Assembly (NCBI GenBank): GCA_025594325.1
Contig: JANHCV010000003.1
Coordinates: forward strand, 1,860,001 to 1,924,000
Length of the DNA: 64,000 bases
Direction of reading: 5' to 3'
From: Blastocladiella emersonii ATCC 22665
Taxonomy: Eukaryota > Fungi > Blastocladiomycota
A program made the translations under genes and the position numbers. Below, piece by piece: positions 1-64,000 of the stretch; the first letter of the stretch is position 1; every line of letters starts with the position of its first letter. The notes under the pieces were generated by a model that did not search any database, was not told the origin of the DNA, and saw nothing but the letters and a program-made list of their open reading frames with translations.

Positions 1-355
1 TGAATGTACTGCGACAGCCCAGTGTGACTCAAACCACGCCAGCGGCGAGAAGCGGCCATCGGCGCACGCGTCAAGGGCGCCGTCTCGCCCGAACACGACA
101 GACATAAAGTATAAGCGCAGATCCACGGGAGGCAAAGTTTGCATCGAGTCTTTCATGTCCCTCGCGCGGGGAGTGCATCGCAGGGGGAGACTCGGAGGAG
201 GGACGCGACGCGAGGCGATCAGCAGCGGCCCACGCTTCCGCCGCTCCCTCTGAACACGCGCTTCGCACCGCGATCTGCTCGCGCTCTCCCTTCCGCTCTG
301 GCCACGACATGGAACCAACACCAAAAATATAATGTAACAAGTACTTGCACAAAAC

Positions 356-1327
356 TTATGCCCGAGGCCGCTTCGGCGGGCCCGCCCCGTACTGGGCCGC
401 GCCCGAGTCATCAGGTGCGGCGCGTTTGCCATGACCCGCGGCGCGAGAGCCCTCGCCCGGACTGCTCGCGCCCGCGAATGCCGCGCTTCCACCGCCACGA
501 GTCCTGGGAAACTGCACTGCGGGGAGAGGGGGCTGCTGGGGAGGAACGGCCGCGTAGGTGGCGCACGCCGCCTGCATGTCTGCCACGCTCCCCGTCTCCT
601 CTTGCCCGACAGCCGATGCCGTACCCGTCTGCATGCCGCCCTTGATGGACTGCAGCACTTGTTGGCTGCCCTCCTGGCTCTGCCGCATGGCTGCGACTTG
701 ACGACCACGCTGGGACTCCTCCTCCAATACTTGCGCGTATGCTCGCGCCGCAGCTTCCTTGGCCCTCGCCTCCATCTCGCGCCGATCCATCGGTACTCGC
801 CGATCTTCGTCCCCGAGCGACCGATCCGTGGCAGCGACGGGAGGCGGCGGTTCCACAGCACGGGGAGGGAGGGAACTGGACGCGTGCGGCGCGTGCGTGC
901 TGCGCCGAGGTGCGCTGTGGGCGGCAGGGATAGGAGGCGGTGGGACCATGGTCGGGATCCGAGTAGGCGTGAACGAAGGGCGGTCGGGCGGGTGCTGCGA
1001 AGATGATGAGGCAGCAGGCGGTTGTGGTGCGATCTCGGCGGGGCCTCCTGCGTACGGCTGCGGGGACGAGTCCTGCTGCAGGTGCTGCTGCTGCGAGTGT
1101 TGAAACGGGTGCGCGAGTGCAGCGGGACGGGCCGGTACATGGCTAGGGACAAACATGGAGCCCGACGACTGCGAGAAAATCTTCTCTAGCTCCTCCGCGT
1201 CTTCAGCGGACGCGAAAGTACTGTGAGGCGACGACGCGCGGGGCGCGTTCTCGAAGTTGTCTGCGAGCGGCGAGTATCCTGCATCAGCGATGTCAGGCGG
1301 GGCGTTGTATACGTAATTGGGCAACAT
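356..1327 (-). CDS. Hypothetical Pro/Gln/Ala/Ser-rich protein (~323 aa), no recognisable domain
   Basis: Open frame 356-1396. First ATG is at 1327 (MLPNYVYNAPP...) and TAA is at 356-358, followed by an AT-rich 3'-UTR-like tract. An alternative start is Met at 1156. Confidence 0.5.
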   Translation of the reverse strand: MLPNYVYNAPPDIADAGYSPLADNFENAPRASSPHSTFASAEDAEELEKIFSQSSGSMFVPSHVPARPAALAHPFQHSQQQHLQQDSSPQPYAGGPAEIAPQPPAASSSSQHPPDRPSFTPTRIPTMVPPPPIPAAHSAPRRSTHAPHASSSLPPRAVEPPPPVAATDRSLGDEDRRVPMDRREMEARAKEAAARAYAQVLEEESQRGRQVAAMRQSQEGSQQVLQSIKGGMQTGTASAVGQEETGSVADMQAACATYAAVPPQQPPLPAVQFPRTRGGGSAAFAGASSPGEGSRAAGHGKRAAPDDSGAAQYGAGPPKRPRA

Positions 1328-2370
1328 GCACACGATCAGCGACGAGCTCCTGGAGCTGTTCAAGAACCCGAAGCTGCGCGCGCTTCTCGGTCTCACGCTC
1401 GAAAAGGAGGTGAGCCGCAGCGGTATGCAACGAGTTTCCCGTACAGCTGCGCTTTCCGTTGCTAACTCGCGACATCTCCCAACTAGGAAAAGCGTACTGG
1501 TGCATCACGGAAAAGGGCAAGCGCCGCCCCAAGTCGACGCCCGCGCACGAGTTCCAGTTCGACAGCATCAAGGGGAAGTCGCCGCTCACGGCCAAGGACT
1601 TCTGGAACAGCCAGTCCTCGCTGCTCAGCAGCAAGGGCATCGACTCGGAGACCAAGTTCGGCGAGTACATGGTCGAGGAGCCGCAGCGTTTCTTCGACCG
1701 CGGCGACAATATTGTGGTCAAGGGCTGGTCCGTGATCTTCGAGAAGCAGCAGCAGCAGCAGCAGCGCGACACGCACTCGCGCGGCGTCGTCTTCCAGGTC
1801 ATTCGCCTCGCCGAAAAGCGGCAGGCGCACAAGGCCAAGGTCGTGGTCGCCGCGTGGGCGGTGGTCCAGCGCTACGCCATCCTCGAGGGCGAGACGGACG
1901 AGTTCGAGTGCCAGCGGATCGACCTGACCTCAGATCTTGTTTTCGTCCCGGTCCTCGACGTCCTGCAGTCGTTCCACCCTGTTCACCACTGCACGAAGGA
2001 GACCACGTGTCACGCCGAGCACGGCCTGATCCCGCGCACGATGGAGCGCGAGACGTCGTACCAGTCGGGCTACCGTTTCGTCCACCAGGACGACAAGCGG
2101 TTCGTGATCAACCAATACCGATTCACCGAGCCGCTCCCCGCTTCGCCAAGGCTTCTTCTCGGCCTCAAGGGCTTCGAGTACGTCAACGGGCTCTACGAGC
2201 GCATGAAGAAGATCTCGGAAGAGATACAGGCGGCGGGGGCGGCGGCAACCGCGTCCGCTGCTGGTCACGCCTCAGCCGCGCACGCCGAAGTGGAAGCTGT
2301 TGTCGTGATTGGCCCAGACGACGAGATCGCGGACAGCGATGACGAGTCGGACATGGACGACGATGATTGA
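1326..2370 (+). CDS. Hypothetical 326-aa protein, 2 exons (1326-1422, 1487-2370); C-terminal HxC..C..ER..H..N motif reminiscent of fungal CACTA/EnSpm-like transposase tails
   Basis: Intron 1423-1486 (GTATGC...GCTAAC...CTAG) joins MHTISDELL...RSG to KAYWCITE in frame. Codons are GC3-rich and the protein ends in an acidic DDDD tail. The transposase resemblance is from memory only. Confidence 0.65.
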
Positions 2371-3062
2371 GTAGCAGGTTGAGCATATCGGAAGTTGTGT
2401 GTAATCGATACATGAGAGTTCTTTCCTCACTACCAGTGCATCATCGTTGCTTGCAGTTAGGGCGCTGACATGGTCATCGGTGGCCTTCAATGGAACATCT
2501 TGGACCGATCGCGTGAGGGGTTTCGTCACCTCGACGCGCTGACCTGCTCGCTCGCTTGCTCGCGGCCCCACTCCCTAGCATCACATGAGTGGCGCAACTC
2601 GTCGTCGTCGTCCCCGATGAACTCCCTTCTGCGCTCGAACCCTCACCGTCCGACCGGCGCAACTTGGCGCATTGTTGTCCACTACAGACACAACACCGGC
2701 TTGATCTGCCGTTAATCGCGAAGGCGAGGGTGGAGGGCCTCGTGGTGTGGGAGCGGTTCGCTTCAGCAAGCGCGTGAGGAGAAGTCGACAGTTGACCTCG
2801 AGAACATCTCCAACAATATCTTATGGTATCAGGCGAGACAAGGGTAGCCACAGGGAAGTCTTACTCCTTCATGTTACCTATGAGGATGGAGGTACTCACG
2901 GTATTCGGATAAGAGCGAGGATCAAGTGAGGGCTGAACCCGGGCAGAGTTTGCGCGATTCCTGACCTCGCCGGATCGAGATGAAAGTTGTACCATTCGCA
3001 TCGCACATGCGAGCTGAATCGAATGGTGGTGGCCACGAGTCATAATTCGGTGATTATATTAT

Positions 3063-3254
3063 GCCAGCTGTGTCCAGCTGGGGAGGTGATGCCAGCTGGC
3101 CCCAGCTGGGCCACGTCAGCGCCGGTGGCTGGGGACAGCTGAAGCCACTTCCCAGCTGGTCACAGCCGGGGGCGGCGCTTTTCCCAGCCGTCCACAACTG
3201 GCGCGGCTTTCCAGCTGGTTCCAGCTGCGACCTCCGATGGCGGGGTTGGTAGTG
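3063..3254. repeat. Cluster of 8 perfect CAGCTG palindromes (plus CAGCCG/CAACTG variants) with an internal inverted repeat, followed by TGGTAGTG
   Basis: CAGCTG at 3065, 3075, 3093, 3103, 3136, 3153, 3212 and 3222. 3063-3082 is a 17/20 inverted match to 3151-3170. TAGTG, the reverse complement of CACTA, is at 3250-3254. Confidence 0.85.
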
Positions 3255-3378
3255 TTGCTTGCCTCGGACTACGCTTAGCAACGCCTCGGCCGCCGAAGTT
3301 CGGTTGATGCCGTAATCAGGTGCTCCGGCGAGGCTTTCGTGTACGCATCGCCTGGTGCTCGAGCTGCCCGGCGCCGAG

Positions 3379-3389
3379 TATAAACGCGT
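3379..3389 (+). promoter_or_regulatory. TATA box overlapping an ACGCGT (MluI/MCB-like) site upstream of ADH
   Basis: TATAAACGCGT lies 86 nt upstream of the ADH ATG. Confidence 0.5.
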
Positions 3390-3464
3390 GGTCGGCCCGT
3401 GAGGGGGATGGTCGATCATCAGCTCAGTCTCTCAACAACAATCCCACCCCGCAACACTTCCACC

Positions 3465-4556
3465 ATGCTCGCTGGCAACAACATCGCTGGCAACAACATC
3501 CACACCGTCTCCGCCGATGCGCGCAAGATCACCGGCTACGCCGCGCTGTCCCCTGGCGCCGAGCTCGTGCCCTTCACCTACGACGCGCCGGCGCTCGGGC
3601 CCAACGACGTCGACATCCAGGTCACGCACTGCGGCGTGTGCCACTCGGACCTGTCGACGCTCGACCAGGGCTGGGGCCCGAGCAAGTTCCCGCTGATCGT
3701 CGGCCACGAGGTGGTCGGCGTGGTGGCGGCCGTGGGCTCGAATGTGACGCACCTCAAGGTCGGCGACCGCGCGGGCATCGGCGCGCAGTGCGGCTCGTGC
3801 CACTCGTGCTCGTCGTGCATCAACGGCGTCCACCAGGTGTGCAACCAGGGCGTGTACACTTACAACTCGCCCAACGACCACCCGAACGGCCGCGTCGCGT
3901 ACGGCGGGTACGCCGAGGCGATCCGCGCGCCCGCCGAGTTCGCCTTCAAGATCCCCGACGGCCTCGACAGCGCCAAGGCCGCCCCGCTCCTGTGCGCGGG
4001 CATCACCGTGTACGCGCCGCTCAAGCGGTACATGACGCCCGGTGCGCGCGTCGGCGTCGTGGGCATTGGCGGCCTCGGCCATCTCGCCGTCCAGTTTGCC
4101 AAGGCGCTCGGCGCGTCCGAGGTGGTCGCCCTGTCGACGTCGACGCGCAAGCAAAAGGACGCGGCGGCGCTCGGCGCCACCAAGTTCGTGGTGCTCGACT
4201 CGCCCGCGGCGTTCCAGGCCAACGCCGAGTCGCTCGACGTGATCCTGTGCACGGCGTGCTCGCACGAGATGCCGTGGGACGCGTACATCTCGCTCGTCGC
4301 GCCCGGCGGCAAGTTCGTGGTCGTTGGCATCCCAGAGGACTCGATCAGCATCAACCTCGCCAGTCTCATCATTCGCCAGCGCGCCCTGATCGGGTCCCTC
4401 ATTGGTAGTCGCGGCGAGATCATGGAGATGCTCGAGTTTGCTTCCAAGACCGGTGTTGCTCCCTGGATCGAGAAGATGCCCATGTCCGAGGTCAACACGG
4501 CCGTTGCGCGGCTCCGCAAGAACGACGTGTCGTACCGCTTCGTGCTCGAGAACTAA
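3465..4556 (+). CDS. Zn-dependent NADP(H) alcohol dehydrogenase, cinnamyl-ADH family (Adh6/YahK-like), 363 aa, intronless
   Basis: Catalytic Zn motifs CGVCHSD and GHEVVG, structural Zn motif CGSCHSCSSC...C, Rossmann GIGGLG, NADP-type STSTRK, and C-terminal YRFVL. Confidence 0.95.
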   Translation: MLAGNNIAGNNIHTVSADARKITGYAALSPGAELVPFTYDAPALGPNDVDIQVTHCGVCHSDLSTLDQGWGPSKFPLIVGHEVVGVVAAVGSNVTHLKVGDRAGIGAQCGSCHSCSSCINGVHQVCNQGVYTYNSPNDHPNGRVAYGGYAEAIRAPAEFAFKIPDGLDSAKAAPLLCAGITVYAPLKRYMTPGARVGVVGIGGLGHLAVQFAKALGASEVVALSTSTRKQKDAAALGATKFVVLDSPAAFQANAESLDVILCTACSHEMPWDAYISLVAPGGKFVVVGIPEDSISINLASLIIRQRALIGSLIGSRGEIMEMLEFASKTGVAPWIEKMPMSEVNTAVARLRKNDVSYRFVLEN

Positions 4557-5671
4557 GGCTCTCTACCTTAAGTTTGTGCACCCTTTTCCCCTCCATTGTT
4601 TATATAATCACCTCCTACTTGATCATTCGTGTCATGGCCCGACCGCGAGACGAGCTGCGAGACGCGTTGAACAATCATGTGATCTCGGGCCACGCGTGAG
4701 AACCGGCTGCGCCTCCTCCTGCCGCACGTCACCCTCGCCCTTCGCGTGCTGCGCATTCCGCGTCCGGCTCCCTCCCTCTCCGCAGCGAATAAATCATGGA
4801 GCTTCACATGAATGAAACCGCCAGTGCATGCAACGAGCGCGCGGCTGCGGGCATCACCCGTCCATCACGGTGAGCGGGCAGGAACGCGCCGTACCCGGTC
4901 CATACCTCCATACTGAGCTGCTTCTCTCGCACGATGCCCTCGCTGAGCTACCGCTGTGCTCCTCACCGAGCATCCACGACGCGGACGACGACGACGCGCT
5001 GCGCCGCGCGGGCCCTCGTCGGCGGGTAAACCCCAGCGCCGCCGGCGCGAGTGGCGGCGCACTGGCTCGACCAATGGTTTCATGCGGGCGTGACTCCCTC
5101 GCCCGGTGGCTGCGATTATCGTGCTTGGCAAGCCACGCGGGCGCCACCATCCTGGCAACCGTCCACCTGAATCTCGATGGGAGTGACGGGCGCCGGCCGC
5201 GAACGGCATCGAATGACCGCGATTATAACCTTTTACCGCCGGATATTACGAGATATGATGCCGATTATGATCCGGGCCATGGCCGAGTGAGCTGGGTGGG
5301 ATTTCAGCGCGGAACAGCGGCTATCTTTGACTCCCGCCTCGCTCCGATCGGACCCGCACCGCTGCTGCCCTGCCCTGCCCACCCTCCGACCGGCCCGACT
5401 CTTTCTCTCCTCCCCTCCTCCCCCTCCTACGCGCCGCTCTTTGCCGTATCACCGCCGTCCGCCGACCTCCGTCAAGCTCACCCCTTGCCCGCCACCGTCG
5501 CCGATCCCGTCGCCTGACCCAACTTTCGCCGTCCCGCAAGTTCGCTCACGCCACCAAACCCGACCTCTCAAGTCGTACGTTGCTCATATCCTCCCCTCTG
5601 TGCTGCGTAGGCGCGGATCGACAGCCTCCCTCTCCCTCCCCGCCCCACGCTCGACGTCCTCTCCCTCTCCG

Positions 5672-5869
5672 ATGGCTCGCCCGCCTCCTCGTGCCGACTC
5701 CTGCTCCCCGATCGGCAGGCCACTCGCCCGCCCGCCAGCCACCCCGTGCGCGACCGACCGCGCCACTCGGTGCGGCGGCGGCGGCCGACCTCCCGTCACG
5801 GCGCGAGCAACACGTCGCGTCGCATGCTGCTGCAGCGGCAGCAACGACTACGTGTTCGCGCTGTGTTGA
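5672..5869 (+). CDS. Candidate upstream ORF 1 (65 aa, ends ...CCCSGSNDYVFALC) in the AdoMetDC 5' leader
   Basis: ATG 5672 to TGA 5869. It lies between candidate leader introns 5575-5610 (GTACGT..CTCAT..TAG) and 5871-6140 (GTCGGT..CTAG). The terminal codons are gene-like (aac gac tac gtg ttc gcg ctg). Confidence 0.45.
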   Translation: MARPPPRADSCSPIGRPLARPPATPCATDRATRCGGGGRPPVTARATRRVACCCSGSNDYVFALC

Positions 5870-6264
5870 GGTCGGTTTGCTGTTTCACGCACGGTCCAGC
5901 TCGGTGGGTTGGGTCGGGCCGGCCTCCCTTCTTTTGCGTTCCGCCTCCGCCCCCTGCTTCCGCCACCGCCACCCTGCGAACCACGGCCACAGACCGACCT
6001 CCGGCCTTGCAAACCGCCGACCACCTCCAACTGACGACCGCTTGCGTCGACTCCCCACTCCTCTCCCTCCTCGCCGACCTCAGCCTCCTCCTCGACAACC
6101 CGTCACCGACCCCGCTCTCGATCTCTCTCTACCTTCCTAGCCGACAAACTCGATCCGATCCTTGGCCTCGGCCCTCCCCTCCCCCACCCACCACGCACTC
6201 AGCACCGCCCCTCCGCTCCCCCGCTCGCCCCTTGCCCTCCCAAAGGCTTGAGTGTGCCCAGTGC

Positions 6265-6369
6265 ATGACCCCGCGCCCCAAGGTCATCCGCTCCTCGTCG
6301 CTCCCCCTCGCCGTCCTCGCCCTGCTCCTTGCGCTCTACTTTTGCGCATCGGCATCACCTGTTCGATAG
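6265..6369 (+). CDS. Candidate upstream ORF 2 (34 aa, MTPRPKVIRSSSLPLAVLALLLALYFCASASPVR), in frame with AdoMetDC
   Basis: ATG 6265 to TAG 6369, which is 96 nt before the SPE2 ATG. The frame stays open from 6370 into SPE2. Confidence 0.4.
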   Translation: MTPRPKVIRSSSLPLAVLALLLALYFCASASPVR

Positions 6370-6465
6370 TTGACCCTCTCCGTCCGCCGTCACCACCATC
6401 AGCTCGCGATCTCCATCGCCACCACCCTCTCCACCACCACCAAAACCCCCTTAACCCCGCTAGCC

Positions 6466-8280
6466 ATGTCGTTCGAGGGCGCCGAGAAGCTTCTCGAGAT
6501 CTGGTTCCACGCCGCCGGCGACTCGGACCACGCCGCTGGCCGCCTCGACGCCAACAACCACAATAATAGCCCGCAGCCCCCGCGAATGTTGTCGACACCG
6601 CGCTCCGCGGTGCCGGCCGCCGTCCTCGCCACGGCCGCTGCCACCGCCGCGGGCGACCAGCAGCTCGCTACCCCGGCCCTCTCGGACAACGAGGAGGACG
6701 GCGACGCCGCCGCCGGCATCAACCCGTCGGCCGCCAAGAAGCGCCGCGTCGAGGCCGCCGAGGTCGCCGACGCCGTGGCCCTCGCTGACGCCGTGGCCCT
6801 CGCTGCCGCCGCCTCGGGCAAGCGCGGCCTGCGCACCATCGACCGCGAGACCTGGCAGGGCATGCTGGACCTGGTCAAGTGCCAGATCCTGAACGTGATC
6901 CACAACGAGCACTGCGACGCGTACCTGCTGTCCGAGTCGTCGCTGTTCGTGTTCGCGAACCGCCTGATCCTCAAGACGTGCGGCACCACGACGCTGCTGC
7001 TCGCGCTGCCGCGTATTCTGGAAATGGCCCGCTCGCTGTGCGGGTTCGACGTCATCGACAAGATCTTCTACTCGCGCATGTGCTTCCAGTTCCCCGAGAA
7101 GCAGCACTGGCCGCACTCGAGCTGGGACCACGAGGTCGAGATACTCGACGGCCTCCTCGTCGGCGGGTCCTCGTACGTCCTCGGCAAGACCAACGCCGAC
7201 CACTGGTACCTCTACGTCGCCGGCGAGCAGCTCGTCCCCAAGGGCGTCAACGGGATCTGCCCGACCACGCGTGCCCTCGTCGGCAGCCCCGCCAAGCAGC
7301 AGGACGCCACGGGCGGTGGTGGTGGCGTGGTCCTGCACGGCACCGCGGACGGCGCCGACGGCGAGCGCGCGGCCGAGGACGGCGCGGCGCTCGGCATCGT
7401 CGAGACCGAGGACGCCCACGCCAACCTGGCGGCGCTCACGGCGCATGGGACCGACCCGCCCGATCTGCTTGCGTGCGTCGGCAGCCGCGCTCCGCCTCCG
7501 GGCGGGGCTGCGGCCGCGACGGCCGGTGGCGCCGACCTCGACGACGACACGGCGTCGGCGACGGGCTCGGTGACGTCGTCGGTGGCGTCGGCGGCCAGCT
7601 GCTCGACGTGCAGCAGCTCGGCGGTCGTCGAGGACCGCACGCTCGAGATGCTCATGACGGGGCTCGACCAGGCGCAGATGAAGAAGTACTTTTTCCAGGA
7701 GGGCAACGCGCACCTCGGCGACGGCACGCGCAACCACATCGAGGCGGCGACGGGGCTCGACAAGCTCATGCCCGGGTGTATCTCGGACTCGTTCCTGTTC
7801 TCGCCGTGCGGGTGGTCGCAGAACGCGCTGCTCGGCGAGTACTACGGCACCTTCCACGTCACGCCCGAGGAGTCGTGCTCGTACGCGTCATTCGAGACCA
7901 ACGTGCCGCTGAGCACCGTTTCCGAGGACGAGGACGAGGTCCTGACCGGCAAGTCGACGCCCAACCCGTACACGTACCGCGCCATGACGCGCCGCGTGCT
8001 CGACGTGTTCCGCCCGACCAACGTCACGCTGACGCACTTCTCCAACGACGTCGGCGTGCACCCGTCGCCCGTGCCGCCCACGCTCCCGCTCGTCCAGCTC
8101 GACGGGTACCGGCTCGTCGACATCTCGGTCAACGTGCTCCCGCACTACCACCTCTTCTACTGCCACTACGTCCGCGAGTGCCCCGACACGGGCAAGGCCA
8201 TCAAGCCCAAGCGCGCCCGCCGCGCCCTCCGCCGCGCGCCCGTCGTCGCGGCGGCTCCCGCTGTCCAGCAGCAGCAGTGA
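6466..8280 (+). CDS. SPE2: S-adenosylmethionine decarboxylase proenzyme (604 aa, intronless, two large low-complexity insertions)
   Basis: Motifs FEGAEKLLEIWF, the self-cleavage site YLLSE|SSLFV, LKTCGTT, TLEMLMTGLD, FSPCGWSQN and HVTPEESCSYASFETN. Confidence 0.97.
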   Translation: MSFEGAEKLLEIWFHAAGDSDHAAGRLDANNHNNSPQPPRMLSTPRSAVPAAVLATAAATAAGDQQLATPALSDNEEDGDAAAGINPSAAKKRRVEAAEVADAVALADAVALAAAASGKRGLRTIDRETWQGMLDLVKCQILNVIHNEHCDAYLLSESSLFVFANRLILKTCGTTTLLLALPRILEMARSLCGFDVIDKIFYSRMCFQFPEKQHWPHSSWDHEVEILDGLLVGGSSYVLGKTNADHWYLYVAGEQLVPKGVNGICPTTRALVGSPAKQQDATGGGGGVVLHGTADGADGERAAEDGAALGIVETEDAHANLAALTAHGTDPPDLLACVGSRAPPPGGAAAATAGGADLDDDTASATGSVTSSVASAASCSTCSSSAVVEDRTLEMLMTGLDQAQMKKYFFQEGNAHLGDGTRNHIEAATGLDKLMPGCISDSFLFSPCGWSQNALLGEYYGTFHVTPEESCSYASFETNVPLSTVSEDEDEVLTGKSTPNPYTYRAMTRRVLDVFRPTNVTLTHFSNDVGVHPSPVPPTLPLVQLDGYRLVDISVNVLPHYHLFYCHYVRECPDTGKAIKPKRARRALRRAPVVAAAPAVQQQQ

Positions 8281-8462
8281 GCGACCTCCGCGGTCGCCTC
8301 GTTTGTGAGCAGAGCGACGGCCGCCGTGCGTCGCTCGCTCCCCCTTTGTCGTTTGTTTCCCTTTCGTTATCGTTTCGCAGTGCCCTCGGATCCGACCCGA
8401 GGATGATTTGTCTCTTTCCTTCGTCAACATGATCTAATTTGCTTTCCCACCATCACCACACG

Positions 8463-9763
8463 CTAGTTCCCCTTCCACGTCCCGTAGAAGAGATGCTGCA
8501 CGAGCGCCTCGGGATCCCCGATCTCGCGGGCGCCCATATGCCCGATGCCCGGACTGAACGCCGTGATGGGCAGAATTGCGACGTCGTCGAACCACCGCGG
8601 CTCGTTCATCATGTGCATGGTCTCGAACCGCGTATCGCCGAACGTGCCCGCGTACCGCAGCACCTCGTCGGTGACGACCGCGGGCCCCGTGAGCTCGACG
8701 ATCCGCTTCGTGATATCCGCGGGCCACCGCCCGCCGCCCTCACGGAACGTCGCGCGCACCTTGCGCGCCGTCGCGTGCAGCATCGCCGCGACCGCCGGGT
8801 GCCCCGGCGCGGCCGCCACGGTCCACGAGCACAGCTGGAACTGCCGCGAGTACCAGTCGGCCCAGTCCGCGCGCGTCGTGTCCGTCTCGACGCCCACCAC
8901 GAGCCCCGCCGTCGCGTTCGCACCGCCGGGAACCGTCCCCGCCGGCCACGCGCGCACGGGCTTCAGCGGACACGCGTCGATGTCGGCGTACACGCCGCCG
9001 ACGACCGCCAGAATCATGAGCCGCAGCCAGTCCGCGCGCATCACGGGCTTCGGCAGCGCCGCGTACAGCGACGCGAGGTGCGGGAAGTGCTCGCGCACCA
9101 GCGCGTCCGCGTCCGCGTCGCGCCACATGAGGGTTGGCAGGGTGCCGTCGTTCAGCGAACTCCACTGCGCGTGGCAGGTGAAGGCCGTCGCGGGAGGCGA
9201 GCCGCCCAGCCAGATGCTGTGCACCATCCCCGGGATGCCGGCGGGGTGCGAGGTCGAGGAGTTGGCGGACGCGGCGAGGTGCGCGTCGCGCAGGGAGAGC
9301 GCGCGGCGGTACACGTCGGCGCCCTCGATGCTCGGGGCCGCGGACCCGGGCGGCGCGCCGGCGGCTGGTGGTGCAGCGGCGGCCGGCGGTGGTGGCGATG
9401 GCGGAGCGGCGGGCGGGCCCGACGACGCAGGCACGCCCGAGTGGTGGTCGACAGGGACGCGGTTTGGCGCGGGCGGCGGGTACAGACGCGTCGGCGGCGG
9501 CGGCCGTGTCGCTCCACCCGTCGTCGTCGCGCAGCCCGTCTCGGACACGATGGCCGCAGGCGCGTCGCCCCCACCGTTGAGCACCGGCGCGCCCTTTGTC
9601 ACCGTGTGGACTACCGCACGCTCGCAAAGTCAGCGTGGGAAGCGGCCGTCTCAGGAGAAGGTGAACGCGGCGTACCGGCGAGGAACACGAGGGCCGCAAC
9701 GGCCAGGATGACCAGCAGCGTGGTCGGGTCGCGCTTGCGCGTGGGCTGTGCATGCGTTCTCAT
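8463..9763 (-). CDS. GT32 family alpha-mannosyltransferase (Och1/Hoc1-like), type II membrane protein, 411 aa, 2 exons (9763-9676, 9610-8463)
   Basis: N-terminal anchor LLVILAVAALVFLA, intron 9611-9675 (GTACGC..GCTGAC..TAG), Pro-rich stem, and motifs IPGMVHSIW, RADWLRL, GGVYADID (DxD), QFQLCSWT, ELTGPAVVT and HLFYGTWK. Confidence 0.9.
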
Positions 9764-10238
9764 CTTTCAAGTGTATAGGAGTCGAGCTTTAGGGAGGAGG
9801 AGAGAGGGGGGACGCGGAGAGCGCGAGCGAAGTTTTGTCTCACAGCCGCGCGACGCGTCTCGCACCCGGGTCACCGCGACGGCGGCCGAGTGGCGCAGCA
9901 GAAGCGGGCCGACCTCTTGGCACTCGCGACCCCCGAGCATGACTACGTGCGCTTTAATGGATCTAAATCCGGCGAACTCATCGAGAGGGTGCGCTTGGCC
10001 TCCATGACACGCGACGTGAAGCGACGGCAGCCACGCGGCCACGGACACGGACACGGACGTGGTTCATGGCCATGGCCACGATCCCCGACCTCGCTCGCAC
10101 ACGAGAGACGACCGAATATCAAGGGGTGCAATTGATTACATGAGATGAGAATAAACACATATGGGGGGGGGAGGGCAAATACGGCAACGCCATCACGCCT
10201 CGACTACTCTGTGCATGTGCAACGACAACGACGACGTC

Positions 10239-13200
10239 TCAGATCGCGGCAGCGACCTCGCCCGCCGGCGTCGGGGTCGGGGTCGGCGACGACTTGGCCG
10301 CGGACGACGACGAGACGGGCGACCCGCGCTCCGCCGCCGCCGTCGTCTCGGCCTCGGCCTTGTCTTGCGCCACGGGAGCGCGCGGGCCCTTGACCTGCTG
10401 GACCGACGGCGCACCACGCTGCATCTGCTGCTGCATGTGCGGCGGCGGCGTCATGTGCATGTGCGGCGGGGGCGGCATGTGTTGCTGACCATGGCCGTGC
10501 GAGTGGAACATCATGTGCGGCGGGGGCGGGCCGATGGGCGGCGCCATGTGGTGCGGGTGATGGTGGTGCGGGAACCCGTGCATCGGCGGCATCATCATGC
10601 CGGCGTGCGGGGTGCCGGCCGCCGAGTTGGTGCGCGATCCCGGGTGCGAGTCGCCGCCGGCGCCGCCCGAGTGCTGCTGCTGCTGGTGGTGCGCGTGCGC
10701 CATGGCCGCCGCCGCCGCCGCCGCGGCCGCCTGGGCCTGGAAGTGCATCATGGCGAGGTGCTGGATCTGCGCGGGAGGGACCCCGGCGAGCGGGTGGTGC
10801 GGCGGGAACGGCGGCAGCATGTGCGGCGGCGGCGGGGGCGGGAGCAGATGTTGGTTCCCGCCGCCCGCCATGGCCGCTGCGGCAGCGACCGCGGCAGCCG
10901 CCGCCGACACGGGGTCGACGGAGCCGGCGAACAGGCCCTCGAGCGGCGGCGCCGCGGGCGGGGAGCCGGGCATGCTGGCGCCGTTGCGCGCCGAGGCCGA
11001 CGACATGCCGCGGCGGTGCTGCTGCTGGTCGTGGTACTGGGCGGCCTCGGCGGCCGCGAGCTGCGCGAGCACGTCCTCGTGCCAGCCCGAGGGCCGAGCA
11101 CCCGTCGCGGCCGCGTTGTTGGCGGCGATCAGGTCGAACATGGGCGCGTCGTGCGACGTGAGGCGCGAGTGGGCCTGCGAAGAGAACCCGGCGTCGCCGA
11201 GCGACGTGGTGGCGGGGGACGTCTCGACCGTGGTAGCGCGCGACCGCTGCGCCGACCACGGACCCGTCGACGACCGCTTGTGGTGCTGACCAAAGGAGCG
11301 ACTGGGACCGCCGTAGCCCGACGACGTGTTGGACGCGTAGCCGCCGCCGCCAGCGACCGACGGCGCCGTCGACGAGTGCCCGCTGCCGCCGTACATGTCC
11401 TGCTGGCTCCCGCCCGCGGGGCCGGCAAAGTACGGCTTGCGGTACCCGCCGTGGTGGTGCGACTGGCCGCCGGCGTTGCCGCCGCCGCCGTGGTTGAGCT
11501 CGTAGTTGGCCGTCGACTGGCCAAACTCGACGCGCACGTAGCGGTTGTTGATGGTGAGGCCCTGCAGCGCGCGGTGCGCCTTGACCGAGTCCTCGAGGTT
11601 GACGAAATGGACGTACATCATGCTGAAGGGTCAAGGGAGCAAAAGGTCAGCTGTCGAGCTCAAAGGCGAGTTGAGGAAGAAAACGCACCCGCGGTCCGCG
11701 ACAACGTCGACCTGGGTCACCTCGCCGTACTCCTCGCACACGGGGCGCAGGTCCTGCTCGACAATGTCCCACACGTTGGCGAAGAAGAGCTTGCGCGTCG
11801 GGTTCTCGGTCGGGTCCGTGGCCGCCACCTTGATGCGCTTGCCGCTGATGACGATCTGGCCGTCGGCCTCGATGGCCTTGGCCACCGACTCGGCGAACGT
11901 GAACTTGACATAGGCGACGCGACTATACGCTCGGCAGTCAGTCATCGTGTCCAGCAACACCTCGACGAGAGAAGAAAGCGTACCCGACATGCGCCGTCGC
12001 GGCCTTGGCCTTGGACACGCGGATATCGTCGATGCGGCCGAACCGGCGGAACGCCTTGCGCAGGGCAATCTCGTCGACAATGGGCGGCAGGTCCGACACG
12101 TAGATGTGCTTGGGCGGCTGGTGCAGCTGCACGTTCACGGGCGCGTGCGGCGGCGGCGTCGCGCCGCGCGACATGTCGAGGTGGTGCTGGTGGTGGTGGT
12201 GGTGCGAGTACTCGGGGTCGGCCGCCGCGGCAGCGGCTGCGAGACCGCGCGCGACAGGCTCCCACGACGCGGCCGCGCTGCCGCCCGTGTTGTACCGCTG
12301 CTGCTGGGTGGTGGCGTTGCTCACGAACGGCTGCGCGTACGCGTTGAGCACATGGTGGTGGTGCGAGTTGCCGTTTCCGTTGTTGCCGTACTGGCCGTAG
12401 CCGGAACCGGGCGGGGCGGGCGGCGGCGGGATCGACGCGGGCGGGACGACAGGGTAGTCGCGGACGCGCGCGACGGGCGACGCGGGGCCGGCCGACGACG
12501 ACGGCGGCGGGTGGACCTTGGTGTTGGTCGAGGCCTCGGCCGTCTGCGGGGCCGGGGACGCCGAGCCCGCCGACGACGACGCGGACCGCGCCGGGCTGCC
12601 GGTGCCGGCCTCGGGGGCCTGGGCGGCGCCGTTGTTGGCCGTGGCCGACGACGCGAGGCTCTTGACCGAGTCGGACTCGGACGCGGCCGCGTTGAGGCCC
12701 GACTCGGCGGCGGTGGCGGGCACCGGGGTACCCGAGGCCGAGAGCGAGAGGCGGTCGACCGACGCGGCGAGGTCCTCCTCGCGCGGGCTGCGACGAGCGG
12801 CAGCGGGGCTCGACTCGTGCTCGGCGGCGGGCGAGTAGTGGCGCGCGACCTCGTCGTCCGTCTCCTCGACGACGTGGCCGAGCGAGCCCGGGCCGGCGAG
12901 CCCAAGCGGGACCGACGTGGCGAGGCCGTAGTAGGCGGCAGCCGCGTCGGAGGGGCTGGTGCCGTACATGTAGTCGTCGGCCTCGGAGTAGAGCGAGGCG
13001 GATCCGCCGCGGGACCGCGACCCGCCGCTGGCGTAGGCGTGGTGGTGGTGGCCGACGGCGCCGGGCCCGCCGGAACCGTGACCGCCGCGAGACCCGATCG
13101 ACGAGCTCACATTGGGAGAGGTCGGGAGCGACGTGGAGGCGAGCGAGTAGTGCGACGAGGAGCGCGAGGGCCCGGCGCTCGAGGCGGTGCTCGAGTAGCC

Positions 13201-14175
13201 GAGCGGGTTGGTCGAGCGGGGCGGGGCAGGTGCGCGGCCGGGCGCGCGGAACGAGGAGTCCTCGGACCCGATAGCGGACATGAGGAAGGTGGGCGAGCGC
13301 GGCGACGTGGACAGGCTGCCGGCGTTGCTGCTGAAGGCCGACGAGCCGTACGGGTACTGCTGCGAGTCGAGGCGGGCCTGGCGGAGCAGCTCGGGCGACG
13401 CGGCCGTGGACGCGTGGGCCGACGCGGACCCGTGGCGCGACCGGAGGCCGCCGCTGGCGTACTCGGCGGCGAGGAAGGCCGACATGCCGCTTCCAGGGGC
13501 CGAGGTACCGTACACGTCGCTGCCGGCCGTGTAGTGGTTCTGGTTCTGCTGCTGCTGGTGATGGTGCGAGTGATGGTGCGGGTTGTACTGGCCGGAGCCG
13601 GCGCCGGAGCCGGGACCCGACGACTGCTGCTGCTGCTGCTGCGAGAGGAGGTAGGCGCTGTAGGGGTCGTGCTGGTAGTCGAGCAGCTGGGCGAGGCGGC
13701 GGGCGCGCGCGTCGAGGAAGGGGGTGGCGGGGGCCGAGGCAATGTCGGCCCAGGCCATGGCCGACGACGGCGGCAGGCCCGAGCTGGACGTGTTGCCGCT
13801 CGGGGCGCGGTAGCGGTCGTCGTTACCAGAACCCGTGGGCCGGCGGCGGTTGTTGCTGGAGCTGCCGGCGCTGGCCGTCGAGTGCTGCGAGTGGTCCGAG
13901 GCCGAGAGCGCGTCCGAGGCAGCCGAGCCGAGCGACAGGTCGCTGCCGACGACGGCGCTGGCGAGCGGCTTGAGGGCGAGCGGCGAGTCGCTGCCGGAGG
14001 CGGCGGTGCCGTCGATCGAGGCCGTGGTGGCGGTAGTCGCCGTGGCCGAGTCCCAGGCGTCGACGAGCGAGTCGCGGACGCGGTGCGCGGCGGCCTTGTT
14101 GCCGGCGAGCTCGGCGGCCGCGGGCTGCTGGGGCGTAGGCGAGTCCGACGCCGAGGGAGCGGGACGGCCGAGCAT
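10239..14175 (-). CDS. RNA-binding protein with two RRMs in long disordered Ser/Gln/His/Pro-rich regions (~1269 aa, 3 exons)
   Basis: RRM1 runs HIYVSDLP...GRVAYVKF and RRM2 runs KLFFANV...GMMYVHF...VRVEFG. Introns 11923-11983 and 11623-11688 restore the frame. Confidence 0.85.
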
Positions 14176-15683
14176 GGTTGCAGGGAGGAGGGGGAGGGAC
14201 GAGATGGTTTGGGCGGGAGTTCGAGAGAGGAGCGGGACGCGCGAGTGAAGTAGCGTCAGGCGGGCGGGCCGAAGCGGGCCGGGGGGTCGAGGCAGAGGGC
14301 GATCAGTGGGGCTATCAGTGGATCAGGGACGGAATGGGGAGCGAGATGCCCGACCAGCGCGACCGGGGGCGCAGCAGGGAGGGGGGCTCGCGCGAGGAGG
14401 GTGCGCAAGGGCGTGTGTAGGCGGCAGTTGTGGGTGGAGAGGGAGAGAGGGAGAGAGGGAGAGCAGAAACGGTCGGTGGAGGGCGCTTTAACGTGTGGTG
14501 GTGGTGTGCTGGGCTAAAGAGGAGAGGAGGAGCGCGCGTGAGAACCGGCGCGAGATGAGATGGGCGACGCGGGCGTGGGAACGCGGCCGATCGCCCCGCC
14601 GCACGGGCGCATGGGCGCCGCCGCAAGCGTGTCTGCTGGCCGAGAATGCGCAAGAAGCGCGGCGAGCCAGGGCTTCGATGGACAGCGGCGGAGAGCGTAC
14701 CGAGAGCAGGGTCTTGGGCGGACGCGGCGAGGAAGCCAGTGCGAGCGAGGCAGCGGTGCGGGCAGTTGGTGGGCAGTATTCTTGGTCGAGTAGGGTGGTG
14801 GACGAGGACGAGGGCGAGGACGGACTAGAGTGCTCCGAGCAGGGAGGGGCAGGCTTATAGCGAGCTGTGCCACGCGGGGAGAGGGCGGGAGCGTGCGCGC
14901 GAGGGGCCAGCGGGTGCGCAGGGCTCAGGAGGGGACGGCAACAGCCAACCGAGCGGGCGAGGAGGGGGACGCGGTTCTCACGAGCGAGCGAGCGATGCGC
15001 TGCGAGGCGATGCGGGCGGCGGGCGGTCGCGTTGCGCCACACACGGGACGCGGCGGCGGCGGCGGCGGCGGCGGCGGGCGGGAACGGGGCTGCGCAGATC
15101 AGCGAGCCGGGACCAGCGCGGAAACGAAACGCGCGGCGGGCGTTCGGCGACGTCAAGACGGGCCGATCACGGGCAGGGGATTCGGGGCGGGACGAGGCGC
15201 GGTCTCGGGGATCGGGCTCGGGGTCGGCGTCGCGGTCTCGCGCGTCGGGTCGGGTCGGGGCGAGGGGTGGGAGATGGAACGCTGGTGTAGTCTCGTTGCC
15301 AGACCGTATTGTCGCGGGGAGCTGCGGGATGCCTGCAGTCGGCCGAGGCTTTCGCGCAGGTAGGTGCCCGGTGCGACGCGTGGGAACGCTCACGCGAGCG
15401 GCGCCGCGCGATCACGTGTCCTCTCCGACCGCCCGGAACGGAAATTGCGCGCACCCCGCCAGCCAATCAGCGCGCGCGCGCCACTGACGTGACTGCGGGG
15501 GTGATTTTCCGGCGCGTGAGACACGCAGTGCGAGACAGTTGCCAATCGGTCAGTCGTGACCGCCAGTCGCCCCGCATGCACTCACACGCTTTTGGCCCTC
15601 GGCCCTGGCCCGCCCGCTCAAATACCACCGCTGCACCGCTCCCCCCGCAGTCCCCCACACGCGAGTCCGCTTTCGCTTTCGCC

Positions 15684-18229
15684 ATGGAACAACTCGAAGC
15701 CATACTCGCGCAGAAGCGCAACAACACGGACGCCCTCGTCGCCAAGCTGCGCCGCAACGTGGTCGGCAGCGACGCCCGCTACACGACCCCGCTCGGCCTG
15801 CCGCGCCGCATGGTCTACTGCGACTACTTCGCCTCGGGCCGCAGCCTGCGCTTTGTCGAGGACACGATTCGCGACCACGTCCTCCCCTTCTACGCCAACA
15901 CCCACACGACCACCACCGAGTCGGCCCGCCGCACCACCCTGCAGCGCGAGCGCGCGCGCGAGGTCATCCGGTCCGCCGTGAACGCGACCCGCCCACCACC
16001 GCCCGCCGACGCCGATGCCGCCGTCGCCAGCGACGACCCGGGCGCGCGCACCGTCGACCCGGGCGACTACTGCGTCATCTTCACGGGCAGCGGGAGCACC
16101 TCGGCCATCCTGCACATGGTCCACACCCTGCGCCTCAACGACGAGGCCTACTGGACCAAGCGCTACGGCGACCTGCGCGTCAAAGTCTTTGTCAGCATCG
16201 CCGAGCACCACTCCAATCTCCTTCCCTGGCGCGAGTCGTACTGCGACGTGGTCACCATCCCCATGGACCCGGCCACGGGCGACCGCGAGCCCGACCTGGC
16301 CGTCCTCGACCGCGAGCTGCGCAAGGCCGCGGCCGCCGGCGCCCCGCTCATGGTCGGCAGCTTCTCGGCGGGGTCCAACCTGACGGGCATCCCGATCGAC
16401 ACCCACCGCGTCGCGCGCGTCCTACACCGCCACGGCGCCCTCGCCTTCTTCGACTACGCCGGCGTCGGCGCCTACGTCAAGATCGACATGCGCGCCGGGC
16501 CCGAGGCCGATTTATCGCCCGACGACCCGGACCGCGGTCTCGGGTACAAGGACGCCGTGTTCCTGAGCCCGCACAAGTTCATCGGCGGGCCGGGCACCCC
16601 GGGCGTGCTCGTCGCGCGCGCCGCGCTGTTTGCCGCGCACTCGACACCCGCGCGCCCCGGTGGCGGCACCGTGACCTTCGTCACGGACACGGCGACCGAG
16701 TACCACGCGCACAACCTCGAGGAGCGCGAGGAGGCCGGCACCCCCGCCATTGTCGAGTCGATCCGGTGCGGCATGGTGTTTGCCATCAAGGACGCGGTCG
16801 GCGCCGAGCACCTCGAGGCGCGCGAGCTCGCCATCGCCAAGTCGGTCCTCGCCCGCCTCACGGCGCACCCGAACATCCGCGTGCTCGGCGATACCGACGG
16901 CCCGCGCGTGCCCGTCTTCTGCCTCCAGATCCGCGCGGGGCAGCCGCTCGCGCCGTCGTCGGGGACTACGACGCCGCCGCGCGGGGGCTGCGCGCGGCCT
17001 GGGCTCCTGCTCCACCACAACTTTGTCTCGGCGCTGCTCAACGACCTGTTCGGGATCCAGACCCGCGGCGGGTGCATGTACGTTCTCTCACCCTCGACCT
17101 GCGTCCGACCAGTCTGCTCACCCATCCCGCGTCCGTCTGTAGGTGCGCCGGCCCGTACGGCCAGTCGCTGCTCAAGGCGCGCGCCGAGGAGAAGACCATC
17201 TTCCGCGCCATGCTGAGCGACAACGACCTGCTCCGCTCATCGGCGTTTGACCTGGCGACCAACAGCAACGACGCGCTCGCCCGCGCGCGCAGCGGGACCC
17301 TTCGCGTCGGCGCATCCAACGACGCGCTCAGCTCATCTTCGTGCGCGACGGGCATGTGCGTGTCGACGACCAACCTGCTCGCGCCGACGCTCCGCGCGAC
17401 GGCGGGCAGCCCCGCAACGCGGTCGACGGCGTCGCTCTCGCCGAGCCCCGTGTCGCCGCCGGCGATGCGCCGCGGCAACTCGGCGTCGTCGCTCATCGTG
17501 CCGACCTCGCCGCAGCGGTCCGGGTGCAGCCCGACGACGCCCACGACGCCCGGCGGCACGCCGGTCCCACGCATGAACGTGATGAAGCCCGGGTTCCTGC
17601 GCTTCTCGTTCAACTACTTCACGGACCCGGCCGAGGTCGAGTACGTCGTGTCGGCGGTCGAGTGGGTCGCGACGCACGGCGCGGCGCTGCTGCCGTACTA
17701 CGTGGTCGACGCGGCGTCGGGGTCGTGGAAGCCGCGCGCCGGCGCGCTCCCCGTGCCCATCTCGCTGCACGACGTGGCCTCGCCGCCTTCGCCGACCTCG
17801 CCCATCGACCCGGCGGGCTCGCCCTCGTCGCCGCTCGCGAAATGGTGGTCGTCGACGAAAAACCCGAACGCGCACGCGCTCGACGACGCGCGCCGCCTGA
17901 CCAAGCCCAAGCACCTGGTGGCCGCGTGCACGGCACACGGCGACGCGATGCGCGGCGAGCTGCAGGCCGGGATCCTCGACGTCAGCGCCAAGATCGCGGG
18001 GATGCGCTGGTTTGCGCACCCCGCGGATGTCGCCGACGCGATCGCCGCCGCGTACCCGAACGGCGTGGGTGTGAATGGTGGGGCGGACTCGATGCCAGGC
18101 ACGCCCAAGTCGGCGAAGAGCGACCGCCGAATGCTGTTCAAGGCCGCGGTCGCGCCGCAGGGCCAGCAGCCGCAGAAGTCGTCGGGGTTGCTGGTCCAGG
18201 TGTCGGTTGCGGATGGCGAGATGGCATAG
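15684..18229 (+). CDS. Class V PLP-dependent aminotransferase / cysteine desulfurase-like protein (826 aa, intron 17078-17142)
   Basis: Motifs YCDYFASGR, FYANTHT, FTGSGST, EHHSNLLPWRE, FFDYAG, the PLP lysine in SPHKFIGGPGTPG, EEAGTP, TRGGCM|CAGPYG and KPGFLRFSFNYF. Confidence 0.9.
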
Positions 18230-18602
18230 TGTACTTTTTTATATATACCATTCTTTGTGTGTGATCTTCACAGTGGTGGTGGCCATGGCCGCGACCCGTG
18301 TCCGTGGCCAGCATGGCCGCCGCGCGCTGCGCCGCAGAGCCACCCGTCGCGCCGCTCATCATGCAGCTCGCTGCACGGCGCGCAGGCGCGTGCGCCGCTA
18401 TCGGGTGGCTCAGCCCGCTTCGCCGAGACGGCACGCGACGCGCCGCGCCGCTCGCGCTTCAAGCGTGGTCCCAACCTCGCCTGACTTTCGTGGGCGTGGA
18501 TCTGAGCGAACTCGGCCCACGAGGTCAGCGAGAGACACTTCGATACAGTATAAGCACTGGACTGTGAAGGAGTGAGCGAGACGTGTATTGAGCTTCGACG
18601 CG

Positions 18603-20085
18603 TCAGATTGCGAGGGTCATAGCCATGGCCACGGCGGCGAGCAGGACACCTCTAACGTGTTCGACCGCCACCGTCACCGCGGCGCTCGTCGGCGCCTGCG
18701 TCACGACCGCAGGCGGGACAACCGCCGCCGTAGTCGCCGCCGCGGGTGCCGCGTTCGCCGTCTGGGTCGCATTCGCGGCGCGGGCAGCGGGCGGCGCGAC
18801 GACGGGCGTCGACACGTTCTTGGCGTTCGCGAGCGTGGCACGCGCGGCGAGCCCCGGGTTGAGGAACGGCAGCGCGGTGGGGTCGCGGTACGCGCGCTGC
18901 CCGAGACACTCGTCGAGGCCGACGAACTTGAGGCCCGGCTGGGCGCGCAGGTAGTCGATGATCAGTTTGACGGCGCGGACGGACTAGAGGATGGTGGGTT
19001 AGTTGAGGGTGGAGGAGGGGAGGGGAGGAGGGGGAGGGCGTACGTATTGGTGGGTCTCGTGCTGCAGGTGGATGAACGAGGTGCTCTGCTGCCGGATCAG
19101 CTCGAAGCGGGTGCGGAACTGGGCGAACACGTTCTCGGGGGTCGCGCGCGGCGTGTTGGCCAGCTGCCAGTCGTCCGAGTCGGCTACACGTCCGAGGCGA
19201 GGTCAATCCCAGTCCCCGAAGCCGAGCAGGGCCGCGCGTACTGTTAATGTTGACGGGCACATATCCAGCGGTCTCGAGGTACGCCATGGACCGGGTGTTG
19301 AAGTCGAGGAACGGCGGGCGCACGAGGCGCGGGTGCACGCCGAGGACCGAGTGCACGGCCACGTCGTTGAGGGCGATCTCGGCGCGCAGGTCGGAGAACG
19401 GCATGGCGCCCTGCGGCACCGGCCGGTTGTTGGCCTGCACGCGCCCGCTGTCGCCGAGACTGCGGTGCGAGTACGTGTGCATTCCGATGACGTGTCCGGC
19501 TGCACAAAACGACGGAATGAGCGAGAGGTGATGGGAGAGCGTGATGGACGAGGGTGAAGTGAGTACCGTCGTGGGCGCGCTTGAGCGACGCGGCATGCGC
19601 GGGCGTGCGCATCACCTCGACGCCGAGGACAAAAAAGGTCGCGCGGACCTTGGCCACGGCGAGCACGTCGAGGAGCTCGTTGGTGAACTAAACGGGTGCG
19701 CGTGAGGTCAGTCTCCGACCCCTGGCCACGCGATGGACCCCTAATCACGAACCGACGAAGTCCCGTCATCGAACGTGAGCGCCACGTCGCCCTTGTTCTT
19801 GCACTGCCGGATCGGCGCGGCCATGGTACAGGCCCCGCAGTCGGCGGCGCAGCTCAGGCACGTCTCGCCGAGGTGGATCTCGCACACGCCGTTGCCGCAC
19901 CGCGCGGGCCCGTCGCCGAGCGCCATCTTCTCGGCGTTGAGGAACGCATTCACGGCGGGCAGCGGAGGCTGCGCGCAGTCGGCGACGTAGCACCACTGGC
20001 TCGGCGGCGCAAACGTCGCGGCGTGCGCGTGCAGCGCGGCGAGGGCGAGCAGGGCGGCCAGGAGGAGCCGTCTAGGTGTAGTCAT
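18603..20085 (-). CDS. Secreted/GPI-anchored polysaccharide (chitin) deacetylase, CE4/NodB, with a Cys-rich N-terminal module; multi-exon
   Basis: Signal peptide, then ALTFDDG, ATFFVLG, HTYSH and RPPF motifs, a Thr/Ala-rich linker and a hydrophobic C-terminus (VLLAAVAMAMTLAI). Confidence 0.88.
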
Positions 20086-20364
20086 TGCGGGGGTCTATGT
20101 AAGGTATTCGTCTACTGTCTGTTGCGTGTGGCACGCGAAGCGCGCGCTTCTCGGGAAACGGCGAGCGCCGGTGCAGGTTGGGGGAGAGGAGAGGAGAGGG
20201 ATAGCGGGCGCTGAGGGCGTTCGGGCGGAGGACTGCCTGGCGCCACCGAGCCAGGACCCGAAACGTGCACCCCATGGCGTCGCCACATCGGAACCCCGCG
20301 CTGCGCTCTCCTCAGCGTGATGGATGGACGACCAAAACAGGCTCGGAGTTTGTATTGTGCAGTC

Positions 20365-21019
20365 TCAAGGGCAGGCGACGACGGCCTTAATCTCGATCAG
20401 CAGCTTGGGCGAGGGGAGCTCGCGGACGCCGACCGTCGTGCGCGAGGGGCCGGTCGCGGAGTCGAAGAACTCGTTGTACACCTAGGCGCGGGAGGGAGGG
20501 CAGGAGCGCGCTCGTGAGCCGTTGGCGACACGGAGAGCGGGGCAGAGCTCGTCCAGGATGAAGGCCGGCAGCCGGAGGCAGCGCCCAGCGGACAGCACGA
20601 GGTGGATGACGTACCTGGTTAAACCCGGCGTAGTCCTTCATGTCGACGAGGAACACGGTCAGGTCGACGACCGACTCGAGGCCGAGGCCGACCGACTCGC
20701 GGATGATGGCCTCGATGCTGGTCGCACACGTCACGTCGCGTCAGTACCCGCGAAACGTCCAGCAAACCCGCAGCGAGTACGCCTCGTACTTCTTGATCAC
20801 AGCGCGCGTCTGCGCCTTGATATCGAGGGTGAGGGATCCATCGGCGTTCTCGGCGACGCCCTCGTAGGTGCCGTCGAGGCGGCGCGACGAGGTGCCCGAC
20901 ACGTAGAGGAAGCCGCCGGCGCGGCGCGCGTGCGGGTAGGCGGCCAGGGCAGCGGCGCGGTCCTTGAGCACGAAGCCGGTCCCGTTCGGGCCGATGGCGG
21001 AGGCAGCGTTCGAGGACAT
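20365..21019 (-). CDS. RidA/YjgF family, 2-aminomuconate deaminase-like subfamily; 3 exons
   Basis: Motifs [68 protein letters not shown] and LLIEIKAV. Confidence 0.9.
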
Positions 21020-21454
21020 GGCGGCGAGTAGGTGACGGCTTCAGGGTGCTCTAACGGGACTGTTGCATGAACTGTTCCGTTGTTTGTTGGACTCGGTGCG
21101 GGGGAGCAGGGGAGAGAAGCGCAGGTCGGCCAGCGACCGCGGCGGGGGCGATCGCGCGTGCTGTTCTCCGCCACGTGGTCGCAGCCCCAACAGGCCGTCG
21201 ACCTGTCGCGTCGGCGGCAGTACCGAGCAGAGTCGTCGCAGCGATGACGCCGGTCGTTGCATCGAGTTCCATGAGCGCCAGAGACGCGACAGACTGGGTG
21301 AACGAGTGAGTCGAAGGGCGATCGGCACGCGTCGCGTCGAGGGCTGCCCTGGGTGAGGCACTGTGCGCCGCGGCTCCACTTTGCGGCCCGCTGCTGGCCA
21401 TCGCGGCCTCGCTTCCTCTCCCGTGACGATGGAGAAAACAACACAATTTTTACC

Positions 21455-22024
21455 ATGTATTGCATCATCGCTGCCGAGACCAACGCTTCGGTCTGCGCCC
21501 AGGGCGAGTCGGTCGTCCCGCGCGTCCCCGCCGTTCCGAGCGTTGCCCGCACCCCGCTTCCGCCGCGCGTGCCACGCGAGCCACGGAAGAGCCGCGTCAT
21601 TCAGCGGTTCACGATCGTTGGAACGCATCATGTCCTTGACGGACCGCCCCCGCTCGGCGCCGTCCACATCTGTCGGGCTGACGGCGGTGGCGGCGAGCAC
21701 CTCTTGTCGATCCACGGCTTCCTCCGCGAGCTTGCCGTCATGCTGGGCTACCGGCTCATTCCCGACTTCATTTCCGTGGTCGCACGGTCTCGTGCGTTTG
21801 ACAACGGCGCCTCGGCCGTCTTGCTGGACCCAGTGTCAAACATGCGGACCTCGACGCAGCGACTGATCTCGGCCAAGGGCTTCCTGGTGCTCTTTGACTG
21901 GTCGGAGAACATCAAGAAGGCCGAGAAGTCGGGATCCGAGCAGGTGGTTCAGCTCATTGATGCTGCGAAGCAGCTCGCGGCACGCTTGGCCGTGGGCGAT
22001 CTCGCGGGACATGCGAGTGGCTAG
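21455..22024 (+). CDS. Hypothetical protein (189 aa)
   Basis: ATG in ACCATG context, open frame to TAG, globular-looking C-terminal half. No recognised family. Confidence 0.5.
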   Translation: MYCIIAAETNASVCAQGESVVPRVPAVPSVARTPLPPRVPREPRKSRVIQRFTIVGTHHVLDGPPPLGAVHICRADGGGGEHLLSIHGFLRELAVMLGYRLIPDFISVVARSRAFDNGASAVLLDPVSNMRTSTQRLISAKGFLVLFDWSENIKKAEKSGSEQVVQLIDAAKQLAARLAVGDLAGHASG

Positions 22025-22321
22025 TCGCGCGGTGTTCCTCGCCGTGGACATCCGGTTCCCTCAATGTATCGCTTAATAAGTAGATCGTTTTTCATGTTCA
22101 TATCAACATGCCTGCGAAACGAGCGGAAGAAAGTGAGAGCTACTTCTTTCGCGCAAACCAGCGCGGCGAGGACGCGCTGCGCCACAGCGTGATGCCGATC
22201 CTCTGTCGCGTTCGTTTTCCTCGCGGGCTCGCGGCAGTTGCACGCTCGCCGCACCATGAACCACGGAGGCAGCTCATGAAATACACCCTTGAAACTTGCT
22301 GCAATCTTATCCTCAACCACC

Positions 22322-24373
22322 ATGCCCATTCCGCTCCAAGACCAACCTGCCCTCGCGTCGCGCGGGCCAGCGTGGTCGCACTCTGATGCGGACTCATCGA
22401 TCATCGACTGCTTGCAGACCCGCCCAGGCGATGCGGCCGACTTAGTCACCGATTCCATGGACTCTACGCGCTTCGAAGCACTATGGGGCCACATCACCGA
22501 ATTCTTGCGCAACTCCAGCACCGCCTGTGTCGTGCGGCCGCCCGAGCAGATTGCAAACCGCCTACTCGCGCTTCGGTCAGCGTTCTTGACCGAGTACCAC
22601 ATGCGTGTTTGTGCGAACTCCGAGCAGGGTAACGCGAACCGCACCAGGTTCGATGGTACGACTACACACTGGCCAGCTGACGACGCTAATCGCGAACTAA
22701 TCCACAGTCTTCAATTGCTTGCAGCTGCGTTTCCTCGCTAATTTCCGCTGTACACGCGTCTTCTAGAGCTATGGGGCCCGACTCTCGGCTCTTCACACCC
22801 GCTTGCTGCGCCCGTGATCAAACGGGAGCCAGGCCTAAACGCCGACCCGATCCCGCAACTTGCTTCAGCGGTCGATCCGACCATGGCGGCTATACCGCCC
22901 GCGGCCGAGGACGGGCTGCGGTCCCAGTTGCTCCCTCCCCCGCCGCATCCGTCGCTTTTTCAACCAGACTTTGGCGGGCAGCACCTCAGCATGAGCGGCG
23001 AGCCGGGCACGGTGCAGTCCTTCACCTGGCTCGCCCCGCAGATCTCTTCTGCCGATGATGAGCCCATGGACGTCGAACTGCTGGGTCCTTCGCTTGCCGC
23101 GTCGTCTCGACCATCACACCTCGCGGCCGGACCAGTGCTTGCTTCCTCGACGCGTCCCGCGGAATCGCGCGTCCGCAGTCCGGTCCCGATGGTACACGCT
23201 CAACCACACCGTGTACCAGCGCCGAACTCCCGCAAATCGACTGGAGGCCGCGCACCCAAGAAATCCTTTCTCGCCCTGAACGAGCTGCCCGGCGCACTTC
23301 CTGCTTGGCTGGCCCGCGATCGGAACGGCGTCAAATGGCGCGAGGCGCGGGCGAAAGCGGGCACGCGTCGGGAGCTTACTGAGAAGGCGTGGACCGAGCT
23401 TAACGCCCATGGAATCGATATCAGCGAGGTCCGAAAGGCGCTCGACAAGGCTTTCCTCAAGACACGCGAGATGGTCGAGTTTCTTTCCACCACGCCGCAC
23501 GCCGAGTCGGTCGTGACTGCGTACGGGCGCGAGGCGTTGGATGGTACGTCACGGGTTAGAACTTGGTTAGCCTCGAGCTGACTGCGTCCACGCTCTCGAG
23601 TAGCTGTCATCGAGATTCGGTGCGAAAACTTTTACCCGCTGATTGACGCGTTCGGGTACAGGCCGGCCGACCTGCCATGGTTCCTGCAACCAGCGCCCGA
23701 TATCGCTCAACTGGTCCGCGCCGCGCGAATCGAGTTCCCGCAAGAGCTCAACGGGCTCGTACCTATCGACATGCGCGAGGACTTGCCGCTGCGCTCGCGC
23801 GACAGCGTCCGTGAGTCGGTTTCGGACGCGGATCTTGCAACGCTTCGCGAGGCCGAGCCTTCAGCTCCATCGCTGTCCGAATTCCCGCTGTGGACACCGA
23901 CGCCCGCGAACCAGGCGTGGATTGTGCACGCGCAATGGGCGGCGACGCATGCGCCGGGTAGCTTCGGTGACATTCTTCTGCACCGCGACCCGTACGAGCC
24001 CGAGCCGGCCGCTTCTTCGTCGTCGCCCGCCGGATCCCCTCGCGTCAACGGTCCCGGCGCTTCCAGCTGTATCCGCGCGGGGACCGGCGTCGGCGGCATG
24101 GAAGAGTTTGAGGTCGAGGCGATCGTCGACTCGATGGTCAACACGCGCGTAAAGGACGCGTACGGCCGGATCAAGTGCAAGATCTACTGGCGGCACCACG
24201 GGCTCGACTGGCCCTGGACGCCCGCGCCGGACGTGGTCCCTACGGCGCACGAGGCCTTGGCCGGGTTCTATCGGCTCAATCCGAGCAAGCCGAAATCGAC
24301 GCCCGAGCAGCCCAATGAGTGGATCGAGTGGCTCGACGAGCAGGAGTGCGAGCGTAAGGGCGAGGAGGCCTGA
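22322..24373 (+). pseudogene. Myb/SANT-like x2 + H3-tail mimic + chromodomain protein, copy 1 (exons 22322-22655, 22725-23543, 23604-24373); premature TAA at 22739-22741
   Basis: Collinear with copy 2, with the same intron positions and phases. Junction D|AAFPR*FPLY aligns with copy 2 D|QTLPQFFPLY. RKSTGGRAPKK is at 23231-23263 and the chromodomain starts at 24101 (EEFEVEAIVDS...KIYWRHH...WTP...FYRLNPSKP). Confidence 0.8.
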
Positions 24374-24855
24374 GGGAGCGGATTTCGGGAGTTAGTATAG
24401 TCGTTTCGCTTGCACCTCGTGAGCTCGGAGCCTGGGCCGGCCTGTCACGAGTGAATGGCATGCCTCGTTAAGCAATCGGTGCACGACAGGGTCGCGCGCG
24501 GCGAGGAGGGTCGAAGCGTCGAAGAGCGCGCTGCGCCACGTCGTGATCTCAAGTGCCGCCGCCGCTTGACCAGTTCCCTTGGCTTGAAGACTTGTGTTCT
24601 CGCTCGCTTCACTTGCTCGCCCGATAGTAACCTCACTCCCATGAATAAGATGCTCTACTTGCTGAAATTTGATGTCCGCCCGAACGCGACCTGATCTATC
24701 CCCGCTTCAGCCACATCGGCGCGGTTAGTTGTTCCGGCCTTGCTGTTCGACCGGTGCGAGGATCAGCTGTGTGCATCTCGCATGCAGTCCGGGGGAGGAA
24801 CAGTTGCATAAGCCTCGCTGAAAGTGTACAAGGGTATGTATGTTTTTTAAGGAGC

Positions 24856-24915
24856 CGCAGCATCAGATCGTCGGCCCGCTGCCCGCGCAGCATCAGATCG
24901 TCGGCCCGCTGCCCG
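24856..24915. repeat. Perfect 30-bp tandem duplication containing the GPCR stop codon
   Basis: CGCAGCATCAGATCGTCGGCCCGCTGCCCG at 24856-24885 and again at 24886-24915. Confidence 0.95.
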
Positions 24916-27900
24916 TCGTCTCGTTGCCGCTGATCTGGCGCGGGCGCCCGACCACCTTGACCTGGCTCGAGTTCTCGGGCTCGCCCGTCTTGGAATTGGT
25001 GGACCGGCGCGTCGAGAACCCGCACGCCTTGGCGAGCTGCCCGTTCCACAGCGCGAACTGCGCCGGGTTGCTGAACTGGATGTAGATGGCTTGCGCGTTC
25101 TACATAGTGGGCCGTCAGTGACATGCTGGGAGAGAGTTCAACTTGAAGAACGTACCGCGGTGCGCAGCGAGATGATCCCTGCGACCTGCTGGCTGAGCGA
25201 CCCGACCGTCTCGCTCGACTCGGCGGACCCCGGCGCGCCACCATGCGCGATCTGGCTCGCCGACGGGTTGTGGCCCGCAGAGCTGGCCGTGGACGCCTGC
25301 GACCCGGTCGCCGACATCTCCATCTCGACCACGCCGAACAGCGACTGCGTGAGCTCGATCGTGGCGCCAATGCGGCCCGGGATCGAGACGTCGAAAATGT
25401 TGAGCATCGGCACGGCGGGGTCGCCGAGGTACACGATGAAGGCCGGGAACCATGGCGCGGTCAGCGAATCGACGCGACCCTTGATGACGCGCGCCGACGC
25501 GTGCAGGTACAGCGTCTCGATGGTCGACTTGCCGACGGCGCTCGAGTCCTGCAGACTCGGGTCCGAGATGCCGCGCGACGTCGTGCGCTTGCGCACGTTG
25601 GCCTTGGCACTCCACGCCGGCGATGCCTGCGAGCCGCCCATGGCCGTCGGCGACGCGGTCTTGAGCGCAAACGACGTGTCCGACGCGTCCTTTCCGATGA
25701 TCTCCTTGGACTTGAGAATCGACATGATCTTGGGGCCGAACAGGATCGCCTGCGTGCTGATGCACCCGAGCAGCGTGACCACCGTCTGCACAACGAACCA
25801 CAGGGTCAGGTTCGACGTGCTCGAGACGGCGAGCGGGACGCCGATGGCCGCGAGCGCGATCAGGTTGTACATTACCATGCCAACTGGCAAAATTTCGATG
25901 ACGGGCGGTGAGTACGAGCTCCAGAAAAGGCAGACGGTGAGAGGACGTACTCGACTTGGACTCGTTGAAGCGCGCGATCACTGTGCGCGTCACGAAGCCG
26001 AGCGCCGTGCCGACGAGGATCAGGATCACGTTCTACACGATCAGCGAGCGAGTCAGTTTCAGCCGACAGCACAGGGAAATCAGCGACCACGCACGTAGCC
26101 GATGAGCAGCGCCTCGAACGCGCTCTCAGCCCCGCCGCGGCTCTTGCAAACGACGTTGGTGAGGCCCTCGGCGATGAAGATGTTGGTCGGCACGGGCGGG
26201 TCCGTGGCCACCCACGCGATGCAGATGACGGCGTTCACCATGACGAAGCCGCAGCCCCACGCGACGACCTGCAGGTCCGAGATCTTGCGGCCGCGGAGCT
26301 TGATTGTGTTGAACAGGAGGTAAATGCGCCACGTCTTGGCGACCAGGAAGCCGATCGTGGTCGCGAACCCGAGCGACAGGAGGAACGGGCGCGCCGCACA
26401 CGCGCTGGCCGATGGCGCGCCGACTGCCGGAAATACGGACGCGAGGACAGCAAAGATGCCCGCCTGCATGCCCACCGAGATGGACCACGACGTCGCCTTG
26501 ATGGTCGGGTCCGCGCGGAAGTAGATGATGAACGCCGTGATGGCGAGCGTCACGGCCATGGTCAGCCCAGTCACGAACATGAGCGCGATGGCGACGCCGG
26601 ACTGCGCGCTAATGAACGTGAGCCCGGGGTCCTTGACCGTGCAGTCGCGGTCGGGCCCGAGCAGCCACCCGGACTTGCACTGGCACGCGCCCGAATCGAG
26701 GCAAATCCCGCCGCCCGTGACGCCGGCCGCACCGCACTTGGCCGGGCACGGCGGGCACTCGGTGCTTGGGTCGCGCATCGTGTCGGCGCGGCACACGGCC
26801 GAGGCGAGCGTCGACGCGTCGATGATGCGCGGGCCCGTCTCGAGGAGCGGGTTCTGCAGAATGTAGCCGTCGGTGAGGAAGAACGAGAGCGAGGCCACGG
26901 CCATGTACGCCTGGAGGAACGGCTGCTCGTCGAGCGTGAACGCGATGCGCCCGCCGAGGATGCTGTCGGCAATGTCGGTGCTGACGCCGTACCCGGCCAC
27001 GACCATGTTTGTCGAGCCCGCGGTCGCCGTGAGGACCATCTTGGCCGCTTCGGCCGACGGGTACACGATAGCTGCAACGCGCGGGAATGCTGCGAGCGCC
27101 GACTGAATGTCGACGACCGACTGGACCGTGTTACGCACCGACACGGCGAGCGGGAGCGAGTTGCCGCCAAGGCCTGCAGCGACCACGGTACGGCCGCCGG
27201 TCAGCGCGGCCTGGATCCCAGCGCACTTGAGCGTCATGTCGTCGTTGCCGAGCTCCTGCGTAATGCACAGGACCTGCGCGTTGGCCGGGATCAGCGCGTT
27301 GAGCCGCGCACCGACTAGCGCGCCACTGGCGGTCTCGTTCTGGCCAATGTGCACCAGCGACTTGCCGAGCGCGACGCGGTCGAAGCCGCGAACCATGCCC
27401 GTGGCCCACGTCACGACCGGAATGTTCTGGGCCGCGGCCGCGTCGACGAGCGCGGCAAAGTTTTGGCCAGTACCGGTCGACGGGACGGGGAGCACGAGTG
27501 CCGAGACGCGGTCGTTGATGGTCGTCTGGACCAGCGAGCTGAGCGCCTGCAGGTCGAACAGGTTCGTGTCGACGAACCGAACCGTGGTGCCGTGCTCGCG
27601 CGCCGCGGCGAGGGCACCGAACTTGGCCTGCTGGTAGAACGAGTCGGTTCCCTGCCAGCTGCCCGTCGCCGCGATGGCGATGGTGATCGACTAGGGAGGG
27701 CGGCGGGTTAGATCGGTCGCGCTCGGTGAGAGGGTATCGCAAGCGTACGCTGGCACTCGGGCTCGTGCACCCAGACTGCGTCGGGTCAAGCTGACACAGC
27801 TTGCGCTGCGCGTTGCTGAGCTTTATCACGGACGGGCCCGAGAGCAGGAGCTGCGTCGCGAGTGACATACCGCCGGTCATCTGGTAGACCTTGAGCATCT

Positions 27901-29058
27901 GCACGGTCGTGAAAGTCTGGAGGACCTCCTGCTGGTCGATGGCGAACAGGATCTTGCCTTGCAGAATGGCCGTGCACACGTCGGCCGAAATGTCGAAGGT
28001 GGCGATGGCAATGGACGAGGTGCGGCCCTTGTTCTGTACGACCTGGATCGCGCGCATGACCACATCGGTACCCTGCGTGACGATCGAGTCGAGCCCGTTA
28101 ATCGTGTCGACCGCGTTGCCAATGCCCGCGTCGATGGCCGCGATCGAGGTGCCGTCGACGGTCACGGTCGTGCTCGAGGCGGACGCTACTCGCGGAAGCG
28201 ACGTCAGCCGGAGGATCCCTTCTGTGTGCCGCGAGACGTACCCGTGATCGACTTGAGCCCATCCGAGACGCCGTTGCACCGGGCCACGAGCCCCGCGTTG
28301 CCCGCCTCGTGGTTGATGCACGCGATCTTGACCTTGCCCTCGCGGCCGAGCGTCACGCCGACCTTGAACGCGGCCGTGTACTCGGGCTGGCCGACAAAGT
28401 TCATCCTACACAATCGAGCGGTGTGAGCGTAGAAAGAAGAAGCACCAGCTGTATTGCGACGTACACGCCGACCGACGAAGGGAGACCATCGCCGGCGTTG
28501 TACGCGATGACGGTGGCCTGCTTGTTGCGCGTGATGTTGAGCACCGCGTTCCCGACCGTGGCCATGTCGACTACACGAAGGCGACATGTCAGTGACCCAG
28601 CGATCGAGAGCTCGACCGCGGCGCATACCGATCGTGGTGCCGATGAGCGAAAAGTTGGCGGCCGCATTCGCCACGGCGACCGCGTTCTCGACCGGGTCGA
28701 AGATGAGCGGGTTGAGCGGGTACGCCGAGATGTTGTAGAGCTCGTTGGCGCGGGTGATGCCCGTCTTGGACCGACGCCAGAACGCCTCGCGATTCCAGTC
28801 GCCTACATGCGTGATCAGCGTCATCGGTGAACGTGCGTGAGCGAACGAGACCGTACCATGCGAAACGACGCCAATCTGGACCTCGGAGCGGCGGTGGCAG
28901 GTGCGGCACTGCGCGAGCAGACTCGCCACGGACGACGTGGCGGGCGCGCCGACGTCCGCTGCAGCCACGGCCGTGACCAGGAGCACTGCGAGGAGGGCCG
29001 TAGCGAGGCACAGCAGCATGCTGACGGACGCGGTTGATCGGGTTTGGCCTGGATCCAT
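24893..29058 (-). CDS. Class C (GABA-B-like, 7tm_3) GPCR, 1231 aa, 9 exons: signal peptide, two bacterial-type sugar-binding (type I PBP) domains, EGF-like Cys-rich linker, 7TM, cytoplasmic PH-like domain
   Basis: Exons 29058-28857, 28802-28629, 28570-28465, 28405-28242, 28185-27749, 27690-26095, 26032-25951, 25883-25156 and 25099-24893 sum to 3696 nt with all phases consistent. 7TM motifs are IKATS, AKTWRI, FNESK..YN and FGPKI. PBP motifs are SHGD..AFW, FVGQPEY, CINHEAGN..RCNG and AIDQQ/TLDEQPFLQ. Confidence 0.92.
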
Positions 29059-29540
29059 GACGAGAAATAGATCCGGCGGGACGAGTAGCGATGGCAGGGG
29101 TTCGGAGAGCGTGAACTCGGTACGCGTCGCGTGCGCACCCCGCTCCAGTGCGGAGTCTTTATTTTTCCTCGAGCCTTGTTTGGCTGCTGGCTGTGGCCGG
29201 TGACGGGTGGCGCGACCGGGAGACATGCCAAGGCGCGCCAGGCGCACGAGGCGGGAGACAATATCGCGCACGCCACGCTGTGCTGTCTCCTCGGCGCTAG
29301 TCACGCGCCTATCGGGAGCGTTCGGAAATTCGGAAAACATGAACGACGGGGCGGGCGCGTTTGCCGGGAGCCGAAGCGGAAGGTGGGAGACGCGCTGCGC
29401 CACGGCGTGACGGACGCCTCGTGACAGTCCCACCCTGTTCGAGCGGGCAGCCGTGTTCGCTCTCCGCCTCGCCCACACCTCCGCATGCCGTCTCATGAAA
29501 GTAAACCCCTAGACTTGCTGCAATATTATCTCCATCTGCC

Positions 29541-31775
29541 ATGCTACCGCCGCTCCACGACCAGCTGGATCTCGACACACGCAAGTCGGCGTGGTCGCAC
29601 GCCGAGCTTGACGGCCAGATTCTGGACTTTCTTCAGTCCTGCCCAGCTGACGTGGCCGAATTTCTTGCCGACGCCATGACGCAACCACAGTTTGCCCGGC
29701 TCTATACACAAATCACCGAGCACTCGCGAAGCTTGACCAACAGCAGCGCCGGCGTCGTGCTGTCGCGCAAGCTTGTTGCTCGCCGACTGCTAGCGCTTCG
29801 ATCCGCCTTCTTGTCCGAGTACCGGTCGCGTCTTTCCACCGCATCCGAGGATGGGAACGCGGCTCGTGCCAAGTTTGATCGTACGTACGAGTTGGAGGTC
29901 GAGTCTGGAGAGTGGCGGCGGTACCAACTCACAAACCGTGGAAGAAACACTCCCGCAGTTCTTCCCGCTGTACTCTCGTCTGCTCGAGCTATGGGGCCCG
30001 ATCCTCGGTCCATCGCACTCGGCGACGGTGCCGGTGATCAAGCAGGAGCCCGGGCAATCCGACGCTCAGGCGCCCGTAATCAAGCAGGAGCCGACTCGGA
30101 CTGCTGAGCGGGAGCCCGCCGCTTCTACGCTGGCCGGCCAGACCATGCCGCCCGAGGTTTTGACGCCCGATGTTACGCCACTTCCCGCAGCCGCATCGGA
30201 GCAGCTACCTGTGGCTTCGGCGAAGCCTCGGGATCAAGCGGAGCGGCAGTCGTCGCTCCCACCACTGCCGCAGCCTGGGTCAACCAGTCAGCTTACCGGC
30301 TCCAGTGCGTCAAGTGGCGATGTGTCCGAAATTACGACCGCTTTACCCGACGTGCCCAGACCTCGGCCTCAACCTTCTTTGCTCTCATCCACTCAGCACA
30401 AGCGGCCGGCCGACGATCCCATGGACGTCGATCGGCGCGAGCCGCCCACTTCGCCGGCCGCGCCGCCTCGCCCACAGCCCGCTTCGCCGCGGCAATCTCA
30501 GCCTGCGCCTCGTCCCGCGGTGCCCACGCACACCGTCTCCGTCTCGCCCGAGCAGCGCCCGCCGTGGTTTTCACCTGCCCGAAAGTCGACTGGGGGTAAG
30601 GCGCCGCGGAAGCTTGACTACCGGCACGAGGTCGGCGAGATGCCCAAGCTTCTTCCCGCTTGGCTCGCGCGCAACCGGTACGGCGCCAAGTGGCGTAGCG
30701 CGGCGCCCGGGTCGAGCGCGCGCAAGCAGCTCGAGTCCAAGGCCCAGAGCTACTTGGCGACGGAGATGCACACCAAGCACGGTCACCCGACTTACTGGGA
30801 TAACAACTCGATCCGGGCCCAGATCAAAAAGCTTTTGGGTGAGGTCGAGGCGACTGTCGCGTGGCTGCGCACGTCGCGCCACGCCGAGTGGATCCTCACC
30901 GCGTACGGGCGCGAGACGGTCGATGGTACGTGTCACTCTGCTGATTGTGCGACTACTGGAACTCACCGCGCTTCGCTCTAGCCGTAATCAACCTCCGTTG
31001 CAAAAACTTCAAGTCGCTGTTCGACGCGTTCGGCTTCACGCCCGCCGACCTGCCGTGGTTCATGCGTCCCACCGCCGACATTGGGTCGCTGGTCCGCGCC
31101 GCGCGCATCGAGTACCCGCCCGAGCTCAACGGGGTCGTGCCCGCGGACATGCGCAAGGACGTGCCGCTGCGTCCGCGCAAGCGCGTGCGCGAGTCGGTGT
31201 CAGACGCGGACCTCGCCAAGCTGCGCGAGTCGGAGCCCGCTCCTTCGACGCCGCTGCCCGAGATCCCGTTGTGGGCCCCAACGCCCGCCAACCAACTGTG
31301 GGAGCCGCTGGCGCAGTGGGCCATGACGCGGGCGCCGATCTGTTTCGGCGACATTCTCCTGCATCGCGACCCGTACGAGCCCGAGCCCGAGCCAGCATCG
31401 CCCAAGAAGCGCAAGCGCGGCGGCGGTGCCGACGGCGATGGCGCGACAACCAGCAGCTGCGTGCACGCGGGCTCCGACTTTGACGAGGACGAGTTCGAGG
31501 TCGAGGCGATCGTGGACTCGATGGTCAACTCGCGCACCAAGGACGCGTACGGCCGGATAAAGTACAAGATCTACTGGCGGCACCACGGCGTCGAGTCGCA
31601 CCAGCCGTGGACGCCCGCACCCGACGTGGTGCCCACGGCGCCCGAGGCCGTGGCCGAGTTCCACCGCATCAACCCGACCAAGCCGAAGCCGACGCCTGAG
31701 CAGCTCAACGCGTGGATCCCGTGGCTCGACGAGGAGGAGCGCCTGCGCAAAGCCGAGGAGGCCGCGGGCGCGTGA
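29541..31775 (+). CDS. Myb/SANT-like x2 + histone H3-tail mimic + chromodomain protein, copy 2 (exons 29541-29880, 29945-30925, 30982-31775; 704 aa)
   Basis: Intact if intron 1 (29881-29944) uses an AAG acceptor. ARKSTGGKAPRK is at 30577-30612. Chromodomain: EFEVEAIVDS...YKIYWRHHG..WTP...AEFHRINPTKP. Two VIKQEP SUMO consensus motifs. Confidence 0.85.
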
Positions 31776-32074
31776 GTTGAACGCGCTGACGATCGACAAC
31801 AAGTTGTATTCACATTTTCCCGTGTTTTCATGAGTCTCGAGAGTTCGGCAACTCGCCTTGACAGCGTGCTCGCGCTTGTGCGCACATGAACGCGAGTTTC
31901 TGCGACTCGCGGCTCGTTACGCGCGGCGTTGCTCGGACGCGTTGCGCCACATCGAGATGCAGCCCGCCGGCTGCCTCGCTTCCGCCCGCGCATACTCACG
32001 AGTCCCGTAGTGTTGAAAACCTGGCTGTACATTCTCGTCGTATTCATACACTTTCCGGCCCCCGCCGCTCTCCC

Positions 32075-34807
32075 TCACGCAACGTACGTGTACGTGCGGT
32101 TATCCGCCTCGCTGCGGGCGAGGTACTCGCGGTCGATGAGGTCCTCAATGCGGCGCTTGATCATGTTGGTAGACGGCTGGAACCGCGCCGCGACGATACG
32201 GACCGTTTCGGTGATGAGCTCGTTGTGGCCGAGCGTGTTGCGAGCCTTCATGACGCGGACGATGGTCGCGTCAATGAGCCCGCGGCGCTCCTCCTCGACG
32301 CTGGCGAGCGTGGCGGCGCGCTCCGTGTCGGCCTCCCCACGCGTCGGCGCGGCGACGAGCGCGGCGACCTTGAGCTTGGTGCGCTTGTCGGAGAAGTTGG
32401 CGTTGAAGGCGAAGGTGTCGCCCGGGTTGACGGCGCGGGTGGCGGGGGATTTGGTGAGCAGGGCGATCTTGGCGACCGACAGCGACTGGAGCGTGCGCTT
32501 GAGCTCGGGCTCCGGGATGCCCGTTTCCTGGACCAGGTCCTCGTACTTCCACGCGTCGGCGCGGTTGAACAGCAGCAGGACGACCATGGCGTACGTGGTG
32601 ACCGACAGCTCCTTCTTCTGCTTGTAGTAGGCGGCCACGTCGGCGGTGCCGAGCTGCGGGAGCCACGTCAGCGTGCGGCTCGTGTGCTTGGACGCGTAGA
32701 AGGTCTCGAACTCCTTGATGACGCCGGCGAGGACCGCCGGGTACACGCACTTGGCGCCGTCGGCGGTCACGGGCCACATGGCGGAGGTCAGGACCTGGAC
32801 CGTGAGGGCGGGCGGCGGGGCGACGCCCGACTCGGACTTGTTGCGGCGGTACGTGTCGAAGGCGAGCGACATGTCGTGGGACGTGGCCATGTCCTGGATC
32901 ATCTTCTCGAAGCGGGCCGTGAACTGATTGCCGCACAGGGTGCGGAAGCTGGTGATGGTCTGCTGCTCCCAGTCGTCGTTGGCCGACTGCTTGCGCAACA
33001 GGCGGCGCGCGAGGTGCTGGTTGTAGAACTTCTCGAACGTGTCCTTGGACTGCAGGAACCGGAACACGGCGTGCGCGGACCGCAGCCGCGCCTCGATCTC
33101 GGCCTCGGACTGCTTGAGTCCCTTCTTGAGATGGTAGTCAAAGTACTGCGACAGGTACTCGGCGTTACGCGGCTCGCTGTTGACCACCTCGTCGAGCGCT
33201 ACCTGCAGCCCGCGCTCGTAGTCCGGGTTCTTCTCGAAGCACTCGTCGAGCAGCCGCTGCGACAGCGTGGTGAGCGACACGACGAATGTGACCCACTTGA
33301 CCGAGGTCCCGACGATCCCGCTCGGCGCGTTCGGGTCTGCCGCCGCCGCGGCAACAGCAGCACCGGATGGGGTCGCGGGCGCATCGCCGTTGGCTCCCGC
33401 GGCAGAACTGGATGCCGCGCCAGCAGCCGACGACGAAGCGGCGGCCGTCGACACGTTCGACGCGCTACCGGACCGCTGCATGGCGGGACTCGCGTCCTCC
33501 TTCTGCCGCTGCTCGAGGTCGCGCTTGCCGAGCTCGCGGAAGCAGTTAGCGACGGCAGTGAGGAGCTTAGCGCGGCCGGTGTCGACGCGGCCGTAGAGGC
33601 GGTAGGCGCGGACGATGGGCGCGACGGGCGCGCTATCGTCGGGGTTGGCGGCGAGCGCGGCAACGAGGTTCGCGACGCCGGCGAGGACCGTGTCGGCGGG
33701 GTCGGCGAGGATGGCTCGGGCAGTGAGGGCGAGGAGCTGGTCGCGCGAGGACTTGTGGACGTAGTTGTCGACGCGCTCGTGCTCGGCGCGCAGCCACGCG
33801 TCGCCCGTGGCGAGGTACTGCGGGATGTCCGACTCGGCGAGCAGGCGCTTGGACTGGGCCGCGTAGTGCTCGTCGGTGGCGGCGAGGAAGGCGCGCTCAA
33901 AGTCGACGGCGTACACGGACCCGGGGACAATGTCCTCGCCGAAGATAAGGGTCGGGTGGTGCATGCCTACGAGTGCGGGGTGCGGGAGTGAGCTTAGGTG
34001 CACGGGAGATCAAGCACGCACGAAACGTGCCCTGCGGGTCCGAGGTGCTGTCGCCAACGTCGACGAGCATCTGGATCACCTTGCGCATCAGCGAAATGTC
34101 GATGCGGTTGCCCTCGCGCTCGCAGCGGATCTGGTCGAGCAGGCACTGGCGCAGTGCGGAGCGGACGGGGAGGAGCGTCGAGCGCAGGATCTGGTCGCGG
34201 AAGAGCAGCAGGCCGAGCTCCCACGAGGTCGGAGTGTTGCGCTGGCTGCAATAGTTCTTGTCCTGTACGGGAAACGGGTGTGAGCGGGCGGCCACTAACG
34301 GAGCACGCGAGAAGTGCAGCGTACAAAGTACATGAAGACGTCGGACGTGAGCTTGAGGGCGACCGTGTAGTTGCTCCAGATGGCGGCGACGCGGTCGAGG
34401 AACAGCTGGGCGTGGTCGCCGGCGAGGTCGCCGACCATGGCGGGGGTCAGGTCGGCATTGACGCGGGCCTGCAGCAGCTCGCGCAGCACGCGCTTGATGT
34501 TCTGGTACAGCAGGTCGCCGCGGCGGTGCAGCGTCAGCTGGTACGTGTTGCGGTAGATCTCCTCGAACGACAGCAGCGACGCGTTCTGCGCGTGGATCAC
34601 CTCGATGGCGCCGAGCACTATGTCGAGCGACTTTTGGTAGTCGGCGTCCGACTCCTGCAGAGGGCGATGGCGGGTTGCGGGTGAGCAGTGGGTCCATCAC
34701 GGCGTCATCATCATCAAGGCGTGCAGTGCGTGGGGGAGACTGACCTTGCGAGGGGCGCGGATCTTGATGCGCTTGCCGGCAGCTGCCGCAGATGCCGACG
34801 AGGACAT
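32075..34807 (-). CDS. CUL3: Cullin-3; 4 exons
   Basis: N-terminal KRIKIRAP and LSFEEIYRNTYQLTLH, cullin homology region (KDTFEKFYNQHLARRLL), neddylation motif IDATIVRVMKAR, and C-terminal LIDREYLAR...YTYVA. Confidence 0.95.
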
Positions 34808-35255
34808 GGTGGTTGCTGGAAGATGGACAGCGGTCCGGTGATGAACGATGGACGACGACGAGGTGGTGGTGGTGCAACGGCTAGGCTCGCCGGGGTTTAT
34901 TCATACGCTGTCGTGGCGGGGTGTGGTGCGTGCGATACGTTGCAGGCAGGCGGGGCTGCCGTGACGTAGCAACTTGACGGAGAGCGAGGGGCGACGTGGA
35001 CGCGCATCGGACCGCGAAAGGGCTGCGGGTGGGCGCAACGGGGTCAGCTGACGCGGCGTGACGCGATCAACGCACGTCCAGCCCGCGCCACCGGCCCGCC
35101 CCGTGCGTTCCTCGCTGCCGCATCGCCGGGTCTGGGTTCGGCAGGACGACGACGACGTAACGAAGCAAAGGACCACGAATCGACGGAGGCGACGACACTC
35201 GATCCCCCTCCCCCACCTACCTCGCCCCGCTACGCATCGACCAAACTCTGTAAAC

Positions 35256-36749
35256 ATGGCCAAGAAGCGCACGCAGTCGGAGCGCGAAGAGTCGGGCAAG
35301 GTCCGCGCCGTGGCCAACGCCGAGGACCGCGCGACCAAGCCCGCGCCGGCGCCGTCTGCGGCCAACGACGGCATGGACGTGGACGCCGAGATGGGCGACT
35401 TCGAGGACCCGTTCGAGGACGAGTTCGAGTCGGACGAGGACGTGGTCGACGGCGACGACGACAACATGGAGATGGACGAGGCCGACGACGAGGACGACGC
35501 CGTCGAGGAGGTGCAGGTGTACCTGCCCGGCCAGGCGCTCGAGGAGGGCATGGAGCTCAAGGTCGACAACTCGGCCTACGAGATGCTGCACTCGCTCAAC
35601 GTGCGGTGGCCGTGCCTGTCGTTCGACGTGCTCAAGGACCAGCTCGGCGTCGACCGCACCAAGTTCCCGCACACGGCCTACCTCGTCGCCGGCTCGCAGG
35701 CCGACGCCTCCTTCAAGAACGAGATCTACGTCATGAAGATGAGCCAGCTCGCCAAGACAAAGTACGACGACATCGAGGACCCCGAGGACGTGTCCGACGA
35801 CGAGGCCGACGACGACATGGACCCGATCCTCGAGCACAAGATCCTCAAGCACCCGGGCGGCGTCAACCGCATCCGCGCCATGCCCACCACCACCCCGGGC
35901 GCGCCCAACATCATCGCCGTGTGGTCCGACCAGCGCGTCGTGAACCTCTACGACATCTCGACCCACGTCCGCTCGCTCGACACCCCGGGCCTCGTCGCCC
36001 CGACCAAGGTCGACCCGCTGTTCAAGGTGCAGCACCGCGCCGAGGGCTTCGCCATGGACTGGTCCAAGGTCGCCGAGGGCAGCCTCGTGACCGGCGACTG
36101 CGAGCGCCAGATCAAGCTGACCGTCGCCACCCCGACCGGCTTCACCACCAAGTGGACCAACGCCACGGCGCACGCGTCGTCGGTCGAGGACCTGCAGTGG
36201 GCGCCCGGACACGCCTCGGCGTTTGCGTCGTGCTCGTCCGACGGCTTCGTCAAGGTGTTCGACGCGTCCGCCGGCAAGGAGGCCATGGCCATCAAGGCGT
36301 CCAACTCGGACGTGAACGTCATCTCGTGGAACCCCTTCAACGGCGGCAACCTGCTCGCGTCGGGCCACGACGACGGGTCGTTTGCCGTGTGGGACCTGCG
36401 CATGCCGCGCGAGCCCGTCAAACCCGGCCAGACGCACCTGCCCGCGGCGCAGTTTGCGTGGCACAAGGCGCCCATCACGTCCATCGAGTGGCACTCGCAC
36501 GAGTCTTCGATGCTGGCTGTCGCAGGTGACGACAACCAGGTGACGCTGTGGGATTTCTCGACCGAGCTCGACGACGCGCCCGGCGCTACGCAGAGCGTCT
36601 TCAACGGCGTGGCGATCCCGTCGCAGCTGCTGTTCATCCACCAGGGCCAGGAGTACGTCAAGGAGGTGCACTGGCACCCGCAGATCCCCGGCTGCCTCGT
36701 CACCACGGCTGCGTCCGGATTCAACATCTTCAAGACCATCAACTCGTAG
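35256..36749 (+). CDS. RRB1: WD40 ribosome assembly protein Rrb1/GRWD1 (497 aa, intronless)
   Basis: Acidic N-terminus, then YEMLHSLNVRWPCLSFD, EGFAMDWS, SVEDLQWAP, DVNVISWN, APITSIEW and QLLFIHQGQ...KEVHWHPQIPG. Confidence 0.95.
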   Translation: MAKKRTQSEREESGKVRAVANAEDRATKPAPAPSAANDGMDVDAEMGDFEDPFEDEFESDEDVVDGDDDNMEMDEADDEDDAVEEVQVYLPGQALEEGMELKVDNSAYEMLHSLNVRWPCLSFDVLKDQLGVDRTKFPHTAYLVAGSQADASFKNEIYVMKMSQLAKTKYDDIEDPEDVSDDEADDDMDPILEHKILKHPGGVNRIRAMPTTTPGAPNIIAVWSDQRVVNLYDISTHVRSLDTPGLVAPTKVDPLFKVQHRAEGFAMDWSKVAEGSLVTGDCERQIKLTVATPTGFTTKWTNATAHASSVEDLQWAPGHASAFASCSSDGFVKVFDASAGKEAMAIKASNSDVNVISWNPFNGGNLLASGHDDGSFAVWDLRMPREPVKPGQTHLPAAQFAWHKAPITSIEWHSHESSMLAVAGDDNQVTLWDFSTELDDAPGATQSVFNGVAIPSQLLFIHQGQEYVKEVHWHPQIPGCLVTTAASGFNIFKTINS

Positions 36750-36867
36750 GTTTTTGGGATCCCTTGTAGTTTACCTTGCCTTGTTGTGTGGGGGTTGTCG
36801 CAGTGCGCGCGCTCTCGTCCATGCCATGATACATTCCATAGTCCGCTTTTATATTACAGCTGCTCGC

Positions 36868-38148
36868 CTACCACCGCCCGCGGCTCCAGTCATAGTTGGT
36901 CCACGGCCGCATCCGCTCGACCTCGCGGCTCTCGTCGTCGTCGCTGTCCGACTCGCCGCCGTCCCACGGGTTCTGCAGCCGCGCGCCTGGCACGGCCTTC
37001 CGCCAGTCGTTCTCCTCTTCCTCCTCCTCGTCACCAACCTCCTCGTCGTCATCGTCGCGGATCAGGAGCACCTCCTCGTCCTCGTCGGGATAGTCGTTGG
37101 CGAAATGGTCCTCGGCGTTCGAGTCCACGTCGTCGTCGGCCGTCTCGTCGTCCGAGTCGGCCGAGTTGGCGCCCTGGCGGTCGTCCATGAGCAGCTCCTC
37201 AATGTCCCACCCGTGCACCGCCGCGTCGAACTGCACGCGCGCCATGGCCGTGAACGGCGAGCCCGCGCCCGCGCCCGCGGAGCTGCTGCTGGCGATGGGC
37301 AGGCCGACGGGGACGGAGCCCGGGAGGAGCGGAGCGGCGGCGTACGACGACGCGGGGGTCGCGGTGGCGGTCGAAGACGCGACGTAGTACACGTCGTAGA
37401 CGTACTCGTCCACATCCATGCCGCCCACGTCTTCGACCGCCTCGACGTCCTCCTCGTCCGAGTCGAGCTCCATGACCGGCCCATCGTCGCCGCCGTTGCC
37501 CATGGCCGACAGATCCGCGCCGAGCCCGGCCGCCGTAGCCGGGTCCGCGACCTTGAGGTACTCCTGGAGCATGGCGACGAACCCGTCCATGTCCGGGATC
37601 TCCGGCGCCACCGCTTCCGCGACCACCTCCATCTCCGGCTCGCGCACCACGCGCTTTCCACGCCGCGCGGCAGGCTGGACGACCGGCACCACGTCCTCGC
37701 GCGCCGTCGTCACGTTGACGACGACGGTGCTGGCGTCCTGGCGGAACGACTCGGCGTGCGTGACGCGGTACCGGGCCGCAGGCGCGGCGGGCGCCGCGGG
37801 TGCCGCAGGCGCGGCTGCGGGCTCCGTAGCAACGGGCGTTCCCGCAGCCCCCTCGGTGCGCGCGCGGCGGAACACGCGCGGGCCCGCGCCGCGCCGCCGC
37901 TTCGACGAGCTCGGCGTCGCGGATTCGAGGACGAGCGCGTCGAGCGGTTCCTCAGTGCGCTTGCGCTTGATGCGGAGGATCGCCGTGGGAGGCTGCTGCA
38001 GCGCGGCGGGTGCGGGTGCGACGACGGGAGCGGGGAAGGTGGCGGCCGTTGGCCCGTCGGGGGCGGCGGGACGGAGCCGCTGGCCCGGCGGGGTCGGCAC
38101 GGCGATGGGGATCCCGCGCGGGCGCGCAGACGGTGCAGCGAGTTGCAT
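36868..38148 (-). CDS. IWR1: RNA polymerase II nuclear import factor Iwr1-like (426 aa)
   Basis: Motifs ILRIKRKRTEEPLDALVLE, YVYDVY and DDDVDSNAEDHFANDYPDED. Confidence 0.85.
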   Translation of the reverse strand: MQLAAPSARPRGIPIAVPTPPGQRLRPAAPDGPTAATFPAPVVAPAPAALQQPPTAILRIKRKRTEEPLDALVLESATPSSSKRRRGAGPRVFRRARTEGAAGTPVATEPAAAPAAPAAPAAPAARYRVTHAESFRQDASTVVVNVTTAREDVVPVVQPAARRGKRVVREPEMEVVAEAVAPEIPDMDGFVAMLQEYLKVADPATAAGLGADLSAMGNGGDDGPVMELDSDEEDVEAVEDVGGMDVDEYVYDVYYVASSTATATPASSYAAAPLLPGSVPVGLPIASSSSAGAGAGSPFTAMARVQFDAAVHGWDIEELLMDDRQGANSADSDDETADDDVDSNAEDHFANDYPDEDEEVLLIRDDDDEEVGDEEEEEENDWRKAVPGARLQNPWDGGESDSDDDESREVERMRPWTNYDWSRGRW

Positions 38149-38377
38149 GGTGGTGATGACGTTGCGTAACGGTGGTCGTTAGGCGGTGGATCTTGCTGCG
38201 AAGGCAAGGCGACGATGCGCACGGCGACGACGTTGTCGCGAGTGCGTCGATCGTCCCGTGACCCGTTCACAGGGGCCCGCGTCAGCCACACCACCCACGC
38301 GTCGCTCACTTCTCCCTCGCGGTTATGCATGCAATGAGTGGGTCTGTATCGACGTGGCAATGGAAAAAAAAAAACTC

Positions 38378-39602
38378 TCAGTTACGCCGGCGGCTCCGCC
38401 CGCCTGCGTGCCTGACCCCACCCGCGCGCCGCGCCGGCGGTCCCTGCGGCAGCACGCGCGGGGCAGCCACATCGTCCTCGGGACCTCCGTCGTCGCTGAA
38501 ATCCGCGTCATCGAGCCCGAACGCGCGCCACAGATCGAGTGCCGTGCGTTCGGCGAGCCGGCGGCGCTGCGGGTCGATAGCGTTGCCCGGCGCGACGGGC
38601 GCCGTGTCGCGGAGCCCCGCGACCGTCGCGAACAGCGTGTCGAGCTCGTCGTCGCCGCTGAACGGGTCGCCTGAGGCGCCGAAACCGGTGAACAGGTCGC
38701 CGGCGGGTGCGGCGACGTACTGGCCAAAGTCGGCATTTGAGTCGGAGCCCGAGTCGGAGCTGTCGAGGCGCTGGTGGGCGGGGCTGGTTGCCTCCTCCCC
38801 CTCGTCGGCCGAGGAGTCGGCGTTGATGTCCGGTCGAGGTCCAGCAGCTGCTGACATCAGAATGTCGAGATTGTCGTCGCCCTCGCCGTCGCTCCCGCCT
38901 GCTGCTGCCGCCTCGGCTCGTGAGCGAGGGTGGATTTTCATGGACCGCCACTGCGTCGCCTCGAGCGCCTCGAAGAGCCGCGCGGCGCCGACACGATCCC
39001 ATTCGTCTACCAGTGATACCGTTAGTCCGTGCCGATCGCGCAACGGACTCATTCGAGCAGTACGCGCGCCCTCAGTCGCCTGCCAGAACACCGTCTCCCA
39101 CCCCTTCTCCATGAGCGCGTCCTGGCACTCGTCGTCGCGCGGCGCGCGGCCGTCCGACCCGAGGATGACGGCGATGCGACAGTCAATGTCGCCATCCGAC
39201 TCGAGGTCGCTCCACTGTGCGAGTGCCTACCACGCGGATCGGTGAGCATGGGAGGAGCACGATGCAGTCGAAGCGATCAGACCGGACCTTGAGCAGCTGC
39301 TTGACCGTCAAACTCTCCTCCATGACGAGACACACGGCCTCGCACGCGTCGGGGAGGTCGGACGGGTTCACGACGCGCACGACATGCACAGGCGCCGTGT
39401 AGTACCGCGTCTCGAGCTGGAGGTGCAGGGCGAGGTCGCCGTTGCGCTCCGACTGGCCCCACTTCTCGGCGAGCCGCTCCTCGACCTTGGCGAACACGTC
39501 GTGGTGGCGGGCGGGCTGCGCGCCGAGCGCGACCAGGGCGAGGCACCCGGGCGCACGCCCGTTCGAGGTGGCGGGCGTATCGTCGTCCATGGCTCGATTC
39601 AT
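38378..39602 (-). CDS. IRC6: Adaptin-binding protein Irc6/AAGAB (p34); multi-exon
   Basis: Motifs LETRYYTAPV, LFEALEATQWRSM and the C-terminal ELDTLFATVAGLRD...QRRRLAERTA. Confidence 0.75.
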
Positions 39603-39890
39603 GATTGTCGTTGCAGGTAGTCGGTGGCTTTGTCGATGGTTGGGGAAAGGAGGGCAAGAGAGCAGCGGGAGTGGGAACCGCGCTGGCTCGCCCGAGGCGG
39701 ACGCAGCGCTCACGCTAACGTGACCGGCTGTCTCGCGTGTCTCGCACCCCGCAACGCGTCGCGCACGCTTCTGGAAGGAGACGAACCGAAAGATCCTGCC
39801 GTTAAGATCCAAGTGTCGTCTACCTCGTAGACGGGGCCAACGTCGACTGCAGCAGCCGCACTTCGCGCTCTCCACTCGATGCAACACACC

Positions 39891-41021
39891 ATGGAGTACC
39901 CCATCAACGTCAGCCTGTGGAGCAGCTGGGGCCGCCAAGGCACCCGCCTCGCGCTCTCGACCCCGGCTTCGGGTACCAACAGCGATCCGCCGTTGACCTC
40001 GGTCGTCGGCGGCGCCTCGTCGTTCCCGCTCACCGCGCCGTCGCCGACCAAGGTGGTCCCCGTCAACGCGTCGGTTCTCGCCGGGACCGCGCCCGCCGCG
40101 TCCAACATCTACACGCCGACCGAGGCCATGATGGCCCTCCGCGCGGGCACGCACCACCTGATCTTCGAGCACGAGATGACGGGCGGCAAGAACAAGTCGG
40201 CGACGGGCGCACTGTGGTGCCACTGCGTCCCGGCGCTGACCCAGCCGGGCGACGTGCCCGACACGTCCATGGCGCTGTTCCGCGTCGACCGCGACATGAG
40301 CGCCGGGTACAACGTGGTGGTGCCCGCGGCGAGCCGGTGCGCGGTGCTCGGGATCACGGCCGCGTCGATCGCACGCGCAGCCGAGATCAAGAAGGCCAAG
40401 AAGGCTAAACAGGAGCCGCCGCCGGTCATCGAGGTGCCCACCGTCCCGCCGGGCGTCGCCATGCTCAAGCTTAAGTGCGAGAAGCCCGCCGCCTTCTACA
40501 AGCGCCAGGCACTCATTCTGCACGTCCGCGGCCACCGCATCGCGCTCGTCGAGCCCGCCGCCGAGCCGTACTGCAACAAGCGGCTGTACTGGGAGGTGCG
40601 GCTCCTGTACCCCAACTACCCGACCGACGCCGAGGTGGCCGCTTCGGGGATGGCGCCCGTCGAGGGCACGCATTACACGCTGCTCGCAAAACACCGCGAC
40701 GACTCGGCGTGCTGCTGCTGCTTCGGGTGCTGCTTTGGCGCAAGCGGCAAGGAGGGCCGGATCAAGGCCAAGCTCGACATCGTTGCCTCGCTCGCGTCGA
40801 CGCCCGCGCCGAACAGCGGGGTCGGCGGGGATGACCCGTCGACGCTCGCGCCAGAGATCGAGCTCGCGGTCCTCGCCCTGACCGCGACGATGAACATCGG
40901 GATCGTCAAGCGCAAGCTCCTCATGATCACGGCGCCGATCGGCGTGCTCGGGATCGTGGCCGTGGTCATCAACGTGATCAACATCTTCCTCAACGGCTCG
41001 TCCACGCGGAAGAGATACTAG
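39891..41021 (+). CDS. Uncharacterised protein with C-terminal TM helix, paralog A (376 aa)
   Basis: Intronless ORF with a Cys cluster (ACCCCFGCCFG) and a hydrophobic C-terminus. It aligns throughout with paralog B. Confidence 0.8.
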   Translation: MEYPINVSLWSSWGRQGTRLALSTPASGTNSDPPLTSVVGGASSFPLTAPSPTKVVPVNASVLAGTAPAASNIYTPTEAMMALRAGTHHLIFEHEMTGGKNKSATGALWCHCVPALTQPGDVPDTSMALFRVDRDMSAGYNVVVPAASRCAVLGITAASIARAAEIKKAKKAKQEPPPVIEVPTVPPGVAMLKLKCEKPAAFYKRQALILHVRGHRIALVEPAAEPYCNKRLYWEVRLLYPNYPTDAEVAASGMAPVEGTHYTLLAKHRDDSACCCCFGCCFGASGKEGRIKAKLDIVASLASTPAPNSGVGGDDPSTLAPEIELAVLALTATMNIGIVKRKLLMITAPIGVLGIVAVVINVINIFLNGSSTRKRY

Positions 41022-41312
41022 GCGTGTGTATGATACATGACTTCTTGGCTCATCGAACGCCGAGAGCGTGAGAGCGAAGACGAGACGGCCACGGGAGACG
41101 TAGAGCGCGCGGGACAGCTGATCGCGCGCCGTCGAGTCCCCATGTGTGCGGGCCCTCGCCTCCCGGCCCTCGTGGATGTGGCGCAGCGCGTCCGATCGCG
41201 GTCGGGTCGCAGCGCAGACCGCGACGGTTGACGCGCACTTTCATCGTCTCATCTGGAACTGCAGCTACAGCTGCGGCGCTGGCCGAGATGGGCGACTGAC
41301 TCCAGCTTGTCC

Positions 41313-41423
41313 ATGAAGTTCATGCCGACCGAGGCCATGATCGCGTTCCGCGCGGGCACGCACCACCTGATCCTCGAGCGCGACACCATCGACATCGGCC
41401 CCATCCAGGTCTCGACCGGCGCT
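41313..41423 (+). pseudogene. Short relic of a third paralog of the A/B family
   Basis: MPTEAMIAFRAGTHHLILE matches A (TPTEAMMALRAGTHHLIFE) and B (AEAMAAFRAGTHHLILD). The homology is lost after about 37 codons. Confidence 0.75.
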
Positions 41424-41774
41424 TGTGTTCTTTGCCGCGATCTGGGCGTTCGCTATCATCGTCCTCGTGGCCAAGCTTGTGGCTGCGCTGCTCGAGCAGT
41501 CCGCTGGCTCGCCGCGCAAGTGACCGGGCAAGAATCTGCGAGCCGATGTTTGATTTCGATGTTGAATAAACGCTTCAAGCCCTTAATTGCGCCTAAAAGG
41601 AGCCCGCCATCGTCGTCGCGACCGGAGAATCCCTTGCGAGTGACTGTCTGTCTCCCAGCACACGTGGCGCAGTGCGTCCGATTTGCTCCCGCCCTGGTTG
41701 GGACGCGTGCAACGTCGGCGATCTTGGATCCGGGGACACACGCCCCAGTCTCTCGGAACCCCAAAGAGCATGTC

Positions 41775-42832
41775 ATGGAGTATCCGATCAACACTATTGT
41801 ATGGTTGTGCGGCGAGCGAGGCGGCATGCGGCTTGCCCTCGATGGTTCGCCGTCGTCCGATTCCAGCGCATCGGTGCTGGCGAGCAGCAGGATCACGCCC
41901 ATCAACCCGTCGCTACATGGCTCCTCGCAGGTTATGTACTGCTGGCCGAGGCCATGGCCGCGTTCCGCGCCGGCACGCACCACCTCATCCTCGACGAGGA
42001 CAACAAACGCGAGGAGAGCTCGGGCGCGACCCTGGTCTTCTGCATGCCGGCGCTCATGAAGCCGAGCGAGTTGCCCGACTACTCGCTCGCGCTCTCCCGC
42101 CTGACCGGGACGCAGACCGGGAGCAAGGCCACGGTTCCGGCCACGAACCGGTGCAGCTTGCTTGGGATCATGGCCGCCGCGCACGCGCGCACCGAGGAGA
42201 TCGCACATGCCAAGAAGGCGCGGCAGGTCCCGCCGCCGCCGATCCAGATGCCCGCGGTCCCGCCCGGCATCGCACATCTCAAAATGTCGTATATCAAACT
42301 CAAGTCGGTCGTCACGCGGCAGGCGTTCACGTTGACGGCCCGCGGGCACCGCCTTCTCCTGCTCGAGCCGGCCGAGACTGTCGGGTTCTGGAACACGCAC
42401 TTGCTGTGGGAGATCCGGCTCGTCTACCCCAACTACCCGACCGACGCGGAGCGAGCGGCGGGGAACGCGCCGGTCGAGGGCACACAGTACACGCTGGTCG
42501 GCAAGTACCGCGACAGCTCGGACTCGTGTTGCGGGTTCGGGAACGTGCTCGGGCTCGGCGGGAAGCAGGGCCGCCTCACAATCAAGCTCTACGCGCTGGC
42601 GTCGCTTGCCACGACGCCGGCGCCCGGCGGGAACGCGAGCGGCGACGACATGTTCGCGGTGGCGCCCGAGATCGAGCTCGCGGTGCTGTCGTATGTTTAC
42701 TGGTACCTCGTAAGCTTCCGCAAGAAGGCGTTCATGGTCCTGCCCTGGCTGCTGGTCGTGGTGATCGTCTTCATCGTACAGCTCACCAAGCCTAGCTCTT
42801 CTTACGACACTCCTCCTGGCACCATCGACTAA
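41775..42832 (+). CDS. Uncharacterised C-terminal-TM protein, paralog B; apparent 1-nt frameshift near 41931-41945
   Basis: The MEYPIN start homologous to A is out of frame with the LAEAMAAFRAGTHH...APEIELAV body. There is no room for an intron. Confidence 0.7.
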
Positions 42833-42996
42833 TGTCCTTTGTGAAGAACGCTTCCTGAATACACGTTCCGAGAGTCAACGACGCGGAACGATGCCTTGAG
42901 TGCCGGGAGCACTCAACCGAGCGTCCGCTCGGACTCCGGGCTTGTGCTCGACAGCGAAAAAACGCGTCTCACGGCAGGCAAAACGCGACGCGTTTC

Positions 42997-43006
42997 GATA
43001 TCACGT
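42997..43006 (+). promoter_or_regulatory. Recurrent intergenic motif GATATCACGT (also at 52352, 55727, 58095)
   Basis: Four exact copies seen, all intergenic. Three are preceded by GAGACG and this one by ACGCGACGCG. Confidence 0.45.
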
Positions 43007-43129
43007 GGTGGCGACGCGTGGCGGATCGCCACGGTGGCGCACAGCGCTGGCGTTTGCGCTCTCCGCGCTCCCTTTTCAGCGTCGCAAGTCCACGCAAGCT
43101 CTCCCGCTCCCTCAACGCAACACGCTGCA

Positions 43130-43903
43130 ATGAATTCACTGTACCAGAACCTGCTGCGGCAAAACGACACGCTGTGCACGCTGCTCGATCGCGCCGAGCA
43201 GGGCTACCTGAACGACGCCGTTGCGAGTATGGCGCTCGTCTACTGGGACGGCATGGACGATCCTGATGAGATGTGCGAGTGTAGATCAGGTGCAGACGGC
43301 GTTCGGTAACCTGGAGCGGTCGCTCGCCGACTACAACGAGTTTTCGAAGCGCGAGATCAACGTGGCCAAGCGAGAAAAGGCGCTCATGTACGCTTTTCGA
43401 CCCGCGTGGTCCGTAGACCGAGTACATGCTGACGTGCACCGCCAGCAAGTCGGTCAAAAAAGTTTAGCGACGACCTGAGCCAGCTGCGCGAGCGGTGGAC
43501 AAGGGTGCAGGCGCGCGGGGTGCAGCAGCAGGCGTACGCGGACCAGCGCAACGACCTGTTCCACCGAAGCGGTGCGCCGAGTGGTGGTGGCGTACAGATC
43601 AACCTCGGCGGGCCCGCGGCCAACGAGTACTACTCGCACGAGTCGGCGCGGCTGCACGCGACCGAGTCGCAGCTCGACGAGTACCTGGCCATGGGCCAGT
43701 CGATGCTCGGCAACCTGACGGACCAGCGCAACATGCTCAAGCGCACGCACCGGCGCATCCTCGACGCGGCCAACACGCTCGGGCTGTCGCGCACGCTCAT
43801 CGGGTACATTGAGCGCAGGGGCGTCCAGGACAAGTGGCTGTTCGCGGCCATGGCGCTCGTCTCGCTCGGCCTCATGTGGGCCATGATCCACTACCTGCGG
43901 TGA
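43130..43903 (+). CDS. BOS1: Golgi/ER Qb-SNARE Bos1/membrin (GOSR2); 3 exons
   Basis: Introns 43227-43284 and about 43388-43449. Motifs KREKAL, RNDLF, MGQSMLGNL.DQR.MLK, AANTLGLSRTLIGYIERR..QDKWLF, then a C-terminal TM. Confidence 0.9.
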
Positions 43904-44269
43904 ATACACGAACGCCGCGATCGGCTTGAGCTCCGCGACAGGCGATCATGGAAGGGGTGAGGAAGTGTGGCTGAGGCGCGGAACAGCGTGCGTCCGTGTG
44001 GTGTTCCTTAGGTGGTCGGCAGGCCAAGGATAGAGGGTCCCGTCCCTCCCTGCCCCCTTGCAGTCGACGCTCCCCGCCCCCCATGAACTGCTGCAACTCT
44101 ACGCACTAGTACCGCCCGCTCCTGGCTAGATTCCCTAGACGGACCGAGGATCATCGCCGCAGCCCACCCTTCGCGCGCCGACTTCTCGACTGCGCCGTTC
44201 TCGATACCCACCTCCTTCCTCCCCACCACCACCAACAGCAACCAACACCTTCCACGAATCCACGACGCC

Positions 44270-47200
44270 ATGCCGATCGCCCGCTCTGCACCGCGGCGAT
44301 CCAGGGAACCCACCCGCGCGGCGGCCCTCGCGCTGCTCGCGCTCGCGATTGTGGCGCCGATGGCAGTCCACGCGCAAACCACTGCAGCTGCGAAAGAATG
44401 GCCCGCGGCGCTCGCCAACGGGTTCATCAACGCGGCCGTCGTGCACATGGCGGGGATCCAGCGCGTCGCCGTGGTCGGCGGGCAGCGCGATAAGACGCCG
44501 CTCGCGACGGCCTTCCTGCTCGACGTGTCGCGGCCCTTCTCGGTCGACGCCCCCGCCGCCATCTGGCCGCTGCCGAACCTGCCCAAGGCCGTGACGCGGC
44601 CCGTCCCGCTCGTCGCCTTCGACGCGGCCGCGCGCGAGTACCGCGCCGTGCTCGTCGGCGGGCAGACGGCCGACTTCGAGGTGTCCACGGACGTGTACCA
44701 GTACTCGCTCGCTGTCGCCGACGTCACGGCCGACTCGGCGGCGGCCAAGGTCGCGTCCATCAAGACCGTCGACAAAGATAAGGTGCCCGCCACGCCCGCC
44801 ATCGCACCGGGCGTCTCGGACGTCTGCGTCAACGCCACCGGCGCGTGGGCCCGCGCCGCCGCCGACTCGGCCGCGTGGTTCGGCGGGCTCAACCCGCGCC
44901 AGAGCGACCCCATCGCCGACGCGTCCGTCGTCACCCTGGTGCGTGCGATTCTCTAGCCGCGTGCACGGCAGAAGGCGCTTACCCCGAGTGCTCGAGTAGA
45001 CGGGCGACCTCACCAAGCTGCAGACCTCGGGCCCCGCGCCCGCCGCGCAGATCCTCGGCCGCACCATCCGCATCGACGCCGACCGCTTCCTCGTGACGGG
45101 TGGCGCCGACACGGTCGCGACCAACTCGATCCTCAACGTGCGCACCGGCACATGGACCGCGCTCCCCGCGCTCCGCACCGGCCGCGACGAGCACCAGGTC
45201 GTCGTCTACACGGTGCCCGGCTCATCGCCCGCCAAGCGCTACGCCGTGGTTCTGGGGGATGGCAATCCGATGATTGAGACCATCGACCTCGACACCAACG
45301 CGCTGGCCCAGGCGACGCCCACGGGCGACGGGCCGGCTAACGTCGCGCGCGGGTCCGCGGTCCTTGTCGACGACCATATCATGATCTTTGGTGGATCCAA
45401 CCAGGCGGTGCGTTCGTTAACGGTCGCGATTTTGGGCGGTCGGGATTGCTGACCAGCCTCACGCTCCGCATACTTGATGGACCGGCTACCGGGTTCGCTT
45501 GGTTTTAGCAGGCGGGGACCCTGCTCAAGCCGCTGACGCTGCTCAAGATCAAGGTCAACGGCGCCGCTCTCGAGTTTGAATGGTACTTCGCTCACAGCTC
45601 CATCACTGCCCTTACCCGGTGCTGACAATCGCCCGCTTGTAGGACCAAGGACTTCAAGCCCGCCGGGTACGGCAAGGACCTGATCCTCGCGAGCTCTGGC
45701 CGGACGCCGACCCCGGGCACCGGCGGGAACGCTACCATCGAACCCAACTCCCCGACCACCGCGCCGCCCGCCCTGCCGTACATCCTCGGGTCCGTCGGCG
45801 GCGGCGTCGTCATCGTCGTCCTGATCCTCGTCGCGCGCTCGCGCCGCCGCACCGCACGCGAGAACCTCGAGATCCCGCAGTACTCGGCCACCGCCTCCGC
45901 GTTCCAGCAGAACAACAACGGCCGGTACGGGACCACCAAGTCGGCCGCCGCGGCGGGCGCGCTCTCGCCGGGCACTACGGCGCCGCCGTCGTTCCACTCC
46001 AGCTCGGCGACGGGTAGCAGTAACGACGGCAGCGCGTACGCCAAACCCGCGCTCGCGCCGCGGATCAACGAGGTCGCCGTCGCCATCTCAGCCGGCCCGC
46101 GCGGCGTCGGGCTCGTGTCGAACGGCGCGCAGCGCATGACCGTGTCGACCAACTCGACGGGCGCCTCGCGCAGCACGGGCAGCGGTGGTGCTGGTGGCGC
46201 CGGCGGGATGATGGTCTCGGCCGCGACCGCGATCCAGTCGTCCTCTGCCGCAACCGCCAACGTCGCTCCGGCGGGCTACCACCCGGTTGAACCCGAGTCG
46301 CCGCACCGCACCTCGTTCGCGCCCGCCGGCGTGTCGCCACCGAACCAGGCGCCCGCCACCTCATCCGCCGGACCCGCGATCCCGATCACCGTACCCGTCG
46401 GACCCAACGGGCTGCCGTTCGCGCGGTCCGGGTCGCCCGTCCCGCTACAGCGGTCGACGACGCCGACACTCGAGGCGAACGGCGGTGGTAACGGTGCGCC
46501 GAGCCGCCCGCTCGCCCTTCCGCGGCTCGCGCCCGCGCTCCCGACGCAGCCGAGCCAGGCGGCCATCGTCTCCAACGGGATCTCGGTACAGGACGCGGAC
46601 GCGCACTGGTCCAATCAGGTCGAGTACCCGGTCGCCGCGACCATCGCCGAGTCGGTCCCCGTCATCATGCGCCGTGCGTCCGAGCCGTACAACGAGTATC
46701 GCACGTCGCAGTCGGCGGCGACGGGACGCCGGCCAGTGCTCTCGGTTGATACCGCCGGGCAGGGGATGCCGGGCGCGGCGGCCGTTGCGGCAGCGGCGGC
46801 GGCGCTCACGCCGCCCGAGTCGACGCACTCGTCGATCTCGTCGACACGGTACCGCACGCCCGAGCCGCTGCTCGCCGAGTCCCGCTACGTGTCCATGGCG
46901 AGCACCACGGTGACGTCGTCGTACGCGACCACGTCAGGGATCTCGCCCGTCACCACGACGACCGCCACCGCGACTACGAGCTCCGGCGCGCCGACGCTTC
47001 CGACGCTCACCACGACCCCGCTCATGATCCCGCGTATTGGGTCTCCCGGCCCCAGCTTCAACCCCGCAGGCGCGGGCGGGCCCGGCTCGATCGCGACGAG
47101 CGGGTCGGCGGGGACCTGGTCGCAGATCGGCGTGCACTTCGCGTCGCCCATCCCGTCCGCGGCCGCGTCGCCCGCCGCGTCGTCCGTTGGCTATACCCCG

Positions 47201-47410
47201 TCGCCCACCACGGCGCCGTCGCCGCAGGTCCGCCGCACCAGCACGCTCGCGCTGTCGCCGCTGCAGTGGCGCGAGGAAGTTGCCGCGCAGGCGGCCGCGC
47301 AGCAGGGGCAGTCCGCGACGCCCGTCAGCGCCGAGACCCAGGGCAGCGATCTCAGCGACCTCCTGTACCTCCCGACGTCCAGCGATCTGTCGCCGAGCAA
47401 GACGGCGTAG
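44270..47410 (+). CDS. Single-pass membrane protein: signal peptide, kelch-like beta-propeller ectodomain, TM, long Ser/Thr/Pro-rich cytoplasmic tail; multi-exon
   Basis: Signal peptide ALALLALAIVAPMAVHA, kelch-type GG motifs (VVGG, LVGG, VTGG, IFGG) with W..LP, and TM LPYILGSVGGGVVIVVLILVA followed by RSRRR. First intron 44939-44999. Confidence 0.8.
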
Positions 47411-47484
47411 TGCGCCGGTGGAGATCCAGTTTTGTGAATTGCGTGTGTGTATGACCAAATGATAGCGTTTTTGCTTCTTCTCAG

Positions 47485-48358
47485 TTACGGCCGAGTGCTC
47501 CCGCGCCGCGCGAGGTGCAGCAGGTCGCGGCTCGACATGTCCGTCAGGTCGTGCCACGCCGCTTCTTCCTCCGACTCGCCGATGTGGTCGGGATCGCCGT
47601 GGCTCGTCGATTCGGACTGCTCGGCGACGGACTCGGACGCGGAATCGGTCGATGGACCCGCGTCATGGCCGATTCCGTCGATCGCGACGGCAGGTTCGGC
47701 GGGCTCCTCGTCAGCGAAGCGAGATGCCTCGATGGGCGGCTCGTCCGCCAAGTCCTCGTCGCCGTGCGCGCCAAAGCCGTCGACAGAAGCACCCGTCGAC
47801 GCGACTCGGTCAGCGGGCGGATCAGCGAGGACGGGGTTGGACTCGAGGCGGGCGAGCGTCATACGGAGGCGCTCGAGGACGTGGTCCGTGTGCGGGTCCT
47901 CCGACTCGGGTTCGGACGCATGGTCTTGAGTTCCGTCGGCTTGAAGCGCATTGGACGAGGCTGCAGCAGGCGCCGGCCGGGCACGAGGGCGAGGAGTGGG
48001 CTTGCGCGGCGACGCGCCCGGAGCGGCAAAGTCGCGGATGCGCGCCTGCGCCTCGAGACGGCGGAACTCGCACTGGACATGCGTCGCGTACGTGTGCTAC
48101 GCTTGCGCAACGTGTGAGCCCCAAGTCATTTGCGAAGATGGCATCGACGCGTACGCGTTGGGCGAGCCACTGAGTCCGCAGGGTACGGAGCGCAACCGTC
48201 GATCGAGTGTGGTCCGCGGCGAGCGCGCGAGCGTCGTGCAGGAGCGCGTCGTTGCGGACCTGGCGGTCGGCTGGGCTCAGGACACGCGCCGCGGTCGGGA
48301 CTGAGGGGAAGTGCAGCGAGTGTCCATCTCTTATGGTCCAGGTGGGCTGGGCTAACAT
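47485..48358 (-). CDS. Hypothetical protein (~270 aa), 2 exons, helical N-terminus and acidic C-terminus
   Basis: ACCATG start. Intron about 48094-48153 (GTACGC..CTCAC..TAG) joins ...WLAQR to HTYATHVQCEF...MTLARLES in frame. Confidence 0.65.
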
Positions 48359-48523
48359 GGTTGCGGGATGAGGTGCCGAGGAGCCTTAGAAGCAGGGGAA
48401 CTTAGCCCCCCTGTTAGAAGCGAGGCGCGCGGCGCGAGGTGTGGGACGCGTCGAGTAATCACGTTTGGCCTCGGCGGCCACTTTCGCTCTCCTGCTCAGC
48501 GACGAACACCCCATGGAAGCACT

Positions 48524-49458
48524 ATGAACGAACTTAACTTGCCGCATATTATCGAACGAGTCTTGTGCTATGCCGTGGCGACGCACGGCGACCGGAACGA
48601 CGTGCGAGGTCCCGCTGTGTACGCGCGCGTCATGCGCCGCGCCGACATCCCGGGAGTCATGCGCGCGATTTTGCGCCTTTGCCCAATTCTATCAATTGAA
48701 GAAGCATGTAAGCGTGGCCGCGTGGACGTGCTTGAGCTGTGGCGCAATCGCGTTTACCGTTTCGCTGCACCACGGCCGCGCTCGAGCATGCTGCAATCGA
48801 GCTTAACTACGCCGTATTGGATTGGTGGCGCGACTCGATGCTTCCGCTGCCGAGAGTGTCCGGCAGGGCATACGACGTCGTGCTCGGCATGATTGGAGCT
48901 CGTGCGAATAGCTCAGCGGAGGCAGACCTACATGTTCGTTGTCTCCTCTTGCTTCTTCGACGATTCAGGGAAAACTAACGCCCGAAATCTAGCTATCTCC
49001 GGTCCTTGCTGAGCCAGGTGACGCGGAAACGTGCAAATTATACCCTGACCTATCGCAAGGCCGCAGCATCTCTGCCCGAATCAACGGTCGGCCGACTTCG
49101 ATTGGCGTCGCCGTTCTCAACGCTGCTTTCGCGCTATCCAGCGATGCGCCTCGAGGTCTGTGCTACCTTTTGTTCGGACCATGCGATATGACCGTCGACA
49201 CCGCTAGATCACTGATGCTGCCACAAACGGTTGGGTTCCTCGAATTTGACAGCATGCGCCACGACTTGCCTGGCGGAGCTTCACGCACCGCAGCTGGCTA
49301 GCGTTGCCCCGATTCTAAAGTTTAGCCAGAGCCAAGGCCGCAAGTGTTCCATTTCACTCGGCGGTACTCAGCTCTCGGCGTGGTGGGTTGAAGCCTTGGC
49401 GCGGAGCGAGTATATTGACTTCTATCGCTCTTGGCGCGAGCTTCCGAATGGAAGCTGA
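48524..49458 (+). pseudogene. Degenerate ankyrin-like repeat gene of an expanded lineage-specific family
   Basis: Repeats ACKRGRVDVLELW and AAIELNYAVLDWW are split by a frameshift near 48750. Stops and fragmented ORFs follow, and GC3 is lower. Confidence 0.5.
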
Positions 49459-49959
49459 GTGCCGCACCACGGCTCGACTGGTGCGCGTGGATGTCGCTAG
49501 CTCGTTGTCTTCGTTGTCGGATATTTTGTAATTAAAGAGTTTTCATCACCTGTTCGTGTTGACCTGATTGATGGTCGCGATGACGACTTTGATATGGATT
49601 GAGACCGGCTGACGGTTTGGCGCCTCGTCTCGTTATAGATAGCGCCTGGCAAACGCGACGCGTTCATAAAATACGGTTAGCGCAACCAAGCGCTCTCTCG
49701 AGTGATTTGCGCTGCGCTAGGGCGCGTTTCGACGCGTCGATCATCGGTCACATGATATCGCAACGCGTCGCACGCGTGTCTCGCGTCCAGCGCGAAAGCT
49801 TGAAAAAACCTCCTCGGCACTCGATCAAGTTCCCCTTGTCGCCCTCTTAGAGCCTCTTGTTGTTACCTTTGAACTTTTTGTCGCCACGTTCCGCGTCTCA
49901 TCGCCTACAAGCGCACTACATGAGTTAATCTCGTTTGACCTCGTTCAACACACTCCAAC

Positions 49960-50370
49960 ATGTTGTCCATACTTCCAAAAAGCTTCTTGAATGATCGTCG
50001 TACGCCCCATGGGCTCATAGAGGCGCAACGAAGCGCGCTCACGTTTGTCGCGGACCGAAAGCTCGACAGCGCATACGTACACGGCGAGCGGGTTGTTCGC
50101 GAGGAACTAGAGCTGGAAGCCCTCGGCTTTCTCCTTCTGTATTGCGAACAACTTTCTCAGCACATCGACCTCATTGGCAAGGCGTCCAAGTGTGATCCCA
50201 AGCACTTGACGGCGGTCCACACGCTCATCTATTATGTACCTCGCGTTGGGATCAAGGAACTTCACGGCGTGCGCGACGTCCTCGTGCGCAAGTTCGGCAA
50301 GGAAATGGGCGTCACAGCTAGCGAGAACCGATTCGCAGTTTTTGATATGGGCAAACGGTACTCTTTTGGT
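49960..50370 (+). CDS. IST1-domain (ESCRT-III regulator-like) ORF, apparently truncated; true 3' end unclear
   Basis: KLDSAYVHGERVVREE..LEAL..LLLYCEQL...CDPKHLTAVHTLIYYVPRVGIKEL..VRDVLVRKFGKEM...ASEN follows the Ist1 N-terminal domain pattern. The frame then runs without a stop into the antisense strand of the DeSI gene. Confidence 0.6.
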
Positions 50371-50376
50371 TACATC

Positions 50377-51931
50377 TCAATCGACGGGTGCAAACAGCGC
50401 AACGCTCTCCTCAACAACGCGGCCCAGCTTCGCAAACGACTCGGGGGTACACTCGAGCGCCTCAAGCAGGTCGAGGATCGCGGGCGGCGCCGTGAACAGC
50501 AGGCCGCACAGGCTCGCGTACAGCTGCGTGCCCATGGCGCTCGCCTCCTCCTCGTTTCCGCGCACCTGCGTGCCGAGGACGTGCGCGATCGCGCCCACAA
50601 TCTCGACGGTCCACTCCTCGTCGGCGCCGTCGCTCGACCAGACCGTGGTCCAGTCGGCCGCGGGCGTCGTACGCGCGAGCTGGAACCGCCAGCGCGCGAC
50701 GTGGAACGCGAGCACGGCGGCGGCGCGGATAATCGACGCGTCGGCGACCGCGGGCTCGTGCAGCAGGCCCGACACGAGGAGCGACGTGAGCAGCGTGCGG
50801 CGGTCCCCGGCGGCGGCCGATCCGAGCGACCACCGCACGACCTTGGTGTGGCCGAGCAGGTTGGACGCGGCGCGGAGGAGCGCGAGGTGAACGGGTTTGG
50901 CGGGCGAGGCGCCCGCGAGCTCGCGGCGGATCACGGCGAACACGGCCTCCTTGAGCCCGCTGGCGTACGACTCGGCCTGGGCGAACAGCCGCGCGACGTC
51001 GACAATGACCCACCGCTCGTCGTCCTTGTCGACCTCACGCAGCAGGCTGCACAGCAGGCGCAAGGTGCGCGGGTCGGCCTCGGCGTTGGCGCCCGCGCAC
51101 GTCTTGCGCAGGCGCGCGGCCACGGCAGCGGCTGACTCCTCGGTCGGGTCGACGTTGGTCAGCGTGTGGTCCAGCACGGACTCGAGCTTCTCCCACATCT
51201 TGGGCGACGACGCCGAGTGCCAGTGCGGCTGGTCGAAGATGGCGCGCAGCTCGGGGAGCGACAGCGCGACGTGCGGGTGCCCGGGCGGCCCAGCTGCCGG
51301 GACGGCGACGCGCGCAGGAGCAGGAGCGGTCGTGGTGGCAGGAGGGGCACGGACCGGCTGAGCGTGCGGCGAGCTGAAGAACGAGTCGATGACGGGGCGC
51401 AGGGCCTGGCCGAACGGGCTGGATGTGCGAGGTGGTGAGCGAAGGGAGGGATCGAATCGTCAAGCAGAGTGGCGTACGTCTCAAGAAAGTCGCCGGGCAG
51501 GTTGGTGATGTACGACGGGATGGACCGGCCGACTAGGAACTGGCACACCTCGTTCGAGAAGGTGTTGCAGTTGTGGTTGAGCAGGTGGTAGTGGACGGCC
51601 GTGAACCGCGGCCGGATCTCGTCGATAAACTCGCGGAACAGCTCGCGCGAGATCTCCGTCTCGCCCATGGGCACGCGCTGGACGGGCGCGCCGTAGTGGT
51701 GCACGCCTGGCGTCGTGCTGAACACGCCCTGGCCAAAGTACCACTCCTGCCCGTGGATCACGACCGACGTGTGCCTGTTTCAGGAACTGGTTCAGCGTGT
51801 GGCGGCGGCGAAGAGACGGGCGTAAGGGCGCACCAGATGCCGTCGATCTGCCGTCCCGTCAGCTGGCGCGAGATCATGCGCGCCATGCCTTGGGAGAGGT
51901 CGTAGACGAGGAGGGTGACGCTGTGCGGCAT
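50377..51931 (-). CDS. DeSI/PPPDE deSUMOylase-type peptidase with C-terminal PUL-like domain; 3 exons
   Basis: VYDLSQGMA, catalytic HTSVV and NCNTFS, YHLL, and IPSYITNLP..FLET|PFGQ. Confidence 0.9.
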
Positions 51932-52392
51932 GGTTGCATGTAGTTACGTTTCGTTGCAGATGGTTGTTGATGTGTGAAAGAGAGCGGAAGGTCGGAGGTC
52001 GGCCGCCCTCTTGAAGGGACGCGCTCCGCCACAGCTCGATCGTCATCGCCACGCCGCTCTGTCAGCTTCCACGGCTGTGCCACGTCAACGCTGAGATGAC
52101 GCAGACGGAGCGCCTCGACGGAACGGCTCGCGATGCTTCTTGCTGAGCCTTCGATGGGACTCGATCGGCGCGCTGTCTTGGCGCGATGCGAGTGAGGCCC
52201 GGGCCGCGAGGACGGTGCACGGGCTTACCTGCGTACGACCCGATCAGACAACCTTGGCGAGCACCGTGAAGTCGAGACACTTGCGTCGCAGGTCACCCGC
52301 CGTGCGCTGTCTCAACATGCGCTGAAGTGAGGAGCGCGAGAGACGCGACTTGATATCACGTCGCTCTCACGTGTTGAGGATCTCGGTTCCGA

Positions 52393-54277
52393 TCACGGTT
52401 TCCATGCGACTATATTGCTTAATTGGTTCTTCTTGCACAGTGCGCTCACCCTAAGCCTTGCCCTGACGCACAGCGGCGGGGGCAGGGGGCGGCGGGTACG
52501 CGGACGATGACGCGAGGTCGTTGGGCGACGGGACGAGGTCGCGGACGATGGGCCAGCAGCGTCCATCGGCTGGTACTGAGGCAGCGCCGTATGAACTGGA
52601 GAAACCTCTTGGATCGGTGTCGTCTTGGCCGTGGACGCGCGGTACGCCGAAGGCGGCTGCGGCATGTTCATGGTCGCGTACGCGGGCGCCACATCGGAGG
52701 CCATGGGCGGCTCGGGCATCGACGTGGGCATCATCGAGTAGACGGGGAGCCGCTCGACGGCGTACCCGGCGCCACGGACGCCCTGCTCGGGGTTGGAGTT
52801 GAACTGCGTGTACCGGAACGGGAACTGGCCGCAGTTGAGGCGCACCGCGCACGGGCCGTCAGCGCCGACCGCGATATGGACCGCCGTCTCGGGACACGGC
52901 GCGCGCGGGCCCTCGACCGTCGGCAGGGCGACGCCGTTGCGCGTGAAGAAACACGTCCCATCGGCAGTCCGAAGCCCGACGCCGATCACGTCGTCGACAC
53001 GGTACGGCTTCCCGTACGCGTCGCCGTCACCGTCGTTGTCGCAGAACACGCGGCCGTCATCCGAGTGGTACCCGACGCTCCAGTCGTGCCACCCGGGCAG
53101 GCGGAAGTACGGGTACGGGACCGTGGCCAGGCCGATCGCGAGCGTGGTCTGCGGCGCCATGGCGACGTCCGTCACCTCGTAGTAAAGCACGGGCGGCGGC
53201 GGCTGCGCGTGCGCCGGCGGGAGCCAGGGCACGGGCAGGTTGCTGACGAGTGTGAGGTCCGTGTCGGCCGAGGCGCGCGTGATCGGGTTCGGGAAGAGGT
53301 GCACGGTGCTGTCCTCGGGCGAGACACCCACGAAAGAGGCCATGTCCTGGAACGGTAGCGCGAGCGCCCAGGCCGCCGGGTTGGCCATGGCGTCGAGCGC
53401 CTCGGGGGTCGGGTTGAACGGCATCGGCGGCGTGTTGTTGATGAACTCGCGGCCGCGCGACGCGGCGTCAGCTGAAGCGTTGTGCACGGGCGCGGAGAAG
53501 GAACCCTGGTACGTGATCTGCTTTGGCGGCGCGTAGTCCTTGGCCGACTCGTTCTTCTTGGCGGGGGCGGGCGGGGCAACCGCCGCGTGCGACGACATGC
53601 TCGGTGCACCGGTGTCGGACTTGGTGGCAAGCGCCTTGGCCTTGCGGCCGCGGTGGCGCTTGCACATCGCGAAGCAGATGCAGAGGAGAATGCCGGCGCC
53701 GAGGAAAGACCCGAGGATGACCCAGAAGATGCCGTTGCCGATCCCGCTGCCGCTATTTCTATCCTTATTGGTCGTGCTGGCCGTGCTGGTTGTGCCGCCG
53801 TTGCTAGCGAGCCAATCACACGTGGAGCGGGAAGCGCCCTCGACCTTCGTGCCGTCCTCGTGGTAGAAGCTGCAGCCGCCCTTGGACGAGTTGTACACCC
53901 AGTACCCGACAATTCCGTTCAGAACGACAAGCGGAAACATACCTATCCATGTGGGTTAGCTCGAGATCATCAATCGCAAGGAGCGCAGATAGCGAGCGAG
54001 ATCTCGTACTTCCGTATTTGAGCGTTCCAGGCAGCTTCCCGCGGGTGCCGGTACTGGACAAGGAGGTTCCGCTACCAGCACCGCGAGAAGCAGCTGTACT
54101 CCCGCTGCTGCTGGTGCTTCCCGAGAGGGAGGTCGTCGGTTTGGATGCGGACGAGAACCCGGCACGGCTCCCGCCGCCGCTGCGGCCGATTCCACCGCCG
54201 CCCTTGGGCATGGGTGCGGCGAGAACCGCGGCTGCTTCGACGAAGGCGAGGAAGACAAGCGTGCGTTGGTGATTCAT
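52393..54277 (-). CDS. Receptor-like SPRY-domain membrane protein (Ssh4/Ear1-like), copy 1; probable 1-nt frameshift near 52540 (natural end likely 52451)
   Basis: Signal peptide, Gly/Ser-rich region, 2-Cys ectodomain, TM, SPRY (YYEV...AIGLATVPYP.FRLPGWH.WSVGYHSDDG...DVIGVG...FFTRNG), and LPxY motifs. Confidence 0.88.
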
Positions 54278-54644
54278 GGTCGTGCTGAAAGAGCGAGAAG
54301 TAGGTCGTCGTCGCCGAGTTCATTCATCAATAATGACCAGCCTGTCTCTTGCGGCTGAGTACCTGGGTGCATGCAGTGCTGGTGGCCATGGCCCCTCCCT
54401 TCCATCGTTCCATCGTTCCGTCGCTGGAAGCAAAACCTCGCCTGGATCGGGCGCGTGAACGGTTCATATTCAACACGCCCTCCACGCCATCACCCGGCCT
54501 CCCCCATGATTTAACTTCGCAACCTCGTTCCAATCGAAGCCGGCTTGAGTTCCCTGGGTCCCGCTTCAGTCTTCAGAGCACCGCGAAATGAGCCTCGACA
54601 AAGTCGCCAGCAGCATCACGGAATCCTTCAACTTAACTTGACGC

Positions 54645-55471
54645 TCAAGTTGAAGAAAGGCTAGAGCTTGGGGTTTGGAGACGGATTGACGCGCCCCATT
54701 CGCTGAGCATGACCCGAACTTGCATCACGGCGAAGAGCATGATCGAGGTGTTGTTTGTGAGGTCGCGGTCGCGTGCTGCAGCCTTCCGGGGCGCCCGGTG
54801 CACCGGGACAGTGAGCGAGCCCTGTTTTGCGACCTTCGTTGGTGACAGAACATGGGTTAGAACTGAAGCGAGCGCACTACTTGCAACGGCCGAGCGCGCG
54901 GGGACCGCCCCATTTGCTACGGTACTCAGCGTGATAACAACTCCGACAGGCACGCGTGACGCCCTAAACTTGCGGAGGCACTTGTAAACTGCGAAGCAGA
55001 TGGCTATGAATGCGCCAGCACCAAGGACAGACGCAAGCACGATCCAGGAAATATCATTTGAACTGGTCAATTGCGCGCATGTGGCCTGGAACGTTCCGTC
55101 AAACGAGGTTCCGTTGTCGTAAAAGAACTGACACCCGTTGACCACGGGTACGTATGCCCAGTACCCGGAACTCCCGTTGTAACTGACGAGCGGATGGGTA
55201 GCTACACAGACGAGCCGGTCAGTGACGAGCACAAAAACGATGTGATCAAAGTGAGCCTCGTACTTTCGTTAAGGGCAATGCTCGAGTGCGTGTTATAGTA
55301 GCCTACGCTACTTCGAATCGTAGACGAGAGCTTAGTCCCCGAAGTCATGGAATCGATGCGACTGTCCCCACCGCCTTCACCGCCACTCCAGTCACCGTCC
55401 GCGGGCTGAGCAAGAACTGCAGTCGCCATTGCGGCAAGTGCGAGAAATAAATGTGCGCTACGATGATACAT
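54645..55471 (-). pseudogene. Truncated SPRY-family paralog (copy 2): signal peptide, ectodomain and TM retained, SPRY lost
   Basis: VSYNG..GYW...GCQFFYDNGT...ATC and the TM are conserved. Homology decays after NNTSIMLF and stops at 54645. Confidence 0.7.
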
Positions 55472-55988
55472 GAAGGATGCGAACGGGGAGAAGGGTGCAA
55501 GGAGCGGGGTGAACGCAGTTGTTGGAGCAAGCCGGCAAAGCGACAGCGATCTGCCCCTGGCGACTGACCGCATGGTTCATGTGCCGCGTCTGCATACAAG
55601 GATGGTTTTGCTTCTATCGCCCTACAACTTCACACGCATTTGTCGCTCCTTGAATCTGCGCCAATTTGCAGAGCCTGCTTCTATCGTCGAATCGCGGCGG
55701 TGAGAGACACGGCGGAGACGCGTCGCGATATCACGTTTCGGCACACGTGGTATTTACCGCGTCTCGTTTCAGGTCGCCCGTGGTTGCTGGCGGCTTTTGT
55801 AGTAGCAACTCAGCTTCGTTGCCATCACACCAGCGATCACAGTGGTCGTCGAGCTCGACTCATCGCACGGATGGCAAGAAAATGTGAAACCGCACCGACG
55901 CGTTGTGAAAGCATGTTTTATTAATGGTATCTCGCGTTGTTCCGTAACAAAGGTAAGCGTTTCGGGCGACAACCAATTGCATCTCGAG

Positions 55989-57711
55989 CTAAGACTTTGC
56001 ATGCGGGAGTTTGGTATCGGCCGTAGACGCGTCATACGGCGCTGGCTGCGGCATCGAAATGATCGAGTAAGGTGGTGCCGCGCTGGTAGACGGCTGCGGC
56101 ACGCTCATGGTCGCGAAGGTGGACGCTGATCCAGGACTCGACGGTGGCTGCGGCATGGTCATGAACGCCGTGTACGATGGCGATGGCGCGGGGCTCGAGG
56201 ACGGCTGCGGCATGGCCATCGCCGCGTACGTCGGAAGTCGCTCGACCGCGTACCCGGCGCCGCGGACGCCCTGCTCCGGGACCGCGTTGAACTGGGCGCA
56301 CCGGAACGGGAGCTGGCCGCAGTTGAGGCGCACCGCACACGGACCGTCAGCACCGACCGCGATATGGACCGCGGTCTCGGGGCACGGCGCGCGTGGACCC
56401 TCGACCGTCGGCAACACGACGCCGTTTCGAGTGAAGAAGCAAGTCCCACCGTTGGTTCGCAGACCCACGCCGATCACGTCGTCGACGCGGTACGGCTTCC
56501 CGTACGCGTCGCCGTTTCCGTCATTGCAGAACACGCGGCCATCGTCCGAATGATACCCGACACTCCAATCGTGCCACCCGGGGAGACGGAAGAAGGGGTA
56601 CGGAACCGTCGCGAGCCCAATGGCCAGCGTGGTCTGCGGTGCCATGGCCACGACCGTGACCTCGAAATACAAAATCGGCGGCGGCGGCTGTGCGTGCGCG
56701 GGTGTGAGCCACGGAACGGGCAGGTTGCTGACGAGCGTGAGGTCGGAATCCGCCGACATGCGCGTAAGCGAGTTGGGGAAGAAGTACACAGCGCCGTCCT
56801 CAGGTGCGACACCGACAAACGGAGCCATGTCCTTGAAGGGCAGCGCGAGGGCCCACGCGGCCGGATTGACCATGGCGTCGAGGGCCTCGGGCGTCGGGTT
56901 GAAGAGTATAGCCGGCGTGGTGTTGATGAACTTACGCCCGCGCGCCGCGGCGTCGGACGACGCGCGATGGACCGGAGAGGCAAACGAGCCCTCGTACGTG
57001 ACCTGTTTCGGCGGCCCGTAGTTCTTGGCGCGCATGAGCGCGCTACTCGCCATGGTCGAGGGAGCATGAACCGCTCCATCCTCGGCATTGCTGGGCGTGA
57101 TAGTGTTTCCACCGTGCTCTCGAGACACCATCCACTGGCGGAGGCCCGAGAACAAGCCTTTGCAGCAGAATACGAGCGCGCATACACCAAAGATGGACCC
57201 AAACACAATCCCCGCGATGGTGCCCCCGTTGTTCGGGATGCGGTCGCACGTGGCCTGGTACGTGCCGTTCAAAAGCGTGCCGTTGTCGTAGTAAAACTGG
57301 CACCCACTCGACACGGTCCCATTCGATGAAGTGACGTTTGATGCGGGCATCTCGACCCAGTATCCGGCGTAACCGTTGTAGCTGACGTGCGGGTATAAGC
57401 CTATGAAAACGACCAGGTCAGGGGAAATACAAAGGACGGGGACTTGAGGCTCCCGTACCGCCGTAGAGTGCTGTCCCAGCTGGCGTGGGCGACGACGTGA
57501 TGTAGCCGCTCGAGTAGCCACTGCTACTACCGCTGCTGCTCGACGATGAATAAGAGAGCGAGCTTCCGGACGAGCTGGACCCCGAGCTGGACCCGATACG
57601 ACTGCCGCCACTACTGCCTGTTCCGCCGCCGCTCTTGGGCACAGGCTCGGCGTGAACGGCAGCAGCAAATGCTGCAAGTGCGAGGAATACATGTATGCTG
57701 TGATGATTCAT
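55989..57711 (-). CDS. Receptor-like SPRY-domain membrane protein (Ssh4/Ear1-like), copy 3
   Basis: Same architecture as copy 1 with a near-identical SPRY domain, LPTY and APPY motifs, and one intron after the Gly/Ser-rich exon. Confidence 0.9.
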
Positions 57712-59616
57712 GGATAGAGTTGTGGAGAGAAGTTCACGGAGGCAAGGCGAGCGCACCGTTTGGGCAAGCCGAGAAGGACCTTCGCACCGCGACTGACTGC
57801 ATCGTTCATGTGCCACGTGCCCGCATACAAACTCGTCTCCACTCCCATTGCTCCAATAGAGCTGCTTCATGGTCCCAAATAGCGTTATACTCGGCCCTCA
57901 ATTGCCGCTGAACTAGGCGTCATCGTTTGGTTTGATGTGTGAGCGTTGCAGTAGTCAAACGTCACTTGCGCGCGATTTAACGTGTACTCAAAGGGACGCC
58001 CATGAAAATAACACGTTAACTTTGTGGGAGCGAGCCGTGTCGCACTTGGGGCGGTCTCGAGGCGCGGGGATGCGAGACAGCGGAGACGTGTTGCGATATC
58101 ACGTTTCGCTCACGTGGCACGCGTCTCGCGTTGCTTCCCGTCGGTGGCAGCTTCGTTGTCCCGTTCCGATCGCCACCTTCCGCAGTGGGCTCTGTTGACG
58201 CGCAGCATTTCATGCTCTCATCAAAAGTGGTAGTGGGGTCGCTCGATTGCGGCTGCGGCTGACATTACCTGTCGCGGCCATCTGTAGGAGTCGCGGGCGA
58301 CGAGGCATCACCGCCGAGCGATGCACCGGGGCCAGTGGCGACGGCACGTCCGGAACCATGAGCAAAGCCAGCAGCTGAAGCTTTACGGCAGATGGTTCAG
58401 CAAAGGTTGCGTGTCTTGACGAGCGGGGGCGGCGACGCTCGCGCGGCCACCTTCGTCCGCCATCACCTTGGTGATCAAGCTCGCGACCGAGCCTGGGGTT
58501 CTATCACGCACGCTCATCTACTATGCTTTCGTCCCGCTCGAGGCGTTTACGGGCGGATCGTGTGCGACTCGTCGTTCGCTATTGCGCTCGAGAAGTCCTC
58601 GTCATATCATCACGGGTCGTTGGTCCCGCCTAAACTCTCGAACGGTGGTGACACGGGGGACTTCGCATGATCGTGTGGTCGCGACCACGGGTATCATCGA
58701 CAAGTCTGGCTTCAAGGGCCAGAACGACTCAACGGAGAGTGCTCGGTCATGACTGCGGCCATGAGCGATCGAGGAAGGAAATCTCTACCTACATGCACAC
58801 GGATCTCTCCGGGCACGAAGGGTGCCGGGGCAAGGAGACGAGGGCGACACAGATGAAGCGAGAAAGTGTCGGACGAGGGCCGTTCGAAGAAAGAGACAGC
58901 GAGACCATGACGTAAAATAGCAACAAGACCAAGCCGGAGCAAGGTACGAACGTAAAGTAGCAACGCAATAGAGATGTCTTTCGAGTGGTTGCCCCCAACA
59001 GTCAAAGGCTCATAGAGCCGGCCGCCGAGCAGAGCCCAGCAGCGCATACAGAGAGGTACGAAATACTCGATAGCCTCGCGCTCTCCCTCGTTCCCGTTAC
59101 CCCTCCCGGACTCGACCGCCCGATCAGGCATGCACACGACCCCGAAGGACACGCATACACATCCATCACGAACGGTGGGGCCGGTCGGCGAGGCGGAGGG
59201 CGTCCAAGGCAGCGCCAAACCCAAGGATCAGTGGAGCTCAGTCAGCCCGAAAGCCTTCCACACTCTACATCGTCACCTGCGAGGGCAGCCTGGTCTCGGA
59301 GCGGCGAAAAGGGACGATAGTTAGTATCGCACCGTACCGAGCGTGAACCGTACGCCAGAACGGGGCCCATGAGGGCGGTCCAAGCGCTTCACCTCGGTGA
59401 GTACTGATGGTTCGAACAACCTGGTGGCCGAGGGCCCAGAGATATTAAATACTGGCTCCGCGGCGGGCGGCGGCGGGGATGGGTGGGTGCGAGAGGCGCA
59501 GTTGCGTCTCGGGTCACCAGAGATCGCGTGACCCCGTTGCCACCTGCCGGAAAGACTTGGTCGTTTCGCGACGCGTCGCCGCTAGCGCTGCTGCCACCTC
59601 CAAGGAAACGCATCCA

Positions 59617-60555
59617 ATGAAAGCTTCGCCAATACGATCAACGCCGTTGCCTAGTGCAACGCCGTTGGTAACCGGCAGCACGGCGGTGGCCCCGACCCCC
59701 GTTGTCCAGGTCGAGGACGACTCGGACGAGGATGACGGCGACTTTGTCCCCGACGGCGCTGGTGCCGACGACAGCGGCGACGACGATGACGCTGCGAGCG
59801 TCGTGAGCGACGACGGCCCCACCCTCGGCCTCTCCGCCTCCGCGCCTGATCGCCGCGCAAAACGTCGGCGCGAGTCCGAGTCGCCCGAGCTCGATGCCGT
59901 GACCGCTGCCGCGCGGCGTGCCCGGCTCGCTGCGCTCATGGCCGACCTCAAGTCCTCAACGTCTGTCGCACCACCAGCACCGCCACCCGCTTCCTCGTCG
60001 CCACCTCGATCCTCGCCAACGCGTGCACCCGTGCCGCAGTTCACCCTCCCCGCGCTCCCCGTCGACGACACGGTGCCCGAACCGAACCCGAAACACCCGG
60101 GCCTCCCGCCAAAAGGCCCCGTCCCGCGGTCGCGCGGGCTGACGCTGCTCGCGCAGCAGGCCGGCGTGAACCTCGACGGGATGGGCCGGACCGCGGTTTT
60201 CCTCGCCGCGAACAACGCCACGTCGGGGACCACAAAACGCACCGGCGGTCCCTCGACGCGCGGTCGCGGTCGTGGTCGTGGTCGCGGTCGTGGTGGACGC
60301 GGCCGCGGTCGCGGCGGCACGGGTAGCGGCCCGTCGACAATGGACCAGTCGAAAGAAGCGTGGGACGCGCACCTGGACGCGGCAACGGCCGAGGACCCCG
60401 CGGTGCGCGCGGAGCTGGCGCGGGTGAACGCGGCCAAGGGGTATATCGCGCACCAGGAGTTCCTGGCGCGCACGGACGCGGCGGCCGCGGAGCAGATCCG
60501 CCTGTTGCGGCAGTCGGACCGCGAAGCGCGGATGGCGAAGAGGCGGAACGGGTAG
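59617..60555 (+). CDS. SWC5: BCNT-domain protein Swc5/CFDP1 (SWR1 complex), 312 aa
   Basis: Acidic DSDEDDGDFVP motif, RG repeat, and C-terminal STMDQSKEAWD...ELAR.N..KGYIAHQEFLARTD. Confidence 0.88.
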   Translation: MKASPIRSTPLPSATPLVTGSTAVAPTPVVQVEDDSDEDDGDFVPDGAGADDSGDDDDAASVVSDDGPTLGLSASAPDRRAKRRRESESPELDAVTAAARRARLAALMADLKSSTSVAPPAPPPASSSPPRSSPTRAPVPQFTLPALPVDDTVPEPNPKHPGLPPKGPVPRSRGLTLLAQQAGVNLDGMGRTAVFLAANNATSGTTKRTGGPSTRGRGRGRGRGRGGRGRGRGGTGSGPSTMDQSKEAWDAHLDAATAEDPAVRAELARVNAAKGYIAHQEFLARTDAAAAEQIRLLRQSDREARMAKRRNG

Positions 60556-60591
60556 AAGAGGCTACGTGTACTATATTTTCAAGTCATGCTT

Positions 60592-63461
60592 CTACTTGTT
60601 GGTGTTGCCGTTCAGCGAGAGCGACGAGACGGCGCCCGCGAGCTCGGTCTGCATCAGCGGGACGTGCACAACGGGGTACACGGCGTGCCGGGTCCAGACG
60701 AGCTTGGCGCCGTCGATCGGGAACGCGCTCGTTGCTGCTTCCGCGGGCTTCTCGTCCTCGACAGCAGTCTGCTTGGCCGCCGCCGCCGCCGGCTTGCCCT
60801 TGCCCGCAGCGCCCTTCTTCCCGCCCTTCTTCCCCGTCGCCGATGCGGGCGCGGGCTTCTTGACCACCGCAGGCGACGCCGGCTTGCTCGCGTTCTTCGC
60901 GTACTTGATCAGCCACGCGACGACGGCCTGGTTCTCCGCGACGACCGCTGCGAGTGCATCGACCTCAACACGCGCCTTCTCCGCCCCCAGCACGGCCTCG
61001 ACAACCTTCCCCTCGTCCGCGGCACGCACGACATTGATCGCGGCCTTGGCGCGCGCGAGCGCCTGCGCGGCCTGGTCGAGCGCGGCGCCGGGCTTGCCGC
61101 GCATCCCGGCAACGGTGCCGGCGACCTCGGCGTACGCGAGCGGCGCGGGCCCGTGCTGCAGGCTGCGCCACGCGCGGAACCGCTGTGCGTACTGCAGCTC
61201 GGCGCCGTACCCGGAGCCACCGGGGGATGGCGGCGCGAAGGGCGAGGGGGTGTCCGAGTCGCCGTTCGCGGGGGCGGGAGCGGGGGTGGGGGAAGTGGAG
61301 GGTTCGGGCATGGCGGGCCCGACGACGGACCAGATTAGCAGGACGGCGTGCGCGATATCGCGGCGCGCGCGGGCGTGGGCGAGGGCAGCGGGGATCGCGG
61401 CCGGGAGCGCGACGAGGTCGACGGACGCGGGGAGGAGGCCCGCAGCCGCAGTGGCGCGGCCGGCGGACGGCGACGGCGCGCGCTTCTTCTTGTTCCCACC
61501 GGGTCCAGCGGTGCGTGGCCGCGGGCGCGGGGTCATTGGCGCGGCGGCGGCCGCAGCAGCGTTCGCCGCGACATCGGCCATGCGCAGCTTAGCGTACTCG
61601 CGGCACTTGGCCTGGCGCTCGAGCTGGGCGGCGTAGTTGGCGAGGAGGTAGTCGAGGTAGACGAGCATGGGCGCCCACTCGCGCGGAGCAAACAACTCCA
61701 GCTCGACGGCGGACTCGAGCTGGTCGACGGCGAGGTACAGCTTGAGCGCGTACGTGAACGTGGCAAAGTAGAAGGTCCCCGCGCCGTCGGCCGTGAGGGC
61801 GCTGAGCTCCTGGTCGGCAGACTCGAGGCTCGGCTGGGTCTCGTCGAGCCGGCGCATGACCTTGGCGAGGAGGCGGCGCGACCGGCCGGGGTTGTACCCG
61901 AAGGCGCGGATCAGGTCGGCGACGGGCCCGTCGAGCGTCGGCAGCACGAGGTCAATCATCTCACCGATCTGGTGCAGTACCTGCGCCTCCATGGCGGCGA
62001 TCCGCGCGGGACTCGTCACGGCGGCCGCGTGCATGGGCCGGAGCCCCGGCGGCGGTTTCGCAACCGACTTGCGCACCATGTCGCGGGCGAGCGCGGGCGC
62101 GCCGGCGCGCAGGTCGAGGAACGGCGCGCCGGTGGTCTCCAGTACCCAGCGCGCGAGCCACGCGCGGAACGGCTCGCCGAGCACGGTGGCCGAGCCCGGG
62201 AACAGGCGGAAGTGGAACATGGCGCGCGACAGGCCGCACCACGGGCGCACGTGCGCGAACAGGGTGAACATGGGGTCGGTCGGGAGCGGGCTCGTCGGCG
62301 GGCCCGCCGCGTCCGGGTCCTCGGCGGACGAGGGCGGCGGGGTCGGAATGCGCGTAGTGGCGAGCAGGCGGTGCAGGAGCGAGGTCCACGTTTGGACAGA
62401 CTCGGCGAGCGTGATCCACTGCACGGTGCGCGGCGGCGAGTGGGTGAAGAGCTTGACGAGAGCGCGCGGGTTGAACCCGAGGTGCCAGCTGCGCTTGGCG
62501 TCGGCCTCCTGCGCGGCGGCCAGGGCGGCCTTGGCGTCCGCGTCGACGGGTGGCTGTGCCGGCGGGCGCGTCCATGCCGCGGCGGGGAGCAGATCGGCGA
62601 GCATCGATTCGTGGAGAACGAGTCCCTCGATGCACTCGAGTGCGATCTCGAGGTGCTCGGCGGCCACGTCAAACTTGCGGTCGACGAGGGCCTTGAAGGC
62701 GGTGAGCCAGGCGCGCTGCAGCTCGACGAGCGGGTGGATCACGTCCGCGACGAGCGCCTGGTCCTGCGCGGCCGCGTCGCCGTCTACCGCGCCCATGCCT
62801 CCGGCGTTGATGAGGTACTCGAGCATCTCGGCCGTGGTACGGAGCTCGCCGAGCACCGTGGCGTCGGGGGTATGGTCGAGCAGGTCGAGCGCGGCGCGGT
62901 CCGTGTAAAAGTCCTCCTCCTCGTAAATCCCGATATCGTAGACGGTGCGCACGACGTGGTGCGACGCGCGCAGTGCGCCGCGGACGAACGAGCGCAGGGC
63001 GAGCGAGTGCGCGGACCCGCCCGACGGCAGGCCGGCGGCGGCGTGGCGCGCGTAGACCGAGTTGAAGAGCGTGCCGCTCAGGGCGCCCGACCCGCCGAGA
63101 AACGTGGCCTGGGCGCGGAACAGCTCGAGCAGCGTGGCGGCGGTCTCGCGGACGGAAAGCGACGGCAGGCGCGCGACAAAGGCGGCGTCGTGCGGCGGCT
63201 CACGCGCGTCCGACGGCAGGGCCATGCCCGAGTCCATCTTCGGACTCATGATCTCGATGGCCAGCATGGCGTCGTACAGCAGCAGCGAGTCGGAGCGCAC
63301 CAGCTCGCCGACGTCGAGCTCTACACGAGGGCACGGCGTGAGCGAGGGGCGGTGGGGCCGAGGATCAGGCGTGAGCCGTGTGCCGTACCGCTGGTGGTGG
63401 CCACGAGCCAGTCGGTCGCGTCGACAAAGGCGCTGCCGGGTTTCGCGAGCTTGGGCGGCAT
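60592..63461 (-). CDS. MAK10: NatC N-acetyltransferase auxiliary subunit Mak10/Naa35; intron 63321-63388
   Basis: FVDATDWL...|ELDVGELV...LYDAMLAIEIMSPKMDSG, LFNSVY, IYEEEDF, FGYNPGRSRRLL, ELELFAPREW..MLVYLDYL and YPVV. Confidence 0.93.
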
Positions 63462-63805
63462 CTTGGTGTCGGTTCACGGGTGGCAGAGATGCATGTGCGC
63501 CGACGAGCGGGGCAGCGTTAGACTCTCGGGGGAGAGAGGAAGCGCGGCCCTGTTGACGGCGGGTCGTCGGCGCGCGGAGACGCGAACGGCCAAAACGCGT
63601 TTCACTGATTTGCAGTGCCCACGTGAGCGGTTTTATGAGCTGGTTTTCGGTCGGAGCAGCCTGTTCGTCGCGCTCGTCATCTCCCTCTGCGCTGATCGCG
63701 TCCTCTGCCAGACTGCACCGCTGCAGCCCACGTATCACTCGCTGCAACGCGGCCGCATCACATCGGCAGACACAAGTGAGACGCGTCCGCGCCTGTATCA
63801 CCACC

Positions 63806-64000
63806 ATGTATCGAGCCCCTGCCGCGGCCAACCCGTTCGCGGGCCCGGCCGCCACCACCACGGCCACTGCCGCCAGAGCGCCGGCGTGGTCCTACGGCAC
63901 CAGTGCTATGCCCACCGGCCCCGCGGCACCCATCACGTCCGCAGTCCCCGTGGCCAAGGCGGCGGCCAAGCCCGCGCGGTCCGGCTTTGCGCGCACGGCG
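63806..64000 (+). CDS. 5' part of an Ala/Pro/Thr-rich protein, truncated by the window edge
   Basis: CACCATG start and an open frame MYRAPAAANPFAG... to the end of the window, divergent from MAK10. Confidence 0.55.
   Translation, partial: MYRAPAAANPFAGPAATTTATAARAPAWSYGTSAMPTGPAAPITSAVPVAKAAAKPARSGFARTA

Follow-up and report, generated by a model that had tools for sequence, protein, structure and literature searches.

Non-histone proteins that resemble the tail of histone H3 around lysine 9 form a group of chromatin enzyme targets. In G9a/GLP and SETDB1 (both through automethylation), ATF7IP (at K16), LIG1 and WIZ, a short H3K9-like motif occupies a disordered segment of the chromatin regulator, serves as a substrate of H3K9 methyltransferases and, once modified, becomes a ligand of chromodomain or Tudor proteins; methylation of such motifs is established for ATF7IP and SETDB1 as well as for WIZ and LIG1, which are EHMT substrates (PMC6172828; PMC10611923; 10.1101/2025.10.22.683908). 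These known mimics share a core of about four residues with RK at positions 2-3 (PMC10611923). Viral proteins also carry short H3-tail look-alikes, such as the ARSK of influenza NS1 and the ARKS of SARS-CoV-2 ORF8, which extend over 4-6 residues, engage host chromatin enzymes and act against the host (10.1101/2021.11.10.468057). Among the readers, CDY/CDYL and MPP8 have a complete aromatic cage and recognize ARKS-type motifs on both histone and non-histone proteins. Reading and writing meet in Clr4/SUV39, which combines a chromodomain with an autoregulatory loop whose lysine segment enters the active site (PMC7700585). According to a statement made at the level of the phylum, the chromodomain of Clr4 has been lost in Blastocladiomycota (PMC9963178).

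Here we describe a family of predicted proteins from Blastocladiella emersonii ATCC 22665 that joins a long copy of the H3 tail to a chromodomain, and we compare it with the systems above. Like the H3K9-like substrates and the viral mimics, these are non-histone proteins with a short H3-tail look-alike, and as in the former it lies in a region that is disordered, here by prediction. Whereas the known mimics share essentially their four-residue core, nine residues are conserved throughout the family and twelve are identical to H3 in one copy (copy 2); the motif spans K9, S10, T11 and K14, and the alanine at -2 of HP1-type ligands is not conserved. Unlike the known H3K9-like substrates, the carrier is a lineage-specific protein with a chromodomain of its own, and unlike the viral mimics, which belong to pathogens, the family is endogenous, duplicated and selectively maintained. 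The likeness to Clr4/SUV39 is one that we propose: both could couple chromatin reading to writing, but the family has no SET domain and would place the chromodomain and a substrate-like segment on a separate protein, and the loop of Clr4 does not reproduce the H3 tail literally.

Gene family and gene models

The window, i.e., the whole stretch of 64,000 nucleotides that was analysed, contains two family genes, copy 1 and copy 2. Two further tandem paralogues (copies A and B) lie about 42 kb from this pair, which brings the family to at least four genes. A single predicted three-exon model accommodates all four paralogues, with conserved exon boundaries, intact reading frames, six conserved introns of 56-111 nt and products of 627-740 aa. 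From its N terminus, the protein (~630-740 aa, probably nuclear) would comprise a helical domain, a disordered Pro/Ser linker with SUMO-type sites, the H3-tail copy (K9-K14), a second helical domain, a basic NLS-like patch and a C-terminal chromodomain derived from a chromovirus (Ty3/gypsy) integrase.

In copy 2, which lies on the forward strand, predicted exon 1 (29541-29880) encodes the N-terminal helical domain (113 aa; 48-50% identity across the four paralogues). Intron 1 (29881-29944; 64 nt, GTACGT..AAG, phase 1) was chosen because no other splice leaves LPxxFPLYxRLLELWGP, which is conserved across the family, in frame; an alternative CAG acceptor 14 nt downstream shifts the frame into a 188-aa open reading frame (29541-30107). 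Exon 2 (29945-30925) would encode the Pro/Ser-rich linker, the H3-like motif and the beginning of the second helical domain. Within the linker are two IKQEP sites (30037-30051 and 30079-30093, together 30037-30093) that fit the SUMO-type psi-K-x-E consensus, and each paralogue has at least one site of the form (I/V)K(Q/R)EPG. The second helical domain, conserved in all four copies, begins LPAWLARNRYGAKWR, occupies 30652-30925 and runs on into exon 3 across intron 2 (30926-30981; 56 nt, GTACGT..CTCTAG, phase 1), an intron that is also present in the public model H9P43_003483. Exon 3 (30982-31775) would carry the conserved middle region, the NLS-like PKKRKR (31401-31418), the chromovirus-type chromodomain (31491-31688, with YWRHHG at 31572-31589 and the tail FHRINPTKPK) and the stop codon. 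A basic patch also precedes the chromodomain in copy B, as PRKRK.

Copy 1 (22322-24373, forward strand) is modelled with exons at 22322-22655, 22767-23543 and 23604-24373 and would encode 627 aa if its first acceptor is at 22766; the acceptor homologous to that of the other copies (after 22724) leads to an in-frame TAA at 22739-22741. Its chromodomain lies at 24104-24295, with YWRHHG at 24185-24202 and the tail FYRLNPSKPK. The public annotation of B. emersonii is ab initio (PMC9730499) and its models of the family are mutually inconsistent, that of copy 1 removing the H3-like motif within a 324-nt "intron". The four sequencing runs that contain the locus are genomic, and their contigs are unspliced through both introns. 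Long open reading frames are frequent in this DNA, which has a GC content of 67%.

Identity and conservation of the H3-like motif

A six-frame regular-expression search recovered the motif ARKSTGGKAPRK of copy 2 at 30577-30612 on the forward strand, where the preliminary description had placed it. It is identical to H3 residues 7-18, and a phmmer search with the motif region likewise aligned query residues 10-21 with residues 7-18 of H3.1. The RKSTGGRAPKK that had been described in copy 1 was recovered at 23231-23263; the full 12-mer, SRKSTGGRAPKK (23228-23263, forward strand), corresponds to H3 7-18 with A7S, K14R and R17K. Against a library of solved structures, the best 60 of 130 phmmer matches were all histone H3 tails or tail fusions, and the PDB matches were limited to query residues 8-22. 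The motif is not a chance occurrence; going by the six-frame composition of the window itself, a 34-Mb genome would be expected to contain the 12-mer 3e-7 times and the 9-mer core 1e-3 times.

The carrier was said to be a non-histone protein, and we agree: it has no Pfam histone match, and its similarity to H3 is confined to the tail segment. With regard to a possible capture of an H3 gene fragment, protein-level identity stops at residues 7-18, and the flanks are unlike H3 1-6 and 19 onward, the one exception being a weak RKQLxSKA that is confined to copy 2. In AlphaFold models the motif lies in a stretch with pLDDT <50, 14-24 residues ahead of a folded domain, and we take this stretch as disordered and hence accessible in the manner of a tail.

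The core RKSTGG[K/R]AP (H3 8-16) is present in all four paralogues, with a K to R replacement in copy 1 as its sole residue change. Eight of the nine core columns are invariant, versus 12% of ungapped linker columns (corrected probability 7e-5), and the poorly conserved Pro/Ser linker that flanks the motif has a pairwise identity of 27-44%. The synonymous divergence reported earlier between copies 1 and 2 is borne out by the codons of the motif, 7 of 12 of which differ synonymously while another three carry conservative changes (A/S, K/R and R/K). Selection on the peptide, formerly suggested from two copies, can now be followed across four: in a dN/dS-type comparison of motif and flank, the core has a pN of 0-0.18 against 0.27-0.62 in the 40 columns just upstream, and its pS reaches 0.57-0.80, near saturation, in five of the six paralogue pairs. 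Copies 2 and A differ at 2 of 32 nt across the motif. The genes as a whole are under purifying selection, with omega at 0.2-0.5 in the folded parts. Since Arg takes the place of K14 in copy 1 and copy B has no R17-K18, a function centred on K14 or K18 is not universal in the family.

Helical domains

The N-terminal domain is all-helical in its AlphaFold model (pLDDT 75). It has no Pfam match, and searches of the PDB and of AlphaFold DB clusters returned no similar fold; the second helical domain has helices predicted with pLDDT 55-74. For the public copy 2 protein the AlphaFold model is poor overall (pLDDT 42), and a wide structural search with it returned helical matches below noise only (Z up to 6). 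Pfam searches with both helical domains of all copies, up to E=10, gave no credible match, and an hhalign profile-profile comparison found no relation between the two domains. Myb/SANT-like families (MADF, Myb_DNA-bind_3/4 and DUF6818) resemble them in language-model features only (similarity 0.79-0.83), which we treat as a lead; the label of "two Myb/SANT domains" was not adopted, given the lack of a credible Pfam match and the null hhalign result.

A chromodomain of the chromovirus type

The presence of a C-terminal chromodomain, also part of the preliminary description, is upheld by profile matches. A single family chromodomain sequence matches Pfam Chromo (PF00385) at E=0.0024 (18.2 bits, under the cut-off of 25.1) and chromodomain 2 of yeast Chd1 at E=3e-4. 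A profile of the four paralogues and their chromoviral relatives matches CDY, MPP8 and HP1 at about 1e-15 to 1e-9; its best matches among solved structures are CDY/CDYL and MPP8 (1e-15 to 1e-12), whose homology to the family is restricted to the chromodomain and which contain no H3-tail copy of such length. In a library-wide HMM search of 1.8e9 proteins, chromoviral chromodomains were retrieved at 1e-14 to 7e-4. Judged by these matches, the domain is a genuine chromodomain of the retrotransposon (chromovirus) type, and its closest relatives are the chromodomains of chromoviral integrases, with which it has in common the EFEVEAI start and the FHxxxPxKP tail.

The methyl-lysine cage differs from those of its relatives. 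Group I chromoviral chromodomains keep a Y-W-Y cage (PMC3605345), whereas in all four family copies it consists of F (of EFEVEAI), W and His, with WRHH in place of the canonical WKGY; the third position of a three-aromatic cage (Y/F, W, Y/F/W) is thus His throughout. Given this non-canonical F-W-H cage, tethering of the protein through H3K9me is uncertain.

Enzyme substrate or reader ligand

In the best explanation that we can propose, with a probability of roughly 0.45, enzymes of the H3 tail accept the H3-like segment in their active sites as a substrate or pseudosubstrate that is tethered to chromatin. The first candidate enzyme would be an H3K9 methyltransferase (KMT1/Clr4/DIM-5 type), and an S10 kinase, a K14 acetyltransferase or a K9 demethylase may also use the segment. 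The chromodomain, and perhaps the helical domains as well, would keep the protein on chromatin, where it would attract the H3K9 machinery to its sites, hold it there or control it; the segment would be docked and may be methylated, and heterochromatin may be affected. By acting in trans, the protein may also make up for the chromatin tether that went missing from Blastocladiomycota KMT1 along with its chromodomain.

The proposal draws on the residues that the family has kept. The conserved set R8-K9-S10-T11-G12-G13-x-A15-P16 corresponds to the read-out of SUV39-type methyltransferases: SUV39H2 accurately reads R8, S10, T11 and G12 (with G13 and K14), and SUV39H1 tolerates Pro at -2 (PMC8303541), these specificity data being for mammalian enzymes. 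The features of an H3K9-type substrate, namely an R-K core, S/T at +1, a small residue at +2 and an accessible segment taken as disordered, are all found here, with RKSTGG invariant in four of four copies. The established methylation of H3K9-like motifs in the non-histone proteins named above and the loss of the Clr4 chromodomain in the phylum also speak for the proposal; the public model of copy 1, from which the motif is missing, speaks against it. The same nine-residue conservation could equally serve another binder of the H3 tail, such as a demethylase, a kinase, a 14-3-3 protein or an importin.

A more specific version of the substrate reading, which we regard as doubtful, is that of a trans-acting "read-write adaptor" that evolved after the loss of the chromodomain from Blastocladiomycota KMT1. 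The retrotransposon-derived chromodomain would tether the adaptor, and the copy of H3 8-16 would plug into the methyltransferase (and possibly into an S10 kinase or K14 acetyltransferase), holding it in place or gating it allosterically.

The preliminary description had seen in this protein both a reader and a decoy substrate, and had suggested that it might bind itself or polymerise. The substrate or decoy half of that idea fits better than the self-read ligand because of the cage His, the non-conserved Ala7 and the SUV39-type residue set, and the half concerning self-binding and polymerisation is weakened. It is therefore unlikely, in our estimate, that the K9-like lysine is methylated and subsequently recognised by a chromodomain, be it one of the HP1 type or that of the family itself. 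Such binding would lead to autoinhibition within a molecule and to polymerisation or scaffolding between molecules, and G9a-HP1 and ATF7IP-MPP8 offer precedents (PMC6172828; 10.1101/2025.10.22.683908); the perfect ARKS context of copy 2 and the presence of a chromodomain in the same protein also argue for it. However, for chromodomains of the HP1/Pc type an Ala at -2 is absolutely required and the residues that follow the lysine add little to binding (PMC3013012), whereas the residue at this position is A in copy 2, S in copy 1 and P in copies A and B, leaving copy 2 as the only one with an ARKS/T-type ligand. Equivalents of H3 Q5 and T6 are absent from the family, and the positions that are fixed, +1 to +7, lie where reader binding gains little. 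The His at the third cage position in every copy weighs further against self-reading.

Distribution and the question of a transposon origin

The earlier remark that no characterised fungal protein of this architecture is known agrees with wide searches of proteins and metagenomes: 1.84e9 representative proteins, searched exhaustively with an HMM, 5.8e9 proteins in word-indexed searches and two metagenome scans yielded no relative outside B. emersonii. The family is lineage-restricted, being found only in B. emersonii among the databases searched. A search with the motif only gave 11 candidates in the allowed length range and is barely informative on other families that carry an H3 tail.

The suggestion of a selfish, transposon-borne factor fared less well, the copies being without transposon features and under purifying selection. 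Pfam searches of the family genes found no integrase, reverse transcriptase (RT) or RNase H domain, and comparison of the copies revealed neither LTRs nor TIRs; the stretch over which the copies are similar starts ~50 bp before the ATG and ends with the stop codon. A transposon origin of the whole gene was rejected on the lack of LTR/TIR and of RT/integrase and on spliceosomal introns at conserved positions. Unlike in a chromovirus, the chromodomain thus sits on a host-type, intron-bearing gene without integrase, RT or LTR.

These observations bear on the possibility that the protein is a competitive decoy with an anti-silencing effect, i.e., a soluble copy of the tail that titrates writers, readers and erasers off nucleosomes and damps heterochromatin, and that may have arisen together with the retrotransposon from which the chromodomain derives. 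The motif imitates the substrate almost perfectly, the chromodomain is of chromoviral origin and the family has expanded in tandem, all of which would suit a decoy. We nevertheless consider it quite unlikely, as the copies show none of the features of a transposon, only four were found, each at a fixed locus, their introns conserved and their omega below 1, and it is implausible that a 700-aa protein could titrate histone tails stoichiometrically, given their abundance, unless it is targeted.

Nuclear import and gene-model artefacts

The N-terminal tail of H3 is an import signal for carriers of the Kap123/importin-4 type. This role, together with the predicted location of a basic segment in a disordered region, would be in keeping with an H3-tail copy that acts as a histone-type signal for nuclear import through the H3 importin pathway, or for chaperone binding, with modifying enzymes uninvolved. 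We judge this improbable: a classical basic patch is already available in copies 2 and B, the K14 equivalent is changed in copy 1 and R17-K18 are gone from copy B, and a signal based on charge would not need the strict invariance of S10-T11-G12-G13.

Least of all do we favour a non-functional peptide, whether intronic or untranslated in vivo or from decaying genes and conserved through gene conversion among paralogues. In its favour, the public models disagree and that of copy 1 drops the motif in its 324-nt "intron", copies 2 and A are nearly identical across the motif, copy 1 meets an in-frame TAA under paralogue-type splicing, and long open reading frames are common at this GC content. Against it, synonymous change is near-saturated in five of six pairs with residue change limited to K/R (conversion would also wipe out synonymous differences), the supposed introns of 324 and 126 nt are stop-free multiples of three that are 3-6x longer than the six conserved introns, and one three-exon model suits all four genes.

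Implications

Non-histone histone mimicry is known, usually in the form of a four-residue, RK-centred motif. What the B. emersonii family adds is a run of 9-12 H3-identical residues over the K9/S10/T11/K14 cluster that has stayed intact through old duplications, and the combination, within one protein, of this H3-tail copy with a domesticated retrotransposon chromodomain. Copies 2 and A would yield the Arg-C peptide KSTGGKAPR, the same peptide that is used to quantify H3K9/K14 marks, and antibodies against H3K9me, S10ph and K14ac may cross-react with proteins of ~70-80 kDa in B. emersonii.

If the H3K9 machinery uses the motif, the family would offer an unusually clean natural system in which to ask how writers, erasers and readers distinguish the nucleosomal tail from an identical sequence in a soluble scaffold, and could show how reading and writing are coupled in a lineage whose Clr4 is without a chromodomain. 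Should the read-write adaptor prove true, the spreading of heterochromatin in this lineage would depend on a surrogate histone tail borne by a non-histone carrier.

The H3-like motif and its protein context

The Pro/Ser linker of copy 2 contains the segment ARKSTGGKAPRK (30577-30612, + strand, by translation), and its paralogues carry counterparts: SRKSTGGRAPKK in copy 1 (23228-23263, + strand, by translation), and APRKSTGGKAPRKM and PPRKSTGGKAPQNH in copies A and B, two tandem genes (L001 6337-8492 and 8739-11092, respectively) at a further locus on the same contig, about 42 kb before the window. When the public protein of copy 2 was compared over its first 45 residues with a library of solved structures by phmmer, 130 sequences were matched and all 60 of the matches listed were histone H3 tails or tail fusions, with query residues 10-21 fully identical to residues 7-18 of H3.1. 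From amino-acid frequencies in the window's six-frame translation, scaled to a 34-Mb genome, the 12-mer is expected 3e-7 times and the nine-residue core RKSTGG[K/R]AP (H3 8-16) 1e-3 times; the H3 match recognized in the preliminary description is real and not a product of chance. A second stretch resembling H3, ARKQLESKA (30718-30744), occurs in copy 2, 35 residues past the first, and matches H3 17-24 (RKQLATKA) at six of eight positions; this likeness is probably coincidental, since across the other copies nothing but R..L is invariant.

The motif lies between two helical domains. A conserved domain, confidently predicted to be helical, occupies the N-terminal 113 residues, and the second domain, also predicted to be helical, begins 14-24 residues past the motif. 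Neither has a match in Pfam or, in structure searches, a known fold above noise, and no relation between the two is detectable; language-model similarity gives a weak pointer from the second domain to Myb/SANT-like proteins and DUF6818, to be taken as a lead only. The linker also holds sites of the form (I/V)K(Q/R)EPG, which match the SUMO consensus psi-K-x-E and are conserved in all four paralogues (30037-30051 and 30079-30093 in copy 2, 22817-22831 in copy 1, and in copies A and B), together with a second small conserved island, EPMDV(D/E) (30418-30432 and 23063-23077). Ahead of the chromodomain, copies 2 and B have a basic patch (PKKRKR or PRKRK).

Gene models and species range

A single three-exon model suits all four genes; its two introns, both GT-AG and phase 1, are 56-111 nt long and homologous in position, and the reading frames are intact, at 627-740 aa. 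Copy 2 (+ strand) has exons 29541-29880, 29945-30925 and 30982-31775, encoding 705 aa. In copy 1, intron 1 must end at an acceptor further downstream, 22766, the paralogue-homologous acceptor (after 22724) leading to an in-frame TAA at 22739-22741. The acceptor at 22766 keeps the frame intact but leaves out the conserved LPxxFPLYxRLLE segment, and copy 1 may represent an altered isoform or a gene heading for decay. In intron 1 of copy 2 (29881-29958 region) the frame is kept by an AAG acceptor at 29944; use of the CAG found 14 nt further on, which could represent alternative splicing, would produce a frameshift and a truncated product of ~188 aa with the N-terminal domain only.

The models of the public annotation, predicted ab initio with no RNA-seq input (PMC9730499), are mutually inconsistent, the four paralogues being treated in four different ways. 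Copy 1 loses the motif within a 324-nt in-frame, stop-free “intron” (23101-23424), copy 2 starts at an internal ATG and has 126 nt spliced out (30430-30555), copy B is N-terminally truncated with its start downstream of the motif, and copy A (L001 1459-8492) is fused to an upstream AAA_5 gene in a 1625-aa product. The four sequencing runs containing the locus are all genomic, none from RNA, so it is from comparison of the paralogues that the motif exon is predicted to be part of transcripts.

A word-indexed protein search returned H9P43_003481 (copy 1), H9P43_003483 (copy 2) and H9P43_003463, all annotated as hypothetical proteins of B. emersonii ATCC 22665; the H9P43_003463 locus, on the same 2.64-Mb contig as the window, is the one that holds copies A and B. 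Among 1.84 billion representative proteins, a last-exon profile matched its own single cluster and four chromodomains, at least three of which are C-terminal in fragments of retrotransposon integrases. No relatives of the family as a whole were found outside B. emersonii by profile, word-indexed protein or metagenome searches, which agree in pointing to a family confined to this species. The genes show no sign of being a mobile element, similarity between copies beginning ~50 bp before the ATG and stopping at the stop codon. A large ORF-rich gene (24700-29100, - strand) separates copies 1 and 2, and a cullin-like gene (32075-34003, - strand) follows copy 2; no functional link of either to the family was seen.

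Selection on the motif

When all four copies are aligned, pairwise identities in the Pro/Ser-rich linker are 27-44% and invariant columns make up 12% of the ungapped ones there, whereas eight of the nine columns of the core are invariant; an invariant block of this kind has a probability of about 7e-5 of occurring anywhere in the linker. Nei-Gojobori counts over the nine core codons give pS of 0.57-0.80 in five of the six pairs. Among copies 2, A and B all three pairs have a pN of 0, and the pairs with copy 1, which differs only by a K to R change, have 0.13-0.18. The 40 columns directly upstream have pN of 0.27-0.62, and omega is ~0.2-0.5 in the folded parts. Conservation acts on the peptide and not on the DNA; selection on the peptide, first suggested from copies 1 and 2, is borne out and strengthened by four paralogues. 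That the segment is non-functional ranks low among the explanations considered.

Copies 2 and A are the same at 30 of 32 nt over the motif, and therefore local gene conversion does occur; it cannot explain the other pairs. Copy 2 (30578-31761) and copy B (L001 9852-11081) form a continuous alignment of 80% DNA identity that starts exactly at the motif, with pS of 0.14-0.25 in the 3' half versus 0.5-0.6 in exon 1. This low 3' synonymous divergence, together with the start of the alignment, suggests that the two tandem pairs have exchanged sequence by gene conversion, the edge of the converted tract lying at the motif or close to it.

Retained H3 residues and the chromodomain

The residues equivalent to H3 R8-G13 and A15-P16 are invariant in all four copies. 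The K14 equivalent is K in copies 2, A and B and R in copy 1, the A7 equivalent is A in copy 2, S in copy 1 and P in copies A and B, and R17-K18 correspond to RK in copies 2 and A, KK in copy 1 and QN in copy B; none of the four shows likeness to H3 residues 1-6. Chromodomains of the HP1/Pc class mainly bind the ARKS motif, with Ala at -2 an absolute requirement and residues C-terminal to the lysine adding little (PMC3013012). The family shows the reverse pattern, in which -2 varies and the residues after the lysine are fixed. SUV39H2 accurately reads out R8, S10, T11 and G12, with contributions from T6, A7, G13 and K14, and SUV39H1 tolerates Pro among other residues at -2 (PMC8303541). Because the invariant set fits this SUV39 read-out and runs contrary to HP1/Pc needs, it has the look of a sequence by which enzymes recognize the K9 region, rather than of a classical docking site for methyl-lysine chromodomains.

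As a single sequence the C-terminal domain scores weakly against Pfam (E=0.0024, 18.2 bits, cut-off 25.1) and aligns with chromodomain 2 of yeast Chd1 at E=3e-4; a profile including chromoviral relatives reaches 1e-15 to 1e-9 against the chromodomains of CDY/CDYL, MPP8, HP1 and Clr4. Its nearest relatives are the C-terminal chromodomains of Ty3/gypsy integrases, the likeness reaching into the FHxxxPxKP tail. HP1 and group I chromoviruses have a Y-W-Y aromatic cage (PMC3605345); all four copies keep F and W at the first two positions and have His at the third, their WRHH aligning to WKGY of the relatives. Owing to this His, methyl-lysine reading by the domain is possible but not assured.

Functional implications

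The best-supported reading is a chromatin-associated protein family that offers H3-tail enzymes a surrogate for the K9-K14 segment of H3. An H3K9 methyltransferase would be the first candidate enzyme, and attachment to chromatin would be through the chromodomain and perhaps also the helical domains. The preliminary description had proposed that the protein carries a reader and a decoy substrate and could bind itself or polymerize through them. As a mechanism, a reader with its own ligand has only partial support: a real chromodomain and an H3 copy do occur in one protein, but with a His in the cage and without retention of the -2 Ala, and self-reading or polymerization through the chromodomain is ranked below the presentation of a surrogate segment. 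Also ranked lower are a decoy or anti-silencing factor and, in a further reading, mimicry of an import signal.

ATF7IP, SETDB1, LIG1 and WIZ are well-established cases of non-histone chromatin proteins that are methylated on H3K9-like motifs (PMC6172828, PMC10611923, 10.1101/2025.10.22.683908); those motifs are essentially four residues long, whereas the core here is nine. The Clr4 chromodomain has been lost in Blastocladiomycota (PMC9963178), which makes it attractive, though speculative, to regard the family as a trans-acting chromodomain partner. The family is a lineage-restricted variant of already known histone mimicry, and in experiment it should be very tractable by peptide biochemistry.
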